This document shows, piece after piece, positions 1 to 37,455 of a stretch of DNA of 37,455 bases. How positions within the stretch are numbered: the first letter of the stretch is position 1; each line of letters begins with the position of its first letter. The notes beneath the pieces were generated by a model. It had not been told where the DNA came from. It saw only the letters and a program-made list of their open reading frames with translations, and made no database searches. The stretch is from a virus, in the UHGV virus genome UHGV-0248180; one strand, written 5' to 3'. The translations under genes were made by a program, and so were the position numbers.

Positions 1-93
1 AGGACCGATAACTTTAATATCATTCACTGTACGACCAAAATCTTCTGAAACACATTTCATAAAGAAGTTGAACAGTTCGCCGTAATTATCCAT
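1..93 (-). repeat. Left arm of a perfect inverted repeat; exact reverse complement of 137..229 (first 31 codons of the downstream ORF), truncated by the window edge
   Basis: Manual reverse-complement of 137..229 matches 1..93 base for base; 43-nt spacer at 94..136. Confidence 0.8.
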
Positions 94-136
94 TCAACTA
101 TCAACTACTGATACAGAAAACAACTTGGAGAATGAA

Positions 137-400
137 ATGGATAATTACGGCGAACTGTTCAACTTCTTTATGAAATGTGTTTCAGAAGATTTTGGTCGTA
201 CAGTGAATGATATTAAAGTTATCGGTCCTGACCATCCGATGTTTGAAACTTATGCAGTAATGGGTAATGAAGACGGTCAGTGGTATACTGTAAAGGTTGT
301 GATTAACATGTTCACTGCTGAAGGTTATGTTAAACTGTCTTCTAAAGTTTACCATGATAACGATGAAATCGCAGAAGAATATTTCAATAATATGAAATAA
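137..400 (+). CDS. hypothetical protein (87 aa)
   Basis: ORF with GGAG Shine-Dalgarno at 127-130; ORF-track start at 125 is a TTG, first ATG is 137. Confidence 0.5.
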   Translation: MDNYGELFNFFMKCVSEDFGRTVNDIKVIGPDHPMFETYAVMGNEDGQWYTVKVVINMFTAEGYVKLSSKVYHDNDEIAEEYFNNMK

Positions 401-469
401 TTGTGTACAAACACCAAGGACGGTGTTATTATAGACTTATCAAAACAAATACAGAAAACGGAGAAATAA

Positions 470-646
470 ATGACTACTTTAATTATTTGGTTTGACGAAA
501 ATGAAGAAACATACTGCGTGAACATTGGCGAAAGCCCAATGCCAGAATTTGAATCTTCAGATAAAAACTCGGTTGTATCTTGGGCTGAAGGTTATAAAGC
601 AGCAAAAGGCGATGTTGAAATAGTTTACAAACTATCCGGAGTATAA
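470..646 (+). CDS. hypothetical small protein (58 aa)
   Basis: ORF below track cutoff, GGAG RBS at 461-464 and ATG at 470. Confidence 0.4.
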   Translation: MTTLIIWFDENEETYCVNIGESPMPEFESSDKNSVVSWAEGYKAAKGDVEIVYKLSGV

Positions 647-689
647 TACTCTCGTGGATTTTAAATCTTAATTAACCTAAGGAAATACT

Positions 690-1283
690 ATGAACACACT
701 GAAGAAAATTGTTGAGTTTATTCGCACTAAACTTGGTTCTGCTATGGCTAAAAATCTATCTATTGAAGAGCAGTATACCGCTGCGGCAGCAAAACTACTT
801 GATAAGATTAAAGACCTAAAAACTGCTTCCGTTAAATCTATTAATGAAGAAAAACGTATTCGTGAACTTATTGTCGAAAAGAATCGACAAGCCGAATCAA
901 AAGAGCGCGAAATTCGCAAGCTTCTTTCCGAAGGTCAAGATGTAACAATGCATGCTAAACTTGGTTTACTATATCGTCGAACAGCTGAGCAGTTGACTAC
1001 TAAAGCTGATGGTTATGCTGAAATGCGAATTGAAATCGCCAAGAAAGTAGTTGAGTTAGATGATGCTCGCCAAGAACTTGCAGTTAAATTGGAATATATC
1101 CGTGAAACTCGTGCTGCGAATGCCCTCGGAATTAGTACTGCTGATGATGTAGTTGAAATTGCAGCACTGACTAAGGTTGATATTGAAGATACTCTTGCTC
1201 GAGTTGAAACCTTTAATGGCAATATTTCTGGGGTTGAAACTACCTCTGCCGATGTTCAGGAATACATTAATTCTCTGAAATAA
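690..1283 (+). CDS. hypothetical protein, predicted alpha-helical/coiled-coil (197 aa)
   Basis: ORF with AAGGAAA RBS; charged heptad-like sequence; followed by hairpin terminator. Confidence 0.6.
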
Positions 1284-1289
1284 TGATAA

Positions 1290-1311
1290 GGGGCTTCGGC
1301 CCCTATTACTT
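1290..1311 (+). terminator. UUCG-tetraloop hairpin (GGGGC-TTCG-GCCCC) followed by T-rich tract
   Basis: Stem-loop read directly from sequence. Confidence 0.6.
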
Positions 1312-1324
1312 GGAGTAAATAGGA

Positions 1325-1930
1325 ATGAAAATGCAAAGTGATTTCAATTCAATGTTTGAAGAGTTCCAAAGACAGGTTGATGTTCCAGATCAATTACTAA
1401 ATGCTCTTAAACGTATGGCAGAAGGACGTAATTACTATTGGGGGTCTTCATATGAAACTGATGAAAGTCTTTCTGGATTTTATAAAGGTAAAAAGTCTTT
1501 AATACGTCCTGGAATACTCATTAAAAGCATTGAATCAATTCATTCATTGACGTGTGATTTTGATGTTGAATTTACTGATTTCATTTCTCCTGAATGGACA
1601 GTTTGTTATTTAAACGACGATTATGATTATCTTGGCGTTTATAGTTTAAGTGACGCATGGTTTAAACGTAATTTACAAAAGTCAAATTTATTTTATATTG
1701 ATACTACGGTAAAATTTCAGGGAAAGAAATATTTCTTTACTCTTATAGTTGATTCTGAAACGAAGCATGAAAATAAACGTATTCTTAGTAAAAAGAATAT
1801 CTTAACTATTGTTGATGATCTTTTTGATAAATTCGTGGAAAATCCCAATTTTGAAAGCGATTTATTACTAGAAAAATTTGTGAAGGAATGCAGAGAATAT
1901 GTCAAAGCCATCAATGTATCTTCCAAGTAA
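1325..1930 (+). CDS. hypothetical protein (201 aa), C-terminal FVKECR tail motif
   Basis: ORF with GGAG RBS at 1312-1315. Confidence 0.6.
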   Translation: MKMQSDFNSMFEEFQRQVDVPDQLLNALKRMAEGRNYYWGSSYETDESLSGFYKGKKSLIRPGILIKSIESIHSLTCDFDVEFTDFISPEWTVCYLNDDYDYLGVYSLSDAWFKRNLQKSNLFYIDTTVKFQGKKYFFTLIVDSETKHENKRILSKKNILTIVDDLFDKFVENPNFESDLLLEKFVKECREYVKAINVSSK

Positions 1931-2291
1931 ACCCTTAAAGTATGAATTAAAGCGTCAGATAATTTCTACTGATGTATTAATAGGTCCTGTTATACTCATA
2001 TCATTTGTAATTCTATTGATTATTGGAGGTGTTTTAGATGTTATGACTGATATTGATTCTGGCGAAATACTTGTATTAATGCTAATTCTTCCATTAATAG
2101 TTCCACTTTTATTAGTACCTGTAAATTGGGTAGGATACTGGTATCAAGGAAGACATTATCGTAAACGCGTACGTGATTGGAAAGCACAGTGTGAAAAGAT
2201 TAAAAAGGAACACCAGCTTAAACTTGCTGCGTATGAATTTGATGAAATTATGAAATTTGTTAAGGAATCACGATGCAAAAGCCAAAACTAA
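1899..2291 (+). CDS. hypothetical membrane protein (130 aa), two predicted TM helices, C-terminal FVKESRCK motif
   Basis: ORF; hydrophobic segments; start uncertain (overlaps upstream gene by 32 nt). Confidence 0.5.
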   Translation: MSKPSMYLPSKPLKYELKRQIISTDVLIGPVILISFVILLIIGGVLDVMTDIDSGEILVLMLILPLIVPLLLVPVNWVGYWYQGRHYRKRVRDWKAQCEKIKKEHQLKLAAYEFDEIMKFVKESRCKSQN

Positions 2292-2647
2292 ATAAAGTCA
2301 AATATTCGCTTCCTGAGTCATTTTTAATTTTTGCTGTGGCGTTGGCTGCAGCTCTTGCTGGTAGTCTTATTGGATTAATGATTGATTGTATTATTTTAAA
2401 CATCCGCAGTAATGTCAGCGGTATAGTAGATATAATAGAAGTTTGGAGTGAACTTCATTATACTATAGCGATTTCATTATTTTCATTCTTTGGTATTATT
2501 TTATATTTTCATTATGATAATTTTAAAATAAATTGGCAAAGAAAAAAGGATTACAAAATACAATTAAAAGAATATAATAACTACATGTCTTATATTGAAA
2601 ATGAATCAATGAAAGAATTCGTGAATGATTGTAGGAAAATCAAATGA
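2273..2647 (+). CDS. hypothetical membrane protein (124 aa), C-terminal FVNDCRK motif
   Basis: ORF; hydrophobic segments; paralogous tail shared with neighbours. Confidence 0.55.
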   Translation: MQKPKLNKVKYSLPESFLIFAVALAAALAGSLIGLMIDCIILNIRSNVSGIVDIIEVWSELHYTIAISLFSFFGIILYFHYDNFKINWQRKKDYKIQLKEYNNYMSYIENESMKEFVNDCRKIK

Positions 2648-3128
2648 TTTTAAAAACTCGCTGGTATGATTTAGATGATGGGGATGATGGCATTTCAGTT
2701 GATAGAGTTGACTGGAATGGCTGTTCCGAAGATATGAAAAATTTGCTGATTAGGGAGTTTAGAATGGGATATCAACCAGTTAAGCCATCTACTGCAACAG
2801 ATGATAAATTCGTGTGTATTCATAATGGTCGCGCTAAATTAACGAACACTGATTGGTTCACAGATAAGATTATGATTCTGTGGTATATTATTAGTTTTCC
2901 TGTGACATCATTTATATTTTGCTTCTTTGGAGAAAGTCCAGTAGACAGAACGGGAGATTGGATTATTTTAACCATACTTGTTAATATTTTTACAGCAGCA
3001 ATATTATCTGGGATATGGTACACGTTCATTGAAATGCCATGGCGTTTACGCAGACAGCAAAAGATTTATGATGAAAAGAAATATGCTCAAAATTTAAATA
3101 GCTTTATCACTGAATGCAGGAAATTAAA

Positions 3129-3132
<4 letters not shown>
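2644..3132 (+). CDS. hypothetical membrane protein (162 aa), C-terminal ITECRK motif
   Basis: ORF; ATGA overlap with upstream gene; hydrophobic segments. Confidence 0.55.
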
Positions 3133-4101
<969 letters not shown>

Positions 4102-4105
4102 AGTT

Positions 4106-4135
4106 GTTTACTTTCTCCTAAAACTGTGATAGTAT
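4106..4135 (+). promoter_or_regulatory. T4 early-type promoter (GTTTAC-N18-TGaTAGTAT)
   Basis: -35-like GTTTAC 4106-4111, extended -10 TGn + TAGTAT 4127-4135. Confidence 0.55.
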
Positions 4136-4172
4136 ATTCACAGTTACTAATTAAAATATTTAAAGGAAACAC

Positions 4173-4490
4173 ATGAAAACGTATAAAGAATTTATTGCAG
4201 AATCTGCTGCAGGACAACGTGTAGAAGGCGGTTATATCTGGATTGAACAAGTTGAGCCGCCAAGTCGCACTTCTACAGGTAAATGGAAAATCACTGTTGA
4301 TGGTCCTGGTGGTAAACGTAGGACTCTTAAAGAAATTAACGGGTACTATGAAGAAGCTCTTTCTGACGCGGGTACTTATATGATGCAAATCATGATTAAA
4401 AACCCAGAAAATCGTTTTGCGGCTAGAGTTTTCCGCCGTATTGGAAATAAGCTTTATGATGCATATTCTAAAAACTTCCCTAAAGAATAA
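4173..4490 (+). CDS. Capsid-targeted internal protein (105 aa) with N-terminal CTS MKTYKEFIAE
   Basis: N-terminal capsid targeting sequence typical of T-even internal proteins; located in the ip locus next to e. Confidence 0.75.
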   Translation: MKTYKEFIAESAAGQRVEGGYIWIEQVEPPSRTSTGKWKITVDGPGGKRRTLKEINGYYEEALSDAGTYMMQIMIKNPENRFAARVFRRIGNKLYDAYSKNFPKE

Positions 4491-4506
4491 AAATTAAAGG
4501 ATACAC

Positions 4507-4980
4507 ATGAAAACATATCAAGAATTTATTACTGAAGCAGCTATTAATTCTCAAATTATTGCTGAATCTTTTACTGATCTTTTGAAATTTAAAAAAGGAC
4601 AGAAAATCACTGCTGTATTGGATGACGGTACAGAAGTTGAGATGGATGTACAAGGATATAATTATGCAGTAGATGGAAAACTGTATAATAAATCTCATGC
4701 TAAATTTGATTCATTTGACGACTTTGTTAATACAGTTGAAGATGAAAAAACTCGTAGATCCATTGCAACGGGTGATGCTAAGGTTCTTATGGCACATGGC
4801 CATGAACGCATTCGCGCTAAGCAGAATAAAATGGGTGAAGATAATTTTGCATTAGTTGGTTATCAATCTGGTAAACAAACTTATGGTTATCAACGTACTG
4901 CTACCATGTATAACAAAAATGGTAAAATTGCCTTTGTGAATAGTAAAGGTTCTATTCAGTACGTCAAATCATTCAAATAA
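4507..4980 (+). CDS. Capsid-targeted internal protein (157 aa) with N-terminal CTS MKTYQEFITE
   Basis: CTS motif; leader and RBS nearly identical to the preceding ip gene. Confidence 0.75.
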   Translation: MKTYQEFITEAAINSQIIAESFTDLLKFKKGQKITAVLDDGTEVEMDVQGYNYAVDGKLYNKSHAKFDSFDDFVNTVEDEKTRRSIATGDAKVLMAHGHERIRAKQNKMGEDNFALVGYQSGKQTYGYQRTATMYNKNGKIAFVNSKGSIQYVKSFK

Positions 4981-5073
4981 TATGGGAACAACCTGGACCT
5001 TATGATTCTATAAGGGATTCCCGCCAACCTGTAATAAGGTCGAGCCTGAGTGCGGTAATGGGTAAATACAGAA

Positions 5074-5661
5074 ATGGACAATTCATGCGCCATGGAATGG
5101 CCCAAATTTAGAGAGAATAAAATGAGAACATTTTTAACTGGCCCGTATCTATCCCTGATGAATGCTTTTACACACCATTCTGATGCTAGAGTAGAAGAAA
5201 TTTGTAAAAACGAATATATCCCGCCATTTGAAGAATTACTTAAACAGTACTGCACACTTCGTATAGATGGTGGACGTCAATCCGGTAAATCAATTGCTGT
5301 GACTAACTTTGCTGCTAATTGGCTGTATGATGGCGGAACAGTTATTGTTCTTTCTAATACTTCAGCTTACGCTAAAATTTCTGCAAATAACATTAAAAAG
5401 GAATTTTCGCGTTATTCTAATGATGATATACGTTTTCGTTTATTTACTGATTCTGTGCGCAGTTTTATTGGTAATAAAGGAAGTAAGTTCAGAGGTTTAT
5501 CGCTTTCGCGAATTTTGTATATAATTGATGAGCCTGTCAAATCTCCTGATATGGATAAGATTTATAGCGTCCATATTGACACTGTACACTACTGCTGTAA
5601 TAGTAAATGTTGCATTGGTGGTATTACTCGTCCGCAGTTTTTCGTAATCGGAATGCAATGA
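5074..5661 (+). CDS. hypothetical P-loop NTPase-like protein (Walker A GGRQSGKS, Walker B-like ILYIIDEP)
   Basis: ORF; motifs read from translation; alternative start at ATG 5122; occupies the position where T4 carries denV. Confidence 0.55.
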   Translation: MDNSCAMEWPKFRENKMRTFLTGPYLSLMNAFTHHSDARVEEICKNEYIPPFEELLKQYCTLRIDGGRQSGKSIAVTNFAANWLYDGGTVIVLSNTSAYAKISANNIKKEFSRYSNDDIRFRLFTDSVRSFIGNKGSKFRGLSLSRILYIIDEPVKSPDMDKIYSVHIDTVHYCCNSKCCIGGITRPQFFVIGMQ

Positions 5662-5987
5662 TGACAGACACACAGCTTTTCGAATATCTTTATTTTTCGC
5701 CAAAAACTATTAAAAATAAATTGGTGAATCATTTTGAAATTTTGGCAAATAACAACATTTTGAGCGAATTTTATCCCAAGCAATACAAATTACAAAAAGG
5801 CGTATTCAAAGGATGCAGAGTTTTGTGTACTGCTCCTAACGCGCAGTTAATGAATAAAATTCCATATTTTACCATGGAATTTATTGATGGACCTTTTAAA
5901 GGACTAATCACCCAAAGTTTAATGGCATATGATTCTGAGCCATTTTTAATTAAAGAACAATCTTGGATAAATTTATTTTCTAATTGA
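5658..5987 (+). CDS. hypothetical protein (109 aa)
   Basis: ORF starting in an ATGATGA overlap with upstream stop. Confidence 0.5.
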
Positions 5988-5994
5988 GGTTTAT

Positions 5995-6357
5995 ATGAAA
6001 GCATATCAAATTCTTGAAGGCACACATAAAGGTACTATTTATTTTGAAGATGGTATTCAAGCACGAATTATTGTCTCTAAAACCTTTAAAGAGGACTCTT
6101 TTGTAGACCCAGAAATTTTCTATGGTTTGCATGCCCGTGAAATTGAAATTGAGCAACAGCCTACAGTTAAAATTGAAGGTGGTCAACACCTGAACGTTAA
6201 CGTTCTGCGTCGCGAAACTCTGGAAGATGCAGTTAAGCATCCGGAAAAATATCCGCAGCTGACCATCCGTGTATCCGGTTATGCAGTTCGCTTTAACTCT
6301 CTGACTCCGGAACAGCAGCGCGACGTTATTGCTCGTACCTTTACTGAGAGTTTGTAA
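5995..6357 (+). CDS. Autonomous glycyl-radical cofactor, GrcA/YfiD-like (120 aa)
   Basis: C-terminal ~65 aa ([60 protein letters not shown]) match E. coli GrcA as I recall it, including glycyl-radical motif RVSGY; codon usage of that segment is host-like. Confidence 0.9.
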
Positions 6358-6578
6358 TGGCAAAGATAATTATTGAAGGTTCTAAAGATGTGCTAAATGC
6401 TTTCGCCGAGTGGTTTAGTAATTCAGGCGAACAGCAATTTAATGAAGCGTGGAACATAGGTGATATTGATGGAATTTATCCTACGACAGAAATTTCTGTT
6501 CAGGGATATGGCATTCATGAACCTATTCGTTTAGTTGAATATGATTTATGTACTGGTGAGGAAGTCAAATATGATTGA
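6357..6578 (+). CDS. hypothetical protein (73 aa)
   Basis: ORF, TAATG overlap with upstream gene. Confidence 0.45.
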   Translation: MAKIIIEGSKDVLNAFAEWFSNSGEQQFNEAWNIGDIDGIYPTTEISVQGYGIHEPIRLVEYDLCTGEEVKYD

Positions 6579-6837
6579 AGATATTAAGGGTTATAAACCA
6601 CATACTGAAGAGAAAATCGGTAAAGTGAATGCTATTAAAGACGCTGAAGTTCGTTTAGGACTTATCTTTGACGCTTTATACGATGAATTCTGGGAAGCAC
6701 TAGATAATTGTGAAGATGATGAACTCGCGAAGAATTATGCTGAAAGCCTCGATCAGTTAACTATTGCTAAAACGAAACTCAAAGAAGCCAGTATGTGGGC
6801 TTGTCGTGCAGTGTTCCAACCAGAGGAAAAATACTAA
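6571..6837 (+). CDS. hypothetical protein (88 aa)
   Basis: ORF with GAGGAA RBS before ATG 6571. Confidence 0.45.
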
Positions 6838-7115
6838 TGGCTCAATTAAGTGCAGGGTTTGGTTATGAGTATTATACTGCACCTCGTCGTGTATCTGCCG
6901 CTCCTAAGAAAATTCAAAGTCTTGATGACTTCCAGGAAGTAGTCCGTAAAGCTTTTCAGGACTATGCACGTTATCTTAAAGAAGATTCACAGGACTGTCT
7001 CGAAGAAGATGAAATTGCTTACTATGAGCAGCGTCTTGAACAGCTTAAAAACTTACATGAGGTTCGTGCAGAAGTTTCAAAGTCTATGAATAAATTGATT
7101 AGATTTAAAGAATAA
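6837..7115 (+). CDS. hypothetical protein (92 aa)
   Basis: ORF, TAATG overlap. Confidence 0.5.
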
Positions 7116-7117
7116 CT

Positions 7118-7147
7118 GTTTACTTTTCCTCTTGACTGTGGTATAAT
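7118..7147 (+). promoter_or_regulatory. T4 early promoter upstream of regB (GTTTAC-N18-TGgTATAAT)
   Basis: GTTTAC 7118-7123; TG 7139-7140; TATAAT 7142-7147. Confidence 0.65.
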
Positions 7148-7174
7148 TTTTCTATCAGTTAAGAGGAGAATAAC

Positions 7175-7636
7175 ATGACTATCAATACAGAAGTTTTTAT
7201 CCGTCGAAATAAGCTTCGTCGTCACTTTGAGTCGGAGTTTCGTCAAATTAACAATGAGATTCGTGAGGCATCAAAAGCAGCAGGAGTCTCATCGTTTCAT
7301 CTAAAATATTCTCAGCATCTTCTTGATCGTGCAATTCAACGGGAGATTGATGAGACATATGTTTTTGAATTATTCCATAAAATAAAAGACCATGTTTTAG
7401 AAGTTAATGAATTCCTGAGTATGCCTCCACGTCCTGACATTGACGAGGATTTTATTGATGGGGTTGAATATCGTCCTGGGCGTTTGGAAATTACAGATGG
7501 AAATCTTTGGCTTGGATTTACGGTTTGTAAACCTAATGAGAAGTTCAAAAACCCGTCACTTCAATGTAGGATGGCAATTATCAACAGTCGTCGTTTACCA
7601 GGAAAGGCTTCTAAAGCAGTAATTAAAACTCAATGA
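7175..7636 (+). CDS. regB: RegB sequence-specific endoribonuclease (153 aa)
   Basis: Translation matches T4 RegB from memory; own Shine-Dalgarno contains the RegB target GGAG (7164-7167). Confidence 0.92.
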   Translation: MTINTEVFIRRNKLRRHFESEFRQINNEIREASKAAGVSSFHLKYSQHLLDRAIQREIDETYVFELFHKIKDHVLEVNEFLSMPPRPDIDEDFIDGVEYRPGRLEITDGNLWLGFTVCKPNEKFKNPSLQCRMAIINSRRLPGKASKAVIKTQ

Positions 7637-7643
7637 GGTAAGC

Positions 7644-8189
7644 ATGAGAAAAGCACTACTCGCTGGTCTATTGGCCATTTCAATGATGGCACATAGCTCC
7701 GAGCATACTTTCAGTAATGTCCAACTCGATAACATGCGTTACGCGTATCAATTCGGGGAACAATTTTCTAAGGATGGAAAATATAAAACACACAAAAATA
7801 TCCACAAGAGCGGATTAGGTCATATAATGGCTGCTATTTTATGGCAAGAAAGCTCTGGCGGAGTTAATTTAAAATCTAAACCAAAGCATCACGCCTATGG
7901 AATGTTCCAAAATTATTTGCCTACTATGCGAGCAAGAGTTAAGGAACTTGGTTATAATATGACCGATGCTGAAATAAAAAGAATGTTGAATAAACGGTCC
8001 AATTCAGCTTCCTGGGCGTACATTGAACTTTCTTATTGGTTAAATATACATAAGGGCGATATAAGAAAAGCAATATCCTCTTATAATTCGGGATGGAATG
8101 TTAAAGCAGGTTCTAAATATGCTTCTGAAGTCCTAGAAAAGGCTAATTACCTTAAAAATAATAAACTTTTGGAAATAGTAAATGACTAA
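7644..8189 (+). CDS. Secreted lytic transglycosylase-like protein (SLT domain), signal peptide
   Basis: N-terminal signal peptide; SLT motifs ES (ILWQESSGG), GMFQ (GLMQ-like), YNSG (AYNAG-like). Confidence 0.75.
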   Translation: MRKALLAGLLAISMMAHSSEHTFSNVQLDNMRYAYQFGEQFSKDGKYKTHKNIHKSGLGHIMAAILWQESSGGVNLKSKPKHHAYGMFQNYLPTMRARVKELGYNMTDAEIKRMLNKRSNSASWAYIELSYWLNIHKGDIRKAISSYNSGWNVKAGSKYASEVLEKANYLKNNKLLEIVND

Positions 8190-8523
8190 AATTTTGGTTT
8201 TATGTATAGGATTAATTTCATTTTCTGCGTTAGCAGATACATCATATACTGAAATTAGAGAATATGTAAACCGTACTGCAGCGGATTATTGCGGGAAAAA
8301 TAAAGCATGTCAAGCTGAATTTGCGCAGAAATTAATATATGCATATAAAGACGGAGAAAGAGATAAATCAAGCAGATACAAAAATGATACATTGTTAAAA
8401 CGATATGCTAAAAAGTGGAATACCTTAGAATGTTCAGTTGCGAAGGAGAAAGATAAAGCCGCTTGTCATTCAATGGTTGACCGTTTGGTAGATTCTTATA
8501 ATCGAGGATTGAGTACTAGATGA
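8182..8523 (+). CDS. vs: hypothetical protein with N-terminal signal-like segment; positional candidate for vs (valyl-tRNA synthetase modifier)
   Basis: Synteny (regB - vs.1 - vs in T4) and size only; sequence identity not verified. Confidence 0.45.
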   Translation: MTKILVLCIGLISFSALADTSYTEIREYVNRTAADYCGKNKACQAEFAQKLIYAYKDGERDKSSRYKNDTLLKRYAKKWNTLECSVAKEKDKAACHSMVDRLVDSYNRGLSTR

Positions 8524-8987
8524 TTGTAAAATATATCAAGGGCGATATTGTCGCCCTTTTCGCTGAAGGTAAAAATATTGCGCATGGATGCAATTGTTTT
8601 CATACTATGGGTTCAGGCGTAGCGGGTCAATTAACCAAAGCTTTCCCTAAAATTTTGGAAGCTGATAAATTACAGACTGAATGGGGTGATGTAACTAAAC
8701 TCGGTTCTTACTCAGTCTATGAAAAATACTTTAGGACTCATAAAGCGTATTGCTTCAACCTTTATACTCAATTTCAACCAGGGCCAAATTTTGAGTATTC
8801 CGCTTTAATGAATTGTATGTTAGAATTAAATGAGTTTGGTGAAAATAAACTGATTAAACCTACAATCTATATGCCTAGGATTGGTGCAGGCATAGGTAAA
8901 GGGAACTGGGATATTATTGAGGGGATTTTAGATACATATTCCTCTAAATTAGAAATTGTGATTGTTGATTGGGAACCGTTATTATGA
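8520..8987 (+). CDS. Macro-domain protein (putative ADP-ribose binding/hydrolase)
   Basis: Motifs HGCNCFHTMGSGVAGQ and PRIGAGIGKGNW resemble macro-domain diphosphate-binding loops (NAAN..GGGV and GIGTGIYG). Confidence 0.7.
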   Translation: MIVKYIKGDIVALFAEGKNIAHGCNCFHTMGSGVAGQLTKAFPKILEADKLQTEWGDVTKLGSYSVYEKYFRTHKAYCFNLYTQFQPGPNFEYSALMNCMLELNEFGENKLIKPTIYMPRIGAGIGKGNWDIIEGILDTYSSKLEIVIVDWEPLL

Positions 8988-9196
8988 ATATACATTATCC
9001 ACATCCGTATGACCCAAAGAATAAGGCAGTAATTATTCGTCAATGGGAACGCATTTGCCGTACTAAATGTCCAATTAATAGTCCACATGATGTAGATAAA
9101 GACTACATTGGAACATTCGTTGAATATACCTTTATTGATAAGAAAGGTCGTAAACAGCATGTAGAAGAATACTGCTTAAAGGTGACATGGTTATGA
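8984..9196 (+). CDS. hypothetical protein (70 aa)
   Basis: ORF, ATGA overlap with upstream stop. Confidence 0.45.
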   Translation: MNIHYPHPYDPKNKAVIIRQWERICRTKCPINSPHDVDKDYIGTFVEYTFIDKKGRKQHVEEYCLKVTWL

Positions 9197-9399
9197 GCCA
9201 AACTAGTATTCTTAAAAATGCCCACTGTGAAAAGTGTAAATGGCCGGTTGTTTTTGCTTTATGCAACGATGAAATGGCTTGTGATTTCGATTATTGGTGC
9301 TATTGTTCTAATAAAGGATGCATCAATCATAAAGGTGAAGGATTTTATTCGGGATTTTATCCTTATCCAGATTTCGTTAAAGAAGGTAAACCGAAATGA
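9193..9399 (+). CDS. hypothetical Cys/His-rich small protein (possible zinc-binding)
   Basis: ORF; multiple Cys/His (CEKCKW..CNDEMACDFDYWCYCSNKGCINH). Confidence 0.45.
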   Translation: MSQTSILKNAHCEKCKWPVVFALCNDEMACDFDYWCYCSNKGCINHKGEGFYSGFYPYPDFVKEGKPK

Positions 9400-9569
9400 A
9401 TAGTTCTGAGTTACAATATGAAGTGTTACGTGAACTTGATAATTTAATTGAACTCGCTGTTAATAAAGGTTTTGCCATTGGAATTGGTCAAAAAGATACT
9501 GATCATTTAACTGTGGAAATATTTAAGCAAAAGCGAATTATTTTAAAACTTTTGGAAATTAATATATGA
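9396..9569 (+). CDS. hypothetical small protein (57 aa)
   Basis: ORF below track cutoff, ATGA overlaps at both ends. Confidence 0.4.
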   Translation: MNSSELQYEVLRELDNLIELAVNKGFAIGIGQKDTDHLTVEIFKQKRIILKLLEINI

Positions 9570-9751
9570 GTTTAAGCAAAGAACAAAAAGACAAACTCTT
9601 TTCTCTTATCCACGAAGTTATGGATAAAAACAGTGAATTGGAAAAAGTTTGTGATGAATGCGGTCCTTTTAATGCAAATGAATACGAAGAACTTTCTAAA
9701 GAATTCGATAATAAAGAACAAGAACTCATTGATTATATAAATTCTTTATGA
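9566..9751 (+). CDS. hypothetical small acidic helical protein (61 aa), member of a small paralog family
   Basis: ORF; shares N-terminal xxEQKxK(L/I)F motif and acidic C-terminus with 9748 ORF. Confidence 0.5.
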   Translation: MSLSKEQKDKLFSLIHEVMDKNSELEKVCDECGPFNANEYEELSKEFDNKEQELIDYINSL

Positions 9752-9936
9752 TTACTCGCGAACAAAAGAACGAAATATTATTTTTAGTTGGTGAAATTAT
9801 TAGTTTAGAAAAGGATTTGTCTTTTGAATTATCTTCTGATTATGGAGATGCCGAAACATATTACGAATTAGTAAAATTTATCGATAAAGCTGAAAATGAT
9901 TTAGAAACATATTTAGAAAATTTAACTAAGGACTAA
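9748..9936 (+). CDS. hypothetical small acidic helical protein (62 aa), paralog of 9566 ORF
   Basis: ORF; ATGA overlap. Confidence 0.5.
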   Translation: MITREQKNEILFLVGEIISLEKDLSFELSSDYGDAETYYELVKFIDKAENDLETYLENLTKD

Positions 9937-9937
9937 A

Positions 9938-10519
9938 ATGGCGAGTTTAATTTTTACTTATGCAGCAATGAATGCTGGAAAATCTGCTTCTCTTTTGACT
10001 GCTGCACATAATTATAAAGAACGCGGAATGGGTGTATTAGTTCTTAAACCTGCTATTGATACTCGCGATTCTGTCTGTGAAGTCGTTTCTCGCATTGGAA
10101 TTAAACAGGAAGCGAATATTATTACGGATGATATGGATATTTTTGAGTTCTATAAATGGGCTGAAGCACAAAAAGATATTCATTGCGTATTTGTAGATGA
10201 AGCTCAGTTTTTAAAAACTGAACAGGTGCACCAATTAAGCCGAATTGTTGATACATATAATGTTCCTGTTATGGCTTATGGATTAAGGACTGATTTCGCT
10301 GGAAAATTGTTTGAAGGTTCTAAAGAACTTTTAGCGATTGCAGATAAACTTATTGAACTAAAGGCAGTTTGTCATTGCGGCAAAAAAGCGATTATGACAG
10401 CTCGATTAATGGAAGATGGAACACCAGTTAAAGAAGGTAATCAAATCTGTATTGGTGATGAAATTTATGTTTCTTTGTGCAGAAAACATTGGAATGAATT
10501 AACTAAAAAGCTTGGTTAG
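9938..10519 (+). CDS. tk: Thymidine kinase (193 aa)
   Basis: P-loop MNAGKS, zinc ribbon CHCGKKA..CRKH; matches T4 Tk from memory. Confidence 0.95.
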   Translation: MASLIFTYAAMNAGKSASLLTAAHNYKERGMGVLVLKPAIDTRDSVCEVVSRIGIKQEANIITDDMDIFEFYKWAEAQKDIHCVFVDEAQFLKTEQVHQLSRIVDTYNVPVMAYGLRTDFAGKLFEGSKELLAIADKLIELKAVCHCGKKAIMTARLMEDGTPVKEGNQICIGDEIYVSLCRKHWNELTKKLG

Positions 10520-10528
10520 TGCAAAAGT

Positions 10529-10536
10529 TATAAATA
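10529..10536 (+). promoter_or_regulatory. Candidate T4 late promoter box TATAAATA
   Basis: Exact octamer 26 nt upstream of ATG 10562. Confidence 0.4.
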
Positions 10537-10561
10537 GGTTTATCTAACTAAAGGGGTATAT

Positions 10562-10774
10562 ATGCTACAATTAACTGAAAAGCAACTTCGCAATCTTACT
10601 GTGCTTCAATTAGATGAAATTCGTAGGGAAGTTGGAAATATCATTTCAGCTTTGCGTCGAGAAGTATCACTCAACCAATCTCCGGCAGACTATACTAGAT
10701 TGCGAAATTTTGAAAAATACCTTGATAAAGTTAAGGCCGTGCATCGGCATAAAGTAAATACAGGACAAAAATGA
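10562..10774 (+). CDS. hypothetical protein (70 aa)
   Basis: ORF; GGGG RBS. Confidence 0.5.
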
Positions 10775-10786
10775 TAGGAGGCCTTT

Positions 10787-11080
10787 ATGGCCTTAAAAGC
10801 AACGGCACTTTTTGCCATGCTAGGATTGTCATTTGTTTTATCTCCATCGATTGAAGCGAATGTCGATCCTCATTTTGATAAATTTATGGAATCTGGTATT
10901 AGGCACGTTTATACACTTTTTGAAAATAAAAGCGTAGAATCGTCTGAACAATTCTATAGTTTTATGAGAACGACCTATAAAAATGACCCGTGCTCTTCTG
11001 ATTTTGAATGTATAGAACGAGGCGCGGAGATGGCACAATCATACGCTAGAATTATGAACATTAAATTGGAGACTGAATGA
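10787..11080 (+). CDS. rI: Lysis-inhibition antiholin RI (97 aa) with N-terminal signal-anchor
   Basis: Translation MALKATALFAMLGLSFVLSPSIEANVDPHFDKFMESG... matches T4 RI as I recall it; position next to tk as in T4. Confidence 0.8.
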   Translation: MALKATALFAMLGLSFVLSPSIEANVDPHFDKFMESGIRHVYTLFENKSVESSEQFYSFMRTTYKNDPCSSDFECIERGAEMAQSYARIMNIKLETE

Positions 11081-11463
11081 AATTCAGCGACTTTTCACAA
11101 AGTGGAAAACCTTCAAAGGCAGATGAATACTTAGGTTTATTAATGGCTGCACAAGCTTATTTTCATTCTGCACATTTTGAAACTAAAAGTTATGCTAGAC
11201 ACAAAGCATACGATTTTATTTTCTCCGAGTTGCCAGATTTGATTGATAAATTTGGTGAGCAATATTTTGGGTATTCTGGTAGAAAATACACACCTTCAAT
11301 TCCAGATGCCAGTAAACTTCCTACCGACACAATTAAAATGATTGATCGCATACTAGACCAATCTAACAGCATTTATAAAGAAATGCCTCCAGCCATTCAA
11401 AGCACGATAGATGATATTACTGGAATGTTTTACCAGAGTAAGTATCTTCTTTCCCTCGAATAA
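11077..11463 (+). CDS. hypothetical protein (128 aa)
   Basis: ORF, ATGA overlap; followed by strong terminator. Confidence 0.55.
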
Positions 11464-11467
11464 CATT

Positions 11468-11490
11468 AGTCTCCTTCGGGAGACTTTTTT
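11468..11490 (+). terminator. Rho-independent terminator (AGTCTCC-TTCG-GGAGACT + T6)
   Basis: 7-bp stem, UUCG loop, T tract. Confidence 0.8.
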
Positions 11491-11500
11491 CATTTTACCG

Positions 11501-11530
11501 GTTTACTTTCCGTCTGAGCCGTGGTACTAT
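11501..11530 (+). promoter_or_regulatory. T4 early promoter (GTTTAC-N18-TGgTACTAT)
   Basis: GTTTAC 11501-11506; TGg TACTAT 11522-11530. Confidence 0.65.
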
Positions 11531-11558
11531 ACAACCATCGGATAAAGAGGAGAACATC

Positions 11559-11747
11559 ATGAAAATTGAAGCACTTAATCAAGAAGGAAATATCTACGTC
11601 ATCATTAATGGTGATTTTTTCGTCGACATGGATGAAGTTACTAGTGAAGAACTTGTAGAATTTCTTAAGAAACGTTATAATATGTGTGATGAAGTTGCAA
11701 CTCACATGGCGTGTGCAATATTCTCTCTTTCATATGTGGTGGAATAA
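11559..11747 (+). CDS. hypothetical protein (62 aa)
   Basis: ORF with GGAG RBS (11548-11551). Confidence 0.5.
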
Positions 11748-11950
11748 TGATTAGTATCGAACAAGCGGATAAAATTAAGGAATTGGTAGCTTTAATTCGT
11801 AAAGCAGACGAGGAACTTAGTGACTTTGCTTGGTTTTCGTCAGGCATTGCAAATAAAGGCATTGATGAACTTGAAGCTAAAGTTGATAATGCTTTAGAAG
11901 CGTTAGATATGTTTCTTGATGAAATTATCGATCATAATACGAGAGTTTAA
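11747..11950 (+). CDS. hypothetical small acidic helical protein (67 aa), paralog family
   Basis: ORF; TAATG overlap; junction GGTGGAATAATGA. Confidence 0.5.
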   Translation: MISIEQADKIKELVALIRKADEELSDFAWFSSGIANKGIDELEAKVDNALEALDMFLDEIIDHNTRV

Positions 11951-11952
11951 GT

Positions 11953-12147
11953 ATGCTGACACGTGAACAGTTTGAAAAAATCATTAAATTAGCACGTGAT
12001 ATTGAAATAGATTCATACCAATTAGCAGTTGAGCATTGTGAAGGATATTCATACGATGGTATAGAAGCAGCTAAAAAGGATTTGGATAAATCTAAAGCTA
12101 AGTTAGTTCAATATCTTGAAATGATTAGGTGGAATAATGAAAACTGA
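11953..12147 (+). CDS. hypothetical small acidic helical protein (64 aa), paralog family (MLTREQFEKIIKL)
   Basis: ORF. Confidence 0.5.
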   Translation: MLTREQFEKIIKLARDIEIDSYQLAVEHCEGYSYDGIEAAKKDLDKSKAKLVQYLEMIRWNNEN

Positions 12148-12310
12148 AAAGCAGATGTTTTTAATGAAGCTAATTGAAGAATATGCTAATGCAGTTTCTG
12201 ACTATGAGTATTCTTCTCGGGAAAGAGGTACAGCTTTCGCAAAGGAAGAAATGAAAATCATGGTTGATGCTCACACAAAGCTTCAAAATTTTATTGAAAA
12301 CAACATTTAA
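12137..12310 (+). CDS. hypothetical small protein (57 aa), paralog family
   Basis: ORF below track cutoff; same GGTGGAATAATGA junction as at 11735. Confidence 0.4.
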   Translation: MKTEKQMFLMKLIEEYANAVSDYEYSSRERGTAFAKEEMKIMVDAHTKLQNFIENNI

Positions 12311-12312
12311 CG

Positions 12313-12342
12313 GTTTACAAGTTGGCAAGGTTATGGTATAGT
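12313..12342 (+). promoter_or_regulatory. T4 early promoter (GTTTAC-N18-TGgTATAGT)
   Basis: GTTTAC 12313-12318; TGg TATAGT 12334-12342. Confidence 0.65.
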
Positions 12343-12370
12343 AATCTTGTCAACTGCCGAGGAGAAGAGA

Positions 12371-12475
12371 ATGAAAGTTTTGCTTGTTGTGTATGTGATG
12401 ATTCAATATAATTACCCAATGTTTACTTATAATTTGGTGAACAACATTATTGATATGGTTCAGAGGAGTATGTAA
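12371..12475 (+). CDS. possible small hydrophobic leader peptide (34 aa)
   Basis: Strong GAGGAG RBS 12361-12366 and ATG 12371 just downstream of promoter; very short. Confidence 0.3.
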   Translation: MKVLLVVYVMIQYNYPMFTYNLVNNIIDMVQRSM

Positions 12476-13020
12476 TGATGGGAGAGGCGAAACGATTAGT
12501 ATTAGAAGTTAGTTCACTTTTTGGTGAATTGGCTATAGAAAAAGTAAATAATATGTATCGTTTGACGCAAGAAGACGATATGCTATATTTTACGCCTAGT
12601 GAAATCATTCATTTAACCCAAATTGAAAATCCTTATACTGATAAAATTGTAAGCATTAATGATGAGCATAAAATTCATTTTTATTCTTCATGCCCAGGAT
12701 TTAATATTGAAAGCGAGTCAATATGCTTATCAGTTATCCATTGGGATAGTTTTATAGATAAGATTAAATATTTTTATTATTCTAATGAAAGAAAACACAG
12801 TTTAAAATGGTTTAAAAATTGCAATGCTATTATTACTAACGCTTGCAATCAGAATGATGAAACTGTTTTAAATGTATCAAAATGTTATGAAGATGGAGAT
12901 GTCTTAACTATTCGTCAAATTGATGATTTTCGATCGCATATTGTCACATTTACCAAAGACGAAGCTATTGCGCTAAAGACTTATCTTGATTCTGTCATTC
13001 CAACTATGATTTCAAAGTGA
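12475..13020 (+). CDS. hypothetical protein (181 aa), paralog of 13027 ORF
   Basis: ORF with GGAG RBS; C-terminal (A/E)AxALKTYLDSVIPTM resembles EAMIKYLTTVTPSM of the next gene. Confidence 0.6.
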   Translation: MMGEAKRLVLEVSSLFGELAIEKVNNMYRLTQEDDMLYFTPSEIIHLTQIENPYTDKIVSINDEHKIHFYSSCPGFNIESESICLSVIHWDSFIDKIKYFYYSNERKHSLKWFKNCNAIITNACNQNDETVLNVSKCYEDGDVLTIRQIDDFRSHIVTFTKDEAIALKTYLDSVIPTMISK

Positions 13021-13026
13021 GGAAAT

Positions 13027-13548
13027 ATGTATATTTCAAGTGAAAGTGGTTTAATTCGTGTTGAATTTAAAAATGATATTTTCCTTATTCAAGGAGATGA
13101 TATTATTAAAATGAGTTATGACGAAATCAAGAAAATTTGTCATACTCTTGAAAGCCGTGGAAACGTAAATGCTGTTATTGATATTGGTGATTTATGGGTA
13201 ACGCTTTATAAAGTATCCGAAGGATTTAACATTGAAGATGAAAATAACATTTTAGCTATTGATAAAAGAACTGATTTGTTTGATGTATTAAAAGCCTATG
13301 AACAGTCAAACGGTGGAAGAAAAGCTGCATTGATTTATCAAAAACCGCATTCATGTGGAACTGCTTCAATCATTTCAAATATTGAAGACGAATCTGATAC
13401 TTATATGTGTGTTTTAAAAGCTGGTGGTGACCGTCATCCGGATTTTATTTCTATTCGTCAAAACAATGGAGAAATTTCATTATCAAAATCAGAAGCTGAA
13501 GCCATGATTAAGTATTTAACAACCGTTACGCCTTCAATGAAAGGATAA
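13027..13548 (+). CDS. hypothetical protein (173 aa), paralog of 12475 ORF
   Basis: ORF; shared C-terminal motif. Confidence 0.6.
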   Translation: MYISSESGLIRVEFKNDIFLIQGDDIIKMSYDEIKKICHTLESRGNVNAVIDIGDLWVTLYKVSEGFNIEDENNILAIDKRTDLFDVLKAYEQSNGGRKAALIYQKPHSCGTASIISNIEDESDTYMCVLKAGGDRHPDFISIRQNNGEISLSKSEAEAMIKYLTTVTPSMKG

Positions 13549-13550
13549 TT

Positions 13551-13997
13551 ATGATTATTAATGAAAACTCTTGGCACGTTCGTATGCATGATTTCTTTTA
13601 CTGGCAGCGTCCGAATTCTTTGTGTAAATATTTCTGGAAAATGGCGTGGACGTTCTTAGTTATCGGTGTTATTTGCATATCGGGGCTATTAGGTAGTTGG
13701 GTGGTAGGACAAGCCATTTTAAGCCAATTTGGCGTTACAGGATTCTGGCTTCTACACGCAGGCGGAACCTTATTTGGTGTACTGATATTTGCTACGATTG
13801 TCATTATTGCAGTAGGTATAGCATATATTATAGCTAAGATTTCAGGTTTATGGGAAGGAGTCAGGTATGATAGAGAGTGGAAGCGTCAACAAGACGAAGA
13901 AAATGGTATTGAACATCCTAAGAGTGTAATCGTTGAATACCTTAAAGCTAGTAAATCTAAAATCTGCCCTATGATAGAATTTAAGGATGTTAAATGA
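13551..13997 (+). CDS. hypothetical integral membrane protein (148 aa)
   Basis: ORF; long hydrophobic segments (WTFLVIGVICISGLLGSWVV... GTLFGVLIFATIVIIAVGIAYII). Confidence 0.6.
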   Translation: MIINENSWHVRMHDFFYWQRPNSLCKYFWKMAWTFLVIGVICISGLLGSWVVGQAILSQFGVTGFWLLHAGGTLFGVLIFATIVIIAVGIAYIIAKISGLWEGVRYDREWKRQQDEENGIEHPKSVIVEYLKASKSKICPMIEFKDVK

Positions 13998-15004
13998 AAA
14001 CAGTAATGAAAAGTTATTTTGGTAGTCATCTTTATGGAACTTCTACCCCAGAATCTGATGTAGATTTTAAAGAAATCTTTGTTCCTCCTGCTCGCGATAT
14101 TCTTATCGGAAATGTTAAAGAGCATATGAGTAAAAACACTAACAACACATCATCTAAAAACACTAAAGATGATATTGACCATGAACTATACAGTCTTAAG
14201 TATTTCTTTAAATTAGCAGCAGATGGTGAAACTGTAGCATTGGATATGCTCCACACTCCACCTGAACTTGTAGTTAAATCTGATTTGCCTGATGTATGGA
14301 AGTTTATTCAAGACAACCGTTCTCGTTTTTATACGACTAACATGAAATCATATTTAGGATATGTCCGCAAGCAAGCTTCTAAATACGGTGTCAAGGGTTC
14401 TCGTTTGGCTGCATTACGTGATGTATTGAAAGTAGTTAATCAAATCCCCGAGCAATGGGTTGATTACCAAGAAGACGGTTCCATTAAGCAGCGTCGCACT
14501 AAAGTTGAAGATATTAAGCATCGTCTTCCAGAAAACGAATTCTGTGAATGGGTATTCCATAATCATGAGAAAACCGGTCCACAAACGTTCTACACTGTGT
14601 TGGGTCGTAAATATCAGACAACACTTTCTCTTATTGAGCTTAAGCAGTCTTTGAATAAACTTGATGCCGAATACGGTGAACGTGCTCGTAAGGCTGAAGC
14701 GAATGAGGGCATTGACTGGAAAGCTCTGAGTCATGCTTGCCGTGGTGGACTCCAACTATTGGAAATTTACAAAACTGGTGACTTGGTTTATCCACTCAAA
14801 GATGCTCCATTTATTCTCGACGTGAAGTTGGGTAAACATCCATTTAAAACGGTTCAAGAGTTTTTGGAAGATGTGGTCGATCAAGTAGAAGCAGCATCTA
14901 CTGAAGCTTCTAAGAACGGTATGCAGCAAAAAGTAGACATGGGTTTCTGGGATGACTTCCTTGAGAAGGTCTATCTTGAAAACCACCGAAGTTATTATAA
15001 ATGA
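13994..15004 (+). CDS. Predicted nucleotidyltransferase (Pol-beta-like fold), 336 aa
   Basis: N-terminal signature GSHLYGTSTPESDVDF (GS-x10-DxD); ATGA overlap; followed by strong terminator. Confidence 0.7.
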   Translation: MKTVMKSYFGSHLYGTSTPESDVDFKEIFVPPARDILIGNVKEHMSKNTNNTSSKNTKDDIDHELYSLKYFFKLAADGETVALDMLHTPPELVVKSDLPDVWKFIQDNRSRFYTTNMKSYLGYVRKQASKYGVKGSRLAALRDVLKVVNQIPEQWVDYQEDGSIKQRRTKVEDIKHRLPENEFCEWVFHNHEKTGPQTFYTVLGRKYQTTLSLIELKQSLNKLDAEYGERARKAEANEGIDWKALSHACRGGLQLLEIYKTGDLVYPLKDAPFILDVKLGKHPFKTVQEFLEDVVDQVEAASTEASKNGMQQKVDMGFWDDFLEKVYLENHRSYYK

Positions 15005-15006
15005 TA

Positions 15007-15031
15007 GGGAGCCTTCGGGCTCCCTTTTTTT
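15007..15031 (+). terminator. Rho-independent terminator (GGGAGCC-TTCG-GGCTCCC + T7)
   Basis: Perfect 7-bp GC-rich stem, UUCG loop, T tract. Confidence 0.85.
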
Positions 15032-15055
15032 ATTTCAAAAATTTTTCACAAAACT

Positions 15056-15085
15056 GTTTACAAGCATAAAGCTTTATGGTACTAT
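15056..15085 (+). promoter_or_regulatory. T4 early promoter (GTTTAC-N18-TGgTACTAT) with conserved leader ACAACTATCAACT
   Basis: GTTTAC 15056-15061; TGg TACTAT 15077-15085. Confidence 0.65.
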
Positions 15086-15119
15086 ACAACTATCAACTGA
15101 TACGGATTTGGAGAATAAA

Positions 15120-16088
15120 ATGAAAACTGTAACTATTAATAAGGGTATCTATTTCGGTAAAGAAATCTCTGGAACTTTTGAGCTCTTAGGCGAATGGTTC
15201 CCAGATAATGCTCCGGTAGATGCACAAGGAGATGGTAAAGTTTTTGTTGAAATTGACGGTAAACGTCGCGGTGTTTGGGTTTACAAATCCGATATTTCAT
15301 ATGATGGTGTAAAAGTTGAAGAAGTTAAAGAATCATATGAAGATATGAAAACCCGCATTAATAAAAGATTTAATGTTATGGGAATGATGACGAATGGTAT
15401 TATTAACGGAAACATTCGTTCATTAATTATCTCTGGTGCGGCAGGTATTGGTAAAACGTATTCTTTAGATAAAGCTTTAAATAAAGCAAATGATGTTGGA
15501 TACATTGAGTATAAAAGCATTAATGGTAAAATCTCTGGTATCGGTCTTTATGAGCAGCTCTGGAATAATCGTGAAGAGAATTCTGTCCTTTTGATTGATG
15601 ATGTGGATGTTTTCTCTGATATGGACATTCTTAATCTTCTAAAAGCTGCTCTGGACACTGGAGAGACCCGTAAAGTCTGCTGGAGCACTGCATCTTCTTA
15701 CTTAGAAGAAAAAGGCATTGACCGTGAGTTTGAATTTAAAGGAACGATTGTTTTTATCACAAACGTTGACATTGACCGCGAATTAGATCGCGGAACTAAA
15801 CTTGCTCCACACCTACAAGCATTAGTGTCCCGCTCAGTTTATTTAGATTTAGGTGTTCACACTAATGAAGAAATTATGGTCAGGGTTGAAGATGTTATTC
15901 TTTCAACTGACATGATGCAAAAGCGTGGTCTTTCTGATGAAGAAACTTATAAAGCATTATCATGGATGAAAGTTAATGTTAATCGTTTACGCAATGTTTC
16001 ACTGCGTACTGCTCTTTATCTTGCTGACTTTATTATGACCGACAAAAACGGTTGGGAAGAAATCGCTGAGGTTACTCTTCTGAAATAA
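15120..16088 (+). CDS. Predicted AAA+-type P-loop ATPase (322 aa)
   Basis: Walker A GAAGIGKT, Walker B VLLIDDVD, sensor-like FITN; GGAG RBS; track start 14952 reads through the promoter. Confidence 0.7.
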   Translation: MKTVTINKGIYFGKEISGTFELLGEWFPDNAPVDAQGDGKVFVEIDGKRRGVWVYKSDISYDGVKVEEVKESYEDMKTRINKRFNVMGMMTNGIINGNIRSLIISGAAGIGKTYSLDKALNKANDVGYIEYKSINGKISGIGLYEQLWNNREENSVLLIDDVDVFSDMDILNLLKAALDTGETRKVCWSTASSYLEEKGIDREFEFKGTIVFITNVDIDRELDRGTKLAPHLQALVSRSVYLDLGVHTNEEIMVRVEDVILSTDMMQKRGLSDEETYKALSWMKVNVNRLRNVSLRTALYLADFIMTDKNGWEEIAEVTLLK

Positions 16089-16177
16089 TTCATAAGAGGA
16101 CTTCTATGACAAAAAGGCAGTTCAGAAATAGATTATATGGACTGCCATTAAAAAGATGACTAGAATTAAACTGGTGA

Positions 16178-16492
16178 ATGGAGGTAATGATGTTATACTC
16201 AAAGGCTCGTGAAATTTACGAAACTAAAATTAAAGAAGCAGTATTCCAGTTCGCAACGACAATGCGATGGACAAATGATTGGGAGTATTCAAAAAATCAT
16301 AAGAAGCCCATGGTGACAAGAAAGGCTCATATGTTAGTGTTAATAGACCGTGAGCAGATTAAAGCCCGAGAAGCCCTCCAGAATCATAAAAAGGCTGCCT
16401 TTGAATGGTTTATGGATAACACTGCTCCTGAGACTAAGAAAGCAGTGAGCGCTTGGTTCAGTGGAAAAAATTGTGAAAGAAGTTTCTTTTAG
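16178..16492 (+). CDS. hypothetical protein (~100 aa; start ambiguous among ATG 16178/16187/16190)
   Basis: ORF with GGAGG RBS. Confidence 0.5.
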   Translation: MEVMMLYSKAREIYETKIKEAVFQFATTMRWTNDWEYSKNHKKPMVTRKAHMLVLIDREQIKAREALQNHKKAAFEWFMDNTAPETKKAVSAWFSGKNCERSFF

Positions 16493-16494
16493 TT

Positions 16495-16524
16495 GTTTAC
16501 AAGACTGTTCCTCTGTGGTACTAT
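16495..16524 (+). promoter_or_regulatory. T4 early promoter (GTTTAC-N18-TGgTACTAT) with conserved leader ACAACTATCAACT
   Basis: GTTTAC 16495-16500; TGg TACTAT 16516-16524. Confidence 0.65.
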
Positions 16525-16552
16525 ACAACTATCAACTACGGAGGAACAGAAA

Positions 16553-17080
16553 ATGAATGCTAAAGATATTTTCAACCTGGTAAATTACAACGATGGTAAA
16601 TTTAAATCAGAAGCACAAAGCAAGTTCTTTAATGACATCTCAATCGGAGGTGAAATCACGGTTGATGGAGGACAGATTTACAAATCCCGTTGGAATTGGA
16701 TCGTTATTATTGATGAGATTGGTATTGTAGAAATTTACAAAAATACGAATAAAAATCGTACATTGCACTGGTCTCGTGATACTAACGAACAGTACAAAAA
16801 GGATAAAGCATCTAAATTATCTCGTGTAACTCAAGAAGATATTGAGTTTATCAAGAAAGATATTTTAATGTATGATAACTTAATTGCTGAAGAGCAAGCT
16901 GTTATTGATAAATTTGACGAGATTAAAGCTTCTCGTGAAATTCCTGATTTTATGAAAGAATCAGTAAATGAACGATACACTCTCATTTCAGAGCGTATTG
17001 AAACTTACAAAAAGCAAAGAGCTGAACGCCAAAATACTCTTCGGAAGTTTGAAGAACGGTTAAAGACGGTACTCGCATAA
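16553..17080 (+). CDS. hypothetical protein (175 aa) with C-terminal coiled-coil-like region
   Basis: ORF with GGAGGA RBS; track start 16493 reads through promoter. Confidence 0.6.
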   Translation: MNAKDIFNLVNYNDGKFKSEAQSKFFNDISIGGEITVDGGQIYKSRWNWIVIIDEIGIVEIYKNTNKNRTLHWSRDTNEQYKKDKASKLSRVTQEDIEFIKKDILMYDNLIAEEQAVIDKFDEIKASREIPDFMKESVNERYTLISERIETYKKQRAERQNTLRKFEERLKTVLA

Positions 17081-17106
17081 CCGCTTTATACCAAGGATGG
17101 TATAAT
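17077..17106 (+). promoter_or_regulatory. Candidate extended -10 promoter (TGgTATAAT) lacking a good -35
   Basis: TGg TATAAT at 17098-17106. Confidence 0.3.
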
Positions 17107-17135
17107 GGTTCTAAGCCCTTTTAATTGAGATTATT

Positions 17136-17543
17136 ATGAAACAGTTGATAATTAAAAGATTGAATTTATTGATATGTTGTTTATGTGTAGTAATTGCATA
17201 TGGTTATTACGCAATTAATGATTATATGCATTATAAAGATTATGATGTTACTGTAGTTAATACCATTACAGGAACACAAGGAAAAGGGTCTAGTTTATTG
17301 TTTATTGCCGTATATGAACTCAAAGATGGTTATAGATTTAGTGAATATATTTCCCCAGAGATGTATTCTTCAATAGAAAAAGGTGATAATATTACTGTAA
17401 GTTTACGTCCTTTCGACGTAAAACAGACATTGTTTGATAATATTGTTTGGTTCTTTGGAATGGTATTAGTTCAATCTGTGTGTGGTGCTTATATAGTCTG
17501 TTCCATCTTATTCTGTATATTTAGTAAAATTGAAATTGAGTGA
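17136..17543 (+). CDS. hypothetical membrane protein (135 aa), N- and C-terminal TM segments
   Basis: ORF; hydrophobic termini. Confidence 0.55.
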   Translation: MKQLIIKRLNLLICCLCVVIAYGYYAINDYMHYKDYDVTVVNTITGTQGKGSSLLFIAVYELKDGYRFSEYISPEMYSSIEKGDNITVSLRPFDVKQTLFDNIVWFFGMVLVQSVCGAYIVCSILFCIFSKIEIE

Positions 17544-17550
17544 GGAAAAT

Positions 17551-18441
17551 ATGTCAGTAGTAATTAATAATGTCAATGCAGTAATTAAATCTTTAGTTAA
17601 TAAAAAAATGATGAATGAATGGACTGTATTTCGCAGTGCAGAGCCAGATAAATTTTTTCATAGATTTAACTCAACTTTGGATTTGAATGTTATTGACAGA
17701 GATGTTCATGCAGAAATTTTAGATAAGTTTAAAGTTGATATTGGATTTGGATTAGAAAAACATTTGCAGCGAACAAACGGATCTGGAATGAGTTTATCTA
17801 ATCGCATTATGAAAGCCCTTAATAAAATTGGAGCATTGTCTCGTATTAATGCGAGTGAAATCCTTCGTAATTATAATAAAGGATATGACCTTTATGGTCG
17901 ACTAATGCCAAAATTATCATTCGATCAAATGATTGCGGATTTGTGGGAAAATCAAAGACGATTATTAGCATTAGGCGCTCGATTAGCTAAAGGTCTAGAT
18001 AAACAAATGATTTTTAAGACCAATAATACAGAAGACCTTAAATGCTTTAAATTTAGTATTCGTGGCGATGATTATTACATCAGAGCTCGCTCTACAGATT
18101 ATGTTAATATGGGGCATCATCTCTGTTTAGCTTTTGAAGTTTTAAAAGAAGCTGGAACATTAGAATATTCATCTGGTGCAAAATGCCCTATTGGTTCAAG
18201 TTGTATTTTAATTTATCGCCCGGATGAATCCAGTTCAACTAAATTGCCTACGAAACCTGTACCAGTTCGTAGTAACGAAAAACACTCTGAACAAATTGAT
18301 TATTTTAATAAACAGATTGAAGAGCTGAATATTTCTATTCAACAATATGATGATGAAATTTTCAGACTATCTGGACTGAGTAGTAAAGCTAAATCTGAGC
18401 GTGAAAAGTTAATTAAAATTGTCGATTTACTTAAATCTTAA
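17551..18441 (+). CDS. hypothetical protein (296 aa), member 1 of a 4-gene paralog array, C-terminal coiled coil
   Basis: ORF with GAGGAAA RBS; shared architecture with following three genes. Confidence 0.6.
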   Translation: MSVVINNVNAVIKSLVNKKMMNEWTVFRSAEPDKFFHRFNSTLDLNVIDRDVHAEILDKFKVDIGFGLEKHLQRTNGSGMSLSNRIMKALNKIGALSRINASEILRNYNKGYDLYGRLMPKLSFDQMIADLWENQRRLLALGARLAKGLDKQMIFKTNNTEDLKCFKFSIRGDDYYIRARSTDYVNMGHHLCLAFEVLKEAGTLEYSSGAKCPIGSSCILIYRPDESSSTKLPTKPVPVRSNEKHSEQIDYFNKQIEELNISIQQYDDEIFRLSGLSSKAKSEREKLIKIVDLLKS

Positions 18442-18449
18442 GGAACACC

Positions 18450-19469
18450 ATGAAAACTCGTTCTCAAATTGAAGATATGGTTCGTAATGCCAGCTATACT
18501 CGTGATGTTATGACATTTTTGTGCCAAAATAATTTAGACCCTGATAAAGTTAATCGTGATATTCACTTTAAATATATGAATAGCAGTGAATGGTTACGTC
18601 ATTTTAGTAAAGCGGGGTATATTACACAAATGACGGCTCGTGAGCAGCTCACCGATTTCTGTAAAACTATTGATTATAAAAATCCTCTATTTGTTCAAGG
18701 CGTTGGTCAGAGTAAGGTTGATTTATCATCTGGATTTTTTAATCCAAATCATTATCGTATTGAGTGGAGATTTATTGCTCTATTCCGTAAACAATTAAAG
18801 CAAATTTTGTCGACGGCTAGTCGATTAAAAGGTTCTGATATTAACTTAAAGAATCTGAAATTTGATGGTTATACTCTTCAGATGGAAGTAAGACCATTAA
18901 AAGAAAATAACAGAACTGCACGAATTAGCTTTAAACCTAATACAAAAAATTCTCTTTCAATTTGTGAATGCCTTAAATCACAGTTGACAGAAGCATTTAA
19001 GTATATGGATGTAGTTGCCGCGGTTCAGTCTAAGATTTTACCTCATTTTGAGCGAAATTGGGAACATACAGCAACGTATGAACTTGATATGATCGTTTCA
19101 TTTAAATACGATTTTTTGAGAAAGGACGAAGTCCCGCAAGAGAAAAAGCAGGAAGTGCAAGATATCTTAAATTTATCCAATTACTCATCAAACGATCCTA
19201 AATTTTGGATGTATAGTTCAGGTAATAAAGATACATGGAAATTCAATAAAGTGAATTTTCTTCCTGTTGAAAATCCGAGTCTTAAACCTGTTGAAAAATG
19301 GCACGCGGATGCGATTGAGAAGTCTATCAAGGCAGTAGATGATGAACTCGTTAAAGCAACTAATGAAGTGTTAGAAGCTGAAAAGATGCTAGAAAAAGCT
19401 CAAGAAAAAGTCAAAAATCTTACGAAGCAACGTTCTAAACTGAACAACGCACTAAATGCACTAAACTAG
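18450..19469 (+). CDS. hypothetical protein (339 aa), paralog array member 2
   Basis: ORF with AGGA RBS; central motif WRFIALFRKQLKQILSTASRL; coiled-coil tail. Confidence 0.6.
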   Translation: MKTRSQIEDMVRNASYTRDVMTFLCQNNLDPDKVNRDIHFKYMNSSEWLRHFSKAGYITQMTAREQLTDFCKTIDYKNPLFVQGVGQSKVDLSSGFFNPNHYRIEWRFIALFRKQLKQILSTASRLKGSDINLKNLKFDGYTLQMEVRPLKENNRTARISFKPNTKNSLSICECLKSQLTEAFKYMDVVAAVQSKILPHFERNWEHTATYELDMIVSFKYDFLRKDEVPQEKKQEVQDILNLSNYSSNDPKFWMYSSGNKDTWKFNKVNFLPVENPSLKPVEKWHADAIEKSIKAVDDELVKATNEVLEAEKMLEKAQEKVKNLTKQRSKLNNALNALN

Positions 19470-19498
19470 TTTACTTTGCCACAAGGATGTGGTATAAT
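19469..19498 (+). promoter_or_regulatory. T4 early promoter (GTTTAC-N18-TGgTATAAT)
   Basis: GTTTAC 19469-19474; TGg TATAAT 19490-19498. Confidence 0.65.
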
Positions 19499-19526
19499 GT
19501 TCTTACTTTCTACTGAGGAGATTAAT

Positions 19527-20528
19527 ATGACTCGTAACGAATATATCAAATCATTCAATAGCGTTATTGATGATAAAGTTAAACCTGTGTTTAGTCAGAA
19601 TAGTGTTATTTCCATTATCAATCAATGGCTCAATAATATTGATGCAAGTATTGTTTCTTCAAGCAAATTTATTCATGAAGTTCATAAAATTTCTAGTCGC
19701 GAATATAAAGATGATATTAAGGAAACTTTTAAAGGTTCTCGTCTTCTTTCATATTTAGTTAATCAAGATATTCTTGGTAAATTTGGGAAAGAAATTAAAC
19801 GAACTAAAGATGTAGTAGGATACAGTTGGTTCGGTGATGTTAATTCTTATCATCTTAATAATAAAGAAGACCCTGAGAATATTTTTACTCGTCGTTGGAT
19901 TAGTAATTTTAGACTTTTCAAGAAGCAAATTCTAAAATCAGCTTCTAAATTATGCTATGGTGATTATCGTCAAATCCATCCTTGGGCTTCTGATATGATT
20001 ATCATAAAAGAATATGAGCTTGATAAAAATAAAGCAGCTATTTTTGTGAATTATGAATTTTTTACACCAGAAGCTAATCAAAAGAACATTAATAAATTTT
20101 TCTCAATTGCTAGCGATATAACTCGTCAGTTAGAGACCGCATTACTTTGTATGGAAACAGTAGAAAATATTTATACTTATCCTTTTAAGAATATATGCGG
20201 TTGGGAAGGATATAAAATTGTAGTTAGTCTCCGTGAAGTAAAGTGTGCGTACTCACCGACTGATAAAGAAATTTACCAACAAAAATGTGATGAAATTGTG
20301 AATACTCCTAAAGAAGAAACTACCCTTGAGGAACTAATGGAATGTCTTGACGATTCGCCTGAACCAGTAGAAATTCGTCCAGAAGTTATTGCACTAGAAA
20401 AAGCTTATAAAGAAGTTCTAGAAATTTCTAATAAAGCGCAGAAAGAATATGAGCAGGCTAAAAGGATTTGGGAAGAATCTGTTAATCGCCTGGATCGTCT
20501 TGAACAAGCTTTACAGTTAATTAAGTAA
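19527..20528 (+). CDS. hypothetical protein (333 aa), paralog array member 3
   Basis: ORF with GAGGAG RBS; central motif RRWISNFRLFKKQILKSASKL; coiled-coil tail. Confidence 0.6.
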   Translation: MTRNEYIKSFNSVIDDKVKPVFSQNSVISIINQWLNNIDASIVSSSKFIHEVHKISSREYKDDIKETFKGSRLLSYLVNQDILGKFGKEIKRTKDVVGYSWFGDVNSYHLNNKEDPENIFTRRWISNFRLFKKQILKSASKLCYGDYRQIHPWASDMIIIKEYELDKNKAAIFVNYEFFTPEANQKNINKFFSIASDITRQLETALLCMETVENIYTYPFKNICGWEGYKIVVSLREVKCAYSPTDKEIYQQKCDEIVNTPKEETTLEELMECLDDSPEPVEIRPEVIALEKAYKEVLEISNKAQKEYEQAKRIWEESVNRLDRLEQALQLIK

Positions 20529-20580
20529 TTTAAAGCCAAGGATGGCTCGGAGTATAAACCATTAACCAAGTGAGAAGAAT

Positions 20581-21510
20581 ATGAAAACTCGTAAACATTA
20601 TATTGATTATTTTGACAGTCTTATTACTAAACACCGTAATTATCAGATCGGGCACAGAGCAGTAATCAATAATATTCTTCGTGATTTCCTTCAATATGTT
20701 GGTCAGGAAAATCATATCTGTAAAGATACTCAAAACGCTTATTCTCATTCGTTAGGCAATTTGCTTGAATGGTTTAAACGTTCTCGTATGTTATCTTCTA
20801 CTGTAGCTCATGAGAACATTAAAAACTTTATGAAGCCGAGTTTCATTAAATCTGAGACATCTATAACCGATTTGGTTGAATTTACTATTGTTAATGATGT
20901 TAAAAAGACTCATTTGGCTGATTGGTTTTCTACCATTCCTGAAACTAAATTTGCTGATAAATTTGCTTGTCAATTCAATGACCAAGTGAATATGCTTTTT
21001 AAGCATGCTCGCAAACTATTTACCGCGGGCGATGACCGTACAAATACAGTTCATGTTAAGGACTGGGTTATTGCTGATGAAGTAACACACAAGCCAGGTG
21101 GTTCATCAGTATTAATTAATATCCAGGTTCCTTATTATTACTCACGTAATCTTGGCACCATGACAGCTAAAGAAATTAATAAGCACAACAAAACTATTCG
21201 TTCGTTGTCTTATAAACTCCGCATGATGTTAAAAATTATGGACGTAGTGGAAATGTATGACGAAACCGAAGATAATGGTTCAATGCTGTACAGTTCACGC
21301 ATTCTAATTAAACTGAAGAACCCTAATACATATAAGACAGTTGTAAAAGAGCCTAAAGTAGAAAAGGTTGATAATCTGAGTGAAGAACGTGAATATCTCA
21401 ATGCCCGTTTGATTGAAGTTGAAGCCCAAATTGCAGAACACACCAAATTGTTAAAAGCTCTTAATGCAAAAGCAAATGGTTTACGTAATGCTATTGAGGT
21501 ATTGAAATGA
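20581..21510 (+). CDS. hypothetical protein (309 aa), paralog array member 4
   Basis: ORF; N-terminus MKTRKHYIDYF resembles member 2 MKTRSQIEDMV; coiled-coil tail. Confidence 0.6.
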   Translation: MKTRKHYIDYFDSLITKHRNYQIGHRAVINNILRDFLQYVGQENHICKDTQNAYSHSLGNLLEWFKRSRMLSSTVAHENIKNFMKPSFIKSETSITDLVEFTIVNDVKKTHLADWFSTIPETKFADKFACQFNDQVNMLFKHARKLFTAGDDRTNTVHVKDWVIADEVTHKPGGSSVLINIQVPYYYSRNLGTMTAKEINKHNKTIRSLSYKLRMMLKIMDVVEMYDETEDNGSMLYSSRILIKLKNPNTYKTVVKEPKVEKVDNLSEEREYLNARLIEVEAQIAEHTKLLKALNAKANGLRNAIEVLK

Positions 21511-21896
21511 AAAAGCGTTTATTAGAAGACATTGCAGCTTCAAGTAATTCCAGTTTAATTAAAATTATTATGGCTGGTGAGGAAGATGATATGGAAATGC
21601 GTGGAAAGATTCACGGCTGCGACGATTTAGATTTTAAACCTCCAGCATGGGATGCTATTATGGCTATGGTTGAACGACGTGAAAGAGCTTCTAAAAACGT
21701 TCCTAATTGCCCTGAATGCGGTACTGAACAAGTTCAGTTGATTAACTGGCGTAAACCAGAGCTTGAATATAAATGCCGTCAATGTAAACATAAATTCAGT
21801 AAGCATGCTCCGGAAATGGTTAAATTGCCTGACTCTACTGAGTTCTTTAAAGAACTTGTGAGTGTTCAACCAATGCCTAATAATATTTTGGATTAA
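21507..21896 (+). CDS. hypothetical zinc-ribbon protein (129 aa)
   Basis: ORF; CPECG..17..CRQCKH four-cysteine ribbon; ATGA overlap. Confidence 0.55.
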
Positions 21897-21898
21897 AA

Positions 21899-22141
21899 AT
21901 GACCAAGCGTAAAGAATATATGGAGGCTGCTGAAAAGGCAGTCCGTGAATTAGCAATAGCTTATTATAATGAACACGGTAAATTTCCTGATAGATACAGC
22001 GTGCTTAAATCTGCTTTAACTCGTTCATATAAAAATATGCTATCAGAAGTAAGTGATATTATATACAAACATAAAGAACAAACGGGCCAAAGTCTTGATT
22101 ACGACGAGACTTTTAAACAAGTACTAGGAATTAAGGAATAA
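21899..22141 (+). CDS. hypothetical protein (80 aa)
   Basis: ORF. Confidence 0.5.
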
Positions 22142-22142
22142 T

Positions 22143-22406
22143 ATGTTTAAAGTATATGGTTATGATAGCAACATTCATAAATGCGTGTATTGCGATAATG
22201 CAAAACGTCTTTTGACTGTGAAGAAACAGCCGTTTGAATTTATCAACATTATGCCGGAAAAAGGTGTTTTTGATGATGAGAAAATCGCTGAGCTTCTGAC
22301 TAAACTAGGTCGTGATACTCAAATCGGCTTGACAATGCCTCAGGTATTTGCTCCTGATGGAAGTCATATTGGTGGATTTGACCAACTGCGAGAATATTTT
22401 AAATGA
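22143..22406 (+). CDS. nrdC: Glutaredoxin/thioredoxin NrdC (87 aa)
   Basis: CVYC active site; matches T4 NrdC from memory. Confidence 0.92.
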   Translation: MFKVYGYDSNIHKCVYCDNAKRLLTVKKQPFEFINIMPEKGVFDDEKIAELLTKLGRDTQIGLTMPQVFAPDGSHIGGFDQLREYFK

Positions 22407-22618
22407 TGCTCGAAGGAACTGACTATATTCATGATTACCGCAGAAGCGCGGTATATGTAGGTGATGAAGTTGCAGTTTATTATGGGTATGGAACTTTGAT
22501 GACAGCAAAGGTTATTCAAATTAAAAATAATCGTGCTAAACTTGAAGTTTATTATTCTAACGGTGAAAAGTCTATTTCTAAATGGAAATATGGTGATTGT
22601 ATGGTCAAACTGGGGTAA
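22403..22618 (+). CDS. hypothetical protein (71 aa)
   Basis: ORF, ATGA overlap. Confidence 0.5.
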   Translation: MMLEGTDYIHDYRRSAVYVGDEVAVYYGYGTLMTAKVIQIKNNRAKLEVYYSNGEKSISKWKYGDCMVKLG

Positions 22619-22620
22619 AT

Positions 22621-22791
22621 ATGATTTACGATATTAGCGTATCAAGAACTCCGTCAATGGTTACTATTCCTGCTGAAGAACTAAATCGTCTTCAGAAAAT
22701 TGAAGAGCTTCTTTGGGAAATTGAATCTGATTTGCCATCAGGACTAGAATCCTGGATTGATTATGAAGAACTTAATAAGCTTCGGGGTTAA
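22621..22791 (+). CDS. hypothetical protein (56 aa)
   Basis: ORF; track start 22597 is TTG, first ATG is 22621. Confidence 0.45.
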   Translation: MIYDISVSRTPSMVTIPAEELNRLQKIEELLWEIESDLPSGLESWIDYEELNKLRG

Positions 22792-22843
22792 ACCCTGGTG
22801 GGCGGCTAGATGGGAAACTGTAGAGCCAGAGCCGGAAGAACCG

Positions 22844-22873
22844 GTTTACACTGATGAAGAAACAGTATATAAT
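22844..22873 (+). promoter_or_regulatory. T4 early-type promoter upstream of pin (GTTTAC-N18-TATAAT)
   Basis: GTTTAC 22844-22849; TATAAT 22868-22873. Confidence 0.5.
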
Positions 22874-22913
22874 GAACCAACGATAAATGACTTAATTGAT
22901 ATGGAGATGGGAC

Positions 22914-23399
22914 ATGATTACAGTAGATAAGTGGTTTAGAATTAATCGTGTTGATACAGGGCTATGTAATTACTGGCCGGAACTTAGTGCAGGTACTGTC
23001 TTTAAAGTTCGTGAACTTACAAAAGAATGTGAAGATGATATAGAGCCTGATACTGGAATTATTGAAATTGAACTTTCCGACGGAAAGATTATTAACATCT
23101 ATGATAAGCCAATTACGTATTGGTGCTTGTGGAATGCTGAATCCGTTGAAAATGGCGAAATTGAAGAAGTTGTAGAGAGAACTAGCCAAGATGTTCAGAA
23201 GCCTAAAGCCGCTTTTCAAGGTGAACGTATTTCATATGCATTAGCTAAAGTGGCATTGAAAAAAGATATTGATGATTATGAAGGTAACCTGATGCAAGCT
23301 GCGGCAGAATATATTGAATGGCTTGAAACACAAAATTCTTTTTCTGACCAAATGATTCGGCAATATAAGCGATTGCATCAAATGTTTTATAATACTTGA
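22914..23399 (+). CDS. pin: Pin, inhibitor of host Lon protease (161 aa)
   Basis: Synteny nrdC-pin-49 and 161-aa size as in T4; GGAG RBS before ATG 22914 (track start 22896 is TTG). Confidence 0.8.
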   Translation: MITVDKWFRINRVDTGLCNYWPELSAGTVFKVRELTKECEDDIEPDTGIIEIELSDGKIINIYDKPITYWCLWNAESVENGEIEEVVERTSQDVQKPKAAFQGERISYALAKVALKKDIDDYEGNLMQAAAEYIEWLETQNSFSDQMIRQYKRLHQMFYNT

Positions 23400-23435
23400 A
23401 AAAACTCAAAATTCTTTTTCTGACAAGGCATTTTA

Positions 23436-23612
23436 ATGAAAACCGAATTGGTTTATACTGAAAAGTTAAATGGCGGTAAGGTTTGGAAACTTTTTATTAA
23501 AGGACATTCTACGGACCCTCATATGACCACTTGCGTAGGAACCTATTCTCGTCCTACTAAAAAGATGATTCGACAGTATAAACGATTGCATCGAATGTTT
23601 TACAATACTTAA
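23436..23612 (+). CDS. small ORF (58 aa) whose last 15 codons duplicate the C-terminus of Pin
   Basis: ORF below track cutoff; 48-nt segment 23565-23612 is ~87% identical to 23352-23399. Confidence 0.35.
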   Translation: MKTELVYTEKLNGGKVWKLFIKGHSTDPHMTTCVGTYSRPTKKMIRQYKRLHRMFYNT

Positions 23613-23623
23613 AAATAATAAAT

Positions 23624-23648
23624 ACCCTTATCTATTTAAGGTAAGGGT
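23624..23648 (+). promoter_or_regulatory. Hairpin (ACCCTTA / TAAGGGT) overlapping the gene 49 ribosome binding site
   Basis: 7-bp inverted repeat; 3' arm contains AAGGG just upstream of ATG 23655. Confidence 0.5.
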
Positions 23649-23654
23649 TTTATT

Positions 23655-24128
23655 ATGTTATTGACTGGCAAATTATATAAAGAAGAAAAACAGAAATTTT
23701 ATGATGCACAAAACGGTAAATGTTTAATTTGCCAACGAGAACTAAATCCTGATGTTCAAGCTAATCATCTTGATCATGACCATGAATTAAATGGACCAAA
23801 AGCAGGAAAGGTACGTGGATTGCTTTGTAATCTCTGCAATGCCGCAGAAGGTCAAATGAAGCATAAATTTAATCGTTCTGGATTAAAGGGACAAGGTGTT
23901 GATTATCTTGAATGGTTAGAAAATTTACTTACTTATTTAAAATCCGATTACACCCAAAATAATATTCACCCTAACTTTGTTGGAGATAAATCAAAGGAAT
24001 TTTCTCGTTTAGGAAAAGAGGAAATGATGGCCGAGATGCTTCAAAGAGGATTTGAATATAATGAATCTGACACCAAAACACAGTTAATAGCTTCATTTAA
24101 GAAGCAGCTTAGAAAGAGTTTAAAATGA
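23655..24128 (+). CDS. 49: Endonuclease VII, Holliday junction resolvase (157 aa)
   Basis: Translation matches T4 gp49 from memory; zinc motif CLICQ..CNLC. Confidence 0.95.
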   Translation: MLLTGKLYKEEKQKFYDAQNGKCLICQRELNPDVQANHLDHDHELNGPKAGKVRGLLCNLCNAAEGQMKHKFNRSGLKGQGVDYLEWLENLLTYLKSDYTQNNIHPNFVGDKSKEFSRLGKEEMMAEMLQRGFEYNESDTKTQLIASFKKQLRKSLK

Positions 24129-25942
24129 CAATTGAAAAAGAAATTGAAGGATTGATTCATAAAACTAATAAAGACCTTTTAAACGAGAATGCTAATAAAG
24201 ATTCTCGTGTTTTTCCAACTCAACGGGACCTTATGGCTGGTATTGTGTCTAAACACATTGCCAAAAATATGGTCCCGTCTTTTATTATGAAAGCGCATGA
24301 AAGCGGAATTATTCATTTCCATGATATTGATTATTCCCCTGCTCTTCCATTTACTAATTGTTGTTTAGTAGATTTAAAAGGAATGCTTGAAAACGGATTT
24401 AAGCTTGGTAATGCACAGATTGAAACTCCTAAATCAATTGGCGTTGCTACTGCAATTATGGCGCAAATTACTGCGCAAGTTGCTTCCCATCAATACGGCG
24501 GAACGACTTTTGCGAATGTAGATAAAGTACTTTCTCCTTATGTTAAACGCACCTATGCAAAACATATTGAGGATGCAGAAAAATGGCAAATCGCTGATGC
24601 GTTGAATTATGCTCAATCTAAAACAGAAAAAGACGTATACGATGCATTTCAAGCTTATGAATATGAAGTAAACACTCTCTTTAGTTCAAACGGACAAACG
24701 CCTTTTGTAACAATTACATTTGGTACGGGAACTGACTGGACTGAACGAATGATTCAGAAAGCAATTCTGAAAAATCGTATTAAAGGTCTTGGTCGTGATG
24801 GGATAACTCCTATTTTCCCTAAGCTTGTTATGTTCGTTGAAGAAGGCGTTAATCTTTATAAAGACGATCCGAATTACGACATTAAGCAACTTGCTCTAGA
24901 GTGTGCAAGCAAAAGGATGTATCCTGATATTATTTCAGCTAAGAACAATAAAGCTATCACTGGTTCATCTGTTCCTGTTTCTCCAATGGGTTGCCGTAGT
25001 TTCTTGAGCGTATGGAAAGATTCGACTGGTAATGAAATTCTTGATGGACGTAATAATCTTGGTGTTGTAACACTGAATCTTCCTCGCATCGCGTTAGATT
25101 CTTATATTGGAACACAGTTCAATGAACAGAAATTTGCTGAATTATTCAATGAACGAATGGATTTATGTTTTGAAGCTTTGATGTGTAGAATTAGTTCCTT
25201 AAAAGGAGTTAAAGCTACTGTTGCTCCTATTCTTTACCAAGAAGGTGCATTCGGGGTTCGTCTTAAACCTGATGACGACATAATTGAGTTATTTAAAAAC
25301 GGTAGAAGTTCAGTGTCTTTAGGATACATTGGTATTCACGAATTGAATATTCTTGTCGGTCGTGATATTGGACGAGAAATTTTAACTAAAATGAATGCTC
25401 ATCTTAAACAGTGGACTGAAAGAACTGGATTTGCTTTTAGCTTGTATTCTACTCCCGCTGAAAACCTTTGTTATCGCTTCTGTAAACTTGATACTGAAAA
25501 ATATGGAAGTGTAAAAGATGTTACTGATAAAGGCTGGTACACTAATAGTTTCCATGTTTCAGTAGAAGAAAATATTACTCCGTTTGAAAAGATTTCTCGC
25601 GAAGCCCCATATCATTTCATTGCGACAGGTGGTCACATTTCTTATGTTGAACTTCCTGATATGAAAAATAACTTAAAAGGTCTTGAGGCCGTGTGGGATT
25701 ATGCTGCACAGCATTTAGATTATTTTGGTGTTAATATGCCAGTAGATAAGTGTTTTACATGCGGAAGTACCCATGAAATGACTCCTACTGAAAACGGATT
25801 TGTTTGTTCTATTTGTGGAGAAACTGATCCTAAAAAGATGAACACAATAAGAAGAACATGTGGTTATTTGGGAAATCCGAACGAGCGCGGATTTAATCTT
25901 GGCAAAAATAAAGAAATCATGCATAGGGTTAAACACCAATGA
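24125..25942 (+). CDS. nrdD: Anaerobic ribonucleoside-triphosphate reductase NrdD (class III), 605 aa, uninterrupted
   Basis: C-terminal glycyl-radical motif RRTCGYLG and zinc ribbon CFTCGS..CSICG. Confidence 0.95.
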   Translation: MTIEKEIEGLIHKTNKDLLNENANKDSRVFPTQRDLMAGIVSKHIAKNMVPSFIMKAHESGIIHFHDIDYSPALPFTNCCLVDLKGMLENGFKLGNAQIETPKSIGVATAIMAQITAQVASHQYGGTTFANVDKVLSPYVKRTYAKHIEDAEKWQIADALNYAQSKTEKDVYDAFQAYEYEVNTLFSSNGQTPFVTITFGTGTDWTERMIQKAILKNRIKGLGRDGITPIFPKLVMFVEEGVNLYKDDPNYDIKQLALECASKRMYPDIISAKNNKAITGSSVPVSPMGCRSFLSVWKDSTGNEILDGRNNLGVVTLNLPRIALDSYIGTQFNEQKFAELFNERMDLCFEALMCRISSLKGVKATVAPILYQEGAFGVRLKPDDDIIELFKNGRSSVSLGYIGIHELNILVGRDIGREILTKMNAHLKQWTERTGFAFSLYSTPAENLCYRFCKLDTEKYGSVKDVTDKGWYTNSFHVSVEENITPFEKISREAPYHFIATGGHISYVELPDMKNNLKGLEAVWDYAAQHLDYFGVNMPVDKCFTCGSTHEMTPTENGFVCSICGETDPKKMNTIRRTCGYLGNPNERGFNLGKNKEIMHRVKHQ

Positions 25943-26409
25943 ATTACGATAGATTTTATCCCTGCGATTTTGTGAATGGCCCTGGATGCAGGGTCGTTCT
26001 TTTCGTTACAGGTTGTTTGCATAAATGTGAAGGGTGTTATAATAAATCAACATGGAATGCTAGAAATGGTATTCCATTCACTGGTGAAACACTAGAACAA
26101 TTAATTGAATGTTTGAATAATGATTATATAGAAGGATTAACTATAACTGGAGGAGACCCTCTCTATCCTGATAACCGAGATGTTATTCATTGCATCGTTC
26201 AAACAGTAAAAAATCTTTATCCCAATAAAAGCATTTGGTTGTGGACAGGATATAAGTTTGAAGATATTAAACAACTAGAAATGCTTAAATATGTTGATGT
26301 TATTATTGATGGGAAGTATGAGAAAAATCTTCCGACTAAAAAGCTGTGGCGAGGATCAGATAATCAGCGACTTTGGTCAAATACCGATGGGGTGTGGAAA
26401 CATGATTAA
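25939..26409 (+). CDS. nrdG: Anaerobic RNR activating enzyme NrdG (radical SAM), 156 aa
   Basis: Radical-SAM cluster motif CLHKCEGC; ATGA overlap with nrdD. Confidence 0.93.
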   Translation: MNYDRFYPCDFVNGPGCRVVLFVTGCLHKCEGCYNKSTWNARNGIPFTGETLEQLIECLNNDYIEGLTITGGDPLYPDNRDVIHCIVQTVKNLYPNKSIWLWTGYKFEDIKQLEMLKYVDVIIDGKYEKNLPTKKLWRGSDNQRLWSNTDGVWKHD

Positions 26410-26524
26410 ATTGAATTATATTATGGATACTATAAATGATATGATTTTTCATTTTGGTCCAGAATTTTATTCCCAATATAGTTTAGTGCTTATCAATGCT
26501 TGGTTAATTAATTAAGGGTAAAAT

Positions 26525-26737
26525 ATGTATAAATTTCGTAAAGGTTTAGCTGATTTTCTTACAACTGTAACATTCTTTTTGTTTATGGCAGTTGGAGCTA
26601 TTTTCCTTATTCCTTTTATTGCTATATTTTTCGTGATTAGTTTGATTTCTCCAGAAAAGGGCTTATCTTCTAGTGAGTTCAATGAACGTCTGGATAAAAT
26701 TACTAATAAGTTGAATGCTGCTCTTAGTAAGGAATAG
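26525..26737 (+). CDS. hypothetical small membrane protein (70 aa)
   Basis: ORF; central hydrophobic stretch. Confidence 0.45.
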   Translation: MYKFRKGLADFLTTVTFFLFMAVGAIFLIPFIAIFFVISLISPEKGLSSSEFNERLDKITNKLNAALSKE

Positions 26738-26739
26738 TT

Positions 26740-27048
26740 GTGAAACAAAATAAGATTGAAGTCTATGGAATTCCAGATGAAGTTGGTCGTTGTCCTGGAT
26801 GTCAATCAGTTACAAAACTTCTAAAGGAGCTCAATGCTCCTTTTACTTTCTATAAAGTTCTTACAAATAATGGTAAGATTGAGTATGATCGTCCACTGAT
26901 TGTATCTCTTGCTAAACGCGCCGGATTCACATCTCTTAACATTCGTTATCCAGTCATTTTCATTAATGATTCTAGACAAAAGAACATTAAACATTTCAAA
27001 GAAACTCTCATTTCACTTGGATATGATAGAGATATCATAGAAGACTAA
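26740..27048 (+). CDS. nrdH: Thioredoxin/glutaredoxin-like redoxin (NrdH-like), 102 aa, GTG start
   Basis: CPGC dithiol motif near N-terminus; adjacent to nrdD/nrdG; AGGAA RBS before GTG 26740. Confidence 0.55.
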   Translation: MKQNKIEVYGIPDEVGRCPGCQSVTKLLKELNAPFTFYKVLTNNGKIEYDRPLIVSLAKRAGFTSLNIRYPVIFINDSRQKNIKHFKETLISLGYDRDIIED

Positions 27049-27051
27049 GAC

Positions 27052-27075
27052 GGGCCCTCTGGGTCCTTCTTTCTC
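27052..27075 (+). terminator. Candidate terminator hairpin (GGGCC-CTCTG-GGTCC) + T-rich
   Basis: Imperfect stem with one G-U pair in RNA, T-rich tail. Confidence 0.4.
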
Positions 27076-27146
27076 ACATTCTGTATATTACCATTCTAAG
27101 CTATCGTTCCCTTCTTATCATTCCCTAAAATAATTTTCACAAAGTT

Positions 27147-27176
27147 GTTTACAACGAGCTCAAACTGTGGTATTAT
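27147..27176 (+). promoter_or_regulatory. T4 early-type promoter (GTTTAC-N18-TGgTATTAT)
   Basis: GTTTAC 27147-27152; TGg TATTAT 27168-27176. Confidence 0.5.
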
Positions 27177-27206
27177 TAACATATGAATTGCCTTTGAGGA
27201 ATTGAT

Positions 27207-27389
27207 ATGGTTATGGTTGATAAAGAAATTAAAAAGGGACAGTATTATCTCATTAATGGTAATGCTGTTCGTGTTACTCATGTAAATAGTTTTGAAGTTT
27301 GCTATATTATACTCAAGTTACATAAACGCATGATTTGCGATCGTGCTGCATTTAGTTCAGTTGCTAAGGAAATTAAACTCCATGGGTAA
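27207..27389 (+). CDS. hypothetical protein (60 aa)
   Basis: ORF with GAGGA RBS. Confidence 0.4.
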   Translation: MVMVDKEIKKGQYYLINGNAVRVTHVNSFEVCYIILKLHKRMICDRAAFSSVAKEIKLHG

Positions 27390-27675
27390 AACGTATCGTC
27401 GTAAAGACTTAAAAGTGCGTGATTATGACTATTTCGGAAAGCGTAAAGCTCCTGATGGTGTAAGTCATAAAGATATGGTTGAAAACATTTTTCGCTCAGA
27501 TAAATGGCGACGTATGCGAGGTGTTGATTCAGAGGTTAAGAATGAATTGAATCGTCAATTACGTGGTGAAGTAAGAAAGTTGAAAAAATCAGTTTACATT
27601 GACGATGATTTTGATTATAATACTTCTCAACGAGTTGCTAAACGCAAATCAAACGAGTGTTATCGTTACAGCTGA
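27382..27675 (+). CDS. hypothetical highly basic protein (97 aa)
   Basis: ORF; Arg/Lys-rich. Confidence 0.5.
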   Translation: MGKTYRRKDLKVRDYDYFGKRKAPDGVSHKDMVENIFRSDKWRRMRGVDSEVKNELNRQLRGEVRKLKKSVYIDDDFDYNTSQRVAKRKSNECYRYS

Positions 27676-27682
27676 GGAAAAT

Positions 27683-27814
27683 ATGAATATCAAACGAATG
27701 CTTTTTAAGCAAGGGCTATATACTTTAAATGCTACTCCAAAAGGCGATACAACTAAGTGGTCAGTAAATGACTGGATTAAATTTATTGATGAAAATGGTA
27801 ATTGGGAAATTTAA
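27683..27814 (+). CDS. hypothetical small protein (43 aa)
   Basis: GAGGAAA RBS then ATG 27683; track ORF 27599 extended upstream. Confidence 0.35.
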   Translation: MNIKRMLFKQGLYTLNATPKGDTTKWSVNDWIKFIDENGNWEI

Positions 27815-28015
27815 ATGAATCCTGAATCTAAATTATCGCAGCGAATTGCTGAAGAACGCGCCAAATTTTTCCAGAACATGAAACACAATGGTATTGAGGA
27901 TGAAGTTTTTCTAAATTGGTTCTGGAATAATAAGTATGCAGCATGTGAAGGAGCTTTGTCATTGTCAGTCGCAATGATGTACGAAGGCTGGAAGGGTGCC
28001 AAAAAGTTTAGCTAA
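27815..28015 (+). CDS. hypothetical protein (66 aa)
   Basis: ORF; followed by terminator. Confidence 0.45.
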   Translation: MNPESKLSQRIAEERAKFFQNMKHNGIEDEVFLNWFWNNKYAACEGALSLSVAMMYEGWKGAKKFS

Positions 28016-28017
28016 GG

Positions 28018-28037
28018 GCTTCGGCCCTTTTTGGATA
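28018..28037 (+). terminator. Rho-independent terminator (AAGGGC-TTCG-GCCCTT + T tract)
   Basis: UUCG hairpin and T5. Confidence 0.7.
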
Positions 28038-28067
28038 ATAAAATTTTAACGTAATTGAGGATAATGT

Positions 28068-28394
28068 ATGACTATTCAGATTAAAAACGTCATTAATTCT
28101 TACGCATATGATAAAGTAGTTTCTTTGCTAGAAAAAGGCGATATTGTAACTCCTCAAATTTTGGATAAATGGGAAAAAGAGCTTCATCAGACGATGAAAC
28201 AGAATGATCAGAAGATTGGACGCAATACTGTCCGTGAATTGTTGGTTCAATATATCTTGTCAGAATTTGATGTTAAAGCTTTTGGTGTAGAATCTAAAGC
28301 TTATCAAAAGCATGAAATTTCCGATAAAACTATTCGTCGTATGAAAAATCAACGCAAGAAAAAATTTGCAGACCTGAAAATTACTAAGGTATAA
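28068..28394 (+). CDS. hypothetical protein (108 aa)
   Basis: ORF with GAGGA RBS. Confidence 0.5.
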   Translation: MTIQIKNVINSYAYDKVVSLLEKGDIVTPQILDKWEKELHQTMKQNDQKIGRNTVRELLVQYILSEFDVKAFGVESKAYQKHEISDKTIRRMKNQRKKKFADLKITKV

Positions 28395-28396
28395 TT

Positions 28397-28612
28397 ATGA
28401 ACGAAGCTCTTATTAACGATTTACGTCTTGCTGGGTATGAAGTAAATACAAATGGCATTGGTTTAACTCAAATTGAAGGAAACGGATTCATCCTTGAGTA
28501 TGAATTTAGCCAATGGTGGTTATATGCCAATTACGGCGAATTGATTGAATATGTTGATCAATTTGATTCACTAGATGCAGCTCTTGAAGCGGCTAAGTTG
28601 ATGAATGTATGA
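28397..28612 (+). CDS. hypothetical protein (71 aa)
   Basis: ORF. Confidence 0.5.
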   Translation: MNEALINDLRLAGYEVNTNGIGLTQIEGNGFILEYEFSQWWLYANYGELIEYVDQFDSLDAALEAAKLMNV

Positions 28613-28878
28613 AATTTATTAATATTTCTATTACTATTGAAAATTATGGCATTTTCTATGTTGACCAATACATGAAAATTTCATTTTTCCCAAATAAGAC
28701 TGGTGTTGGATATTGGGAAAGTCATGTTTCTGAATTAAATGAAAGTGAATACGTTAGCACACATGAAAAGTTTTTAGACTTTTTATATCATGCTGATTTA
28801 ACTAGTCATTATATAGATATTCATGAATTTAAAAAGATGATGGAGAAAGTATTCCAAGCATATTGTTTACTTAGATAA
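28609..28878 (+). CDS. hypothetical protein (89 aa)
   Basis: ORF, ATGA overlap. Confidence 0.5.
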   Translation: MKFINISITIENYGIFYVDQYMKISFFPNKTGVGYWESHVSELNESEYVSTHEKFLDFLYHADLTSHYIDIHEFKKMMEKVFQAYCLLR

Positions 28879-28956
28879 CTGATATCCTCTATGCTTTAAG
28901 ATAGATCTTCAAATATTATGATATAATAGATCTATGAATTGAGCTAAGAGGTGAAA

Positions 28957-29514
28957 ATGTCAGAAACTAAGCCTAAATATAATTACGTAAACAATAAAGA
29001 GCTTTTACAAGCTATTATTGATTGGAAAACAGAATTAGCAAATAATAAAGACCCAAATAAAGTAGTTCGTCAGAATGATACTATCGGATTAGCCATTATG
29101 CTTATTGCAGAAGGCTTATCTAAACGTTTCAACTTTTCAGGATACACCCAGTCTTGGAAACAAGAAATGATTGCAGATGGTATAGAAGCTTCTATTAAGG
29201 GGCTTCACAATTTTGATGAAACGAAATATAAAAACCCGCATGCATATATAACTCAAGCTTGTTTTAATGCATTCGTCCAACGTATTAAAAAAGAACGTAA
29301 GGAAGTTGCAAAGAAATATAGTTACTTCGTTCACAATGTCTATGACAGCCGTGACGACGATATGGTTGCGTTAGTAGATGAAACTTTTATTCAAGACATC
29401 TACGATAAAATGACGCATTACGAAGAATCAACCTATAGAACACCGGGGGCTGAAAAGAAAAGTGTTGTAGACGATTCTCCTAGTTTGGATTTTTTATATG
29501 AGGCTAACGATTAA
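28957..29514 (+). CDS. 55: gp55, late-transcription sigma factor (185 aa)
   Basis: Translation [24 protein letters not shown]... matches T4 gp55 from memory; track start 28951 is GTG. Confidence 0.95.
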
Positions 29515-29716
29515 CCTCTCCGGATTCTTGGAAGAAATACCTGAAGTTGAAGCTATTCCCTATTTACTTAAAATGTATCTCAGGGAAGTTTTAGCTCTTG
29601 ACATTGATATTGATCCAGAAAATCCGTATGATACCGCTTTTAAATCTAATGGTGTAGAATTAAACTATCGGTATCATTTAACAGATGATGATTTTTATTT
29701 TATATTAGAGAAATAA
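29498..29716 (+). CDS. hypothetical protein (72 aa)
   Basis: ORF overlapping end of gene 55 by 17 nt. Confidence 0.45.
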
Positions 29717-29717
29717 T

Positions 29718-30035
29718 ATGACTGATAAACCCGAAATTAATGATGAAGTGGAAAAGCTTATTTCTTCTATTGAAGAAAAGAACCGTCTTGAAGCAGAAAG
29801 AAAAGCAAATAAGTTATTGTCTAAAAACAAACGCGAACTGAACCGTCTTTATAAACACGCTCAGATTGCAGCTGAAAACAATAATTTTGCTCAATACGAA
29901 TATGCTATCAAGAAAAGTCGGGATATTCTAAAACAGCCATATAACGATGAACTCATTAGTATTCTTTGGAAGACTACTAGATCGCAGATTGAGGATATGA
30001 TTGATGCTTACACGCGTAAAATTCAAGCGTCTTAA
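29718..30035 (+). CDS. hypothetical protein (105 aa)
   Basis: ORF. Confidence 0.5.
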   Translation: MTDKPEINDEVEKLISSIEEKNRLEAERKANKLLSKNKRELNRLYKHAQIAAENNNFAQYEYAIKKSRDILKQPYNDELISILWKTTRSQIEDMIDAYTRKIQAS

Positions 30036-30207
30036 AATTAATGCAGGATTTACTGAATCTTTGAATGGTCATCTTTGCGTGAAAATTTCTGAAAAGGAAT
30101 ACCATGATAGTTCAATTAAAGAAGTTAATCCTCCTATTGTAAGAGCAGACCCTAATATGAAAGTGTGGGTTGATTCCTATCAAGTCAAAAAATGGTGGCA
30201 GCTGTGA
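30001..30207 (+). CDS. hypothetical protein (68 aa)
   Basis: ORF; start uncertain. Confidence 0.4.
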   Translation: MMLTRVKFKRLKINAGFTESLNGHLCVKISEKEYHDSSIKEVNPPIVRADPNMKVWVDSYQVKKWWQL

Positions 30208-30210
30208 AAG

Positions 30211-30384
30211 ATGAACGCCCAGACTTGTGAAATAGATTATAATAAAATTCGTTCCTCTAAAGTAGAAATGATGAGACGCTTTAAAGAATCTCATGATAAA
30301 GCTAAAGCAGAAGGAACTATAACATATAAGCGTATTAAATTTAGAAGCTCTAATGAGCCTCTGTATGGTGTATTATGCGGATAG
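30211..30384 (+). CDS. hypothetical small protein (57 aa)
   Basis: ORF below track cutoff; weak RBS. Confidence 0.3.
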   Translation: MNAQTCEIDYNKIRSSKVEMMRRFKESHDKAKAEGTITYKRIKFRSSNEPLYGVLCG

Positions 30385-30399
30385 GAGCTTCGGCTCCTA
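30382..30399 (+). terminator. UUCG-tetraloop hairpin (TAGGAGC-TTCG-GCTCCTA), weak T tract
   Basis: Stem-loop read from sequence. Confidence 0.45.
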
Positions 30400-30402
30400 T
30401 AT

Positions 30403-30426
30403 TGCTTTACAAATTTTTGGTAAAAT
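30403..30426 (+). promoter_or_regulatory. Candidate MotA-dependent middle promoter (MotA box TGCTTTA, 11 nt, TAAAAT)
   Basis: TGCTTTA 30403-30409; -10-like TAAAAT 30421-30426; upstream of a-gt. Confidence 0.5.
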
Positions 30427-30450
30427 AAACCAAAACAATGAGGATATTAA

Positions 30451-31653
30451 ATGAAAGTATGCATTTTTATGGCTCGAGGTCTTGAAGGTTGCGGTGTAAC
30501 TAAATTTTCTCTTGAGCAACGTGATTGGTTTATTAAAAATGGTCATGAAGTGACTTTGGTTTATGCTAAAGATAAATCATTTACTCGTAATTGCGCGCAT
30601 GATTATAAATCATTTTCAATTCCGGTTTTATTGGCAAAAGAATACGATAAAACACTTAAGCTGGTAAATGATTGTGATATTCTAATTATCAATTCAGTTC
30701 CTGCTACTTCGGTTGAAGAAGACACTATTAATAACTATAAAAAAATTATTGATAACATTAAACCTTCTGTTCGTGTTGTAGTTTATCAGCATGACCATTC
30801 TTCTCTTTCTTTGCGTCGAAATTTGGGATTAGAAGAAACTGTTCGTCGAGCTGATGTTATTTTTAGTCATTCTGATAATGGTGATTTTAATAAAGTTCTG
30901 ATGAAAGAATGGTATCCAGAAACTGTTTCTCTGTTTGATGATATTGAAGAAGCACCGACAGTATATAACTTTCAGCCTCCTATGGATATTGCGAAGGTTC
31001 GGTCAACTTACTGGAAAGATGTTTCTGAAATTAACATGAATATCAACCGTTGGATTGGTCGTACGACTACATGGAAAGGTTTTTATCAGATGTTTGATTT
31101 TCACGAAAAACATCTTAAACCTGCAGGACTAAGTACTATTATGGAAGGTCTGGAACGTTCTCCAGCGTTCATTCCTATTAAAGAAAAAGGAATTCCATAC
31201 GAGTATTATCGTCTTCATCAAGTAGACCAAATTAAAATTGCTCCTAATTTGCCAACACAAATTCTTGACCGTTATGTAAATAGCGAAATGCTTGAACGCA
31301 TGAGTAAATCCGGTTTTGGTTATCAGCTGAGTAAGTTGGATAAAAAATATCTACAGCGCTCTTTAGAATATACTCATCTCGAGCTTGGTGCATGTGGAAC
31401 AATTCCAGTATTTTGGAAATCTACTGGCGAAAATTTAAAATTCCGTGTTGATAATACTCCTTTGACCTCGCATGATAGCGGTATCATTTGGTTTGATGAA
31501 AATGATATGGAATCAACATTTGAACGTATTAAAGAACTGTCATCTGACCGAACTCTTTATGACCGCGAACGTGAAAAAGCTTATGAATTTTTGTATCAGC
31601 ATCAAGATTCAAGCTTCTGCTTTAAAGAACAGTTTGACATTATTACAAAATAA
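30451..31653 (+). CDS. a-gt: DNA alpha-glucosyltransferase (400 aa)
   Basis: Translation matches T4 alpha-glucosyltransferase from memory (400 aa). Confidence 0.93.
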   Translation: MKVCIFMARGLEGCGVTKFSLEQRDWFIKNGHEVTLVYAKDKSFTRNCAHDYKSFSIPVLLAKEYDKTLKLVNDCDILIINSVPATSVEEDTINNYKKIIDNIKPSVRVVVYQHDHSSLSLRRNLGLEETVRRADVIFSHSDNGDFNKVLMKEWYPETVSLFDDIEEAPTVYNFQPPMDIAKVRSTYWKDVSEINMNINRWIGRTTTWKGFYQMFDFHEKHLKPAGLSTIMEGLERSPAFIPIKEKGIPYEYYRLHQVDQIKIAPNLPTQILDRYVNSEMLERMSKSGFGYQLSKLDKKYLQRSLEYTHLELGACGTIPVFWKSTGENLKFRVDNTPLTSHDSGIIWFDENDMESTFERIKELSSDRTLYDREREKAYEFLYQHQDSSFCFKEQFDIITK

Positions 31654-31669
31654 AGGGCTTCGGCCCTTT
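31652..31669 (+). terminator. UUCG-tetraloop hairpin (AAAGGGC-TTCG-GCCCTTT)
   Basis: Same 18-mer recurs at 36362-36379. Confidence 0.5.
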
Positions 31670-31692
31670 AGCTTTATACGGAGTTTGATATA

Positions 31693-31833
31693 ATGATATT
31701 TCTTGGATATGTGATACTTTTTCTTGCATTTTATCTATTCACTAGAGCATGTTGGATTGGGTTCTTTATCACTCCAGATGGATTTATTTCATTAATTTTA
31801 TTTTGCATTTCAATGACGGTTCTTGATATATGA
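31693..31833 (+). CDS. hypothetical small membrane protein (46 aa)
   Basis: ORF below track cutoff; hydrophobic; ATGA overlap with gene 47 start. Confidence 0.4.
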   Translation: MIFLGYVILFLAFYLFTRACWIGFFITPDGFISLILFCISMTVLDI

Positions 31834-32849
31834 AAATTTTAAATTTAGGTGATTGGCATTTAGGCGTTAAAGCCGATGATGAGTGGATTCGCGGTATTCA
31901 AATTGATGGAATTAAGCAAGCGATAGAATATTCTAAGAAAAATGGAATTACGGTATGGATTCAATACGGTGATATTTTTGATGTGCGAAAAGCGATCACG
32001 CATAAAACTATGGAGTTCGCCCGTGAAATAGTTCAAATGCTTGATGATGCTGGTATTACCCTACATACTGTTGTAGGAAATCACGATCTCCACTATAAAA
32101 ATGTAATGCATCCAAATGCCTCTACTGAGCTTTTGGCTAAATATCCTAATGTTAAAGTGTATGATAAGCCTACTACAGTAGATTTTGACGGGTGTTTGAT
32201 TGATTTGATTCCTTGGATGTGTGAAGAAAATACTGGTGAAATTCTCGAGCACATAAAAACTTCTTCTGCTTCTTTTTGTGTTGGTCACTGGGAACTGAAT
32301 GGATTTTATTTTTATAAAGGAATGAAATCTCACGGTCTTGAACCTGATTTCCTTAAGACTTATAAAGAAGTGTGGTCTGGTCACTTCCATACTATTTCTG
32401 AGGCTGCAAACGTCAAATATATTGGGACACCATGGACACTAACTGCAGGTGACGAGAATGACCCTCGTGGGTTCTGGATGTTTGACACAGAAACAGAACG
32501 AATGGAATTTATTCCAAACAATACTACATGGCATCGTAGAATTCATTATCCATTTAAAGGAAAAATTGACTATAAAGATTTTACAAATCTATCAGTACGT
32601 GTTATAGTAACTGAAGTAGACAAAAATCTAACGAAGTTCGAATCTGAACTAGAAAAAGTTGTGCATTCATTACGAGTTGTGTCAAAAATTGATAACTCTG
32701 TCGAGTCAGATGACAGTGAAGAAGTTGAAGTTCAATCTCTTCAGACGTTGATGGAAGAATACATTAATGCAATTCCAGACATTACTGATTCTGACCGTGA
32801 AGCACTTATTCAATATGCAAATCAGCTATATGTAGAGGCAACACAATGA
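31830..32849 (+). CDS. 47: gp47 recombination nuclease (Mre11-like), 339 aa
   Basis: Phosphoesterase motifs DWHLG, GDIFD, GNHD; matches T4 gp47 from memory. Confidence 0.95.
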   Translation: MKILNLGDWHLGVKADDEWIRGIQIDGIKQAIEYSKKNGITVWIQYGDIFDVRKAITHKTMEFAREIVQMLDDAGITLHTVVGNHDLHYKNVMHPNASTELLAKYPNVKVYDKPTTVDFDGCLIDLIPWMCEENTGEILEHIKTSSASFCVGHWELNGFYFYKGMKSHGLEPDFLKTYKEVWSGHFHTISEAANVKYIGTPWTLTAGDENDPRGFWMFDTETERMEFIPNNTTWHRRIHYPFKGKIDYKDFTNLSVRVIVTEVDKNLTKFESELEKVVHSLRVVSKIDNSVESDDSEEVEVQSLQTLMEEYINAIPDITDSDREALIQYANQLYVEATQ

Positions 32850-33109
32850 CTTTTGATGAATTTAAAAATGTTATGATGAGTCAGCATTTTGAATGCGAAG
32901 TAAAAGATGATATTGGTCATAAAGAAATTATTGAATATTGGTTTGAACCGTTAGAGGTTGAAGATAATTGTATTAAAAAGGTTACGGTCTGCACTGACTG
33001 GGCTGTATCTTTTAACTTCAACATTTTAGATAATGACACACCTAAATCATTACAAGATATGGCTGTATCTTGTATTAAGGATGCATACTGTGAAGTTTTC
33101 GACATTTGA
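32846..33109 (+). CDS. hypothetical protein (87 aa)
   Basis: ORF, ATGA overlap. Confidence 0.5.
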   Translation: MTFDEFKNVMMSQHFECEVKDDIGHKEIIEYWFEPLEVEDNCIKKVTVCTDWAVSFNFNILDNDTPKSLQDMAVSCIKDAYCEVFDI

Positions 33110-33296
33110 CATTAATGATGAATTCATAGCAAATATTGATTATACCGAAGAAGATTCTAGATATGTTGGAATAATTTATATCACATCAAAAGCAGCACAA
33201 GGTGTTGTTTGCATGGCTGAATTTGATGAATACTTTTTAGATTATGATGATATGATAGAATGGTCTAAAAGATACATTAAAAGGAATCTTTTGTGA
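33081..33296 (+). CDS. hypothetical protein (71 aa)
   Basis: ORF; TAAGG RBS before ATG 33081 (track start 33033 lies inside upstream gene). Confidence 0.45.
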   Translation: MHTVKFSTFDINDEFIANIDYTEEDSRYVGIIYITSKAAQGVVCMAEFDEYFLDYDDMIEWSKRYIKRNLL

Positions 33297-34975
33297 AGAA
33301 TTTTAAACTAAACCGAGTTAGGTATCAAAATATAATGTCAGTAGGTGGAAATCCTATTGACATTCAACTAGATAAGGTTCAAAAAACTCTTATTACTGGA
33401 CGAAATGGCGGTGGTAAGTCTACTATGCTAGAAGCCATCACATTTGGGCTTTTTGGAAAGCCATTTCGTGATGTAAAGAAAGGCCAATTAATAAACAGCA
33501 CAAATAAGAAAGAACTTTTAGTTGAACTGTGGATGGAATATGATGAGAAAAAGTACTATATCAAAAGAGGACAAAAACCAAACGTTTTCGAAATCACCGT
33601 TAACGGTACACGTCTTAATGAATCTGCCAGCAGTAAAGATTTCCAAGCAGAATTTGAACAGCTTATCGGAATGTCATATGCCAGTTTCAAGCAGATTGTT
33701 GTCCTTGGTACAGCAGGGTATACCCCTTTCATGGGTTTGTCGACCCCTGCGCGAAGAAAGCTTGTGGAAGACCTGCTTGAGGTAGGAACATTAGCTGAAA
33801 TGGATAAGCTTAATAAAGCACTAATACGTGAATTAAATTCGCAGAACCAAGTGCTTGATGTTAAAAAAGATAGTATTATCCAACAAATTAAAATATATAA
33901 TGATAACGTTGAACGCCAGAAAAAATTAACTGGTGACAACCTTACTCGTCTGCAAAATATGTATGATGATTTGGCAAAAGAAGCTAGAACGCTAAAATCG
34001 GAAATAGAAGAAGCTAACGAAAGATTAGTTAATATTGTTTTGGATGAAGACCCTACTGATGCATTTAATAAAATCGGTCAAGAAGCATTTTTAATTAAAT
34101 CGAAAATTGATTCGTATAATAAAGTCATTAATATGTATCACGAAGGTGGATTATGTCCAACCTGTTTGTCACAATTGAGTTCCGGTGATAAAGTTGTTTC
34201 TAAAATTAAAGATAAAGTTTCTGAATGCACGCATTCGTTTGAACAGCTTTCAACACACCGTGATAATTTAAAAGTTCTTGTTGATGAATACCGAGATAAT
34301 ATTAAAACCCAGCAGTCGTTGGCAAATGATATTCGCAATAAAAAGCAATCTCTAATCACGACGGTAGATAAAGCTAAAAAAGTTAAAGCAGCTATAGAAA
34401 AAGCATCATCCGAGTTTATTGACCATGCTGATGAAATAGCACTGCTTCAAGAAGAACTTGATAAAATTGTTAAGACAAAAACTAATTTAGTAATGGAAAA
34501 ATACCACAGAGGAATTTTGACTGACATGCTCAAAGATTCTGGTATTAAAGGTGCTATTATTAAAAAGTGCATTCCATTATTTAATAAGCAGATTAACCAT
34601 TATCTTAAAATAATGGAAGCGGATTATGTGTTTACATTAGATGAAGAATTTAATGAGACAATTAAATCCCGTGGTCGCGAAGATTTTAGTTATGCTTCAT
34701 TTAGTGAAGGTGAAAAAGCAAGAATTGATATTGCTCTTTTATTTACTTGGCGTGATATTGCTTCTATTGTATCTGGTGTTAGTATTAGTACATTAATACT
34801 CGATGAAGTGTTTGATGGGTCATTTGATGCCGAAGGTATTAAAGGTGTAGCTAATATTATAAATTCAATGAAAAACACTAATGTTTTTATAATTTCGCAT
34901 AAAGACCATGACCCGCAAGAATATGGTCAGCATCTTCAAATGAAGAAAGTTGGTCGATTTACTGTAATGGTTTAA
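33293..34975 (+). CDS. 46: gp46 recombination ATPase (Rad50/SbcC-like), 560 aa, GTG start
   Basis: Walker A GRNGGGKST, zinc hook CPTC, C-terminal signature/Walker B LILDEVFDGS; AAGGAA RBS. Confidence 0.95.
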   Translation: MKNFKLNRVRYQNIMSVGGNPIDIQLDKVQKTLITGRNGGGKSTMLEAITFGLFGKPFRDVKKGQLINSTNKKELLVELWMEYDEKKYYIKRGQKPNVFEITVNGTRLNESASSKDFQAEFEQLIGMSYASFKQIVVLGTAGYTPFMGLSTPARRKLVEDLLEVGTLAEMDKLNKALIRELNSQNQVLDVKKDSIIQQIKIYNDNVERQKKLTGDNLTRLQNMYDDLAKEARTLKSEIEEANERLVNIVLDEDPTDAFNKIGQEAFLIKSKIDSYNKVINMYHEGGLCPTCLSQLSSGDKVVSKIKDKVSECTHSFEQLSTHRDNLKVLVDEYRDNIKTQQSLANDIRNKKQSLITTVDKAKKVKAAIEKASSEFIDHADEIALLQEELDKIVKTKTNLVMEKYHRGILTDMLKDSGIKGAIIKKCIPLFNKQINHYLKIMEADYVFTLDEEFNETIKSRGREDFSYASFSEGEKARIDIALLFTWRDIASIVSGVSISTLILDEVFDGSFDAEGIKGVANIINSMKNTNVFIISHKDHDPQEYGQHLQMKKVGRFTVMV

Positions 34976-34989
34976 TTTATAAGAGATTA

Positions 34990-35013
34990 TGCTTTAATTT
35001 ATTAGAGTATAAT
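34990..35013 (+). promoter_or_regulatory. Candidate MotA-dependent middle promoter (TGCTTTA, 11 nt, TATAAT)
   Basis: TGCTTTA 34990-34996; TATAAT 35008-35013. Confidence 0.55.
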
Positions 35014-35030
35014 CTCTATGGAGGAAAAAC

Positions 35031-35219
35031 ATGGAATATTCAACTGGACAGCATCTATTAACTATTCCTGAAATAAAACGATATATTCTGAGAAATAATT
35101 TTTCTAATGAAGAGCATATAGTTACTGAATCTATGCTTAGGAATGCATTTAAAGCAGAATATACAAAAATAATGTCCAATAGAAATGAAGCTTGGACTGT
35201 TACTGATTATTATGACTAA
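35031..35219 (+). CDS. hypothetical protein (62 aa)
   Basis: ORF with GGAGG RBS. Confidence 0.5.
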   Translation: MEYSTGQHLLTIPEIKRYILRNNFSNEEHIVTESMLRNAFKAEYTKIMSNRNEAWTVTDYYD

Positions 35220-35228
35220 AGGTGTATT

Positions 35229-35618
35229 ATGACTAAAATTACTGTGAATTATACTGTTGATGTAAAAGATATTCAGCCAAAACACGTGCGTTCTGAATCA
35301 AATCCACAAAACCAAAATAAAATTCGTCGAGCATGGGTTTTGTCTCTTTCTGATAACGCAATGGAAGTTATTCAGAACAAAATTAAATCTGCACCTGCTC
35401 GTCATGCGTATTATGAAGCTATCGATCGTGAAGTAAGTAATAAATGGATTGAACTAATGCGCAAACATACTACAGAATCCCTAAACGCTGGTGCTAAATT
35501 TATTATGACTTCATGTGGTGAACGCCTTGAAGATGAATATTGCGGCAATGCAGATGAACGTCTGATTGTTGCTGCTCAAATTGTTGCCGAAACAATCGCA
35601 GCTGATTTTAATCGTTAA
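35229..35618 (+). CDS. rpbA: RNA polymerase binding protein RpbA (129 aa)
   Basis: Size and position immediately upstream of gene 45 as in T4. Confidence 0.8.
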
Positions 35619-35619
35619 T

Positions 35620-35644
35620 TGCTTTATTAAATTAGTTATAAAAT
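35620..35644 (+). promoter_or_regulatory. Candidate MotA-dependent middle promoter upstream of gene 45 (TGCTTTA, 12 nt, TAAAAT)
   Basis: TGCTTTA 35620-35626; TAAAAT 35639-35644. Confidence 0.5.
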
Positions 35645-35673
35645 TAAATCTCATTTGAATTGAAGGAAATTAC

Positions 35674-36360
35674 ATGAAACTGTCTAAAGATACTACTGCT
35701 CTGCTTAAAAATTTCGCTACTATTAACTCTGGTATTATGCTTAAATCCGGTCAATTTATTATGACTCGCGCAGTTAATGGTACAACTTATGCGGAAGCAA
35801 ATATTTCTGACGTTATTGATTTTGATGTAGCAATTTACGATTTGAACGGTTTTCTCGGTATTCTGTCTCTAGTTAATGATGATGCAGAAATTTCCCAGTC
35901 AGAAGATGGAAATATTAAAATTGCTGATGCTCGTTCAACAATTTTTTGGCCAGCAGCCGATCCGAGTACAGTAGTTGCTCCTAATAAACCAATTCCATTC
36001 CCGGTAGCATCTGTTGTTACTGAAATTAAAGCTGAAGACCTTCAACAACTGTTACGTGTATCTCGTGGTCTGCAAATTGATACAATTGCTATCACAGTAA
36101 AAGAAGGTAAAATCGTAATTAACGGTTTTAATAAAGTAGAAGATTCTGCTCTGACCCGTGTTAAATATTCTTTGACTCTTGGTGATTATGATGGTGAAAA
36201 TACATTTAATTTCATTATCAATATGGCAAATATGAAAATGCAACCAGGAAATTATAAACTTCTGCTCTGGGCAAAAGGTAAACAAGGTGCTGCTAAATTT
36301 GAAGGTGAACACGCGAATTATGTAGTAGCTCTTGAAGCTGATTCTACCCACGATTTTTAA
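35674..36360 (+). CDS. 45: gp45 sliding clamp (228 aa)
   Basis: Translation matches T4 gp45 from memory. Confidence 0.97.
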   Translation: MKLSKDTTALLKNFATINSGIMLKSGQFIMTRAVNGTTYAEANISDVIDFDVAIYDLNGFLGILSLVNDDAEISQSEDGNIKIADARSTIFWPAADPSTVVAPNKPIPFPVASVVTEIKAEDLQQLLRVSRGLQIDTIAITVKEGKIVINGFNKVEDSALTRVKYSLTLGDYDGENTFNFIINMANMKMQPGNYKLLLWAKGKQGAAKFEGEHANYVVALEADSTHDF

Positions 36361-36361
36361 T

Positions 36362-36379
36362 AAAGGGCTTCGGCCCTTT
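36362..36379 (+). terminator. UUCG-tetraloop hairpin (AAAGGGC-TTCG-GCCCTTT), weak T tract; possibly an mRNA stability element
   Basis: Identical to hairpin at 31652-31669. Confidence 0.45.
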
Positions 36380-36414
36380 AATTGTAAATTTAATGAAATT
36401 TGAATGAGGAAATT

Positions 36415-37374
36415 ATGATTACTGTAAATGAAAAAGAACACATTCTTGAACAGAAATATCGTCCATCTACTATCGATGAATGTATTCTTCCCGCCTTTGA
36501 TAAAGAAACCTTTAAATCTATTACAAGTAAAGGTAAGATTCCACATATTATTCTTCATTCTCCTTCTCCAGGAACAGGTAAAACAACTGTAGCAAAAGCA
36601 TTATGTCATGACGTAAATGCTGATATGATGTTCGTGAATGGGTCAGATTGTAAAATTGATTTCGTTCGTGGTCCTTTGACTAATTTTGCCAGTGCAGCTT
36701 CATTTGATGGTCGTCAAAAAGTAATCGTTATTGATGAATTTGACCGTTCAGGGTTAGCAGAGTCTCAGCGACATCTTCGTTCCTTTATGGAAGCTTATAG
36801 TTCAAACTGTAGTATTATTATTACTGCTAACAATATTGATGGTATTATTAAACCACTTCAGTCACGCTGCCGAGTTATTACATTCGGTCAACCGACCGAT
36901 GAAGATAAAATTGAAATGATGAAGCAGATGATTCGTCGATTGACTGAAATCTGCAAGCGTGAAGGAATTGCTATAGCTGATATGAAAGTTGTAGCAGCTT
37001 TGGTTAAAAAGAATTTTCCTGATTTTCGTAAAACTATTGGCGAGCTCGATAGTTATTCATCTAAAGGTGTTTTGGATGCTGGTATTTTATCACTGGTTAC
37101 TAACGATCGTGGTGCTATTGATGATGTTCTTGAGTCTCTCAAAAATAAAGATGTTAAACAACTCAGAGCTTTAGCACCAAAATATGCAGCCGATTATTCG
37201 TGGTTCGTGGGTAAACTTGCCGAAGAAATCTATTCACGTGTAACTCCACAGAGTATTATTCGTATGTACGAAATTGTCGGCGAAAATAATCAGTATCATG
37301 GTATTGCAGCTAACACTGAATTACATTTAGCTTATCTTTTCATTCAATTAGCATGTGAAATGCAGTGGAAGTGA
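36415..37374 (+). CDS. 44: gp44 clamp-loader ATPase subunit (319 aa)
   Basis: Walker A SPSPGTGKTT, SRC motif; matches T4 gp44; GAGGA RBS before ATG 36415 (track start 36400 is TTG). Confidence 0.97.
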   Translation: MITVNEKEHILEQKYRPSTIDECILPAFDKETFKSITSKGKIPHIILHSPSPGTGKTTVAKALCHDVNADMMFVNGSDCKIDFVRGPLTNFASAASFDGRQKVIVIDEFDRSGLAESQRHLRSFMEAYSSNCSIIITANNIDGIIKPLQSRCRVITFGQPTDEDKIEMMKQMIRRLTEICKREGIAIADMKVVAALVKKNFPDFRKTIGELDSYSSKGVLDAGILSLVTNDRGAIDDVLESLKNKDVKQLRALAPKYAADYSWFVGKLAEEIYSRVTPQSIIRMYEIVGENNQYHGIAANTELHLAYLFIQLACEMQWK

Positions 37375-37375
37375 T

Positions 37376-37455
37376 ATGAGCTTATTTGAAGATGATATTC
37401 AATTAAACGAGCATCAAGTTGCTTGGTATTCAAAAGATTGGACAGCTGTCCAATC
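37376..37455 (+). CDS. 62: gp62 clamp-loader small subunit, 5' partial (continues past window end)
   Basis: MSLFEDDIQLNEHQVAWYSKDWTAVQ matches the T4 gp62 N-terminus from memory; ATG 37376 one nt after gene 44 stop. Confidence 0.85.
   Translation, partial: MSLFEDDIQLNEHQVAWYSKDWTAVQ

Follow-up and report, generated by a model that had tools for sequence, protein, structure and literature searches.

The window, as we call the whole 37,455-nucleotide stretch of DNA analysed here, is a fragment of a mosaic Tequatrovirus (T4-like) genome that extends from gene e.8 to the start of gene 62, with the genes arranged as in T4 (e.8, nudE, the lysozyme gene e, denV, regB, tk, nrdD, 47/46, 45/44 and the start of 62). 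In 168-kb genomes the collinear region, e.8 to gene 62, is an internal segment. The first 3 kb are matched by 651 phage records, and phage vB_EcoM_G2540 (L012; hereafter G2540) is 99.9% identical over positions 95–3000. Beyond the first 3 kb the identity to G2540 is about 96–98%, or 94–98.6% per aligned block, and the stretches at about 4090–6814, 9616–9938, 13576–13929 and 23402–23565 have no G2540 alignment. Between 4 and 28 kb none of the deposited phages exceeds about 96.5–96.7% identity, so the same strain was not found among them, nor is it represented by the eight contigs that encode exactly the NrdD protein of the window, and the phage looks like an undescribed Tequatrovirus strain with a new mosaic.

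The first gene, e.8, is intact and ordinary. It is named as such in the annotations of RB51 and AR1, a coding sequence lies at the same place in G2540, and the exact e.8 protein is widespread, occurring in 1305 blocks of a contig collection. A mechanical list of open reading frames begins e.8 at a TTG at position 125 (91 aa), as against the ATG at 137 (87 aa); the ATG is favoured by the Shine-Dalgarno sequence GGAG at 127–130, by the G2540 annotation and by the exact-protein look-up. The features at the left end of the window, together with two internal sites used for comparison, are listed in Table 1.

Table 1. Features at the left end of the window and at two paralogous promoter sites.
Feature	Positions	Strand	Remarks
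Left arm	1..94	-	Inverted copy of A + ATG + 30 codons of e.8; judged non-native (chimeric)
False partial ORF MDNYGELFNFFMKCVSEDFGRTVNDIKVIGP	within 1..94	-	Exits at the sequence start; from translation of the left arm
Putative chimeric junction	94..95	.	T94 (complement of A136) joined to C95, the first native base
Spacer (loop)	95..135	+	Native e.8 leader; begins at promoter position -5 (promoter itself missing) and ends just ahead of A136
Right arm	136..229	+	Native; A136 + first 31 codons (ATG + 30) of e.8
Gene e.8, 87 aa, Pfam PF26879 Phage_T4_Y07A	137..400	+	Intact, ordinary
Internal control 1, intact early promoter + CAACTATCAACT	15057..15098	+	TTTACA 15057-15062, N17, TGG-TACTAT 15080-15085, A
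Internal control 2, intact early promoter + CAACTATCAACT	16496..16537	+	TTTACA 16496-16501, N17, TGG-TACTAT 16519-16524, A

Positions 1–94 are the exact reverse complement of 136–229, with 94 of 94 positions complementary both by a repeat finder and by direct string comparison; the divergence between the arms is therefore zero, and a spacer of 41 nt (95–135) separates them. This pair is the sole inverted repeat of at least 30 nt in the window. Folded as single-stranded DNA, positions 1–229 form a single 94-bp stem with an energy of -111.9 kcal/mol, compared with -18.2 +/- 3.2 kcal/mol for shuffled sequences (z = -29.5), and a chance origin of the repeat is excluded. A search of the whole window at a threshold of 30 nt, together with inspection of the right end, gave no counterpart of the repeat there. 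The left arm begins at base 1, and its outer end is cut by the start of the sequence, as an earlier sequence-only reading of this DNA had stated; the start of the window is assumed to be the start of the contig. That reading had described a perfect 93-bp repeat with a 43-nt spacer and a boundary falling exactly at the ATG. The perfect repeat is present, but each arm is one base longer (94 nt), which leaves 41 nt for the spacer, and the right arm starts at A136, one base before the ATG. Its statement that this arm contains the ATG and 30 codons of the first gene is correct, with A136 in addition, and the gene is T4 e.8 (Phage_T4_Y07A). The closeness of the arm boundary to the start codon looks coincidental, as the two are off by one base and no mechanism ties the boundary to translation.

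Comparison with related phages places the limit of shared sequence at the inner end of the left arm. The alignments of all 651 matching phage records, G2540 among them, start at window position 95, or in a few cases at 92, where A92 and T93 happen to match, and at the junction the window is identical to G2540 from 95 onward. In G2540 the leader CAACTATCAACT is preceded by a T4 early promoter, in which CACAAAACTGTTTACATCCCTGTTCTTCCATGGTACTATA is followed immediately by CAACTATC, with a -35 box, a 17-nt spacer, an extended TG and the -10 hexamer TACTAT; farther upstream of this promoter lie a terminator and then a tRNA cluster. The early promoters of T4 are unusually complete, comprising UP, -35, TGn and -10 elements (PMC2988021).

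The relatives compared were G2540 and ten independent long contigs whose e.8 protein is identical to that of the window (11 loci), the ten being the longest among those with the exact e.8 protein. The alignment anchor was not found in L002 and L008, and the upstream comparison covers the other eight of the ten contigs. The promoter, GTTTACA-N17-TGGTACTATA, stands directly before the CAACTATC leader in G2540 and in 8/10 contigs; in L011 the A after the -10 box is present as elsewhere, but the leader has diverged there (TCAATATC). The first 40 nt of the left arm have no plus-strand copy in these 11 loci. T4-like phages vary in what precedes e.8, and the upstream ORFs differ among L002–L011.

One of these contigs, the 353-kb metagenome contig L009 (ena:ERZ724095 NODE_1_length_353259), has a peculiarity of its own. 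At about 16020–20264 its T4-like genes end after the Gly_radical gene, and immediately past this point it carries genes that look bacterial and chromosomal (LysE, LysR, a DEAD-box helicase, a methyltransferase and an FAD-binding oxidase). Because T4-type phages do not integrate, L009 is probably a phage/host chimeric contig, a case of misjoining in assemblies of T4-type phages additional to the one proposed below.

The window also contains its own controls. The 12-mer leader CAACTATCAACT recurs twice, at 15087 and 16526, each time behind an intact early promoter (Table 1), and TTTACA-N17-TGGTACTATA thus directly precedes CAACTATCAAC both in the relatives and at two paralogous sites of the same genome. 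The two internal promoter units share 23–24 identical bases with the e.8 promoter of the relatives, and among the three leader copies in the window it is only at the copy at 95 that the promoter is lost. Twelve plus-strand matches to GTTTAC-N18-20-TAnnnT are present in the window. Positions 1–135 have no promoter match on the plus strand, the spacer containing only the leader and the Shine-Dalgarno sequence of the right copy. The break lies inside the promoter/leader unit, 2 nt past the -10 hexamer; counting the customary 7 nt from that hexamer puts the predicted +1 at about position 100, about 5 nt downstream of the break.

The sequence-only reading had remarked that no promoter lies upstream of the leader; none is found on the plus strand of 1–94, and this proved to be the key clue. 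It had also given the spacer as beginning with the leader motif TCAACTATCAACT, of which the leader from C95 stands, whereas T94 belongs to the inverted arm. A comparison with related genomes, which it had proposed, gives the promoter, and not the inverted arm, before the leader in all of the relatives aligned there. An early promoter should thus precede e.8 in this phage as well, where the upstream sequence of the strain itself is assumed from the relatives and from the paralogous sites. As a separate observation, the promoter at 15057 is preceded by a GC stem-loop and a T-run (GGGAGCCTTCGGGCTCCC TTTTTTT, at about 15007–15031), a PeSL-like arrangement (see below).

The junction at 94|95 has no counterpart in the phage records and contig collections searched. 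An A precedes CAACTATC in G2540, seven other aligned relatives and both internal paralogous sites; the window carries T94 there. Microhomology at the junction is 0 nt, whether it is compared with the native upstream sequence or with the continuation of the arm. A query spanning the junction is covered by 0/574 matching phage records, exact searches of IMG/VR, JGI metagenome contigs and GTDB genomes gave no match to a 34-mer spanning the join, and facing e.8 starts with any 20–50 nt between them have no match in viral or metagenome contigs.

There is also no native inverted repeat of at least 6 nt near the junction, and for this reason a de Bruijn graph could not have turned at this place unaided; chimeric molecules or reads spanning the junction are needed. 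A turn-round of the graph in which such reads play no part is rejected, as no native inverted repeat of that length flanks the spacer. A contig break caused simply by the 23–24-nt promoter repeat (15057 and 16496) is likewise rejected, because the assembly runs uninterrupted through both internal copies and the break lies mid-repeat, away from the edges. The promoter repeat may nevertheless have made the true upstream path fragile.

From these comparisons, bases 1–94 very probably do not belong to the phage genome but represent the tail of a fold-back (inverted) chimera, retained where the contig ends. The native phage sequence starts at 95; leftward of it the contig reverses onto the opposite strand and follows 136 to 229 until it stops. 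The arms are identical, the repeat is terminal with a truncated outer arm, the conserved promoter has been replaced, and the junction is reproduced in no independent sequence, all of which supports the fold-back assembly chimera at a contig end that was one of the two explanations offered from the sequence alone. The form of the join supports a chimera too, as an inverted join between nearby points is the dominant class of library chimeras. The inverted repeat of 1–94 is almost certainly not a real feature of the phage and would have no biological function.

Such a contig end could arise in a few steps. A strand switch during synthesis, or a joining event within one molecule, to a point 41 nt away would give a chimeric molecule or read, and the assembler would have taken the chimeric path if the true upstream path was missing or pruned. 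Tip-clipping would remove a short true path that ended dead, and the fold-back path, anchored at both ends, would survive it. The variability of the upstream region among relatives, combined with the shared 23–24-nt promoter repeat, could have made the true path such a short dead end. More speculatively, the contig may have halted on re-entering k-mers that were already used, in which case the arm would have a length of k-1, fitting a k of about 95; to our knowledge a k of about 95 is not a default of common assemblers, which counts against this last idea. A read-length limit could likewise account for the 94 nt. Three further real contig ends, on the left of L019 and on both sides of L020, have no fold-back, and such ends are not routine.

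Self-priming of the kind seen in MDA or with single-stranded DNA would leave at least 2 bp of complementarity at the junction, and 0 nt is found here. A junction lacking microhomology does not support the specific MDA chemistry, and the MDA-type subtype of chimera is thus not supported, with the qualification that 6.5% of proximal inverted MDA chimeras likewise have no complementarity (PMC1855051).

A strand switch could also have occurred before the DNA was extracted. The contig end would then represent a real but rare DNA species from infected cells, formed by strand switching at a fork or by fold-back repair of a break near a very strong promoter, and assembled at a coverage gap, which we regard as unlikely. 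The position of the junction suits such an origin, since -5 of this 'uber' early promoter (PMC2988021) would, from its geometry, lie in the region that is melted in the open complex, and the blunt junction, being atypical of MDA chimeras, is in its favour as well. Inverted duplications arising by template switching in replication have reportedly been documented in other systems, and we count this on the same side. Against it, the sequence offers nothing that separates a species formed in the cell from a chimera formed in vitro, and a fold-back at e.8 is seen in no other assembly searched, which gives no hint of a hot spot; were this origin correct, the repeat would still be no feature of the packaged genome. 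The more specific form, in which an inverted-dimer or hairpin intermediate is produced in infected cells by a strand switch at the melted early promoter (leaving at -5 and returning 41 nt downstream), has a slightly lower probability again. If it were true, the fold-back would be a trace left by a conflict between transcription and replication in a T4-like phage. A variant in which a large inverted duplication starting from e.8 has become fixed in a viable genome is still less likely.

That the repeat is a genuine, fixed inverted duplication, with a divergent second e.8 (and perhaps more genes) extending leftward and the 41-nt leader between the two copies, is very unlikely, although the given sequence does read that way. 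The arm is cut by the start of the window, so its true extent may exceed 94 nt, and the variability of the region upstream of e.8 among T4-like phages and the mosaic nature of the window would also accommodate it. In such an arrangement, however, the stretch between the two e.8 copies would hold no promoter, and the left copy would lack any leader. The arrangement is absent from the 651 related phage records and from three contig collections, the arms show zero divergence, and the breakpoint cuts through a promoter/leader unit and is not at a module boundary. Moreover, E. coli and its phages do not stably maintain long perfect palindromes (SbcCD; T4 gp46/47 and endonuclease VII); Pfam domains of endonuclease VII and of gp46/47-type nucleases are present in the relatives across the region homologous to the window. 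The divergent twin gene, the other explanation offered from the sequence alone, thus fails on the relatives, none of which has it, on the empty gapped search for facing starts, and on the lack of a promoter between the copies.

An RNA-derived contig, in which first-strand cDNA of the e.8 early mRNA forms a hairpin and primes itself where the RNA has its 5' end, is highly improbable, the least favoured of these explanations. The native sequence does start within a few bases of the predicted transcription start, and an untranscribed gap between terminator and promoter upstream would break a contig built from RNA. Position 95, however, corresponds to -5, just 2 nt beyond the -10 hexamer, a distance too short for a start site, and the start is predicted at about 100; bases 95–99 match untranscribed DNA of the relatives, the 3' end of the cDNA has no pairing with the priming site, and an uninterrupted 37-kb contig across many terminators is unlikely for RNA. 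A hairpin at an RNA 5' end is therefore rejected, as the native sequence begins at -5 and not at +1. A terminal inverted repeat or hairpin telomere is rejected because the window is internal to a T4-type genome and has no repeat at its other end.

The probable fold-back chimera has practical consequences, and bases 1–94 should be removed ahead of any use of the contig. Left in place, they yield a false 31-aa partial paralogue of e.8 on the minus strand, they suggest falsely that e.8 is promoterless, and the false 94-bp hairpin or 'terminal inverted repeat' could pass for a regulatory structure, a duplication or the end of a genome. The locus also provides an example of how such a tail may be recognised independently of reads, in that the outer arm replaces a sequence that is kept both by the relatives and at paralogous sites of the same genome.

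Several known systems place an inverted repeat or a promoter unit in a comparable position. As in the inverted terminal repeats of phi29 and PRD1 and the hairpin ends of N15, the repeat here lies at a sequence end; those structures, however, relate the two ends of a genome to each other or close a dedicated site, whereas here the repeat is contained within one end only. T4-type genomes are circularly permuted, without fixed ends.

PeSL cassettes, which consist of a terminator followed by an early promoter, mediate the shuffling of modules in T4-type phages (PMC2839356, PMC4122927). The element displaced here is likewise an early-promoter unit, strongly conserved and present at two further sites of the window, and units of this kind mark mosaic boundaries in such genomes. 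Exchange at PeSLs, in contrast, is homologous recombination between direct copies, which swaps modules and leaves no inverted copy of the gene that follows; the present break lies within the unit and shows no homology.

Fold-back or palindromic long reads reportedly run into their own reverse complement and contaminate assemblies (PMC12870357, PMC13141652, PMC6218980). The contig end resembles them in that its sequence continues into its own reverse complement. Long-read palindromes usually turn at the end of a fragment with little or no spacer and extend for kilobases, whereas the present repeat has an asymmetric 41-nt spacer and 94 nt visible.

The contig end also resembles chimeras of libraries and amplification. 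Among MDA chimeras 85% are inverted, and where an inverted join links nearby segments it mostly lies within a single molecule (PMC1855051, Lasken and Stockwell 2007); at least 2 bp of complementarity is present in 93.5% of the proximal inverted ones (PMC1855051). Inverted-repeat artefact fragments that derive from adjacent single-stranded DNA have also been described (PMC8458033). The contig end differs from most proximal inverted MDA chimeras in its 0 nt of junction microhomology. It is like the library and amplification chimeras (PMC1855051, PMC8458033) in joining, in inverted orientation, two points that are tens of nucleotides apart, with the intervening segment present once, and it shares with them perfectly identical arms and a junction that occurs in one data set only.

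Follow-up and report, generated by a model that had tools for sequence, protein, structure and literature searches.

The proteins encoded by four consecutive genes of a T4-like phage end in a related short peptide, and this peptide is understood here, with a probability of roughly 0.5, as a C-terminal interaction tag shared by fast-evolving accessory proteins and possibly docking to the product of the adjacent gene e.6. We infer the tag function from the comparison of sequences and e.6 as the candidate partner from synteny alone. The window, that is, the whole stretch of 37,455 nucleotides that was analysed (UHGV-0248180), is a Tequatrovirus, and its four tail-bearing ORFs are the T4 genes e.5, e.4, e.3, and e.2. 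The features of the locus are as follows:

690–1283, plus strand: e.6, 197 aa, a coiled-coil protein encoded upstream of the tail motifs in a conserved arrangement (phrog_1203, E = 1.7e-87)
1289–1304, plus strand: GC-rich, UUCG-looped hairpin (AGGGGCTTCGGCCCCT) in the e.6–e.5 gap, read from the sequence
1325–1930, plus strand: e.5, 201 aa, soluble, no TM helix (phrog_2607, E = 1.9e-107)
1877–1906, plus strand: e.5 tail motif FVKECREYVK, which includes AAGGAA (1883–1888) and the e.4 ATG (1899)
1899–2291, plus strand: e.4, 130 aa, two TM helices, 32-nt overlap with e.5 (phrog_2604)
2256–2279, plus strand: e.4 tail motif FVKESRCK, which includes AAGGAA (2262–2267) and the e.3 ATG (2273)
2273–2647, plus strand: e.3, 124 aa, two TM helices, 19-nt overlap with e.4 (phrog_2330)
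2618–2644, plus strand: e.3 tail motif FVNDCRKIK (...KEFVNDCRKIK), whose R-K codons, AGGAAA (2633–2638), are the SD for e.2 (ATG at 2644)
2644–3132, plus strand: e.2, 162 aa, an acidic N-terminal domain and two TM helices (phrog_2203)
3103–3129, plus strand: e.2 tail motif FITECRKLK, in which AGGAAA (3118–3123) is the SD for nudE (ATG at 3129)
3129–3569, plus strand: nudE, a Nudix hydrolase gene coupled to e.2 and lacking the motif (PF00293, E = 9.6e-14; phrog_1185)

The C-terminus of e.5 reads ...EKFVKECREYVKAINVSSK, with the motif 11 residues from the C-terminal end. That of e.4 reads ...MKFVKESRCKSQN, and its FVKESRCK is a variant with Cys at +6 instead of +4. Genes e.3 and e.2 overlap by an ATGA (2644–2647), as do e.2 and nudE (3129–3132), where the string GAATGCAGGAAATTAAAATGA occupies positions 3112–3132. 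In addition to its own family, e.3 weakly matches the e.4 family phrog_2604. The close homologues of e.4 and of e.2 (69–93% identical over the full length) all bear precomputed marks of PF26873 and PF26896, respectively, which places the two window proteins in these families indirectly. The hairpin between e.6 and e.5, which has a counterpart at the equivalent position in phage mogra, is detected by the terminator-like scan on the minus strand only. The promoter scan of the window gave nothing above chance, and Pfam gave no match for the WVSSSxxC family or the small ORFs upstream of e.6.

The original prediction that four consecutive ORFs end in a related motif holds, and all four quoted tails were found as written. 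The motif takes the form hydrophobic-x-x-[F/Y/W]-[I/V]-x-x-C-R-[K/R/G]. Its recurrence goes beyond what composition produces: with the composition of each protein taken into account, F[IV]x[DE][CS]R is expected in the last 20 residues with a probability of 2e-5 to 9e-5 per protein and approximately 8e-18 for the four jointly, values that are only indicative because the pattern was defined post hoc. In six-frame translations of the window and nine related loci, 27 occurrences of [FWY][IV]xxC[RK] fall within 20 residues of a stop on the coding strand and 4 fall elsewhere, which corresponds to a 56-fold C-terminal enrichment (Fisher p = 1.6e-22). The only C-terminal matches in the T4 genome as a whole are e.5, e.3, e.2, and thymidine kinase, of which thymidine kinase was rejected as a fifth carrier, as its match (window 10466–10483) falls within tk's own conserved C-terminal region and represents background. 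When a motif matrix was trained without Tequatrovirus, e.2, e.5, and e.3 were the top three of 258 T4 tails, with e.2 scoring best in the proteome (28.3 bits), and no internal T4 site among 41,969 positions exceeded 7 bits. The tail of e.6 (…EYINSLK) was also considered as a mimic of the motif; a resemblance is seen, but this tail is unranked by the matrix. Apart from the chance tk match, the motif is confined to the e cluster in T4. No description was found of a tail common to the four families, which are already catalogued separately, one for each gene and all of unknown function.

Across T4-like phages, it is the amino acids of the tail that persist. Among 26 motif instances from nine genera, the choice among synonymous codons is free at F, I/V, C, and R (F: TTT 12, TTC 9; C: TGT 16, TGC 10; R: AGA 8, AGG 5, CGA 5, CGT 4, CGC 3), so that Arg is drawn from both the AGR and the CGN families. 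The retention of the conserved residues with freely varying synonymous codons points to selection on the tail at the protein level. In the alignment of e.5 from eight genera, whose members are only 15–46% identical, the sole invariant positions are M1, P62, C189, and R190; the orthologous motifs read FIMECREYVK in Mosigvirus, FIAECREYAK in Dhakavirus, and FVDQCRANIK, FIKYCRKRVQK, FIKECRYEL, FINYCRGQ, and YIMQCRKKL in other genera. Orthologues of e.3 and e.4 at 34–53% identity retain the motif as well, with FIKECRK in the Mosigvirus e.3 and FVKEIRCK, FIKEVRRK, and FIKNVRRK among the e.4 tails. Homologues of e.2 as distant as 37% identity all have the motif unchanged, and the Dhakavirus homologues (32–48% identity) keep FIEECRK. 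In other genera, analogous small two-TM proteins are carriers as well, and a few further carriers are soluble. Depending on the genus, a locus has from 1 to at least 6 carriers; as one locus was sampled per genus, these counts are only illustrative.

The four had been described as a family of small membrane proteins, three of them with two predicted TM helices, and hydropathy agrees with two TM helices for e.4, e.3, and e.2; the description as a membrane protein does not hold for e.5, a soluble protein in which the same method finds no TM helix. In e.4, TM1 (aa 31–49, 1989–2045) and TM2 (aa 57–75, 2067–2123) are followed by a 55-aa K/R-rich tail, and in e.3, TM1 (aa 17–35, 2321–2377) and TM2 (aa 61–79, 2453–2509) are followed by a basic tail of 45 aa. 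Protein e.2 begins with a 75-aa acidic domain and continues with TM1 (aa 76–94, 2869–2925), TM2 (aa 106–129, 2959–3030), and a 38-aa basic tail. Hairpin carriers of 84–131 aa have loops with 0–2 K/R and tails of 33–56 aa with 9–14 K/R. According to the positive-inside rule, the short loop would be periplasmic and the long K/R-rich tail that bears the motif would be cytoplasmic. The conserved motif positions (−3, 0, +1, +4, and +5) fit a single helix face. In the AF2 model of e.4 (pLDDT 64; helices 24–49 and 54–127), the motif lies in the continuous helix 54–127, and in a low-confidence single-sequence AlphaFold model of e.5 (pLDDT 40), it lies in helix 178–198; these medium- and low-confidence models suggest that the motif is located at the end of an alpha-helix.

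The tail is shared more widely than descent can be traced. Profiles of e.4 and e.3 align over their full length (hhalign, 1–126 vs. 1–122, E = 5e-6, Prob 86%) with the two motifs opposite each other, and the heads of the proteins are also alike (MSKPS... and MQKPK...), so e.4 and e.3 are probably full-length paralogues. The alignment of e.2 with e.3 covers the tail only (14–15 residues), that of e.5 with e.4 covers 11 tail residues and is not significant (E = 0.1), and e.2 and e.4 gave no match in the profile comparison. Pairwise BLAST among the four proteins was marginal, an exhaustive phmmer search with e.5 returned 6 matches, and a scan of viral contigs with e.3 returned four loci. The proposed tandem duplication of a paralogous family is therefore retained for the e.4/e.3 pair and not for e.2 and e.5, whose similarity is limited to the tail; a single family of four paralogues is not supported, as no homology was detected beyond the tail except between e.4 and e.3. 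The two-TM hairpin with a basic tail is common to e.4, e.3, e.2, and many carriers in other genera, but not e.5, and a common architecture is by itself no proof of common descent.

The position of the tails at gene junctions invites explanations at the level of nucleotides. The motif's nucleotides had been predicted to supply the RBS and start codon of the following gene, and an SD and a start are indeed found in or just after the motif at 4/4 junctions. On this basis, the tail could be a by-product of tandem duplication and dual coding, with the SD and start of the next gene freezing the peptide. Such an origin agrees with several observations: every motif in the window contains or abuts AAGGAA or AGGAAA 5–10 nt upstream of the next ATG, the similar heads of the e.4/e.3 paralogues imply that the whole junction was repeated, and the junction DNAs of e.5/e.4 and e.4/e.3 can be aligned. 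Synonymous change is also suppressed in the e.5 and e.4 tails, inside the 32-nt and 19-nt overlaps (1/15 and 0/14, respectively, in the last 16 codons vs. ~25% in gene bodies, among seven Tequatrovirus sequences). However, the e.3 and e.2 tails have no such deficit in Tequatrovirus, and the codons for F, I, C, and R vary freely from one genus to another, with both AGR and CGN in use for Arg. The would-be SD positions are the variable ones, and AAG-GAA occurs in only 3 of the 26 instances. The SD falls on the K-E codons in e.3 of mogra and on the R-K codons in e.3 of the window, with the peptide kept, and the motif is present even where the next gene starts 29–30 nt past the stop (Roth16 7386–7694, before lysozyme; AS6 6325–6732). 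Moreover, e.2 and e.5 are not detectably paralogous to e.3/e.4. The claim that translational coupling maintains the motif is not sustained, since codons vary freely, the SD shifts, and the motif persists without an overlapping start. Dual coding as the main cause of the tail is already largely refuted, and we regard it as highly improbable; the overlap with the RBS and start of the next gene is real in the window, but it is a secondary, local nucleotide constraint on the e.5 and e.4 tails. The e cluster resembles other coupled overlapping T4 early genes in its ATGA or 32- and 19-nt overlaps, in the location of the SD inside the upstream coding sequence, and in the local suppression of synonymous change. 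It differs in that coupling explains at most the R-K or K-E codons and not F, I/V, C, and R.

The same repeats take part in recombination. T4-type hyperplastic regions are known for modular gene shuffling via repeated boundary sequences (promoter-early stem-loops), and the e cluster is comparable in that short repeats at gene boundaries recombine to add or remove small accessory genes; it differs in that its repeat is a coding sequence conserved as protein, with products that remain in frame and keep the tag. In contig L020, e.3 ends in FVIDCRKLK and is fused straight to nudE, e.2 having been exactly deleted in frame by a crossover within the shared TGCAGGAAA. Tequatrovirus records with e.2 are ~10% fewer than those with e.3, and P0143 carries an in-frame e.4/e.2 hybrid. 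Gene e.2 is frameshifted in T4 itself and e.3 in LH2-type phages, and these lesions, together with the e.2-less phages, indicate that individual carriers are dispensable. Because it is repeated, the tail DNA also acts as a site of unequal recombination, by which entire genes are deleted or fused in frame. It could then be argued that the tail is mainly a DNA-level joint or cassette boundary for small genes and that the peptide has no function, as the exact deletion in L020, the common occurrence of e.2-less phages, the hybrid gene, and the variable number of carriers would be expected of such a joint. We consider this very unlikely. The stretch of identical DNA is short (~9–13 nt) and disappears across genera where the amino acids stay, whereas selection for recombination would conserve nucleotides and not residues, and the crossover of P0143 lies inside TM1 and not in the tail. 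With the residues conserved instead of the nucleotides and this breakpoint outside the tail, recombination is more plausibly a result of the repeat than the reason for it. A further explanation accepts a function of the peptide but of another kind, i.e., a catalytic, redox, or metal-binding Cys-Arg site, a modification site, or a C-terminal degron. T4 encodes Arg-specific ADP-ribosyltransferases (Alt/ModA/ModB), which could modify the Arg; the Cys and the Arg surpass the other residues in conservation, being invariant in the e.5 and e.2 families; and NCBI labels some e.3 and e.4 homologues ‘sulfurtransferase’. Pfam and NCBIfam nevertheless give no rhodanese or other enzyme domain, and S, I, V, M, or K stands at +4 in members of the e.4 lineage and in several further carriers that retain F-[IV]-x-x-.-R (FVKESRCK, FVKEIRCK, FIKEVRRK, FIKNVRRK, YIKAKRK, and WIKEMK), so a rhodanese-type sulfurtransferase was rejected. 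As the +4 Cys is replaceable, a buried residue on a helix face fits better than an essential nucleophile, and the motif is found at the very C-terminus of unrelated proteins, within a helix according to prediction. Such a site is unlikely. Cleavage by the prohead protease, whose site is I/L-x-E, was rejected as well, as Glu is found at +3 in only 10/26 instances.

The preferred reading, that of an interaction tag, draws on the gene beside which the tails are found. Gene e.6 is conserved among T4-like genera, with 1107 phage records, and of nine loci anchored on e.6, each from a different genus, eight have carriers in the stretch covered (~4.5 kb on either side), with an e.5-type carrier directly downstream; the RB43 locus has an e.6 homologue and no carrier within 4.5 kb. 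An e.6 homologue was reported to match PspA (4WHE_A) with an HHpred probability of 99.9% (PMC7862958). In our searches, the e.6 profile gave weak collinear matches to Vipp1/sll0617 in the PDB (residues 4–140, E = 0.14–0.35, ranging to 1.4), hhalign against a Vipp1 segment gave E = 0.003 with a probability of only 10%, and the Pfam family PspA_IM30 was absent among the matches of nine e.6 homologues at E ≤ 1. The literature found on e.2–e.6 or a phage PspA is one sentence, in PMC7862958. The suggestion that the small proteins relate to envelope remodelling fits a conserved PspA-like neighbour. Since distantly related T4-like phages retain the tail at the protein level, beside a PspA-like gene, it is probably a docking tag and not a side effect of the RBS.

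Two known systems resemble this arrangement. Homologues of PspA are typically paired with small, lineage-specific TM partners that are membrane-integral, encoded beside the PspA homologue, and engage PspA through cytoplasmic segments (PspB/PspC in proteobacteria, LiaI/LiaF in Firmicutes, and the two-TM PspM in actinobacteria; PMC11237479). The two-TM hairpins of the e cluster (84–162 aa, predicted cytoplasmic tails) are comparable in occurring beside e.6, a putative PspA homologue, in 8/9 of the T4-like genera sampled. They differ in that there are several per genome and that a soluble protein, e.5, bears the same tail, and they show no sequence membership, as e.5, e.4, e.3, and e.2 gave no PspB, PspC, or LiaI-LiaF-TM matches in Pfam/NCBIfam (E ≤ 0.1–1). 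The e cluster is also viral, and the survey in PMC11237479 makes no mention of viruses. The second likeness is to ESCRT-III, to whose superfamily PspA, a phage-shock protein, belongs. The MIM motifs of ESCRT-III subunits are short C-terminal helical docking motifs that bind MIT domains. Like them, the e-cluster tail is a conserved, predicted helical C-terminal peptide of ~10 residues with one conserved helix face, found on several proteins that would belong to one pathway. It has no sequence resemblance to MIM motifs, however, and the carriers are not themselves ESCRT-III/PspA proteins; the motif matrix gives no score for the tail of e.6 itself.

In the proposed mechanism, the carriers are fast-changing early accessory proteins encoded directly downstream of e.6, i.e., the e.5 family, two-TM hairpins, and a few soluble proteins. 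A common tag would let these otherwise unrelated proteins bind one partner, or each other, on the cytoplasmic side of the inner membrane. The preferred candidate for the partner is e.6, and the hairpin proteins might then act like PspB/PspC, LiaI, or PspM in tethering or regulating a PspA homologue. It can be proposed, tentatively and as a rather doubtful extension, that T4-like phages encode their own Psp-like module for membrane maintenance or remodelling, consisting of a polymer of e.6, as a PspA/ESCRT-III-superfamily protein, and interchangeable adaptors recognised via [F/Y]-[I/V]-x-x-C-R-[K/R]. The adaptors would be the rapidly evolving hairpins e.4, e.3, and e.2 together with the soluble e.5, and their number would be varied by recombination between tag-coding repeats.

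Like many other early genes of T4, e.2 to e.6 have no assigned function, and four ‘hypothetical proteins’ become one testable unit. The locus is a clean example of overlapping genes in which protein-level and RNA-level constraints can be separated, and of a coding repeat that drives the in-frame gain and loss of whole genes. Carriers are encoded beside the PspA-like gene in T4-like phages of Escherichia, Klebsiella, Enterobacter, Yersinia, Kosakonia, Shigella, and Aeromonas. Should the tag dock proteins to e.6, T4-like phages would carry a phage-shock-type membrane system with exchangeable adaptors, which would bear on the way in which a lytic phage maintains an energised inner membrane up to lysis. 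Such a module, if real, would represent a viral equivalent of the docking through short motifs that is used by ESCRT-III.

The window is a segment of a Tequatrovirus (T4-like) genome, and its bases 600-4200 are 98% identical to vB_EcoM_G2540 and 90-99% identical to about 500 other T4-like records. Gene order was assigned by comparison with the annotated Shfl2 record and PHROGs, and the four consecutive ORFs of the original prediction are therefore the T4 genes e.5, e.4, e.3 and e.2.

Genes of the e cluster in the window, assigned by comparison with Shfl2 and PHROGs
690-1283, e.6
1325-1930, e.5
1899-2291, e.4
2273-2647, e.3
2644-3132, e.2
3129-3569, nudE (Nudix hydrolase)
3607-4101, lysozyme e

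None of e.5, e.4, e.3 and e.2 carries a functional assignment or has a significant match in Pfam or NCBIfam; PF26873 and PF26896 are precomputed marks on close homologues of e.4 and e.2, respectively. NCBI records give several homologues of e.3 and e.4 (window 1899-2647) the name "sulfurtransferase", list one e.3 homologue (P0027) as "DNA primase" and call e.6 homologues "host specificity protein". These names look like propagated misannotations, since domain evidence supports none of them. ARAGORN found no tRNA genes in the whole window (1-37455); several related T4-like genera carry them a few kilobases upstream of e.6. At the left end of the window (1-229), two 94-nt arms (1-94 and 136-229) form a perfect inverted repeat around a 41-nt spacer, and the repeat overlaps the beginning of ORF 125-400. 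Matches to window 1-420 start at base 92-95 in 527 of 527 related phage records, which identifies bases 1-94 as a fold-back artefact of assembly and not phage sequence.

The four tails, of the form F-[V/I]-x-x-C-R-K, are present in the window exactly as originally quoted. By hydropathy, e.4, e.3 and e.2 have two predicted transmembrane (TM) helices apiece and e.5 has none, and the Shine-Dalgarno sequence (SD) and start codon of the next gene sit within or directly after the motif codons. The pattern far exceeds the compositional expectation of 2e-5 to 9e-5 per protein, a comparison that is indicative only because the pattern was defined post hoc. When the window and nine related loci were translated in six frames, [FWY][IV]xxC[RK] was matched 27 times no more than 20 residues from a coding-strand stop and four times elsewhere, a 56-fold C-terminal enrichment (p=1.6e-22). 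The complete T4 genome has C-terminal matches only in e.5, e.3, e.2 and thymidine kinase (tk); the last was rejected as a carrier of the tail, as its match falls in the enzyme's own conserved C-terminal region. Overall, the observation was confirmed and its interpretation, tandem paralogues whose tail reflects translational coupling, was supported in part.

The coupling explanation can be weighed against selection on the peptide by means of codon usage. With e.6 as a conserved anchor, the locus was retrieved from eight further genera. At every sampled locus except that of RB43, the gene following e.6 and several small genes close by encode proteins ending in the motif (FIMECREYVK, FIAECREYAK, FVDQCRANIK, FIKYCRKRVQK, FIKECRYEL, FINYCRGQ, YIMQCRKKL, FIKECRK, WIRSCRK, FIAKCRAK, FITYCRGNK, FISKCRTKR). 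Across 26 motif instances, codons vary for F (TTT 12, TTC 9), I/V (ATT 15, ATA 5, ATC 3, GTG 2, GTC 1), C (TGT 16, TGC 10) and R (AGA 8, AGG 5, CGA 5, CGT 4, CGC 3), and the variable positions are the two middle ones, the possible SD site. The SD lies on the R-K codons (AGGAAA) in e.3 of the window and on the K-E codons (AAGGAA) in Mosigvirus e.3, and both proteins retain F-[IV]-x-[DE]-C-R-K despite this shift; about 30 nt separate some carriers from the next gene. A ribosome-binding origin is therefore unlikely to be the main cause of the tail but stands as a local effect in e.5 and e.4, whose tails lie within 32-nt and 19-nt overlaps. Among seven Tequatrovirus sequences, synonymous change in these tails is 1/15 for e.5 and 0/14 for e.4, against about 25% in gene bodies; variation is normal in the tails of e.3 and e.2. 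Comparison of e.5 across genera (15-46% identity) leaves only M1, P62 and the motif Cys and Arg invariant, and the motif is conserved likewise in the e.2 family, which indicates that selection acts on the tail peptide.

Descent of all four proteins from one family by tandem duplication is borne out for one pair only. Pairwise BLAST matches among them are marginal. Alignment of the e.4 and e.3 family profiles spans both proteins from end to end (E=5e-6, Prob 86%), and their N-termini are similar (MSKPS…/MQKPK…), which makes this pair probable tandem paralogues. By contrast, the match between e.2 and e.3 is confined to the final 14-15 residues, also when Dhakavirus homologues are added, and the e.2 and e.4 profiles do not align; e.5 and e.4 have 11 tail residues in common, which is not significant. 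The tail is therefore a module common to proteins that outside it either are unrelated or have diverged beyond recognition.

Hairpin proteins of 84-131 aa make up most of the carriers; they have short loops with 0-2 K/R and C-terminal tails of 33-56 aa with 9-14 K/R, and the motif comes at the end of the tail. Under the established positive-inside rule, these tails should be cytoplasmic. The conserved positions (-3 hydrophobic, 0 aromatic, +1 I/V, +4 Cys, +5 Arg) would line up along one side of a helix. In AlphaFold models, the e.4 motif is part of a continuous helix from TM2 to residue 127 (pLDDT 64) and the e.5 motif sits in a terminal helix, the e.5 model being unreliable (pLDDT 40). In the e.4 lineage and some other carriers, S, I, V, M or K takes the +4 place, which speaks for packing at this position and not for catalysis by Cys.

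The carrier set is in flux, from one per locus in Aeromonas phage 65 to at least six in Enterobacter phage AS6, and about 448 records have a Tequatrovirus-type e.2 versus about 499 with e.3. In reference T4 (OZ035787.1), a one-base deletion in an A-run (corresponding to window ~2929-2935, e.2 codon ~97) splits e.2 after TM1, changing IKNPMD to IKIQWTE-stop and leaving a 102-aa N-terminal ORF; the downstream piece still ends FITECRKLK. Yersinia phage fPS-2 and other phages have the same truncation, and several phages have a frameshifted e.3 without the tail. In Escherichia phage vB_EcoM-UFV05, P0143 is a natural 106-aa in-frame hybrid, with e.3 deleted, that joins e.4 residues 1-31 to the second half of e.2 inside TM1 (…GPV|TSF…). 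In the T4-like contig IMGVR_UViG_2974787500_000001 (643-1258, 1601-2400), e.2 is deleted exactly by crossover in TGCAGGAAA, common to the e.3 and e.2 tails, and e.3 ends FVIDCRKLK and runs straight into nudE; a frameshift has also broken e.5 of this contig into 145-aa and 92-aa pieces. The repeated tail-coding DNA acts as a recombination site that preserves reading frame, tag and coupling to the next gene. This role is best regarded as a consequence of the repeat and not its purpose, since residues, not nucleotides, are conserved between genera.

In Mosig-, Dhaka-, Kanagawa-, Karam- and Tegunavirus, this locus also encodes another tandem family, of small soluble proteins, which is absent from the window and has no Pfam match (phage mogra, L002, 3857-4651; related loci L005, 6019-6810; L006, 6210-7288; L009, 5799-6325; L010, 6059-6800). 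Its members finish in W-[V/I]-S-S-S-x-x-C, whose Cys is the C-terminal residue, and its gene junctions read TGCTAAGGAAnnnnnATG. A 25-nt direct repeat (377-401 and 1260-1284; 76% identity) gives ORF 125-400 and e.6 similar ends, …EEYFNNMK and …QEYINSLK respectively, and the small ORFs 9566-9751 and 9748-9936, upstream of tk, end …IDYINSL and …ETYLENLTKD. These may represent another recurring C-terminal helix motif or chance in AT-rich DNA.

Carriers lie near e.6 in eight of nine sampled genera, the e.5 type directly downstream, and Bragavirus has three further carriers upstream. The e.6 product is a highly conserved coiled-coil protein (1107 phage records; 87% identity between Tequatrovirus and Mosigvirus). 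A genome announcement aligned an e.6 homologue with E. coli PspA (4WHE_A) at an HHpred probability of 99.9% (PMC7862958). Our own tests are weakly consistent with such homology: the e.6 profile gives weak collinear matches to Vipp1/sll0617 (E=0.14-0.35), hhalign against Vipp1 gives E=0.003, and e.6 has no match to Pfam PspA_IM30. A GGGGC-UUCG-GCCCC hairpin between e.6 and e.5 (1289-1304), with a hairpin at the same position in phage mogra, could set the level of e.6 above that of the downstream genes or stabilise the e.6 message.

The genes themselves have been catalogued, and the e.6-PspA resemblance was noted once. In the literature on e.2-e.6 and phage PspA, no description was found of a common tail, its Straboviridae-wide conservation or a link to the e.6 locus, and the phage-encoded PspA-like protein appears essentially unstudied. 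Cellular PspA homologues typically work with small lineage-specific membrane partners (PspB, PspC, LiaI and the two-TM PspM), in a survey whose scope excludes viruses (PMC11237479). The e cluster would resemble these accessory partners in adjoining a putative PspA-family gene, with a set that is viral and unified by a tag. Most likely, the tail is a common C-terminal tag for interactions on the inner membrane's cytoplasmic side. By synteny and by analogy with Psp systems, e.6 would be the favoured partner; the RB43 locus, with e.6 and no carrier within 4.5 kb, counts against strict dependence. With such a tag, accessory proteins from a shifting repertoire would be able to bind a single partner or each other.

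Follow-up and report, generated by a model that had tools for sequence, protein, structure and literature searches.

Gene order and transcription signals at the locus

The DNA analysed here, a single stretch of 37,455 nucleotides that we call the window, is part of the genome of a T4-like phage (Tequatrovirus). Its lysozyme gene e (3607-4101, + strand) forms the conserved left flank of an internal-protein locus, with 94% nucleotide identity to T4 and T2 over the flank. Downstream of e, on the same strand, lie ORF1 (4173-4490), a putative internal head protein precursor of the Ip10 family, and ORF2 (4507-4980), the putative Ip4 precursor. These are followed by a 141-nt spacer and the homologues of vs.8, vs.7 and vs.6. 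The placement of the two ORFs between e and denV/vs.8 was established by synteny with T4, T2, RB69 and VR25, and the junctions were located by blastn. ORF1 and ORF2 encode 105 and 157 residues, lie on the + strand at the positions given in the preliminary description, and each opens with a T-even capsid targeting sequence (CTS), MKTYKEFIAE in ORF1 and MKTYQEFITE in ORF2.

The start regions of the two genes form a direct repeat of 54 nt, the copies of which are 83% identical and 334 nt apart, so that the near-identical leader and ribosome-binding site noted earlier are indeed present. Copy 1 (4155-4208, + strand) contains AAGGA at 4163-4167, the ATG at 4173 and the ten CTS codons at 4173-4202; in copy 2 (4489-4542, + strand) the corresponding elements are at 4497-4501, 4507 and 4507-4536.

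Two exact copies of the T4 late-promoter motif (TATAAATA; 3573-3580 and 3586-3593, + strand) are located upstream of e and are the likely origin of late transcripts reading through e, ORF1 and ORF2. Such read-through is plausible because the late motifs precede e and an intrinsic-terminator prediction over 3500-5300, which extends past the end of ORF2, found nothing. A sequence resembling an early-type T4 promoter lies between e and ORF1 (4106-4135, + strand) and consists of GTTTAC, an 18-nt spacer that includes TGa, and TAGTAT. The same motifs occur at the corresponding place upstream of ipIII in T4. This sequence was not among the promoters listed by a generic sigma-70 scan; it is a putative promoter by its resemblance to T4 early promoters.

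At the right-hand side, homology to T4 resumes at the junction and continues through the conserved spacer ahead of the vs.8 homologue (4980-5121, + strand). The spacer (4981-5121) was also checked for a structured RNA, a reading that was rejected: Rfam gave no match, no tRNA was found, and folding yielded a z-score of 0.37.

Capsid targeting sequences and predicted processing

When the six-frame translation of the 37.4-kb window was searched with a strict CTS pattern, M[KR][TS][YF]x[ED][FYL][ILV]xE, exactly two matches were found, and these are the starts of ORF1 and ORF2. The number expected by chance from residue frequencies is about 3e-4, and 300 shuffles gave no match. Mutagenesis has shown which CTS residues matter, targeting depending on Y4 and F7 and processing on I8 and E10 (PMC9026906); all four residues are intact in both ORFs. 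At the nucleotide level the CTS segment is far more conserved than what surrounds it. Across 60 distinct gene starts, the majority base accounts for a fraction of 0.76-1.00 over the first 30 coding nucleotides, falling to about 0.45 after +31 and to about 0.4 beyond 25 nt upstream.

The prohead protease gp21 cuts according to an L/I-X-E rule, and propeptides are 10-19 residues long (PMC9026906). Motifs of this kind are present in ORF1 as IAE10/S and in ORF2 as ITE10/A and IAE20/S, the slash marking the predicted cut. Within the Ip4 family (14 sequences) both E10 and E20 are invariant, and the second site has Ile, Leu or Met at P3 and is followed by Ser or Ala. This second predicted site resembles that of T4 IPI, the 19-residue propeptide of which ends in ITE19/A, and residues 10-20 are disordered in the AlphaFold model of ORF2. 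Cleavage of ORF1 after E10 would yield a mature protein of 95 aa (10.8 kDa, pI 9.6). The predicted mature form of ORF2 would be 147 or 137 aa, that is 16.5 or 15.5 kDa, with a pI of 9.1-9.3. The mature forms of ORF1 and ORF2 are as basic as those of IPII and IPIII.

Ten CTS residues alone are enough for foreign proteins to be packaged in T4 heads and then delivered to the host (PMC9026906, PMC3012670). From these features we infer that the products of ORF1 and ORF2 are probably packed in the capsid and injected with the DNA. Their precursors would enter the scaffolding core of the prohead by means of the first ten residues, and gp21 would remove the CTS after Glu10, probably with a second cut after Glu20 in Ip4. 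The basic mature proteins would remain with the packaged DNA and pass into the host cell alongside it.

Family membership and cassette exchange

Judged from profile and pairwise comparisons, ORF1 is a member of the Ip10 family, already known and not new. It matches phrog_3966 over the full length of the profile (E 5.8e-34) and, again over its full length, shows 70% identity to the Ip10 of Shigella phage SP18 and 72% to that of Escherichia phage VR25, both so named in their annotations; proteins of Enterobacter and Cronobacter phages are approximately 50% identical. With the Ip10 of SP18 and VR25 it shares the CTS, the body family and the e-to-vs.8 location. The window, however, carries the Tequatrovirus allele, and the neighbouring gene differs, being Ip4 in the window and an 87-aa internal protein together with Ip7 in VR25. 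The family is found in 190 phage records, of which 132 are at least 95% identical to ORF1. It appears to be narrow and confined to these phages, since just two genuine clusters, both from phages, came back when 1.84 billion representative proteins were searched exhaustively with the family profile.

Three further matches in that search were rejected as repeat artefacts. They are giant proteins (982-3814 aa, with 9-24 matched stretches) that belong to coiled-coil (FAZ1) or TIG repeat proteins according to Pfam and that match many unrelated families equally piecemeal. A bacterial copy of ORF1 was considered and is unlikely from the six contexts inspected, each of which was the entire genome of a T4-like phage (about 167-169 kb). 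The longest contig listed for the cluster containing ORF1 is 489 kb, and the cluster also carries a source name from an E. coli assembly; this contig may be an assembly chimera.

ORF2 can be identified, again by sequence, as the Ip4 of T2 and of hundreds of other phages, and it too is not new. Pfam DUF7412 covers residues 1-157 of 157 with 319.4 bits (gathering cut-off 27; E 6e-96), and the protein also falls in phrog_3155, 'internal virion protein'. T2, RB5, Shigella phage Shfl2 (where the protein is annotated Ip4) and GiZh (annotated ipIV) all have a mature region with 100% identity to that of ORF2, and nothing substantial distinguishes ORF2 from the Ip4 of T2, Shfl2 and GiZh. Ip4 is present in 471 records of the phage collection, and in 292 of these the identity is at least 99%; more distant copies (61-82% identity) are carried by phages of Klebsiella, Salmonella and Serratia. 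In the same phage collection the body of T4 IPIII is found in 261 records. Thus the two genes, which the preliminary description had regarded as new variants, are both established ones, and with at least 80% of the e-ORF1-ORF2-spacer region covered in 114 phage records, the pair is an already catalogued cassette, present in more than 100 sequenced phages, and no new kind of element. Two of the phages with this cassette, Bas40 FelixPlatter and 310Ecol104PP, are each 98.8% identical to the window at this place. Annotations of the pair vary among 'hypothetical', 'internal virion protein' and, wrongly, 'IpII/IpIII'.

The earlier statement that the two proteins differ from T4 IPIII and IPII holds, and neither is identical to them. 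BLASTP aligns the first 11-13 residues alone; a longer alignment between ORF2 and IPII is driven by the CTS and is lost once the first 12 residues are removed, and the bodies fall in separate clusters. Of the T4 lengths given there, 100 aa is correct for IPII, and the 194 aa stated for IPIII should read 193 aa.

Both ORFs are real genes under purifying selection. The ratio dN/dS is 0.26 for ORF1 (against VR25 ip10) and 0.13 for ORF2 (against Ip4 of a Salmonella phage), and that of the adjacent lysozyme gene e, calculated for comparison, is 0.09-0.17. AlphaFold2 modelling gave confidence in the moderate-to-good range. The model of ORF1 (pLDDT 83, pTM 0.74) runs from three strands through a long helix to two further strands; that of ORF2 (pLDDT 76, pTM 0.71) has a beta-hairpin core, three helices and four strands. 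No convincing match to a known fold was obtained for either predicted structure, and neither protein showed homology or fold similarity to the characterised inhibitors Ip1, Ip2 and Ip3. Profile scans detected no enzymatic or known binding domain in ORF1 or ORF2, and scans of both with PADLOC and NCBIfam gave nothing meaningful.

Alignment with T4 and T2 defines how the locus was assembled. The order in T4 is e, ipIII, ipII, denV, vs.8. The window and T4 are homologous at the nucleotide level in e, the promoter-like sequence, the leader and the CTS; the homology ends at 4212 (codon 13 of ORF1) and restarts at 4980, exactly at the end of T4 denV; between these points the 45-nt leader/CTS repeats alone match. 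These breakpoints indicate that ORF1 and ORF2 contribute their bodies in place of those of ipIII and ipII and of the entire denV gene, which encodes endonuclease V for pyrimidine-dimer repair. T2 aligns with the window at 3103-4208 and at 4494-7000. In T2 ip4 directly follows e, whereas in the window ORF1 lies in between, and from the two alignment blocks the window is the T2 arrangement plus one 334-nt unit (ORF1) inserted between two leader/CTS repeats. The extra unit is the footprint expected of recombination between these repeats.

The same kind of exchange is seen on a wider scale. Among 29 Tevenvirinae loci around e, 65 ORFs open with a CTS, and behind the same 30-nt CTS there are 13 unrelated body families (clustered at E 1e-5 after removal of the first 12 residues). 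Each phage has one to four CTS genes downstream of e, in differing combinations; three of these loci (L001, L002 and L008) also have that of ORF1 and ORF2, as do six more phage genomes. The variability of the locus is whole-cassette replacement and not fast sequence change, the latter being at odds with the low dN/dS of the two genes. The hypervariability described earlier for the locus needs correcting to this extent. The denV gene takes part in the exchange. It is absent from the window and, at this place, from T2; in T4 it follows ipII, and some other phages with the same two internal-protein genes have it between e and ORF1. This difference in presence and position means that denV behaves as a mobile cassette at the locus. 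In RB69 the ORF1 homologue, ORF124c (2459-2842 in that locus, L005), has 86% nucleotide identity, compared with 71-80% for the flanking e and vs genes, which suggests exchange between genera. The pair found in the window probably arose by cassette exchange, with recombination between leader/CTS repeats swapping whole bodies in and out between e and vs.8.

The annotation of ORF124c in RB69 is shorter by 15 residues and its alignment is split in two, so that a frameshift may be present. Two more CTS families occur in close relatives (L007-L009, positions 300-1500), about 4-4.7 kb upstream of e. These proteins are 157 aa (MKSYAQFLNE...) and 187 aa (MKTYAEFLTE...) in length and are possibly encoded at the counterpart of the ipI locus; the window begins past this place.

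Possible targets of the putative injected proteins

[quoted passage not shown] Ip1, Ip2 and Ip3 each inhibit one GmrSD subtype; Ip2 inhibits the GmrSD (BrxU) of ECOR21 and Ip3 the two-gene GmrSD of ECOR17, and there is no cross-protection (PMC12373910). The result for Ip1 bears out the earlier remark that IPI is an inhibitor of type IV restriction. IPIII is needed on ECOR17 and is active in the cytoplasm without its CTS (PMC9391042), and the CTS protein Bas37_0260 protects against restriction by McrBC (bioRxiv 10.1101/2025.11.20.689424). Type IV restriction is thus inhibited by all four small CTS proteins characterised (PMC12373910; bioRxiv 10.1101/2025.11.20.689424; PMC9391042). The phage studied here is a glucosyl-hydroxymethylcytosine T4-like phage of the genus Tequatrovirus. 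Since the window encodes a DNA alpha-glucosyltransferase (30451-31653, E 4e-237), its DNA is a substrate for enzymes of the GmrSD type.

The best explanation, to which we give moderate confidence, is that ORF1 and ORF2 encode T-even internal head proteins that are packaged and injected and that most likely act against a variant of type IV restriction. In the host cell each would neutralise a specific first-line defence, most likely a variant of a modification-dependent (type IV) restriction enzyme. The candidate role as injected anti-defence proteins proposed in the preliminary description fits the current literature in this respect (PMC12373910); the novelty attached to it does not.

Published data narrow the range of such targets. 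When ip4-10 were assayed against a panel of active GmrSD variants, no reproducible inhibition was observed (PMC12373910, section 10, Supplementary Fig. 9), the constructs being equated here with ORF1 and ORF2 by gene name and not by sequence. T2 is restricted by the GmrSD of CT596, ECOR21 and ECOR17 (PMC12373910; PMC4437046, Table 3), and since this occurs despite an Ip4 whose mature region is identical to that of ORF2, Ip4 gives no protection against those three enzymes. If the targets of ORF1 and ORF2 are type IV enzymes, they are therefore variants outside those tested so far. We found no published virion proteomics or genetics for the two proteins in the literature consulted.

The negative panel also bears on what else the proteins could do. 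They could be packaged and act within the particle, where as basic counter-ions or scaffold-core helpers they would assist in assembling the head or in condensing or ejecting the DNA and would have no particular target in the host. The basic pI of the predicted mature forms (9.1-9.6) would suit this role, as would the slower head assembly and smaller burst of T4 IPIII mutants, the co-purification of internal proteins with gp22 (PMC9026906) and the lack of a target for ip4-10 in the GmrSD panel (PMC12373910). However, a generic job leaves it unexplained that the locus exchanges 13 folded bodies which are unrelated to one another and each conserved. T4 without all three internal proteins grows on laboratory strains (PMC9026906), and each of the three has since been assigned a specific host target (PMC12373910); we regard a role confined to the particle as quite unlikely. 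That the proteins are not packaged at all, the CTS being a mere inherited remnant on ordinary cytoplasmic accessory proteins, seems highly improbable. Nothing in the sequence supports it, every functionally mapped CTS position is conserved, far above the surroundings in the 60 distinct gene starts, and ten residues alone suffice for packaging in T4 (PMC9026906).

The proteins could instead be injected effectors directed at something other than type IV restriction, either another first-response defence or host take-over, as with the packaged ADP-ribosyltransferase Alt. Alt is not a restriction inhibitor (PMC9026906), and the negative GmrSD panel and the sensitivity of T2 to three GmrSD variants though it carries Ip4 (PMC12373910) point in the same direction, as does the presence nearby of other counter-defence genes, an Acb2-type sponge (6571-6837) and a Macro-domain protein. 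The absence of an enzymatic or known binding domain from both ORFs argues against such effectors, as does the fact that every small CTS protein characterised so far targets type IV restriction, and we consider this reading unlikely, though less so than a role inside the particle. A further reading, put forward tentatively, is that one or both of Ip4 and the Ip10-type protein, once injected, inhibit some host defence other than the GmrSD variants assayed so far. That defence could be a modification-dependent nuclease of another class, or a first-response system of a non-nuclease kind. Ip4 and the Ip10-type protein are widely inherited together in Tequatrovirus, which might mean that they act jointly on a single target.

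Action against a type IV enzyme, which we favour, has close parallels among known phage proteins. [quoted passage not shown] Like ORF1 and ORF2 they have a CTS and a basic mature form, and presumably they are packaged and injected in the same manner, but their bodies are unrelated; IPIII inhibits ECOR17 GmrS1/GmrSD2 and IPII the ECOR21 GmrSD (BrxU) (PMC12373910). T4 IPI (IPI*), the inhibitor of the GmrSD of E. coli CT596, is also an injected protein with a CTS-type propeptide (PMC3012670). Bas37_0260 has the same N-terminal signal and follows the same logic of an injected type IV inhibitor, its loss leading to McrBC sensitivity (bioRxiv 10.1101/2025.11.20.689424); it differs in being encoded at the ipI locus. 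The Dar proteins of phage P1 are also packaged in the capsid and have anti-restriction roles (PMC12810830), but they are unrelated proteins and the analogy is functional only, the name Dar denoting defence against restriction generally and not against type IV enzymes specifically.

The targets of Ip4 and of the Ip10 family are worth finding. Ip4 is carried by the classic phage T2 and, in the phage collection searched, is commoner than T4 IPIII. Its target and that of Ip10 would add to what is known of which internal protein counters which type IV restriction enzyme, and could be of use in predicting the host range of therapeutic T4-like phages.

Several neighbouring genes in the window were noted in passing. 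The vs.4 homologue (6571-6837, + strand), 1.6 kb downstream of the internal-protein pair, matches Pfam Acb2_Tad1_hairpin (E 8e-20) and is of the Acb2 type, a family of anti-CBASS sponges. The vs.8 homologue (5122-5661, + strand; phrog_1488) gave weak matches of the P-loop type (the large terminase ATPase region of phrog_2, E 6e-6; AAA_14; HerA); the T4 annotation of this gene has 40 additional N-terminal residues. The vs.6 homologue (5995-6357, + strand) resembles the autonomous glycyl radical cofactor GrcA (Pfam Gly_radical, E 2.5e-18), and the anaerobic ribonucleotide reductase NrdD is also encoded in the window (24125-25942). Downstream of regB are a protein with an SLT-like transglycosylase domain (7644-8189, + strand; the vs.1 homologue) and the Macro-domain protein (8520-8987, + strand). 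An RlaP-like nucleotidyltransferase gene (13994-15004, + strand) overlaps that of an ATPase with weak AAA/STAND matches (14952-16088).

Follow-up and report, generated by a model that had tools for sequence, protein, structure and literature searches.

The 141-nt spacer upstream of the P-loop gene vs.8 in the virus genome UHGV-0248180 is strongly supported, by comparison with related sequences, as the site of a structured, pseudoknotted RNA-like element. The window, that is, the whole 37,455-nt stretch of DNA that we analyzed, has, by its gene order, the T-even internal-protein cassette region ("e to vs.8") in its T2-type form. The spacer (4981-5121) begins after the stop codon of a gene for a 157-aa internal protein and ends where the P-loop ORF has its conserved start. 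From alignment it is composed of an element of ~88 nt (4984-5071) and a 50-nt vs.8 leader. Our best guess is that the element would be an autonomous structured small RNA. We consider it moderately probable that the window represents a T2-type region in which a conserved RNA element acts as an autonomous structured RNA module.

Composition and coding status of the spacer

The initial annotation described the spacer as GC-rich and ORF-free. The GC content is raised, at 43.3% compared with 34.3% for the window. This corresponds to the 97th percentile of 141-nt windows, which is high and not extreme (the window maximum is 51%). The 88-nt core (4984-5071) has 47.7% GC, the 99th percentile. The second half of the description did not stand, as two mechanical ORFs overlap the spacer. 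One shares the frame of the P-loop gene, begins at ATG 5074 and gives a 195-aa form; the other is a 99-aa minus-strand ORF at 4956-5255. Neither is conserved as coding, with stop codons and an 8-nt indel relative to T4.

In T4, the upstream 135 nt are ~93% identical, and the annotation there counts the spacer as 40 additional codons at the N-terminal end of vs.8. The spacer would then encode an N-terminal extension of Vs.8, 219 aa in the T4 annotation and 195 aa when gene finders start at ATG 5074, and a cluster of such 195-aa gene calls has 1051 members. We regard this coding reading as extremely improbable. The frame is broken: the window reads ATGATTCTATAA, which contains a stop, and relative to the window T4 has an 8-nt insertion before the vs.8 start codon, placing the indel just ahead of ATG 5122. 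The extension shows no amino-acid conservation, the vs.8 family profile is 177 aa with homologues beginning MRTF or MKTF, and the substitutions compensate RNA pairs. The "Vs.8" similarity found in rV5-like DNA is limited to the annotated N-terminal extension, which is the nucleotide core. The spacer analysis corrects the T4 vs.8 reference annotation.

Architecture of the element

All parts of the element are described on the plus strand. Domain A is closed by P1 (GGGAA 4984-4988 / TTCCC 5018-5022), which is GGGAG/CTCCC in the relative locus L025. It contains a 5′ internal loop, CAACCTGGA (4989-4997), and the P2 hairpin (CCTTAT 4998-5003 / ATAAGG 5010-5015), which is CCTCAT/ATGAGG in T4. The three-way-junction core (5024-5061) was identified by covariation and by a covariance-model match. 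Within it, P4 (CCA 5024-5026 / TGG 5059-5061) encloses P3 (ACCT 5027-5030, loop GTAATA 5031-5036, AGGT 5037-5040), followed by CGA (5041-5043), and P5 (GC 5044-5045, loop 5046-5051, GC 5052-5053), followed by GGTAA (5054-5058). The predicted pseudoknot joins CTG (4993-4995) in the 5′ internal loop to CAG (5069-5071) in the tail, 7 nt after P4; with its 3 bp, the window's copy is a weak one. The loops of the junction and the strands that join its helices hardly vary (ACCWGUAAYAWGGUCGWG…GGUAA), whereas the peripheral helices are variable. The vs.8 leader (5072-5121) is specific to T4-like phages. It carries a hairpin, GCCAT (5089-5093) / GGA / ATGGC (5097-5101), that is invariant in T4-like phages, and an SD-like AGAGAG (5110-5115).

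Evidence for an RNA fold

The initial annotation proposed folding and covariance analysis of the spacer as a check on a structured RNA. The single-sequence folding energy was no better than that of shuffles (z = +0.5), and this held for either strand. The suggestion of a structured RNA was strongly supported by covariation in three core helices, in P1, P2 and the pseudoknot of a second T4-like subtype, and in the pseudoknot across lineages.

For the core helices, 31 distinct sequences were 92.3% paired compared with 82.3% after shuffling, and 0 of 500 shuffles were as good, although these controls overstate significance because many of the sequences are closely related. Core pair 10-43 occurs as AU (13), CG (6), UA (6) and UG (6), pair 14-21 as UA (28) and AU (3), and pair 29-36 as CG (23), UA (7) and GC (1). 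Thirty pairs of the second T4-like subtype, those of the pseudoknot among them, were 98.6% paired, compared with 19-47% in slid controls, and 5 pairs were changed on both sides. The equivalents of P1 and P2 in this subtype were 98% paired, with double changes, and its pseudoknot read CCG/CGG, CAC/GUG and CGC/GCG at aligned columns (100% paired).

Across lineages, the duplex between a lineage's own loop and tail had a mean of -5.08 kcal/mol compared with -2.72 kcal/mol for cross-lineage combinations (0 of 20000 permutations). The 3-bp pseudoknot of the window ranks 12 of 20 in this test. P1 and P2 were 99-100% paired within lineages and 48-55% across lineages; for lineages other than T4 the segment limits were set by eye, a procedure biased towards complementarity. 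By these alignments, every helix of the element shows compensatory changes.

U·G pairs are frequent on the plus strand. This points to a fold of the plus (sense) strand, because the opposite strand would have an A·C mismatch at each of them. The covariance model matched the window only once, at 5017-5070 (69.8 bits, E 7e-21), and the core 18-mer is unique, with 0 occurrences expected. The near-invariance of this 18-mer in unrelated phages could in part reflect recent horizontal transfer rather than selection.

Gene order and the absence of denV

The order in the window is e – 105-aa IP-like gene – Ip4 – conserved RNA element – vs.8 – vs.7 – vs.6. The 105-aa internal-protein-like ORF (4173-4490, plus strand; phrog_3966) begins with MKTYKEFIAE, a capsid-targeting-type motif, and its N-terminus matches those of T4 ipII and ipIII. 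The next gene (4507-4980, plus strand) encodes the 157-aa internal virion protein Ip4/ipIV (DUF7412) of the T2 type (PF24183, E 6e-96; phrog_3155), with DNA-level identity of 97.5% to T2 ipIV and 98.3% to RB14 Ip4. Both ORFs show the start MKTY(K/Q)EFI(A/T)E and the similarity to a named internal protein that characterize T-even internal proteins. Beyond vs.8 lie the vs.7 homologue (5658-5987, plus strand; 109 aa, 98% to T4 Vs.7) and a vs.6 homologue, a GrcA-like autonomous glycyl-radical cofactor (5995-6357, plus strand; PF01228, E 2.5e-18).

Like the window, the e–vs.8 region of the T2/RB14 type has Ip4 – element – vs.8 – vs.7 – vs.6 – … – regB without denV. The window differs by the extra 105-aa IP-like ORF between e and Ip4, and the vs.8 of T2 differs by being annotated as a truncated 110-aa ORF. 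Many Tequatroviruses have the order e – IP – Ip4 – spacer – vs.8 – vs.7 – vs.6, as in T2.

According to the initial annotation, a gene-replacement event had put the spacer and the P-loop ORF in the position of denV. The absence of denV next to Ip4 was confirmed, as tblastn of the whole 37-kb window found no denV homologue (best E 0.87). T2, RB14, Shfl2 and others have the Ip4 – spacer – vs.8 order with no denV match elsewhere in their genomes. By these searches, denV is not part of the genome type of the window. The replacement itself was contradicted by T4, in which the order is denV – same spacer – vs.8. There the spacer (~93%) begins right after the denV stop codon, and the P-loop ORF (vs.8, 92% identical) follows. 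Since T4 has vs.8 at the same place, which the initial annotation had named as a refutation of its reading, nothing replaced denV.

In wV7/RB32-type phages denV lies between e and Ip4, the slot that the 105-aa IP-like ORF occupies in the window. In other relatives it occupies varying slots within the same internal-protein cassette region. From this comparison, the denV variation is cassette shuffling in the internal-protein region and no swap for the P-loop gene. A foreign P-loop gene that replaced denV, with the GC-rich spacer as a recombination scar, would agree with the lack of denV in the window and with the homology to alternative upstream cassettes, which stops at the 5′ edge of the spacer. 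We give this reading almost no chance, because the spacer and the P-loop gene both adjoin denV in T4, and because the spacer is conserved, with covariation and base pairing kept, across more than 1000 genomes and far beyond the T4-like group, in unrelated phages. The denV/P-loop part of the region is ordinary: it re-finds the difference between T2 and T4 in the v (denV) gene and the known plasticity of the internal-protein region.

The P-loop gene

The ORF downstream of the spacer (5122-5661, plus strand) encodes a 179-aa protein with 92% amino-acid identity to T4 Vs.8 (NP_049732) over 179 aa, from MRTF onward. It matches phrog_1488 with E 3.9e-79 over profile positions 2-177 of 177. By this homology it is T4 gene vs.8, of the phrog_1488 family, with the conserved start at ATG 5122; homologues of 179-181 aa begin MRTF (MRTF/MKTF). 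The Walker A (GGRQSGKS) and Walker B-like (ILYIIDEP) motifs reported in the initial annotation are present. GGRQSGKS and LYIIDEP are invariant in 12 homologues and agree with the P-loop patterns GxxxxGK[ST] and hhhhD[DE], and Vs.8 is by these motifs a predicted P-loop NTPase. The product shows weak similarity to a terminase ATPase (E 6e-6), AAA_14 and HerA. Searches of PDB, NCBIfam and PADLOC returned marginal P-loop matches only, and the AlphaFold model is poor (mean pLDDT 47). There are only 21 clusters of vs.8 homologues, all from T4-like phages, and no vs.8 homologue was found near the element in non-T4 phages.

Distribution of the element

The element was found in 1046 phage records. More than 1000 T4-like genomes carry it. 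It is also present in rV5-like phages, in several Vibrio phage groups, and in viral and metagenomic phage contigs. In T4-like phages it lies directly upstream of vs.8 (T4-type and most others) or of an inserted IP gene. In non-T4-like phages it lies within or beside co-oriented tRNA gene clusters: upstream of an ORF and a tRNA array in rV5-like phages, and after tRNAs in several Vibrio and metagenomic phages. Some Vibrio phages have genes for HNH or other endonucleases close to the element. Phage STP4-a carries an intact copy between two IP genes, and its vs.8-proximal copy has lost P4, domain A and core residues and kept the leader hairpin.

A search of 185,579 bacterial and archaeal genomes with the 18-mer pattern gave 65 matches, compared with ~140 expected by chance. 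All of these look coding or chance, e.g. in MreB-like genes, and were rejected as true elements. Locus L108, a partial match to the covariance model with only 24.5 bits, was also rejected. A looser pattern, TGTAATAAGNNNGAG…GGTAA, gave only chance matches in IMG/VR beyond the known groups, and the core showed no similarity to E. coli genomes.

Possible functions

In the autonomous-RNA model, the element would be transcribed within a polycistronic early/middle RNA and would act as a structured module of its own, like the stable RNAs in phage tRNA clusters. The invariant junction may form a specific binding surface or pocket for a protein, RNA or small-molecule partner. Such a partner would be common to gamma-proteobacterial hosts, because the phages with the core share little else. 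In T4-like phages, the conserved 5′ edge of the element may also serve as a fixed right-hand homology anchor for the shuffling of IP/denV cassettes. We counted STP4-a, with its distal copy intact and its vs.8-proximal copy decayed, as a sign of autonomy from vs.8. The position just upstream of vs.8 in T4-like phages also fits a cis-acting leader and counts against the autonomous model.

Such a cis-regulatory 5′ leader, riboswitch-like or protein-binding, would control vs.8-vs.7-vs.6, or the downstream tRNAs or ORFs in other phages. In T4-type genomes and most others of the T4-like group the element directly precedes vs.8, and in rV5-like phages it precedes an ORF and the tRNA array; both locations are consistent with this, as is the aptamer-like pattern of an invariant junction core with varying peripheral helices. 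However, no terminator or SD-sequestering expression platform was found, and there was no similarity to Rfam riboswitches. The downstream genes vary by lineage, and in several Vibrio and metagenomic phages the element follows the tRNAs. In STP4-a it is the copy next to vs.8 that has decayed. We consider a leader role unlikely. A self-cleaving ribozyme or processing signal that cuts polycistronic or tRNA-cluster transcripts, by analogy with the HDV-like/theta nested pseudoknot, appears less likely still. The strands follow one another as P1a – PKa – hairpin – P1b – inserted domain – PKb, which resembles the order in HDV-like ribozymes, the association with tRNA genes is as for theta ribozymes (PMC10879173), and the element begins a few nucleotides from the upstream stop codon. 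Against this, J4/2 has no conserved catalytic C at its first position, the invariant residues fall in the domain that corresponds to P4, which is dispensable, P1 opens with G-C and not G·U, and Rfam ribozymes gave no matches. A DNA-level element, such as a replication origin or a homing-endonuclease or recombinase site, would explain the location at the boundary of the cassette-shuffling region, the extreme conservation of the 18-mer and the nearby HNH or other endonuclease genes in some Vibrio phages. This is very unlikely, as the helices retain their pairing by covariation through complete changes of sequence, only one strand tolerates G·U pairs, and the long-range pseudoknot covaries.

More tentatively, the 88-nt element may represent a new functional RNA class common to T4-like, rV5-like and Vibrio phages. 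It could be a sensor that binds a ligand or a protein, it could be a ribozyme, or it could act as a decoy on the defence or tRNA-related machinery of the host. On this reading, the T4 copy would have escaped notice because the annotation takes it for the N-terminal part of Vs.8. Of the region, it is the spacer that is of value: it carries a compact RNA fold that covariation supports and whose junction hardly varies. More than 1000 sequenced virulent phages share it; they belong to at least three groups that are unrelated, and T4, T2 and rV5-like phages are among them. The fold has no Rfam family. The element can be tested by T4 genetics, RNA probing and pull-downs, which would address the role of a phage RNA associated with tRNA clusters.

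Comparison with known RNA classes

Rfam 15 gave nothing overlapping the core at 4998-5119 at E≤10, nothing at the element in three other lineages (L002-L004) at E≤1, and nothing over the whole window at gathering score. No tRNA was found in the window by ARAGORN or by the Rfam RF00005 cloverleaf. In other loci tRNAs were detected near the element, never at the element itself, and these searches ruled out a tRNA or tRNA remnant. Promoters and terminators showed no excess around the element. Literature searches by sequence string and by keywords for phage tRNA-cluster RNAs found no description of the element, the gene name vs.8 being confounded with "vs. 8", and it is apparently undescribed so far.

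Small riboswitch aptamers such as THF-I combine a three-way junction with a long-range pseudoknot and have a closing helix, a long hairpin, a mini-hairpin and conserved joining strands. The element shares these features, but differs in having no Rfam similarity, no expression platform and no consistent downstream gene. The element does not fit a generic riboswitch: the conserved core is aptamer-like, but a terminator or SD-sequestering element is missing and the downstream genes differ between lineages.

HDV-like/theta ribozymes resemble the element in the nested pseudoknot strand order and share with it the association with tRNA clusters; theta ribozymes flank phage tRNAs (PMC10879173). P1a–PKa–hairpin–P1b–junction domain–PKb parallels the order P1-P2-P3-P1′-P4-P2′ of HDV-like ribozymes, but the element lacks P1.1 and has no G·U pair at the base of P1. 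Membership of the HDV-like/theta class is defined by a catalytic C at the first J4/2 position (PMC10879173). Directly after P4b, the window, T4 and ECP26 have G, the second T4-like subtype has U, locus L027 has C and Vibrio F94 has A, and membership was rejected because the catalytic C is not conserved. The element also differs in its conserved residues in the P4-equivalent domain, in having no Rfam match, and in its hosts, which are gamma-proteobacteria for the element and Bacteroidota or Bacillota for the ribozymes.

Homology to T4 rnaC and rnaD was rejected as well, as the 18-mer is absent from the T4 tRNA region and the covariance model of the element has no match there. The element has no sequence relation to these RNAs and in T4-like phages lies ~6 kb from the tRNA cluster. 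Like the element, rnaC (species 1) and rnaD (species 2) are small structured RNAs, and they are encoded with phage tRNA genes, which is the kind of position that the element has in non-T4 phages.

Gene order between e and regB

The window belongs to a Tequatrovirus (T4-like phage). Its region 4400-6400 shares 99.2% identity with Escherichia phage FelixPlatter; at least 80% of this region is present in 310 phage records. On the plus strand, nudE (3114-3569) is followed by the lysozyme gene e (3607-4101), a 105-aa ORF with an internal protein (IP)-type N-terminus (4173-4490; phrog_3966, unknown function) and a 157-aa ORF assigned to DUF7412 or "internal virion protein" (Ip4; 4507-4980). Both small ORFs 3′ of e open with MKTY(K/Q)EFI(A/T)E, an N-terminal motif common to T4 ipII and ipIII. 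The gene of the 157-aa protein is 97.5% identical in DNA to T2 ipIV and 98.3% to RB14 Ip4. After a 141-nt interval (the spacer, 4981-5121) come, on the same strand, the P-loop ORF vs.8 (ATG 5122 to 5661), a 109-aa vs.7 homologue (5658-5987; 98% identical to T4 Vs.7) and a vs.6 homologue (5995-6357) encoding a GrcA-like glycyl-radical protein, an autonomous cofactor (PF01228, E 2.5e-18). The 3′ half of the latter gene is locally GC-rich (up to 51%), in contrast to its surroundings. Farther along, with vs.1, lies regB (7175-7636, plus strand). Homologues of vs.8 and vs.7 in slur02/04/11/13, teqhal, teqsoen, JK38 and clusters P0005/P0006 are labelled "endoribonuclease RegB", which looks like a propagated mis-annotation because the real regB homologue is the gene at 7175-7636.

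The order in T4 is e – ipIII – ipII – denV – vs.8 – vs.7 – vs.6 (GrcA) – … – regB. Thus denV does lie beside ipII in T4, as the initial annotation stated; its proposal that the P-loop gene had replaced denV fails. When the window was aligned with T4, homology picked up again at GGGAAC. In T4 this falls exactly at the stop codon of denV, in the window 3 nt past that of Ip4. The spacer is ~93% identical throughout, and the P-loop ORF shares 92% identity with T4 Vs.8. T4 thus carries both at the same position, with denV upstream.

No denV homologue was found elsewhere in the window. Relatives were sorted with a chimeric query of the window's Ip4 gene and T4 denV. At blastn sensitivity, T2, RB14, Shfl2, fPS-2, PD112 and others matched the Ip4 half only, at one place per genome, with no denV. 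The two halves were close together in 171 records. The order in wV7 is e – denV – Ip4 – RNA element – vs.8, and that annotated in T2 is e – ipIV – gap – vs.8 (a truncated call) – vs.7 – vs.6. The slot between e and Ip4 holds the 105-aa IP-like ORF in the window, denV in wV7/RB32-type phages and nothing in T2. By the gene orders of T2, wV7, the window and T4, cassettes are shuffled in the e-to-vs.8 interval while its right-hand end stays fixed, and the window's content is T2-type. The apparent replacement is the ordinary T2-type arrangement, which is already known. T2 lacks v (denV) function, the classical reason why it is more sensitive to UV than T4.

Vs.8 and the coding status of the spacer

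The Walker A (GGRQSGKS) and Walker B-like (ILYIIDEP) motifs reported initially are both present in the P-loop ORF. Vs.8 is 179 aa long, its Walker motifs are invariant, and it is confined to T4-like phages (21 clusters). Similarity to ASCE ATPases is weak (terminase large subunit, E 6e-6; AAA_14, HerA and TraD-like proteins) and structure prediction was poor (pLDDT 47). Its conserved start is ATG 5122: residues 3-179 match phrog_1488 (177 positions) end to end, and homologues of 179-181 aa start MRTF or MKTF. Nothing ties this protein to the RNA element.

The spacer is GC-rich for this phage, as first noted (43.3% compared with 34.3% for the window; 97th percentile). It had also been called ORF-free; an in-frame ATG at 5074 and a 99-aa minus-strand ORF are in fact there, both mechanical ORFs. 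Gene callers also give a 195-aa Vs.8 from ATG 5074 (a cluster of 1051 members). In T4, Vs.8 is annotated as 219 aa with its start inside the spacer (NC_000866 64,253-64,912; 5254-5913 of our T4 stretch, L001, minus strand). The same frame in the window reads ATG ATT CTA TAA, a stop, T4 has an 8-nt insertion immediately before the conserved ATG, and at the amino-acid level the extension is not conserved. We therefore rejected the spacer as an N-terminal extension of Vs.8; that it is coding is very improbable. The T4 annotation appears ~40 codons overlong, because the RNA element is translated in it. The sole "Vs.8" similarity found in rV5-like DNA is to the annotated extension, so what matches there is the nucleotide sequence of the element rather than a protein. 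In the T2 RefSeq record (NC_054931; L183 2975-3650), vs.8 appears as an ORF truncated to 110 aa, and a 340-nt unannotated gap follows ipIV. A 972-nt "nudE" CDS in that record (L183 1442-2413) wholly overlaps the e CDS (1919-2413); a mis-call or a gene fusion is probable.

Fold of the element

The RNA-like part of the spacer, the element, occupies 4984-5071 (88 nt). Its 5′ domain A consists of P1 (GGGAA 4984-4988/TTCCC 5018-5022), an internal loop (4989-4997) and P2 (CCTTAT 4998-5003/ATAAGG 5010-5015). The core is a three-way junction of P4 (CCA 5024-5026/TGG 5059-5061), P3 (ACCT 5027-5030/AGGT 5037-5040, loop GTAATA 5031-5036) and P5 (GC 5044-5045/GC 5052-5053), with joining strands CGA (5041-5043) between P3 and P5 and GGTAA (5054-5058) after P5. 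A pseudoknot pairs CTG (4993-4995) with CAG (5069-5071). Because U·G pairs are frequent, the fold is assigned to the plus strand, which is sense for vs.8 and for neighbouring tRNA genes.

In 31 distinct sequences, 92.3% of core helix cells were paired, compared with 82.3% after shuffling (reached by 0/500 shuffles) and 24-49% with partners slid. The P4 pair adjoining P3 was A-U in 13, C-G, U-A and U·G in 6 each, and never unpaired. The P3 loop-closing pair was U-A in 28 and A-U in 3; the second P5 pair was C-G (23), U-A (7) or G-C (1). A second T4-like subtype (12 sequences, contigs of ~167-175 kb) has a different domain A. Its 30-pair structure (P1, a longer P2, P4, P3, P5, pseudoknot and 3′ hairpin) was 98.6% paired, compared with 19-47% in slid controls. 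Five pairs changed on both sides, P1 showing G-C/C-G/A-U and the pseudoknot CCG/CGG, CAC/GUG and CGC/GCG at identical columns. Within the T4 type, P2 is CCTTAT/ATAAGG in the window and CCTCAT/ATGAGG in T4, and P1 varies from GGGAA/TTCCC to GGGAG/CTCCC (L025). P1/P2 were 99-100% paired within lineages and 48-55% across them, a comparison biased by picking segments by eye.

Across 20 representative lineages, the domain A loop complements a tail 4-9 nt past P4 with a different sequence each time (e.g. CCAG/CUGG, GAGG/CCUC, GAAG/CUUC, GGGUA/UACCC, GAGU/ACUC, UCUUG/CAAGA, CGGAA/UUCCG). The mean loop-tail duplex was -5.08 kcal/mol with the own tail and -2.72 with those of other lineages (0/20,000 permutations reached the former); the window's own pseudoknot has only 3 bp. 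A covariance model of the core matched the window once, at 5017-5070 (69.8 bits, E 7e-21; next best 11 bits), and every other locus once (50-77 bits). These comparisons, many of whose sequences are closely related, show a conserved fold on the sense strand, with a pseudoknot and an invariant three-way junction. The initial suggestion of a structured RNA is strongly supported by pairing above controls, two-sided changes and the cross-lineage pseudoknot. Of the folding and covariance checks it proposed, compensating changes keep the pairing, but the folding energy of the single sequence is unremarkable.

Distribution and genomic context

A sensitive DNA search with 4975-5130 matched 1046 phage records. 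Matches were full-length in Tequatroviruses and partial (74-80% identity) in other T4-like genera, with Klebsiella, Salmonella and Enterobacter hosts. The ~45-nt core (5020-5064) was 87-93% identical in unrelated phages, namely rV5-like Vequintaviruses (ECP26, CarlMeissner) and Vibrio phages (F94, RYC). The 18-mer ACCTGTAATAAGGTCGAG occurs once in the window (0 expected by chance) and exactly in 30 IMG/VR stretches. Slightly relaxed patterns found ACCA-GTAACA-TGGT in Vibrio phage 1.089.O and CGTG replacing CGAG in phages 166E36-1 and 424E50-1; relaxation also added metagenomic lineages L161, L163, L171/L179, L173 and L181. Looser IMG/VR matches were discarded, as were all those from 185,579 genomes of bacteria and archaea, since they seem to be due to chance or to coding sequence. 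E. coli genomes contain nothing similar to the element. In Klebsiella phage pzk-kv4 it was matched at two places by the sensitive search.

Outside T4-like phages, co-oriented tRNA genes surround the element or lie no more than a few hundred nt away: in rV5-like stretches (L002, L153, L156, L027, L029), Vibrio phages (RYC, F94, 424E50-1, 166E36-1, 1.187.O, 1.089.O) and contigs L024, L163 and L181. It sits between tRNAs in L163 and L024. Five lineages (L077, L084, L161, L171/L179, L173) have no tRNA within the short stretch covered. No vs.8 homologue was found near it in non-T4-like phages.

In rV5-like phages (L002 ~2440-2460; L027/L156/L158) a repeated motif, GGGCTTGA(T/A)AGTGC, stands on both sides of the element, followed by TTGACA-type promoter-like sequences; these flanks suggest a separate small transcription unit. 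In 133-141 kb Vibrio phages (L003/L068 ~2560-2640, L066/L067 ~1560-1640) a second conserved, apparently structured segment, AAUAAAAUCCGAC…CCUCUUCCGC … UCGGAAGG, lies 3′ of the element, so that this lineage may have a much longer RNA.

Function of the element

Salmonella phage STP4-a (L185) has two copies on the minus strand (6273-6326 and 5366-5417). One is intact (76.6 bits) between two IP genes, with ~230 nt before the next IP gene. The other, directly upstream of the vs.8 homologue, scores 17.3 bits: domain A, P4 and several of the invariant residues are gone, whereas the 3′ hairpin GTGCCACGGAACGGCCC is retained along with the ribosome-binding region. Because this copy decayed yet its leader was kept while the other stayed intact, the 50-nt segment 5072-5121 is itself a leader of vs.8, and the 88-nt element is separable from it and maintained independently of vs.8. 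The two copies suggest duplication on IP-cassette insertion, in which the element would have served as an anchor of homology for cassette movement. T4-like contigs L015 and L028 (~172 kb) carry a ~45-nt insertion (GGCAAGGAGCCCAATTCGATTCTAGGAAGGAAAAT…) between the pseudoknot strand and the leader hairpin, so the two tolerate separation.

The reading we favour, somewhat better than even in our judgment, is an autonomous functional RNA module. The RNA would be released from, or act within, polycistronic early/middle transcripts, and its invariant junction would bind a metabolite or a partner common to gamma-proteobacterial hosts. A cis-regulatory leader is a less likely reading, at perhaps one chance in a handful: the leader hairpin of STP4-a persists beside a decayed element, with the intact copy elsewhere. 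A ribozyme or processing element is more doubtful again, its strand order and tRNA neighbourhood speaking for it and the unconserved catalytic position against. The recombination scar allowed for initially is very unlikely, given a conserved fold in more than 1000 records including unrelated phages, and we give a DNA-level site as little credence. The interest of the locus, moderate to high, lies in this RNA rather than in the denV/P-loop arrangement.

Comparison with known RNA families

No Rfam 15 family matched the window or three other lineages. The element is no tRNA, and it is unrelated to T4 rnaC/rnaD, stable RNAs of the tRNA cluster. Our literature search, blind to most subscription journals, found no description of it. 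The spacer holds a real RNA family, apparently undescribed and present in T4 too. The P3 hexaloop GUAAUA/GUAACA (5031-5036) has what we take to be the sequence of the 23S rRNA helix 44 hexaloop (1093-1098, GTPase-associated centre), and CGAG of J3/5 with the GGUAA strand presumably resembles a UAA/GAN-type junction. The core is aptamer-like, as in riboswitches, but a riboswitch-type leader would call for an expression platform, which was not recognisable, and a common downstream gene, which is lacking. HDV-like/theta ribozymes likewise flank phage tRNAs (PMC10879173), and the element's order of strands, P1a – PKa – hairpin – P1b – junction domain – PKb, is analogous to theirs, although P1.1 and the G·U at the base of P1 are absent. 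Their defining feature is a catalytic C that stands first in J4/2 (PMC10879173). Here that position is G, U, C or A, and the invariant residues fall in a domain dispensable in HDV-like ribozymes. We therefore rejected membership in that family; some other catalytic activity is possible.

Follow-up and report, generated by a model that had tools for sequence, protein, structure and literature searches.

Probable replacement of the 3' part of the T4-like phage gene vs.6 by Escherichia coli grcA

How does a gene of a virulent, T4-like phage come to consist of one half that resembles the phage and another half that resembles a chromosomal gene of the host? The question is raised by an open reading frame in the window, that is, the whole 37.5 kb stretch of viral DNA analyzed here, which a sequence-only reading had described as a glycyl radical cofactor gene with a host-derived, compositionally distinct 3' half. 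The gene and its parts are the following:

5995..6357, plus strand: vs.6 (Y06I) coding sequence, a GrcA/YfiD-type autonomous glycyl radical cofactor (ORF list, BLASTP, TIGR04365, PDB 6OWR)
5986..5989, plus strand: putative Shine-Dalgarno motif GAGG, 5 nt 5' of the ATG (read from the sequence)
5995..6172, plus strand: AT-rich 5' part, GC 0.34, GC3 0.20 (composition, hhalign, dN/dS)
6173..6329, plus strand: apparently host-derived tract, 157 nt, 100% identical to E. coli K-12 grcA (pairwise alignment, mismatch positions)
6277..6279, plus strand: Gly95 codon, predicted glycyl radical site (motif position; alignments to 6OWR and PflB)
6330..6357, plus strand: 3' end with phage-type synonymous codons and TAA, holding the right-hand edge of the tract (mismatch map)

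According to the ORF list, the gene starts with ATG and encodes 120 aa; its TAA stop codon overlaps the ATG of vs.5 at 6357, and the stop codon of vs.7 (5985-5987) overlaps the GAGG motif. Positions 5000-7500 of the window are 98.4% identical to phage RB14, and most of this region is covered by 490 phage records. By these similarities, the stretch is a Tequatrovirus segment with RB14 as its closest relative. In the orientation of the window, the gene order is e, an Ip4-like ORF, vs.8, vs.7, vs.6, vs.5, vs.4, vs.3, regB, and vs.1, and the gene between vs.7 and vs.5, upstream of regB, occupies the position of vs.6 in T4. At the nucleotide level, it is 100% identical to its counterpart in Shigella phage ESh25, 98.9% to that of RB14, and 98.6% to those of T4 and T2; altogether, the identity is 98-100% to RB14, T2, T4, and about 490 other records. 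The protein shares 99% aa identity with Vs.6 of RB14, and matches to vs.6-like genes were found in 1,512 phage records. Because of the synteny with RB14 and the nucleotide identity, we regard the ORF as the orthologue of T4 vs.6/Y06I, the homologue that the sequence-only reading had named. The gene and its biochemical role are already known from T4, and this is not a new kind of system. A scan for promoters and terminators between 4300 and 7700 gave no excess over shuffled sequence (11 versus 11.7 and 2 versus 2.0, respectively) and is therefore uninformative on the expression of vs.6.

The window also shows several differences from RB14. The seg-like homing endonuclease gene RB32ORF093c is absent, and about 450 nt around mobD.1 are missing. 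About 350 nt between the lysozyme gene e (3607-4098) and the Ip4-like ORF (4507-4980) have no counterpart in RB14. The sites of difference are located at about 16069-16108, 12478-12489, and 4147-4493. In addition, positions 1-94 of the window are a perfect inverted copy of positions 136-229, with a spacer of 41 nt, and RB14 has a single copy of this sequence inside e.8. The inverted copy at 1-229 probably reflects a fold-back error in assembling the end of the contig, not biology.

At the protein level, Vs.6 is a member of the GrcA/YfiD family. Its residues 61-120 are identical to residues 68-127 of E. coli GrcA (BLASTP, E 7e-52 for the whole protein), as had been noticed for the C-terminal part, and the RVSGYAVRF motif occupies residues 92-100. 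The predicted radical glycine in this motif is Gly95, which corresponds to Gly102 in GrcA and to Gly734 in PflB according to alignments to 6OWR and PflB. Residues 22-120 align to residues 28-127 of PDB 6OWR (E 9e-42), and residues 58-120 align to residues 697-759 of PflB (E 5e-26); the latter, not NrdD, is the next best match of the radical domain after GrcA. As is typical of the family, the members of which have a mass of about 14 kDa, Vs.6 is a small stand-alone protein, the C-terminal half of which duplicates the radical domain of PflB. The Pfam family PF01228 (Gly_radical) was matched with 67 bits at a cut-off of 22.2. The best-scoring family by a wide margin was TIGR04365, the NCBIfam equivalog for GrcA (E 1.2e-45, aligned over residues 20-120), although the score of 154.9 bits stays below the equivalog cut-off of 170 bits because the N-terminal half is divergent.

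This N-terminal half is about 31% identical to that of GrcA and about 7 residues shorter than the half in E. coli. Taken alone, it had no match in NCBIfam and no significant match in Pfam. Nevertheless, BLASTP aligns residues 22-59 with residues 28-66 of GrcA, and a comparison of the N-terminal halves only, with a profile of 7 phage sequences against a profile of 9 host sequences, revealed homology over 42 columns (hhalign, probability 93%, E 2.8e-7). Between the window and Mosigvirus SF, dN in this half is 0.052 compared with a dS of 0.48 (dN/dS about 0.11), and it is therefore, by this measure, under purifying selection. We accordingly reject the idea that a host domain was fused to an unrelated phage domain: since the N-terminal half is homologous to that of GrcA and appears to be under purifying selection, vs.6 is best described as an old phage-resident grcA homologue with an overwritten 3' part. 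The earlier characterization of the N-terminal part as phage-like is correct for its composition, but this part is not foreign to the GrcA family.

The shift in composition inside the gene was confirmed by the sliding-window GC and codon usage analysis that had been suggested as a check. The GC content is 0.339 in the 5' half (5995-6171) and 0.486 in the 3' half (6172-6354), and GC3 rises from 0.20 to 0.43, whereas the two halves of E. coli grcA, with GC3 values of 0.39 and 0.44, show a far smaller contrast. Across the whole 37.5 kb, windows of 183 nt have a mean GC content of 0.343 (SD 0.04); those as GC-rich as the 3' half of vs.6 (0.05% of all) start exclusively at 6150-6181, with the peak of 0.492 at 6153. 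The maximum-likelihood change point is nt 183 of the gene (window position 6178). Among 155 control chunks from other ORFs, 3.9% have a log-likelihood ratio above the 4.56 of this change point, so this statistic alone is only moderate. The codon usage is much more distinctive. The proposed preference for GC-rich, host-like codons (CTG, CGT, CCG) is borne out by 14 of the 15 Leu, Arg, and Pro codons in the 3' half, which are CTG, CGY, or CCG, compared with 24% in the other ORFs of the window (binomial p = 2.5e-8).

The nucleotide alignment to E. coli grcA located the similarity precisely. On the 5' side of 6173, vs.6 and K-12 grcA have no alignable DNA similarity. From 6173 onward, a perfect run of 157 nt extends to 6329, and the only mismatches are at 6330, 6348, 6351, and 6352. 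At 6330, the phage has ATT and the host ATC, followed by 17 identical bases; at the other three positions, the phage has GAG AGT TTG and the host GAA AGC CTG. The similarity to grcA ends at the stop codon of vs.6. The same 3'-end variants are present in phage lineages that lack a host-identical tract. Host-identical synonymous sites that are bounded, within the homologous region, by phage-type sequence constitute the pattern of a conversion tract, the limits of which most likely lie at 6173-6181 on the left and at 6329-6347 on the right. The segment originally given as about 6165-6357 was thus close, but the actual limits are 6173 and 6329 (or 6347). The tract 6173-6329 covers residues 60-111, with a phage-type I60, and part of codon 112, and it contains the beta-strand y-beta1 and the glycyl radical loop.

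A grcA segment matching the tract is present in all 5,426 complete E. coli genomes, and no other part of the 37.5 kb has megablast similarity to any of these genomes. The tract of RB14 is identical to grcA of sampled E. coli genomes at 164 of 164 positions and at least 99% identical to grcA in 5,157 of the 5,426 genomes. In the window, one codon of the tract is CGC, the minority version found in K-12, whereas most phages and most E. coli have CGT; this CGC version is matched at 99% or more by 1,249 E. coli genomes. Over 156 nt of the tract, the numbers of mismatches between the window and possible donors are:

E. coli K-12: 1
another Escherichia species: 4
Citrobacter: 14
K. pneumoniae type: 19
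Salmonella: 28

These counts parallel the distances among the hosts themselves. Given a single mismatch to E. coli, compared with 14 to Citrobacter and 28 to Salmonella, the donor is, by this comparison, Escherichia. The direction of the transfer is read as host to phage because the two halves of the host gene differ far less in composition than those of vs.6 and because the host gene tracks the host phylogeny.

The comparison with other phages, in which 142 distinct host tracts were used, shows that a host-like tract is not a general property of the gene. The 3' halves of Karamvirus, Slopekvirus, Pseudotevenvirus, Krischvirus-like, and T5-like phages differ from every sampled host at 20-45 of 156 nt. 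In CC31-type Karamvirus (represented by L094, which we take to be of this type), Slopekvirus, Pseudotevenvirus, and T5-like phages, the C-terminus is the same or nearly so, and GC3 is mostly low. E. coli grcA is matched at 95-99% identity by 605 records of Tequatrovirus and Mosigvirus. In all of the roughly 650 coliphage records with a match to it, the left edge is the same (query position 300).

Different donors are apparent in Jiaodavirus. A 166-kb metagenomic phage contig of this genus (L188) does not differ at any of 156 nt from the grcA allele L171, and phage KPV15 differs from it at one; L171 is the chromosomal grcA in 18 metagenome contigs, and its protein is GRCA_KLEP7 of K. pneumoniae. 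Another Jiaodavirus contig (L182) differs at 2 of 156 nt from the allele L172, the protein of which is that of Raoultella ornithinolytica. These donors were detected by a pattern scan of metagenomes and identified by exact protein match; among the best 80 hits of the GTDB scan, there was no K. pneumoniae locus. Host and phage contigs are clearly distinguishable: in host contigs of the L171 and L172 types, ung adjoins grcA and the GC content is 54-56%, and the Jiaodavirus contigs carry vs.8, vs.7, regB, and vs.1 and have 40% GC. The Jiaodavirus alleles have only 2-3 differences per 204 nt in the flanks versus 8-12 per 156 nt in the tracts (Fisher p = 0.006-0.06). In the phage collection, 106 records match the K. 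pneumoniae-type segment at 95-99% identity, and 4 records match the Raoultella-type segment in the same range. With their nearly unchanged flanks and divergent tracts, the Jiaodavirus alleles bear, at the level of the alignments, the marks of separate conversions in which the donors differed. Because the Jiaodavirus alleles match either K. pneumoniae-type or Raoultella-type grcA, the host gene appears to have overwritten the tract more than once.

The correspondence between phage tract and host is imperfect, since no Salmonella-type tract was found in the phage collection (highest identity 83.8%) and since phages ATCCa and phiKp_22, which were isolated on K. pneumoniae, carry a Raoultella-type tract (97.6%). 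The Raoultella-named phages Ra_O-1 and Ra_O-2 are just 94.6% identical to the Raoultella-type tract. Two further observations concern individual alleles. The Klebsiella phages 311F and KMI9 encode the Klebsiella-type LLDAVEH instead of the E. coli-type LEDAVKH, and LLDAVEH is present even though the DNA of KMI9, a Slopekvirus, is not host-identical; this could reflect an older conversion or selection for a match to the host protein. In Escherichia phage vB-Eco-KMB39 (1501-1918 of record L087), a 55-nt tandem duplication within the host tract causes a frameshift that splits vs.6 into two annotated ORFs, which is either a natural knock-out or a sequencing error.

We propose the following origin of the mosaic. 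The ancestral phage gene would already have been a full-length, AT-rich grcA homologue, in which strong amino acid conservation held the identity between the 3' half and host grcA at roughly 80-87%. Such an identity would have sufficed for the phage gene to undergo homologous recombination, by patch gene conversion, with the chromosome of the infected host. T4 recombines in vivo with homologous cytosine-containing plasmid DNA. In the lineage of the window, E. coli grcA would have replaced the tract from 6173-6181 to 6329-6347, leaving a few phage-type nucleotides at either end of the region of homology; the left limit of the patch would be the point where the homology ends, and its right limit a short phage-type anchor. 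The same process would have occurred independently in Klebsiella phages, with Klebsiella and Raoultella as donors, and would thus be recurrent and host-tracking. We consider it probable that the tract of vs.6 is a site of ongoing recombination, which the recently encountered host grcA allele overwrites repeatedly, and that it is a record of the recent host genus (Escherichia, Klebsiella, or Raoultella). The literature that was searched gave the function of the T4 protein and a note on its Pfam match, and no description of the tract at the nucleotide level or of its recurrence.

What would the phage gain from such a gene? As reported by Wagner et al. (2001) and cited via PMC8683613, T4 Y06I is activated by PFL-activase and reconstitutes O2-fragmented PFL, which agrees with the repair function that the sequence-only reading had ascribed to the T4 homologue. 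Residues 1-60 of E. coli YfiD, which have no ordered structure in solution, promote the binding to cleaved PFL and efficient installation of the radical, and residues 61-127 have the fold of residues 693-759 of PflB and carry the radical (PMC8683613). The start of the tract at phage codon 60 (GrcA codon 67) lies only a few codons from this domain boundary at 60/61. It is very probable that Vs.6 is a 13-kDa "spare part" for host PFL and that its 3' tract was replaced by E. coli grcA via recombination. In the proposed mechanism, O2 would cleave active PflB at the radical glycine Gly734, and Vs.6 would bind the cleaved enzyme with the aid of its N-terminal half. The C-terminal domain, with the fold of PflB 693-759, would substitute for the lost radical domain, and host PflA would install the glycyl radical on Gly95 and thereby restore PFL activity. 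By orthology, the allele of the window is likewise expected to be activated by PflA and to replace the radical domain of oxygen-damaged PflB during infection. The phage copy might sustain the fermentative production of acetyl-CoA and ATP under micro-oxic, gut-like conditions, and a phage-encoded copy would be useful because T4 shuts off host gene expression. A demonstration that vs.6 benefits the phage in vivo was not found in the literature searched.

Several other explanations of these data have to be weighed. That the mosaic is an artefact of host reads assembled into a phage contig, or that the transfer went from phage to host, has a negligible probability. The perfect 94-nt fold-back at the start of the window does show that this contig probably contains an assembly artefact, but more than 600 phage genomes that were sequenced independently, T4, T2, and RB14 among them, share the mosaic and its phage-type ends, and the reading frame and junctions are clean, which rules out an assembly chimera; a transfer from phage to host is ruled out by the agreement of the host tract with the host species tree and by the far smaller difference in composition between the host halves. 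It is hardly more plausible that the whole gene was acquired once and that strong selection on the protein, perhaps also on codons, made the 3' half host-like without any recombination. The C-terminal 60 residues are indeed invariant across Enterobacteriaceae and many phages. However, RB16 shares its C-terminal 60 residues with the window, and Slopekvirus KMI9 departs from them at two residues, yet both use AT-rich codons, and each has 24 mismatches to E. coli over the 156 nt. Therefore, the synonymous sites are not fixed by selection on the protein; the probability that amino acid conservation alone would yield identity over the 157 positions is about 1e-11. Moreover, the tract is specifically E. 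coli-like and not generically enterobacterial. These synonymous-site data effectively refute selection at the protein level as the sole cause. With regard to function, it is improbable that Vs.6 serves the phage NrdD or that, as a decoy, it sequesters host PFL or PFL-activase instead of repairing PFL. Nolan et al. (2006) proposed a role in nucleotide metabolism, based on a Pfam match, vs.6 is not known to have an in vivo phenotype, and nrdD and nrdG are encoded in the same genome; indeed, vs.6 had been grouped with nrdD, nrdG, and an NrdH-like redoxin in an anaerobic glycyl radical toolkit. The nrd genes are located in the window as follows:

22143-22403: nrdC
24125-25939: nrdD
25939-26406: nrdG
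about 26746-27045: nrdH

Although nrdD, nrdG, and nrdH are present as claimed, the grouping is a loose one, because they lie about 18 kb downstream of vs.6 in other transcription units, and the data presented here indicate no functional link between the nrd genes and vs.6. Furthermore, the radical domain is identical to that of GrcA and has its next best match in PflB 697-759, not in NrdD, and T4 Y06I is the protein reported, via the source cited above, to restore PFL activity in vitro.

The alternative with the most weight, which we nevertheless regard as rather unlikely, is a single conversion or acquisition in the common ancestor of Tequatrovirus and Mosigvirus, followed by vertical inheritance and no later exchange with the host in the lineage of the window. 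This would account for the left edge shared by all roughly 650 coliphage records, although a shared edge is forced under either reading because the homology ends there. It would also account for the phage-type GAG AGT variants at the 3' end that are common to both genera, and only 0-3 differences per 156 nt have to be explained, with the CGC/CGT polymorphism and the ATT at 6330 each attributable to a single point mutation. Several observations argue against it. The dS between the window and Mosigvirus SF falls from 0.48 in the 5' half to 0.11 in the tract (Fisher p = 0.008-0.03). The CGC/CGT polymorphism, of which the window carries the minority K-12-type CGC, is common to the E. coli population. 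The right edge differs, with ATT at 6330 in the window versus the ATC of the host in RB14, and the lineages that lack a host tract have ATT as well, which would imply a different right-hand breakpoint. Finally, independent events are evident in Jiaodavirus. Across the phages compared, we favor repeated overwriting of the tract by host grcA over a single, ancient conversion; for the coliphages taken alone, one ancestral conversion with slow decay afterwards would also fit the data.

If repeated overwriting is the correct reading, vs.6 contains a record of roughly 160 nt that could be used for the inference of hosts and of natural rates of recombination between phages and hosts. The tract names the donor genus and might aid the host assignment of T4-like contigs, for which it is unreliable alone. 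The mosaic is unusually clean sequence evidence that a virulent phage that degrades host DNA still recombines with host DNA in nature, and it suggests that recombination can keep a metabolic helper gene exactly matched to the enzyme of the local host. There is also a practical aspect. According to a proposal published in 2026 (PMC12845203), grcA could serve as the marker gene in qPCR assays of Straboviridae. Primers located in the 3' half (6173-6357) would also match the chromosomal grcA of every E. coli.

The closest known system is Vs.6/Y06I of T4, which has the same length and is encoded in the same vs.8-vs.7-vs.6-vs.5-vs.4-vs.3-regB block; the allele of the window differs from it by a few synonymous changes only, and is marked by CGC instead of the commoner CGT at one codon of the tract and by ATT at 6328-6330. 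E. coli GrcA (YfiD, PDB 6OWR) has the same two-part architecture and identical C-terminal 60 residues. Unlike grcA, vs.6 resides in a phage operon and is expressed from phage signals. The promoter of the host gene is regulated by FNR and ArcA. The GrcA-like genes of T5-like phages, Karamvirus, Slopekvirus, and Pseudotevenvirus belong to the same family and share this architecture, but lack a recent overwrite by the host. A broader parallel is offered by the psbA and psbD genes of T4-like cyanomyoviruses, for which Zeidner in 2005 and Sullivan in 2006 reportedly described intragenic recombination between host and phage. In both cases, a metabolic gene of a virulent T4-like phage contains mosaic tracts exchanged with the host and shows an intragenic shift in composition. 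In contrast to the cyanophage genes, vs.6 has a short tract of about 160 nt that stays inside a single structural domain, hardly differs from the allele of present-day hosts, and occurs in enterobacterial phages with three donor genera.

Follow-up and report, generated by a model that had tools for sequence, protein, structure and literature searches.

A probable RegB target in the regB Shine-Dalgarno sequence and a predicted, consensus-defined subset of further early targets in a T4-like phage

The gene regB starts behind a Shine-Dalgarno (SD) sequence that contains GGAG, the tetranucleotide at which RegB cuts early mRNAs, and GGAG recurs in front of many other genes in the 37,455-nt stretch of viral DNA analysed here (UHGV virus genome UHGV-0248180; the window). 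Two questions follow: does RegB act on its own message, and does GGAG in an SD mark the transcripts that are shut off early? A sequence-only reading of the locus had answered yes to both. The part concerning regB autocontrol is supported; the equation of a GGAG-containing SD with shut-off is too broad.

Three pieces of the window, compared by BLAST with phage genomes, matched hundreds of Tequatrovirus records at 95–99% identity, RB14, Shigella phage JK38 and slur07 among them; identity to the best matches was 96–99%. By these sequence matches the window is the early region of a Tequatrovirus (T4/T2/RB14-like). Mapping of RB14 proteins and comparison with T4 gave 82 genes, all on the + strand, as are the promoters and target sites placed below. 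Their order runs from e.8 to e, then Ip4, vs.8–vs.3, regB, vs.1, vs, tk, rI, mobD.x and nrdC.x, followed by pin, 49, nrdD/G, 55.x, 55, a-gt, 47, 46 and 45 through to 44; together they make up the prereplicative arm, with its early and middle genes, in the classical form of a T-even genome. Several local features were also observed. Departures from the T4 gene set were noted in 24125–25942, 12475–13997 and 22403–22930: nrdD (605 aa) is uninterrupted and lacks the I-TevII intron, the homing-endonuclease genes mobB, mobC and mobD are missing, and RB32ORF082c/081c-like ORFs occupy the place of 49.2 and 49.3. The segment 13551–13997 shares only 32% identity with its RB14 counterpart. An extra ORF of 105 aa (4173–4490) lies between e and Ip4, with its own early-type promoter (GTTTAC-N18-TGaTAGTAT, 4106–4135) and AAGGA, not GGAG, as its SD; its N-terminus, MKTYKEFIAE, is reminiscent of the capsid-targeting sequence in internal proteins of T-even phages. 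The corresponding T4 locus (4106–4490 here) holds ipIII, ipII and denV, the last of which is absent from the window.

The regB coding sequence (7175–7636, + strand) specifies a sequence-specific endoribonuclease of 153 aa. It matched Pfam PF10715 (REGB_T4) over profile positions 1–148 of 148 (E = 5.9e-69; 231 bits against a cut-off of 27) and the NMR structure of T4 RegB H48A (PDB 2HX6) with 151 of 153 residues identical (99%; E = 8.8e-100), one of the two mismatches being the engineered H48A of that entry. H48, R52 and H68 are all present. The R52L mutant of RegB is inactive. In an alignment of 28 RegB homologues H48 is invariant, and so are R56, D51 and the C-terminal CRMA motif. H68 (codon 7376–7378), which has been named with one other histidine as possibly catalytic in T4 RegB, occurs in only 10 of the 28, with K, N, R, S, E, G or V in the rest. 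Given its 99% identity to the characterised T4 enzyme, we infer that RegB of the window carries out S1-stimulated cleavage at GG^AG.

Upstream of the gene, a consensus scan, with which a custom scan agreed, identified a sigma-70 early promoter of the T4 PE type, GTTTAC-N18-TGgTATAAT (7118–7147), which matches 10 of 12 consensus positions and has an extended −10 element (TG before the −10). Transcription is predicted to start at ~7154, giving a leader of ~21 nt. Behind this promoter, in the 59-nt gap between vs.3 and regB, GGAG occupies 7165–7168, 6 nt before the ATG (7175). It had been placed at 7164–7167, where the sequence is AGGA; the motif is present in regB's own SD, one nucleotide further downstream. 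Sequence, consensus scoring and identity to T4 define the complete target as GG^AGAAUAACA (7165–7175), with the cut expected between G7166 and A7167. The site agrees with 10 of the 11 positions of GGAGRAYARAA, the RegB/S1 consensus; its tail, AATAACA, scores 6/7 against RAYARAA. The key positions 6, 8 and 11 are all A, and the sole C is at position 10. The predicted fold leaves GGAG largely accessible in the transcript from the regB promoter (0.89 unpaired) and almost wholly paired when ±40 nt of flanking sequence is included, as in read-through from upstream promoters (0.02 unpaired), so the efficiency of cutting may differ from one transcript to another.

The case for autoregulation rests on identity to T4. 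The regB initiation region is identical from −25 to +12; early promoter, SD, spacer and start are the same, and so are the neighbours vs.3 and vs.1. In T4, cleavage by RegB is efficient at the SD of its own message and weaker at three places inside the coding sequence (PMC3014915). Three GGAGs inside regB of the window, at 7234–7237 (offset 60), 7283–7286 (offset 109) and 7342–7345 (offset 168), each share the T4 offset and a 20-nt context with T4. The proposal that regB is autoregulated is therefore supported, as a rediscovery of established biology, since the sites are those of T4 and the SD cut is documented there (PMC3014915).

On this basis a scheme can be proposed that extends what is directly observed, namely the identity to T4, the identity of the enzyme, the promoter/SD architecture and the conservation of GGAG, to cleavage in the window phage itself. 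In the first minutes of infection regB would be transcribed from its own early promoter into a short-leader mRNA. With the host's ribosomal protein S1 on the A-rich tail as its activator, RegB would then cut GG^AG in its own SD, destroying the ribosome-binding site, leaving a 5′-OH mRNA and so limiting RegB synthesis. The weaker internal cuts (7234, 7283 and 7342) would aid decay of the message, the body of which would be degraded by host RNase G/E after phosphorylation by T4 PNK (PMC3014915). Among the other early cistrons only a subset would be affected, those in which GGAG, or rarely GGAU, is single-stranded and followed by an A-rich, C-poor tail of the RAYARAA type, and inactivation of this promoter-proximal early subset would help the switch from early to middle expression.

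Conservation of the regB SD was examined in 46 IMG/VR loci encoding RegB homologues (36–100% protein identity), which fall into 18 distinct SD contexts. GGAG is found in sixteen of them; the other two are GGAT, in the Serratia phage CHI14 group, and GGAA, in the Klebsiella phage Marfa group, while the nucleotides around the SD diverge freely. Of 188 genes neighbouring regB in these loci, 17 (~9%) have a GGAG-type SD, as judged with a crude start-caller; the nominal binomial p of ~1e-15 is overstated because lineages are not independent, and the contrast is still large. The review by Uzan and Miller likewise gives GGAG as the regB SD in 35 T4-related phages, with GGAU in RB49, and reports cleavage in every case tested (PMC3014915). 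About 10 nt upstream of regB, the CHI14 group (L020) reads GGATTAAATAA and the Marfa group (L039–L041) reads GAGAGGAAATTAAA, with GGAA, a tetranucleotide that T4 RegB reportedly cuts very poorly; RegB autocontrol may have been weakened or lost in Marfa-like phages.

Across the window, regB included, GGAG stands 4–12 nt upstream of the start in 16 of the 82 genes (17 if e.5 starts at the ATG at 1325). The scan against shuffled controls that the sequence-only reading had proposed thus finds the expected enrichment: 500 dinucleotide-preserving shuffles gave 1.67±1.27 such genes (maximum 6), and 0.6 would be expected from the 977 non-start ATGs. The enrichment is purely positional, since the two strands together hold 118 GGAGs, in line with chance (123.6±10). 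Nor can such a scan tell a RegB target from an ordinary SD, since GGAG belongs to the anti-SD complement and is outnumbered at these positions by both AGGA (37 genes) and GAGG (26 genes). The eleven sites listed in that reading in addition to regB were all recovered within ±2 nt, at 127, 460, 1312, 11549, 12361, 12465, 15110, 16180, 16540, 19517 and 22903; ten of them lie 6–9 nt upstream of a homology-supported start, and 1312 is an SD solely if e.5 starts at ATG 1325 (T4 annotation), not 1331 (RB14). SD-positioned GGAGs that it had missed precede e (3598), rI (10777), rI.-1 (11068), 47.1 (31680) and 45.2 (35020).

Within the coding sequences of the window GGAG is depleted (39 against 74.6 expected from synonymous-codon shuffling, z = −5.7). 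RegB-driven avoidance was considered as the cause and rejected, since GAGG (z = −4.3) and GAGA (z = −4.5) show depletion as well and the late structural genes of RB14 (L001:1–9188) have the same GGAG ratio, 0.55; the depletion is general and specific neither to RegB nor to early genes. In the window's early-region genes and in those late RB14 genes alike, all three tetranucleotides occur at about 0.5–0.6 of the synonymous expectation, and AGGA, GGAA and CTCC are not depleted.

Genes within 80 nt of a GTTTAC-N18-TGnTAnnAT element, taken here as early-promoter-proximal, have a GGAG SD in seven of nine cases, against nine of the 73 others (Fisher p = 8.7e-5). The seven are ORF134, regB, mobD.5, mobD.2, nrdC.10, nrdC.8 and nrdC.4. 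When aligned they share a cassette in which the promoter is followed by a short leader of the AUCAAC type, then by GAGGAG, an A-rich spacer and the ATG; it recurs on the + strand at 395–472, 7110–7177, 11493–11561, 12305–12373, 15048–15122, 16487–16555 and 19461–19529. The likeness (GTTTAC-N18-TGgTAyTAT, ACAAC-TATCAAC, GAGGAG) reaches past the promoter hexamers into the transcribed leader, and the regB promoter region aligns with eight other early promoter-leader cassettes of the window. The leader tatcaactacaGGAG also precedes denV in T4 and regB in some distant phages (L026–L033).

Matches to RAYARAA averaged 4.4 of 7 positions after SD-positioned GGAG, against 2.7 after coding GGAG (p = 1e-4) and 3.2 after GGA[ACT] SDs (p = 0.009). 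Searches without regard to SD position gave no enrichment: the 11-mer with one mismatch anywhere occurs 17 times in the whole window against 16.2 expected, and sites on the + strand with GGA[GT] intact and at most one tail mismatch number 7 against 5.7±2.5. Five of these seven near-consensus + strand sites lie in leaders or initiation regions.

How such sites behave has been studied in T4. Durand et al. (2006; PMC1702504) tested 68 intergenic GGAGs: 24 were cut efficiently, those of nrdC.8 and 47.1 moderately, and the remaining 42 showed poor cleavage or none; 16 of the 42 resistant GGAGs lie in stable structures, often UUCG-tetraloop hairpins. The efficient sites described there are single-stranded over 11 nt and follow GGAGRAYARAA, with A at positions 6, 8 and 11 most conserved, G at position 5 favourable, and C absent from positions 7 and 9. 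None of the cleaved T4 RNAs has C at position 7, and a denV-type tail, with C at both 7 and 9, resists cleavage. RegB also cuts GGAU at two places, one in orf 55.2 and one in motB.2. The mobD.5 transcript serves as a negative control and is called 'not sensitive to RegB' in the legend of Figure 5 (PMC1702504).

Measured against these rules, GGAG in an SD is too broad a predictor of early shut-off. That all 16–17 genes with a GGAG SD in the window are switched off early by RegB is extremely unlikely, even though every site has GGAG at canonical SD spacing, most sites lie in prereplicative transcription units and seven directly follow early promoters. T4 itself cuts only 26 of the 68 sites tested, and a denV-type tail (C at 7 and 9) is resistant (PMC1702504). 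The mobD.5 initiation region is identical to that of the RegB-insensitive T4 transcript, which makes mobD.5 a documented non-target. In the window, pin, rI, rI.-1 and nrdC.9 have tails of at most 4/7, and the SD of e is wholly paired in the predicted fold (0.00 unpaired).

The opposite extreme would make GGAG a strong SD core and nothing more, selected for translation of promoter-proximal early cistrons with very short leaders and free of any RegB constraint. The abundance of AGGA and GAGG at SD positions, the membership of GGAG in the anti-SD complement, its overall count at chance and the 42 of 68 uncut T4 GGAGs (PMC1702504) all agree with such a view. It accounts poorly, however, for the retention at regB of exactly GGAG, rather than GAGG or AGGA, in 16 of 18 diverged contexts when neighbouring genes have it at ~9%, for tails that come nearer to the RegB/S1 consensus behind GGAG than behind GGAA or GGAT SDs, and for the cut shown experimentally at the identical regB site of T4. 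We regard it as quite improbable, though somewhat less so than the shut-off of every GGAG-SD gene. What the evidence favours, with high confidence, is that the regB translation initiation region works as in T4 and that, beyond regB, a consensus-defined subset of early cistrons would be inactivated.

Candidate members of this subset were ranked by tail score against RAYARAA, and the ranking is a projection from the published consensus; for most T4-identical sites the class is accordingly a consensus-based prediction, not a published experimental class. The strongest predicted target is the SD of nrdC.10, GGAGAATAAAA (15110–15120), with a 7/7 tail and an 11/11 site in a region identical to T4, behind an early promoter at 15056–15085. 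The SD of mobD.2, GGAGAAGAGAA (12361–12371; early promoter 12313–12342), scores 6/7 with A at positions 6, 8 and 11 and is a probable target. So is that of e.8, GGAGAATGAAA (127–137), also 6/7; the site has G at position 8 where T4 has the perfect GGAGAATAAAA, and may be weakened for this reason. Against the 11-nt site of Durand et al. (PMC1702504), mobD.2 and e.8 both match at 10 of 11 positions. In the overall ranking nrdC.10 and mobD.2 stand with regB and a GGAU at 28033 in a strong tier, and e.8 stands with ORF134, nrdC.4 and 45.2 in a second tier of probable targets.

ORF134 (470–646) is RB14ncORF134c-like and has no T4 orthologue, and its site, GGAGAAATAAA (460–470), was for that reason never tested in T4. 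Its 5/7 tail contains six A but lacks C, and an early-type promoter precedes it at 403–432; the same 11-mer, GGAGAAATAAA, serves as the regB SD in loci L009–L013. We consider it a probable target. The SD of nrdC.4, GGAGATTAATA (19517–19527; early promoter 19469–19498), identical to T4 and 5/7, is a possible one. That of nrdC.8, GGAGGAACAGA (16540–16550; early promoter 16495–16524), scores 4/7 with G at position 5; the T4 counterpart, GGAGGAACACA, is listed as 'moderately cleaved' (PMC1702504).

Two candidates were absent from the earlier list of GGAGs and lie in the distal part of the window. The SD of 47.1, GGAGTTTGATA (31680–31690), scores only 3/7, yet its region is identical to that of T4, where the site is likewise 'moderately cleaved' (PMC1702504); the rule used to define the target subset is therefore imperfect. 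The SD of 45.2, GGAGGAAAAAC (35020–35030), is a possible target, with a 5/7 tail, G at position 5 and 0.79 unpaired. Both sit in or beside middle-promoter-like elements. The 47.1 GGAG falls between the MotA box and the −10 of one (31668–31694), from which middle transcripts would start downstream, and the 45.2 GGAG falls at about the predicted +1 of another that contains a MotA box (34988–35023). Given this placement, the two GGAGs would be intact on read-through early transcripts only.

A search for GGAG alone passes over the GGAU in the 55.2 leader, GGATAATAAAA (28033–28043), which was absent from the earlier list too. Lying just after a terminator hairpin, it has a 7/7 tail and matches all 11 positions if U is allowed at position 4. 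We tentatively assign the GGAU cut of T4 orf 55.2 to 28033, with the SD GGAT at 28059 as the alternative.

The remaining sites are expected to be largely resistant. The SD of mobD.5, GGAGAACATCA (11549–11559), lies behind an early promoter in a T4-identical region and has C at positions 7 and 10; by analogy with T4 it is probably a non-target. Tails are poor at pin (3/7), nrdC.9 (3/7), e.5 (3/7) and mobD.1 (4/7), and these genes, together with mobD.5, rI, rI.-1 and e, make up the sites for which little or no cutting is predicted. In the predicted fold the e SD is completely paired, and on early T4 transcripts it is sequestered in a hairpin. Judged by the published consensus (PMC1702504), about half of the SD GGAGs of the window have tails of 4/7 or less, or C at excluded positions, and should not be classed as efficient sites.

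Outside SDs, a GGAG at 11479–11482 lies in the stem of a UUCG-tetraloop terminator hairpin (unpaired probability 0.00), and the GGAGs at 15008 and 30384 lie in UUCG-hairpin stems likewise. By analogy with the structured class of resistant T4 sites (PMC1702504), all three would be expected to resist cleavage. The intergenic terminator hairpins concerned span 11471–11486, 15008–15023 and 30384–30397, each with a stem GGAG, and similar hairpins were seen near 1290–1306, 28016–28027 and 36365–36378.

The system as a whole is close to RegB and its autogenous control in T4 (Uzan, Sanson, Durand and co-workers; reviewed in PMC3014915), and with T4 the window shares the initiation regions of nearly all its other GGAG-SD genes in addition to that of regB. 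It differs in that the window phage is a T2/RB14-type Tequatrovirus, with G at position 8 of the e.8 site, G in place of the T4 C at nrdC.8, an ORF134, and neither denV nor its resistant GGAG. RegA of T4, the gene for which lies just outside the window, downstream of genes 44 and 62, also represses early and middle mRNAs, including its own, at translation initiation regions; unlike RegB it binds RNA and competes with ribosomes without cleavage, and it recognises other, AU-rich sequences around the AUG. The RelE/YoeB mRNA interferases resemble RegB in fold and in cutting between nucleotides 2 and 3 of a triplet with help from the translation machinery (PMC3014915). RegB has no sequence homology to them and no antitoxin; it is phage-encoded and S1-dependent, and acts at initiation regions instead of A-site codons.

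Self-cleavage of regB and an early-gene RegB regulon are already known T4 biology. Experiments on T4 from 1988 to 2010 established the mechanism. The present analysis has little import beyond annotation, its practical gain being a corrected target list for the window phage. For target prediction, the full 11-nt RegB/S1 site should be used together with accessibility; a search for GGAG by itself would wrongly include documented non-targets, mobD.5 among them, and would overlook the GGAU at 28033. A broader reading, which we hold only tentatively and think rather less than even, is that the RegB regulon is retuned between lineages instead of being fixed, with ORF134 as a new member, e.8 as a variant and a GGAA SD in Marfa-like phages. 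The early promoter and RegB/S1-like region of ORF134 suggest that newly acquired accessory genes come under RegB control by way of a promoter-leader-SD cassette, and the change of A to G at the key position 8 of e.8 may weaken control. If such retuning proves true, it would be of modest interest.

Follow-up and report, generated by a model that had tools for sequence, protein, structure and literature searches.

The DNA analysed here, called the window below, is the whole 37,455-nucleotide stretch of the UHGV virus genome UHGV-0248180. The open reading frame under study encodes a protein that is 100% identical to Vs.1 of phage T4 (UniProt P13311, Y06E_BPT4; ORF 61.4 of X04567), which confirms it as a real gene, T4 vs.1. 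The surrounding genes keep the T4 order, with regB, vs.1, vs and tk.4 followed at some distance by tk (Table 1). The best DNA match to the 1.5 kb around vs.1 is Escherichia phage vB_EcoM_G2540 at 99.1% identity, and about 500 further records match the same region at 95-99%. The window thus derives from a T4-like Tequatrovirus and a close relative of T4. While the Vs.1 protein shows no difference from that of T4, Vs has 113 amino acids in the window and 115 in T4, where we take its gene to be ORF 60.9.

The genes are tightly packed. In the window the first 8 nt of vs are also the last 8 nt of vs.1, and no strong Shine-Dalgarno match can be read ahead of the vs start. In phages VR7 and PM2 the two genes abut exactly.

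The earlier note had placed vs.1 in an early operon running from regB to vs. This agrees with the position of the gene, which has regB upstream and vs downstream, and with the time-resolved T4 omics study of Wolfram-Schauerte et al., in which vs.1 RNA belongs to the class "early" and the protein to the class "middle" (PMC9697503). Label-free quantification (LFQ) values for Vs.1 (P13311) in that study are zero at the first time points, become positive from about 3-5 min and are highest at the last point, 30 min, taking the order of the time columns as inferred from the methods of the paper (PMC9697503). A candidate early promoter for a regB-vs.1-vs-tk.4 transcript lies ahead of regB, although in our consensus scan sites of this kind were no more frequent than in shuffled sequence. 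A scan of the window revealed no MotA-type middle promoter near vs.1, the closest being at position 11890. Likewise, a scan for GGAG found no RegB motif in the vs.1 ribosome-binding site (GAGG). The Shine-Dalgarno sequence of regB itself contains GGAG (7165-7168).

Table 1. Positions of genes, candidate signals and coding motifs around vs.1 in the window
Feature	Position	Strand	Basis and remarks
e, T4 endolysin (lysozyme) gene	3607..4101	+	same strand as vs.1, 3.5 kb upstream
Candidate sigma-70-like promoter (TTTACT, 17 nt, TATAAT, TG extension)	7119..7147	+	consensus scan, 10/12; pattern match only
regB, endoribonuclease gene	7175..7636	+	Pfam REGB_T4, E = 5.9e-69; directly upstream of vs.1
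Shine-Dalgarno GAGG of vs.1	7635..7638	+	sequence read; five bases 5' of the ATG, overlaps the regB stop codon
vs.1 CDS	7644..8189	+	ATG 7644, TAA 8187-8189; 181 aa; single GH23/SLT domain after predicted signal peptide
Predicted Sec signal peptide, residues 1-18 (MRKALLAGLLAISMMAHS)	7644..7697	+	heuristic n/h/c analysis; cleavage predicted between AHS and SEH
Glu69-Ser70 codons (QESS, residues 68-71)	7848..7853	+	predicted catalytic acid; Glu69 = 7848-7850
GMFQ, residues 86-89	7899..7910	+	counterpart of GLMQ in family-1 lytic transglycosylases
YNSG, residues 147-150	8082..8093	+	counterpart of AYNAG
vs, annotated "valyl-tRNA synthetase modifier"	8182..8523	+	ORF; PHROG 1256; downstream of vs.1
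tk.4, macro-domain gene	8520..8987		ORF list/Pfam/PHROG annotation
tk	9938..10519		ORF list/Pfam/PHROG annotation

Signal peptide and catalytic domain of Vs.1

The Vs.1 protein begins with MRK, continues with ALLAGLLAISMMA and then reaches the predicted cleavage site, which has small residues at -3 and -1. This is the n/h/c layout of the signal peptide claimed in the earlier note. Signal peptides were scored with a home-made heuristic, under which the N-terminus has to be positively charged, contain a hydrophobic core and offer small residues at positions -3 and -1. By this heuristic the layout is present in all 26 close homologues and in 111 of the 119 full-length distant ones, and most of the distant homologues that fail look like mis-called or truncated starts. 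The N-terminal sequence itself diverges among the homologues while the layout stays constant. The uncharged N-terminal stretch of Vs.1 is 16 residues long, with a hydrophobic core of about 13, where a cleavable Sec signal peptide has an h-region of 7-15 residues. Only 2 of the 119 distant homologues carry a lipobox, and Vs.1 would therefore be a soluble protein rather than a lipoprotein. The predicted product of export and signal peptide cleavage has 163 amino acids, a mass of 18.8 kDa, a pI of 9.65 and no cysteine. Our literature search for biochemical assays or localisation studies of Vs.1 returned none.

The remainder of the protein is a single catalytic domain. Vs.1 scores 25.1 bits with the Pfam SLT profile PF01464, above its gathering cut-off of 21.3 (E = 1.4e-5), in an alignment that runs over residues 61-154 of the protein and positions 16-101 of the 117 in the profile. 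Precomputed PF01464 matches exist for several homologues, and "Transglycosylase SLT domain-containing protein" is the name given to several UniRef homologues and in several GenBank records. Among PHROG families, Vs.1 is assigned to family 600 ("unknown function", E = 2e-68), and its weaker matches are all SLT domains from phage lytic or endolysin-type proteins. Searches of NCBIfam and PADLOC gave no match for either Vs.1 or Vs, and a phmmer search of PDB sequences with Vs.1 found nothing. The best PDB match to the Vs.1 family profile was a g-type lysozyme with a non-significant E = 0.52.

The three SLT-family motifs named in the earlier note (QESS, GMFQ and YNSG) are all present, and their key positions are strongly conserved over 133 aligned representatives of the family. 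Glu69 is found in 133/133, followed by Ser in 124 of them and by Thr in the other 9. Gly86 (128/133), Tyr147 (132/133) and Gly150 (131/133) vary little, and Gly73 and Tyr159 are likewise invariant or almost so. Glu128, which is specific to this family, is kept in 116 of the representatives. The hairpin that follows Glu69 has no conserved Asp in these 133 sequences; the residues seen at position 84 are Ser, Ala and Asp, the last in just 27 of them.

Profile comparison with the SLT family, which the earlier note had suggested, gives a modest match. Aligned by hhalign to the catalytic domain of Slt70, taken from the E. coli K-12 slt gene, the Vs.1 family profile reaches a probability of 75% and E = 2.6e-5. 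In this alignment LWQESSGG stands opposite ARQESAWN, YGMFQ opposite SGLMQ, and SSYNSG opposite AAYNAG. Glu69 falls on Glu505 of the Slt70 precursor, or Glu478 of the mature enzyme, which is the catalytic acid of Slt70.

The predicted structure is consistent with these alignments. An AlphaFold2 model of Vs.1, built on 26 homologues (pLDDT 88.4, pTM 0.82), has a goose-type-lysozyme-like alpha-helical fold with a small beta-hairpin. Glu69 sits near the C-terminal end of a helix spanning residues 59-70 (boundaries assigned by DSSP on the model), and GMFQ lies within the hairpin. A Foldseek search with the model returned the same families again with weaker statistics. The sole low-confidence part of the model is the N-terminus, where pLDDT falls to about 53 over residues 1-20 and drops under 50 at residues 15-18. 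Such a combination of variable sequence and low model confidence is typical for signal peptides.

The fold and the catalytic motifs of Vs.1 are thereby established, and the protein is almost certainly a small cell-wall-cutting enzyme exported to the host periplasm. Both points on which the earlier note let its reading stand or fall, a predicted signal peptide and a conserved catalytic Glu, came out in its favour. The chemistry of Vs.1 is probably that of a transglycosylase and not of a hydrolase, because the family seems to lack the second catalytic carboxylate that sets hydrolytic lysozymes apart from family-1 lytic transglycosylases, with the family-specific Glu128 as a possible exception. 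However, sequence alone does not separate transglycosylase from muramidase chemistry.

The prediction itself is already known, having been in print since 2003-2006. Nolan et al. (2006) described the SLT similarity of vs.1 in six T4-like phages and cited earlier work, their reference 15, in which PSI-BLAST had matched T4 vs.1 to lysozyme (PMC1524935). Our sequence observation on vs.1 re-finds a published T4 annotation and therefore adds little to it.

Relatives of Vs.1

The Vs.1 family is widespread among large phages. A tblastn search identified it in 2014 of 50,697 phage records, which include Straboviridae, Ackermannviridae (for example Limestonevirus) and Felixounavirus. A profile search of 1.84 billion representatives yielded 428 clusters at E <= 0.001, nearly all of them stand-alone proteins of 150-220 amino acids. 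One repetitive protein of 2679 amino acids among the family matches (P0090) was set aside as a spurious low-complexity match. The signal peptide and the motifs are kept in the Felixounavirus and Limestonevirus homologues. Among the genomes that we inspected, the homologue always lies among non-structural genes, and in Felixounavirus HY02 it comes right after rIIA-rIIB. The T4-like clade has an insertion at residues 42-56 that is absent from the most distant members of the family alignment. Outside phages, a scan of genome contigs with patterns from that alignment produced 72 pattern matches, and none of these was confirmed.

Among the closest known counterparts of Vs.1 are E. coli and Pseudomonas lytic transglycosylases of family 1 (Slt70/Slt, MltC, MltD, MltE and MltF; PF01464, GH23). 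These share with Vs.1 the E-S motif, the GLMQ-like and AYNxG-like motifs, and the Tyr that follows (Tyr159 in Vs.1). They are periplasmic, as is predicted for Vs.1. However, sequence identity is only 13-19%, and Vs.1 has conserved residues of its own (Gln27, Glu128 and Trp132). Unlike these enzymes, Vs.1 consists of the catalytic domain alone (about 160 amino acids); superhelical, LysM and ABC-type accessory domains are all missing, as is a lipid anchor.

In architecture Vs.1 comes closest to EtgA, a small specialised transglycosylase of the EPEC type III system. Further small secreted lytic transglycosylases specialised for secretion systems are VirB1, P19, IpgF and IagB; of the whole group, our comparison covered EtgA. 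Enzymes of this type make local openings in the peptidoglycan for a trans-envelope machine and rely on a partner for their recruitment, which for EtgA is EscI. We know of no trans-envelope machine or recruiting partner for Vs.1, and the genes near vs.1 (regB, vs, tk.4 and tk) include none of a secretion system. In addition, tblastn of Vs.1 against 72,556 plasmids gave no match, so the plasmid-borne specialised transglycosylases are not closely related to Vs.1.

Phages also carry SLT domains in virion entry proteins or holin-dependent endolysins, as in T7 gp16, phiKZ gp144 and phi6 P5. Vs.1 differs from these in being stand-alone, predicted to be exported by Sec, early, and dispensable according to the transposon data described below. 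Phage endolysins are needed for lysis, made late and gated by a holin or a SAR anchor. We rejected Vs.1 as a holin-dependent or SAR endolysin on account of its non-essentiality, its early RNA, the appearance of the protein from 3-5 min and its core of about 13 residues, which is not of SAR length and is followed by a predicted cleavage site.

A parallel within T4 is Spackle (Sp), which is not an enzyme but a small, early, exported periplasmic inhibitor of the gp5 lysozyme. Like the predicted Vs.1, it is an early T4 protein that a signal peptide sends to the periplasm for a process related to peptidoglycan. We found no relation in sequence or fold between Spackle and either Vs.1 or Vs. In a transposon study of T4 (HIDEN-SEQ), sp is non-essential, as is vs.1 (10.1101/2025.11.20.689424).

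Transposon insertions and the overlapping gene vs

The HIDEN-SEQ preprint classifies both vs.1 (46/52 TA sites hit) and vs (30/32) as "Non-essential" in T4 (10.1101/2025.11.20.689424). The insertions are nevertheless sparse. In LB, reads per TA site are 22.6 for vs.1 and 26.6 for vs, compared with 179 for regB, 652 for vs.3, 265 for vs.4, 290 for tk.4 and 767 for tk.3 (10.1101/2025.11.20.689424). The orthologs in phage Bas37 give a similar picture, with 73.8 for vs.1 and 23.5 for vs against 324 for regB and 326 for tk.4 (10.1101/2025.11.20.689424). In these two phages, insertions in vs.1 and vs are 4-14 times rarer than in neighbouring genes, a measure that depends also on transposition bias.

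The same source compares growth media. On M9-glucose relative to LB, vs.1 insertions drop with a log2 fold change (log2FC) of -0.87 (p = 0.0055, adjusted p = 0.155), and vs insertions with a log2FC of -2.19 (adjusted p about 0) (10.1101/2025.11.20.689424). In the preprint, vs is the strongest M9-glucose gene and its defect was confirmed by a clean knockout (10.1101/2025.11.20.689424). The vs gene therefore has a phenotype of its own, and the fitness signature of vs.1 may reflect, wholly or partly, polarity on vs. Insertions in vs.1 could act through vs because the genes overlap by 8 nt and vs lacks a strong Shine-Dalgarno sequence. On the other hand, insertions in regB, which lies further upstream, are not depleted, and this argues against simple transcriptional polarity.

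The product of vs was compared over 8 homologues. All 8 have a signal-peptide-like N-terminus, and four cysteines (C37, C43, C84 and C95) are invariant. In the predicted structure (pLDDT 74) these cysteines flank two helix-helix loops of a four-helix bundle, and the predicted mature protein has a mass of 11.0 kDa. Such traits are what one expects of an exported protein with disulfide bonds, and they are odd for the partner of a cytoplasmic synthetase.

We tried several ways of relating Vs to known proteins. A likeness to known inhibitors of lysozymes or transglycosylases was rejected, since the Vs model gave only generic helical-bundle matches with E = 1.5 or worse. A faint lead towards DUF1311/LprI was not supported by Pfam scans of the 8 homologues. 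We also rejected the idea that a transglycosylase gene is paired with a secreted downstream partner beyond the T4-like phages, as the proteins encoded downstream in Felixounavirus HY02 and Limestonevirus Ds25CZ have no signal peptide.

Possible roles of Vs.1 during infection

Taken together, Vs.1 is probably a soluble, Sec-exported periplasmic lytic transglycosylase of family 1 that serves as an accessory fitness factor and not as the main lysis enzyme. The early promoters would transcribe vs.1 together with regB, vs and tk.4, and the gene would be translated from its own GAGG ribosome-binding site. Sec would then export the protein, with cleavage of the 18-residue signal peptide, and the soluble 18.8-kDa enzyme would build up in the periplasm of the host, beginning about 3-5 min post infection and continuing until lysis. 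There, Glu69 would act on the host sacculus by protonating its MurNAc-beta-1,4-GlcNAc glycosidic bonds. Since the Vs.1 family seems to lack a second conserved carboxylate, we propose that ring closure by the MurNAc C6 hydroxyl follows and leaves 1,6-anhydro-MurNAc ends. The net result would be a gradual cutting or loosening of the peptidoglycan of the infected cell. Phages growing in rich medium on E. coli K-12 would not depend on such an activity, but it would raise their fitness, with a larger gain on some natural hosts. The interpretation in the earlier note is thus supported in part. General envelope remodelling, which it had raised, would be a plausible role, whereas for its other suggestion, superinfection, we found no evidence either here or in the literature searched.

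A predicted early-exported peptidoglycan cutter is encoded by about 2000 sequenced large virulent myoviruses (T4-like, Vi1-like and Felix O1-like). Its export is predicted to occur within minutes of infection, long before lysis, and what purpose this serves is a biological question. In public transposon data, insertions in vs.1 go with a mild but reproducible fitness cost in both T4 and Bas37, and one uropathogenic strain shows a significant cost specific to that host. Understanding the role of Vs.1 would shed light on the way in which phages condition the host envelope during infection, and it could matter for host range on clinical isolates.

An alternative is that Vs.1 is an auxiliary lysis enzyme which, though made early, pre-weakens the sacculus or complements gpe at lysis. 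The earlier note had described vs.1 as far from the lysis genes, but this does not hold, since only 3.5 kb separate vs.1 from the endolysin gene e, upstream on the same strand, a position that would suit a part in lysis. To our knowledge, however, T4 has no lysis cassette, with e, t, rI, rIII and the spanin genes being scattered, and the distance to lysis genes is therefore uninformative about the function of vs.1. Also in keeping with a part in lysis are the endolysin-type SLT domains among the weak PHROG matches and the continued accumulation of Vs.1, which peaks at the last time point of 30 min. A lysis function was also suggested by Nolan et al. (2006), in the words "some role in cell lysis" (PMC1524935). 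In contrast, e and t are almost free of insertions in the available HIDEN-SEQ tables (10.1101/2025.11.20.689424), whereas 46 of the 52 TA sites in vs.1 were hit. From this difference in tolerance, as far as the accessible data show it, we conclude that Vs.1 cannot replace gpe. Moreover, a Sec-exported periplasmic enzyme present from 3-5 min is not gated by a holin, and its activity would therefore not be timed to lysis. In Felixounavirus and Limestonevirus the homologues are found among non-structural genes, where no neighbour is annotated as a lysis gene and most are hypothetical. An auxiliary role in lysis is for these reasons unlikely.

Alternatively, Vs.1 could be a host-range or counter-defence factor that alters the envelope against a host-specific barrier and is needed on certain natural hosts only. 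Such a barrier might be a defence associated with the envelope, an unusual context of peptidoglycan or capsule, or a signal carried by peptidoglycan fragments. The observation that invites this idea comes from the HIDEN-SEQ comparison of the uropathogenic isolate CFE299 with K-12, in which 11 T4 genes, vs.1 among them, are significantly depleted on CFE299 (for vs.1, log2FC -1.20, adjusted p = 0.015; 10.1101/2025.11.20.689424). Early neighbours of vs.1 also include proven counter-defence genes, namely tk.4 (AdfM), acting against DarTG2, and nrdC.1, acting against Septu. The effect on CFE299 is small, however, at about 2.3-fold, and vs shows a similar though non-significant drop in the same data (log2FC -1.04; 10.1101/2025.11.20.689424). 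The depletion could therefore be a general fitness cost that is amplified on a harder host. Insertions in vs.1 are under-represented already on K-12. We found no PADLOC match or other link of Vs.1 to a defence system, and vs.1 goes unmentioned by the HIDEN-SEQ authors in the text of the preprint (10.1101/2025.11.20.689424). A dedicated host-range or counter-defence function is on this evidence quite unlikely.

The gene vs may also be a functional partner of vs.1. In this reading, which we consider quite unlikely, the small exported, disulfide-stapled four-helix Vs would regulate, inhibit or target Vs.1, and the two would make up a two-protein periplasmic module. The arrangement of the genes agrees with it, given the 8-nt overlap in the window and the exact abutment in VR7 and PM2, as do the signal-peptide-like N-terminus (8/8) and the four invariant cysteines of Vs. 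In the transposon data, a signature of low counts in vs.1 and vs is common to T4 and Bas37, and both genes go down in M9 and on CFE299. Spackle, as a small periplasmic inhibitor of the gp5 lysozyme, provides a precedent within T4. Against such a module, polarity can explain the signature shared by vs.1 and vs, and the minimal-medium defect of the vs knockout is compatible with a role in translation. Vs occurs in 796 phage records compared with 2014 for the Vs.1 family, and the gene that follows the vs.1 homologue in Felixounavirus and Limestonevirus does not encode a secreted protein. Furthermore, the Vs model (pLDDT 74) resembles no known lysozyme inhibitor, and DUF1311/LprI is unsupported.

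We regard it as quite unlikely that vs.1 and vs form a periplasmic pair specific to Tevenvirinae and that the label "valyl-tRNA synthetase modifier" is incomplete or mis-assigned. The label would become questionable because a protein with a conserved signal peptide and four invariant cysteines should, as long as cells are intact, be kept away from a cytoplasmic synthetase. If the pair were real, the M9 and host-specific defects would reflect the remodelling or recycling of peptidoglycan during infection and not translation.

Finally, it is very improbable that Vs.1 is something other than a free periplasmic enzyme, whether held by an uncleaved signal anchor or SAR-type tether, as the Ala-, Gly- and Ser-rich h-region ALLAGLLAISMMA might suggest by its resemblance to SAR domains, or acting as an inactive peptidoglycan binder. 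The 16 uncharged residues, with a core of about 13, are too short to span a membrane, and the small-residue site at -3/-1 is conserved after the core in 26/26 homologues. The catalytic Glu and the family motifs are invariant over 133 diverged representatives, which would be unexpected for a dead enzyme.

Export-like features of Vs

The gene 3' of vs.1, vs, begins within it, and the start of vs overlaps the stop of vs.1 by eight nucleotides. Vs looks like an exported protein, judging from features of its sequence. Its N-terminus is signal-peptide-like (MTKILVLCIGLISFSALA/DTS), and an N-terminus of this type is kept in all eight of the homologues (8/8), among which four Cys residues are invariant. 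The predicted mature protein has a size of 11.0 kDa, and the model of Vs is a predicted four-helix bundle. These export-like features are hard to reconcile with the binding of a cytoplasmic synthetase that the annotation of the gene implies.

Features of the window discussed in this part, with positions and strand
Feature	Position	Strand	Remarks
Four ORFs in a row, 201, 130, 124 and 162 aa	1325..3132	+	Common C-terminal motif F(V/I)x(E/D)(C/S)R...
e, T4 lysozyme gene, 164 aa	3607..4101	+	3.5 kb 5' of vs.1, same strand
Two neighbouring ORFs, 105 and 157 aa	4173..4490, 4507..4980	+	Common start MKTY(K/Q)EFI(A/T)E
195-aa ORF	5074..5661		Separated from regB by the vs.7 to vs.3 ORFs
vs.6	5995..6357	+	Named by position and literature; RVSGYAVRF motif near C-terminus
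GGAG	7165..7168	+	Inside the Shine-Dalgarno sequence of regB
vs	8182..8523	+	Annotated 'valyl-tRNA synthetase modifier'
tk.4	8520..8987	+	Macro-domain protein, Pfam Macro E = 2.9e-6

Conservation and fitness of vs.1

Several residues of Vs.1, the predicted exported lytic transglycosylase, are conserved outside the SLT motifs. Gln27 (codon 7722-7724) is invariant in both family alignments, which comprise 26 and 96 sequences. Trp132 (codon 8037-8039) is kept in 128 of 133 family members and Glu128 (codon 8025-8027) in 116 of the 133. An hhalign comparison with the E. coli lytic transglycosylase Slt70 shows that, in contrast, neither Glu128 nor Trp132 is conserved in that enzyme. Glu128 is a second conserved Glu in the lytic-transglycosylase-like Vs.1.

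Transposon-insertion data are available for phages T4 and Bas37 (HIDEN-SEQ preprint, bioRxiv 10.1101/2025.11.20.689424, supplements). Per TA site, insertions in vs.1 and in vs, which together span 7644..8523 of the window, are both 4-14-fold below those in flanking non-essential genes in the two phages. In the uropathogenic E. coli isolate CFE299, vs.1 is among 11 T4 genes with significant depletion (log2FC -1.20, adjusted p = 0.015). The text of the preprint does not mention vs.1.

RegB motif and operon make-up

The endoribonuclease RegB cleaves at GGAG, and regB is known to regulate itself. The occurrence of this motif in regB's own Shine-Dalgarno sequence agrees with such self-regulation. 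Reading of the sequence and a GGAG scan found no GGAG in the ribosome-binding sites of vs.1 and vs.

In T4, the tk.4 product is AdfM, a factor against DarTG2 (10.1101/2025.11.20.689424). Because tk.4 encodes this macro-domain protein, a counter-defence enzyme shares the operon with an RNase, Vs and a predicted exported muralytic enzyme.

ORFs upstream of regB

The four consecutive ORFs 5' of nudE and e look, from their sequences, like a tandem paralogous family, and the last three carry hydrophobic, membrane-like segments. T4 internal proteins (IPII/IPIII locus) carry a capsid-targeting sequence, which the common start of the two neighbouring ORFs that follow e resembles. The lengths of these two ORFs are presumably unlike those of the T4 proteins, a difference that would be in keeping with variability at an internal-protein locus.

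Among database phages, the one closest to the window over a 1.5-kb query (MK327936.1, 57578-67078) loses colinearity with it upstream of regB. In that phage the CDS immediately 5' of regB is 195 aa long and carries the label 'pyrimidine dimer DNA glycosylase'; in the window, the vs.7 to vs.3 ORFs separate the 195-aa ORF from regB. The T4 vs.6 product has a strong Pfam Gly_radical match (Nolan et al. 2006, PMC1524935).

Follow-up and report, generated by a model that had tools for sequence, protein, structure and literature searches.

The DNA analysed here, a window of 37,455 nucleotides from the virus genome UHGV-0248180, carries a small open reading frame that a first-pass annotation had described as a macro-domain protein of a vs-tk accessory cluster. 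It had been proposed that the product reverses ADP-ribosylation, either that imposed on DNA or protein by host defence toxins, or that carried out by the phage's own ADP-ribosyltransferases. The question raised by this locus is which kind of macrodomain the gene encodes, which ADP-ribose conjugate is its likely substrate, and by what chemistry that conjugate would be processed.

The tk.4 gene and the fold of its product

The window is T4-like phage DNA of the genus Tequatrovirus, and the best DNA matches of positions 7600-10600 were Shigella phage SHBML-50-1 (99.1% identity) and RB14 (98.6% identity). The product of the open reading frame was identical to T4 Tk.4 (NP_049723.1) at 155 of 155 residues, and the gene occupies the same vs/tk.3 position as in T4. 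Despite the identical protein, the genome is not that of T4 itself; two additional small open reading frames lie between tk.3 and tk.2 in the window region. Knowledge of tk.4 goes back to the T4 sequence itself, and an 'A1pp/macro' annotation has been attached to the gene for years; the RefSeq label of T4 Tk.4 reads 'phosphatase; contains A1pp phosphatase motif'.

The features of the locus are listed in Table 1. The genes regB, vs.1 and vs (together 7175..8523, plus strand) are closely packed with tk.4 on the same strand, and the order regB - vs.1 - vs - tk.4 - tk.3 - ... - tk is the order annotated in RB14 and T4, in agreement with the earlier placement of the gene in a vs-tk cluster. The translation of vs and tk.4 may be coupled through the ATGA overlap between them. 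No toxin gene is annotated in the tk.4 block, where tk.4 adjoins vs and tk.3.

Table 1. Features of the tk.4 locus, with positions in the window
Feature	Coordinates	Strand	Basis or comment
regB	7175-7636	+	ORF; RB14/T4 annotation; upstream context, outside the enzyme
vs.1	7644-8189	+	ORF; RB14/T4 annotation; upstream context, outside the enzyme
vs	8182-8523	+	ORF; RB14/T4 annotation; upstream context, outside the enzyme
ATGA overlap, vs stop / tk.4 start	8520..8523	+	Sequence; annotated likewise in RB14 and T4
tk.4 / adfM CDS, stand-alone macro domain	8520..8987	+	ATG to TGA (8985-8987); 155 aa plus stop
Loop 1 of the ADP-ribose pocket, residues 22-37, HGCNCFHTMGSGVAGQ	8583..8630	+	Sequence; includes H22, N25 and the Gly-rich turn G31/G33
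Gln84 codon CAA	8769..8771	+	Column of TARG1 K84 / DarG K80 / SCO6735 Gln85
Loop 2, diphosphate-binding loop, residues 119-130, PRIGAGIGKGNW	8874..8909	+	Sequence
ATGA overlap, tk.4 stop / tk.3 start	8984..8987	+	Sequence; RB14 and T4 annotation

In terms of regulatory elements, a promoter scan placed a sigma-70-like site at 7119-7147, upstream of regB. The promoter and terminator scan of 6400-10800 gave 19 promoter-like sites compared to 18.5 expected from shuffles, and none of these was specific to tk.4. A hairpin within tk.4 (8538-8558) was rejected because, in spite of its 9-bp stem, it folded no better than shuffled sequences (z=-0.6). The tRNA and Rfam scans of the window gave no RNA genes.

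The macro-domain call of the first-pass annotation was borne out by profile, model and fold searches, with matches far better than chance would give. Pfam Macro (PF01661) gave Tk.4 a score of 27.7 bits (E=2.9e-6), above its gathering cut-off of 22, in an alignment that ran over residues 22-132 of the protein and positions 2-113 of the 118-position profile, and PHROG 335 matched with E=1.3e-65. A collection of 5.8 billion proteins held 203 homologues. The AlphaFold2 model of Tk.4, which was built on 98 homologues, reached a pLDDT of 96.2 and a pTM of 0.91 and had the three-layer alpha/beta/alpha fold, in which two Gly-rich loops serve to bind ADP-ribose. When the model was compared with known structures, as had been suggested, the best Foldseek match was human TARG1/OARD1 (4J5R; E=1.7e-10, TM 0.74/0.82), and yeast Poa1p (6LFQ) was the second-best structural neighbour. 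Among PDB proteins, the tk.4 family profile reached BT1257, TARG1, SCO6735, Poa1p and DarG, with E-values from 1.5e-19 to 2.7e-12. By both structure and profile, the closest members were TARG1/ALC1-like and not of the MacroD, PARG or viral classes, and because of these nearest neighbours Tk.4 is assigned to this class as a stand-alone macrodomain.

The ADP-ribose pocket and its catalytic residues

The two macro-like loops that had been picked out of the sequence were both found to be strand-to-helix loops in the model, with loop 1 following strand 20-24 and preceding helix 33-41, and loop 2 lying between strand 115-118 and helix 130-140. Loops of this kind are the place where macrodomains bind ADP-ribose. 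Across the 98 homologues, Gly33, Ala35, Tyr82, Gln84, Pro119, Ile121, Gly122 and Gly124 were invariant, and His22, Gly23, Cys24, Asn25, Cys26, M30, Thr83, G128 and Trp130 were among the residues that were at least 90% conserved. Asn25 aligns with Asn27 of SCO6735 and Asn23 of PhiKZ AdfM, both of which are required for activity (PMC9411070 and PMC13309987, respectively).

Gln84 of Tk.4 ('YTQ') stands where TARG1 (Lys84) and DarG (Lys80, 'PTK') have their catalytic lysine, and it aligns with Gln85 of SCO6735. These equivalences were taken from an 82-sequence L-INS-i alignment, and the placement of TARG1 and DarG was also obtained in a 13-sequence MAFFT alignment. The smaller alignment set the 'NMIGQ' of SCO6735/BT1257 three columns off the 'NLYTQ' of Tk.4, a placing that was rejected and that the 82-sequence alignment corrects. 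The numbering of SCO6735 was confirmed on the 5E3B sequence, and the TARG1 and Poa1p sequences used were identical to the PDB chains; those of DarG, SCO6735, BT1257 and ALC1 were rebuilt from HMMER alignments and lack their termini. One T4-like relative (L028) has a lysine at position 84, and this natural Q/K exchange supports the equivalence of Gln84 with the lysine of DarG and TARG1. The counterparts of loop 2 of Tk.4 are PRIGCGLAGG in SCO6735/BT1257 and PRIGCGLD in TARG1, whose Asp125 corresponds to Gly126 of Tk.4. Judged by these alignments, the active site of Tk.4 is of the glutamine type found in SCO6735 and not of the lysine type found in DarG and TARG1.

SCO6735 of Streptomyces coelicolor (5E3B) and BT1257 of Bacteroides (2AFC/2FG1) have in common with Tk.4 the glutamine at the position of the catalytic lysine together with the positioning asparagine, and SCO6735 is likewise an orphan with no adjoining DarT gene. 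SCO6735 strips thymidine-linked ADP-ribose and rescues cells from DarT. The Q85A and Q85E variants abolished the removal of thymidine-ADP-ribose, and N27S led to a near-complete loss of activity on dT-ADPr DNA, Asn27 being the residue that fixes the rotamer of the glutamine; the mechanism proposed is water-mediated and does without a catalytic lysine (PMC9411070). The lysines of its mobile loop (Lys89 and Lys94) have been credited with DNA binding (PMC9411070). The likeness has its limits, as the identity of SCO6735 and BT1257 to Tk.4 is only 20-30%, and their mobile loop behind the glutamine has 13-14 residues and is thus 5-6 residues longer than the loop from Gln84 to Tyr93 of Tk.4, which has 8 residues (FQPGPNFE) and no lysine. 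The calculated pI of Tk.4 is 5.9, compared to 9.9 for SCO6735, 8.9 for BT1257 and 9.0 for Thermus DarG, and Val25 of SCO6735 corresponds to Gly23 of Tk.4.

The differences from DarG (Thermus 5M31/5M3E, M. tuberculosis 5M3I) and from PhiKZ gp104 begin with the 'PTK' lysine of those proteins, which is 'YTQ' in Tk.4. DarG also has a C-terminal DarT-binding domain and a gene located beside darT, and Tk.4 has neither. The NCBIfam equivalog profile for DarG (NF048014) scored Tk.4 at 30.3 bits, far below its cut-off of 250, over profile positions 2-146 of 338, and the phmmer matches of DarG to Tk.4 were at E=5e-4 and 6e-3.

PhiKZ gp104 carries the 'PTK' lysine and matches DarG at E=9e-25, and its match to Tk.4 covers 23 aligned residues only (BLASTP E=0.005). 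[quoted passage not shown] Because of the lysine/glutamine difference, the DarG-likeness of PhiKZ gp104 and the match of only 23 residues, the two proteins that bear the name AdfM, T4 Tk.4 and PhiKZ gp104, are clearly of separate macrodomain lineages. TARG1 has the same short loop behind the catalytic position as Tk.4, but its catalytic dyad Lys84/Asp125 is represented by Gln84/Gly126 in Tk.4. TARG1 takes ADP-ribose off thymidine (PMC9411070, PMC12879935).

Anti-DarTG2 role and candidate chemistries

The anti-DarTG2 role of tk.4 is already known, having been reported in 2025. According to the HIDEN-SEQ preprint (bioRxiv 10.1101/2025.11.20.689424, 20 Nov 2025), a T4 transposon library was screened on E. 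coli expressing DarTG2, and tk.4 was the sole significant transposon hit on this host. A clean tk.4 knockout was sensitive to DarTG2 while wild-type T4 was resistant, and adfM (anti-DarT factor, macrodomain) was adopted as the new gene name. The preprint, which is not peer reviewed, ties the knockout phenotype to special conditions (M9-glucose, 30 C), describes a tk.4 phenotype on the DarTG2 host only, and gives the removal of ADP-ribose from DNA by T4 Tk.4 as the authors' own deduction that 'seems likely' (bioRxiv 10.1101/2025.11.20.689424).

Since the protein in the window is identical to T4 Tk.4 at all 155 residues, the plating test that the first-pass annotation had called for, in which phage that carry the gene and phage that lack it are compared on DarTG hosts, has already been done on the same protein, with the predicted outcome. 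The proposed reversal of ADP-ribosylation is supported for a DNA-modifying host toxin, and its other branch, the phage's own Alt, ModA and ModB, found no support. The literature searched, including papers on panels of DNA and RNA ADP-ribosyl hydrolases, holds no report of in-vitro de-ADP-ribosylation by T4 Tk.4.

We consider it probable, at roughly 0.7, that Tk.4 is an orphan antitoxin-like ADP-ribosyl glycohydrolase that clears DarT2-made thymidine ADP-ribose by means of an SCO6735-type Gln84/Asn25 site. The role in this reading is that of the published genetics on the identical protein, and the chemistry we infer from class membership and residue conservation. Host DarT2 would ADP-ribosylate thymidines in single-stranded phage DNA, the two-loop pocket of Tk.4 would take up the DNA-linked ADP-ribose, and the bond between ribose and thymine would be cut, after which phage replication would resume. 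Gln84 would be held in place by Asn25, and no catalytic lysine would be used. Among the members of the class, DarG, TARG1 and SCO6735 remove thymidine-linked ADP-ribose, and Poa1p is the sole exception among those tested (PMC9411070, PMC12879935).

Two precedents were counted in favour of the anti-DarT2 reading. DarTG1 is countered in T4 by the NADAR enzyme AdfN (gene 30.3), which removes guanine-linked ADP-ribose from DNA (PMC11825919), and PhiKZ AdfM follows the same orphan-antitoxin strategy against DarT2 (PMC13309987). Counted against the glycohydrolase reading were the weak sequence similarity of Tk.4 to DarG, its acidic pI and lack of a lysine-bearing mobile loop, and the fact that, by sequence, its nearest biochemically characterised relative, the Adpp protein of Vibrio phage Gary, is a small-molecule phosphatase.

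Gary Adpp is a Macro protein that was found by LC-MS to dephosphorylate ADP-ribose-1''-phosphate, a step that lets the NARP1 pathway rebuild NAD+ against the RES-domain defence aRES (bioRxiv 10.64898/2026.01.28.702374, January 2026). Adpp (KNV71_gp137) is a homologue of Tk.4, with 34.8% identity by tblastn (E=3e-15), and belongs to the same phage protein family, sharing the H-x-C-N-C motif, the glutamine and the Gly-rich loop 2; the residues in common are H22, C24, N25, C26, Q84, G88, P119, I121, G124 and W130. The two differ in that the Adpp gene lies between those of Adps and Namat, that the substrate of Adpp is a free metabolite, and that Adpp has a 7-residue insertion behind the glutamine and 'GLAGG' in place of the 'GIGKG' of Tk.4. 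It is conceivable, though not likely, that Tk.4 combines a lysine-independent, water-mediated cleavage of thymidine-ADP-ribose like that of SCO6735 with an Adpp-like ADP-ribose-1''-phosphate phosphatase activity. If this dual activity is true, a single 155-residue enzyme would weaken both DarTG2 and the RES-type NADases, two NAD-based defences that are unrelated to each other, and the forms of the protein with a short loop and Ile125 or with a long loop and Leu125 would mark a shift in substrate preference.

These forms were recognised among 79 related IMG/VR loci that were classed by their adjoining genes. In 27 of 29 distinct sequences with T4-like synteny (Tevenvirinae), 8 residues separate Gln84 from Tyr93, while this loop has 11-15 residues in 7 of the 8 sequences that adjoin NARP1 genes (Fisher p=2.6e-5 against the T4-like set, uncorrected for ancestry). 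Residue 125 tracks the length of this loop almost perfectly, being Ile where the loop is short and Leu where it is long (p=2.7e-16, with no phylogeny correction). From the sequences at hand, this split would best be read as a correlation and not as an established subfamily boundary. A neighbour-joining tree seemed to set the Tevenvirinae clade apart from the NARP1-linked homologues, but bootstrap support was weak, both for this split (26/100) and for monophyly of the phage family with respect to the reference proteins (22/100), and therefore no clade claim is made.

That Tk.4 is mainly a small-molecule phosphatase, which converts ADP-ribose-1''-phosphate to ADP-ribose and thereby counters RES-domain NADases (aRES) or clears a toxic metabolite, is in our view unlikely. 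Both Poa1p and phage Adpp have this activity, the RefSeq label 'phosphatase' implies the same for Tk.4, and the homology to Gary Adpp, with its shared pocket residues and the failure of bootstrapping to set the T4 clade apart from the NARP1-linked homologues, points in this direction. However, Adpp is of use only alongside the NARP1 enzymes Adps and Namat, and a tblastn scan for these two, which covered the window, T4 1-50 kb and T4 56-113 kb, gave no match better than E 0.83. To our knowledge, going by the T4 gene list, T4 50-56 kb and 113-169 kb hold no Adps or Namat genes. Given their absence from the window and the scanned parts of T4, an Adpp-type role would have no pathway to feed. The short loop of the Tevenvirinae-syntenic sequences, as opposed to the long loop of the NARP1-linked ones, and the covariation of residue 125 also speak against it, and the sole tk.4 phenotype reported concerns DarTG2, a DNA-modifying system. 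The comparison with Poa1p is mixed. Of the Poa1p residues that are mutated in deposited structures (mutant names taken from PDB titles), His23 corresponds to the conserved H22 and Ser30 to Thr29, which keeps the hydroxyl, but Phe152 is lost, being Gly126 in Tk.4; Poa1p also has a serine at the position of Gln84.

Less probable still is a mainly non-catalytic protection against DarTG2, in which Tk.4 would bind or block DarT2 or sequester its product. The catalytically dead variants SCO6735 Q85A, DarG K80A and TARG1 K84A do inhibit DarT in vitro by interaction, SCO6735 most strongly (PMC9411070). Tk.4, at 155 residues, lacks the C-terminal DarT-binding domain of DarG, and the strict conservation of its pocket (Gln84, Asn25 and both Gly-rich loops) in phages of many hosts argues for catalysis and against the recognition of a single toxin.

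It seems highly improbable that Tk.4 undoes or modulates the marks that the phage's own Alt, ModA and ModB place on host proteins by ADP-ribosylation or RNAylation. T4 has three ADP-ribosyltransferases (modA and modB are annotated), and a built-in eraser is conceivable. Arginine is the residue modified by the Alt and Mod enzymes, but the substrates of the TARG1/ALC1-like class are ester-linked (Asp/Glu) and thymine- or uracil-linked ADP-ribose, the arginine-specific macrodomain MavL of Legionella is absent among the structural matches listed for Tk.4, and the tk.4 phenotype is described, in the preprint text available, on the DarTG2 host only. Just as improbable is that Tk.4 breaks down immune signals or by-products derived from ADP-ribose (cyclic ADPR isomers, O-acetyl-ADP-ribose), a role proposed generally for phage macro domains, for it has no experimental link, the T4 NADAR enzyme under the same prediction proved to act on DNA (PMC11825919), and the one phenotype of tk.4 is that on DarTG2.

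Distribution of tk.4 and its meaning for phage defence

Relatives of tk.4 were found in 2847 of 50,697 phage records, mostly in large myoviruses of enterobacteria, Pseudomonas, Vibrio, Acinetobacter and Aeromonas, and the database records of these homologues mostly read 'phosphatase' or 'hypothetical protein'. The T4-like alleles fall into discrete classes, with 221 records at 95% identity or more, 159 at 80-90%, and then a step to about 58%, the type of HY01 and L041. One related locus (L041) keeps 93-100% identity to the window on either side of the gene, but across the tk.4 body (about 8560-9030) the identity drops to 37-77%. This pattern indicates that T4-like genomes which otherwise share 93-100% identity exchange the tk.4 body as a cassette. 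Such sharply bounded allele replacement would be typical of arms-race selection, and it was counted in favour of the anti-DarT2 reading.

Since the role of tk.4 is already published, finding it again adds little. What our data add is an active site that is not DarG-like, the separate lineage of PhiKZ AdfM, and the presence of the phosphatase Adpp in the same phage protein family. Given the glutamine-type site, an AdfM in PhiKZ that is of another lineage, and the Adpp phosphatase, whether T4 Tk.4 acts as a DNA glycohydrolase, as a phosphatase or as both is a matter of inference. With the chemistry unproven, an SCO6735-type site and a phosphatase at 35% identity, the transfer of function across the roughly 2,800 phage homologues is unsafe without assays. 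The blanket 'phosphatase' annotation of these homologues lumps together two or more roles that experiments have told apart. For the biology of these phages, tk.4 is a case in which a toxin-antitoxin defence is disarmed by an enzyme that brings in the activity of the antitoxin on its own, and T4 would have two such genes, one for the NADAR enzyme AdfN, which is directed at DarTG1, and one for the macrodomain Tk.4/AdfM, which is directed at DarTG2.

Genes around tk.4 and the nrdD-nrdG region

The features of the window that surround the macrodomain gene tk.4, together with the more distant nrdD-nrdG region, are listed in the table. The vs.1 product has an N-terminus that, as judged by eye, is hydrophobic and resembles a signal peptide, and it matched the SLT lytic transglycosylase domain with an E value of 1.4e-5. 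According to the preprint describing HIDEN-SEQ, a T4 transposon screen, vs is the T4 gene with the strongest depletion in minimal medium (bioRxiv 10.1101/2025.11.20.689424). The T4 record states that NudE is active on ADP-ribose, and it can be speculated that NudE could clear ADP-ribose freed by Tk.4.

Features of the window in and around tk.4 and in the nrdD-nrdG region
Feature	Window position	Description
nudE	3114-3569	151-aa NUDIX protein; ~5 kb upstream of tk.4
vs.1	7644-8189	
vs	8182-8523	Directly upstream of tk.4
Perfect 9-bp inverted repeat (AAGGGCGAT...GTCGCCCTT)	8538-8558	Codons 7-13 of tk.4
First small ORF	9187-9399	Between tk.3 and tk.2
Second small ORF	9396-9569	Between tk.3 and tk.2
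gp49, NrdD, NrdG, in that order	23655-26409	157 aa, 605 aa (uninterrupted) and 156 aa; ORF sizes and order

The two small ORFs are absent from T4 but present in RB14 and RB32 (RB32ORF111c/110c); the first of them encodes a Cys-rich product of 70 aa that matched the Pfam 'phage zinc binding domain' (PF23895, E=2.6e-29). In the nrdD-nrdG region, comparison of the ORF lengths with the T4 annotation suggests that the window phage lacks both the nrdD group I intron with I-TevII of T4 and mobC, the gene for a homing endonuclease that in T4 separates nrdD from nrdG.

The tk.4 message and its database labels

The 101-nt region around the inverted repeat did not fold better than its shuffles (z=-0.6). 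In a T2 RIL-seq preprint, the host sRNA ArcZ was found to contact the tk.4 mRNA, with the protein level unaffected.

The labels attached to tk.4 conflict across public records, where they include 'phosphatase', 'Macro domain protein', 'Poa1p-like family protein' and 'hypothetical protein', and one T2 preprint refers to the gene as 'putative thymidine kinase'. The name adfM, used in the HIDEN-SEQ preprint, was absent among the tk.4 database records listed.

Allele variation and position 84 of Tk.4

The window was compared with positions 5080-8000 of L041, a T4-like contig from IMG/VR. The genes flanking tk.4 were 93-100% identical, whereas identity within the tk.4 body (window 8560-9030) was 37-77%, and a second block covering tk.2/tk.1 (window 9574-9934) was likewise divergent or deleted. 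The pattern resembles a cassette-like exchange of alleles. Across the phage database, identity of tk.4 fell into discrete classes of at least 95%, 80-90% and ~58%.

Another relative is carried by L028 (IMGVR_UViG_2974573495_000001, 6001-6450), a T4-like phage in which the regB/vs.1/tk synteny is kept and in which position 84 of Tk.4 is Lys, not Gln (NLYTKF). Since Lys is what DarG and TARG1 rely on for catalysis here, L028 represents a natural Q-to-K switch inside the Tk.4 family.
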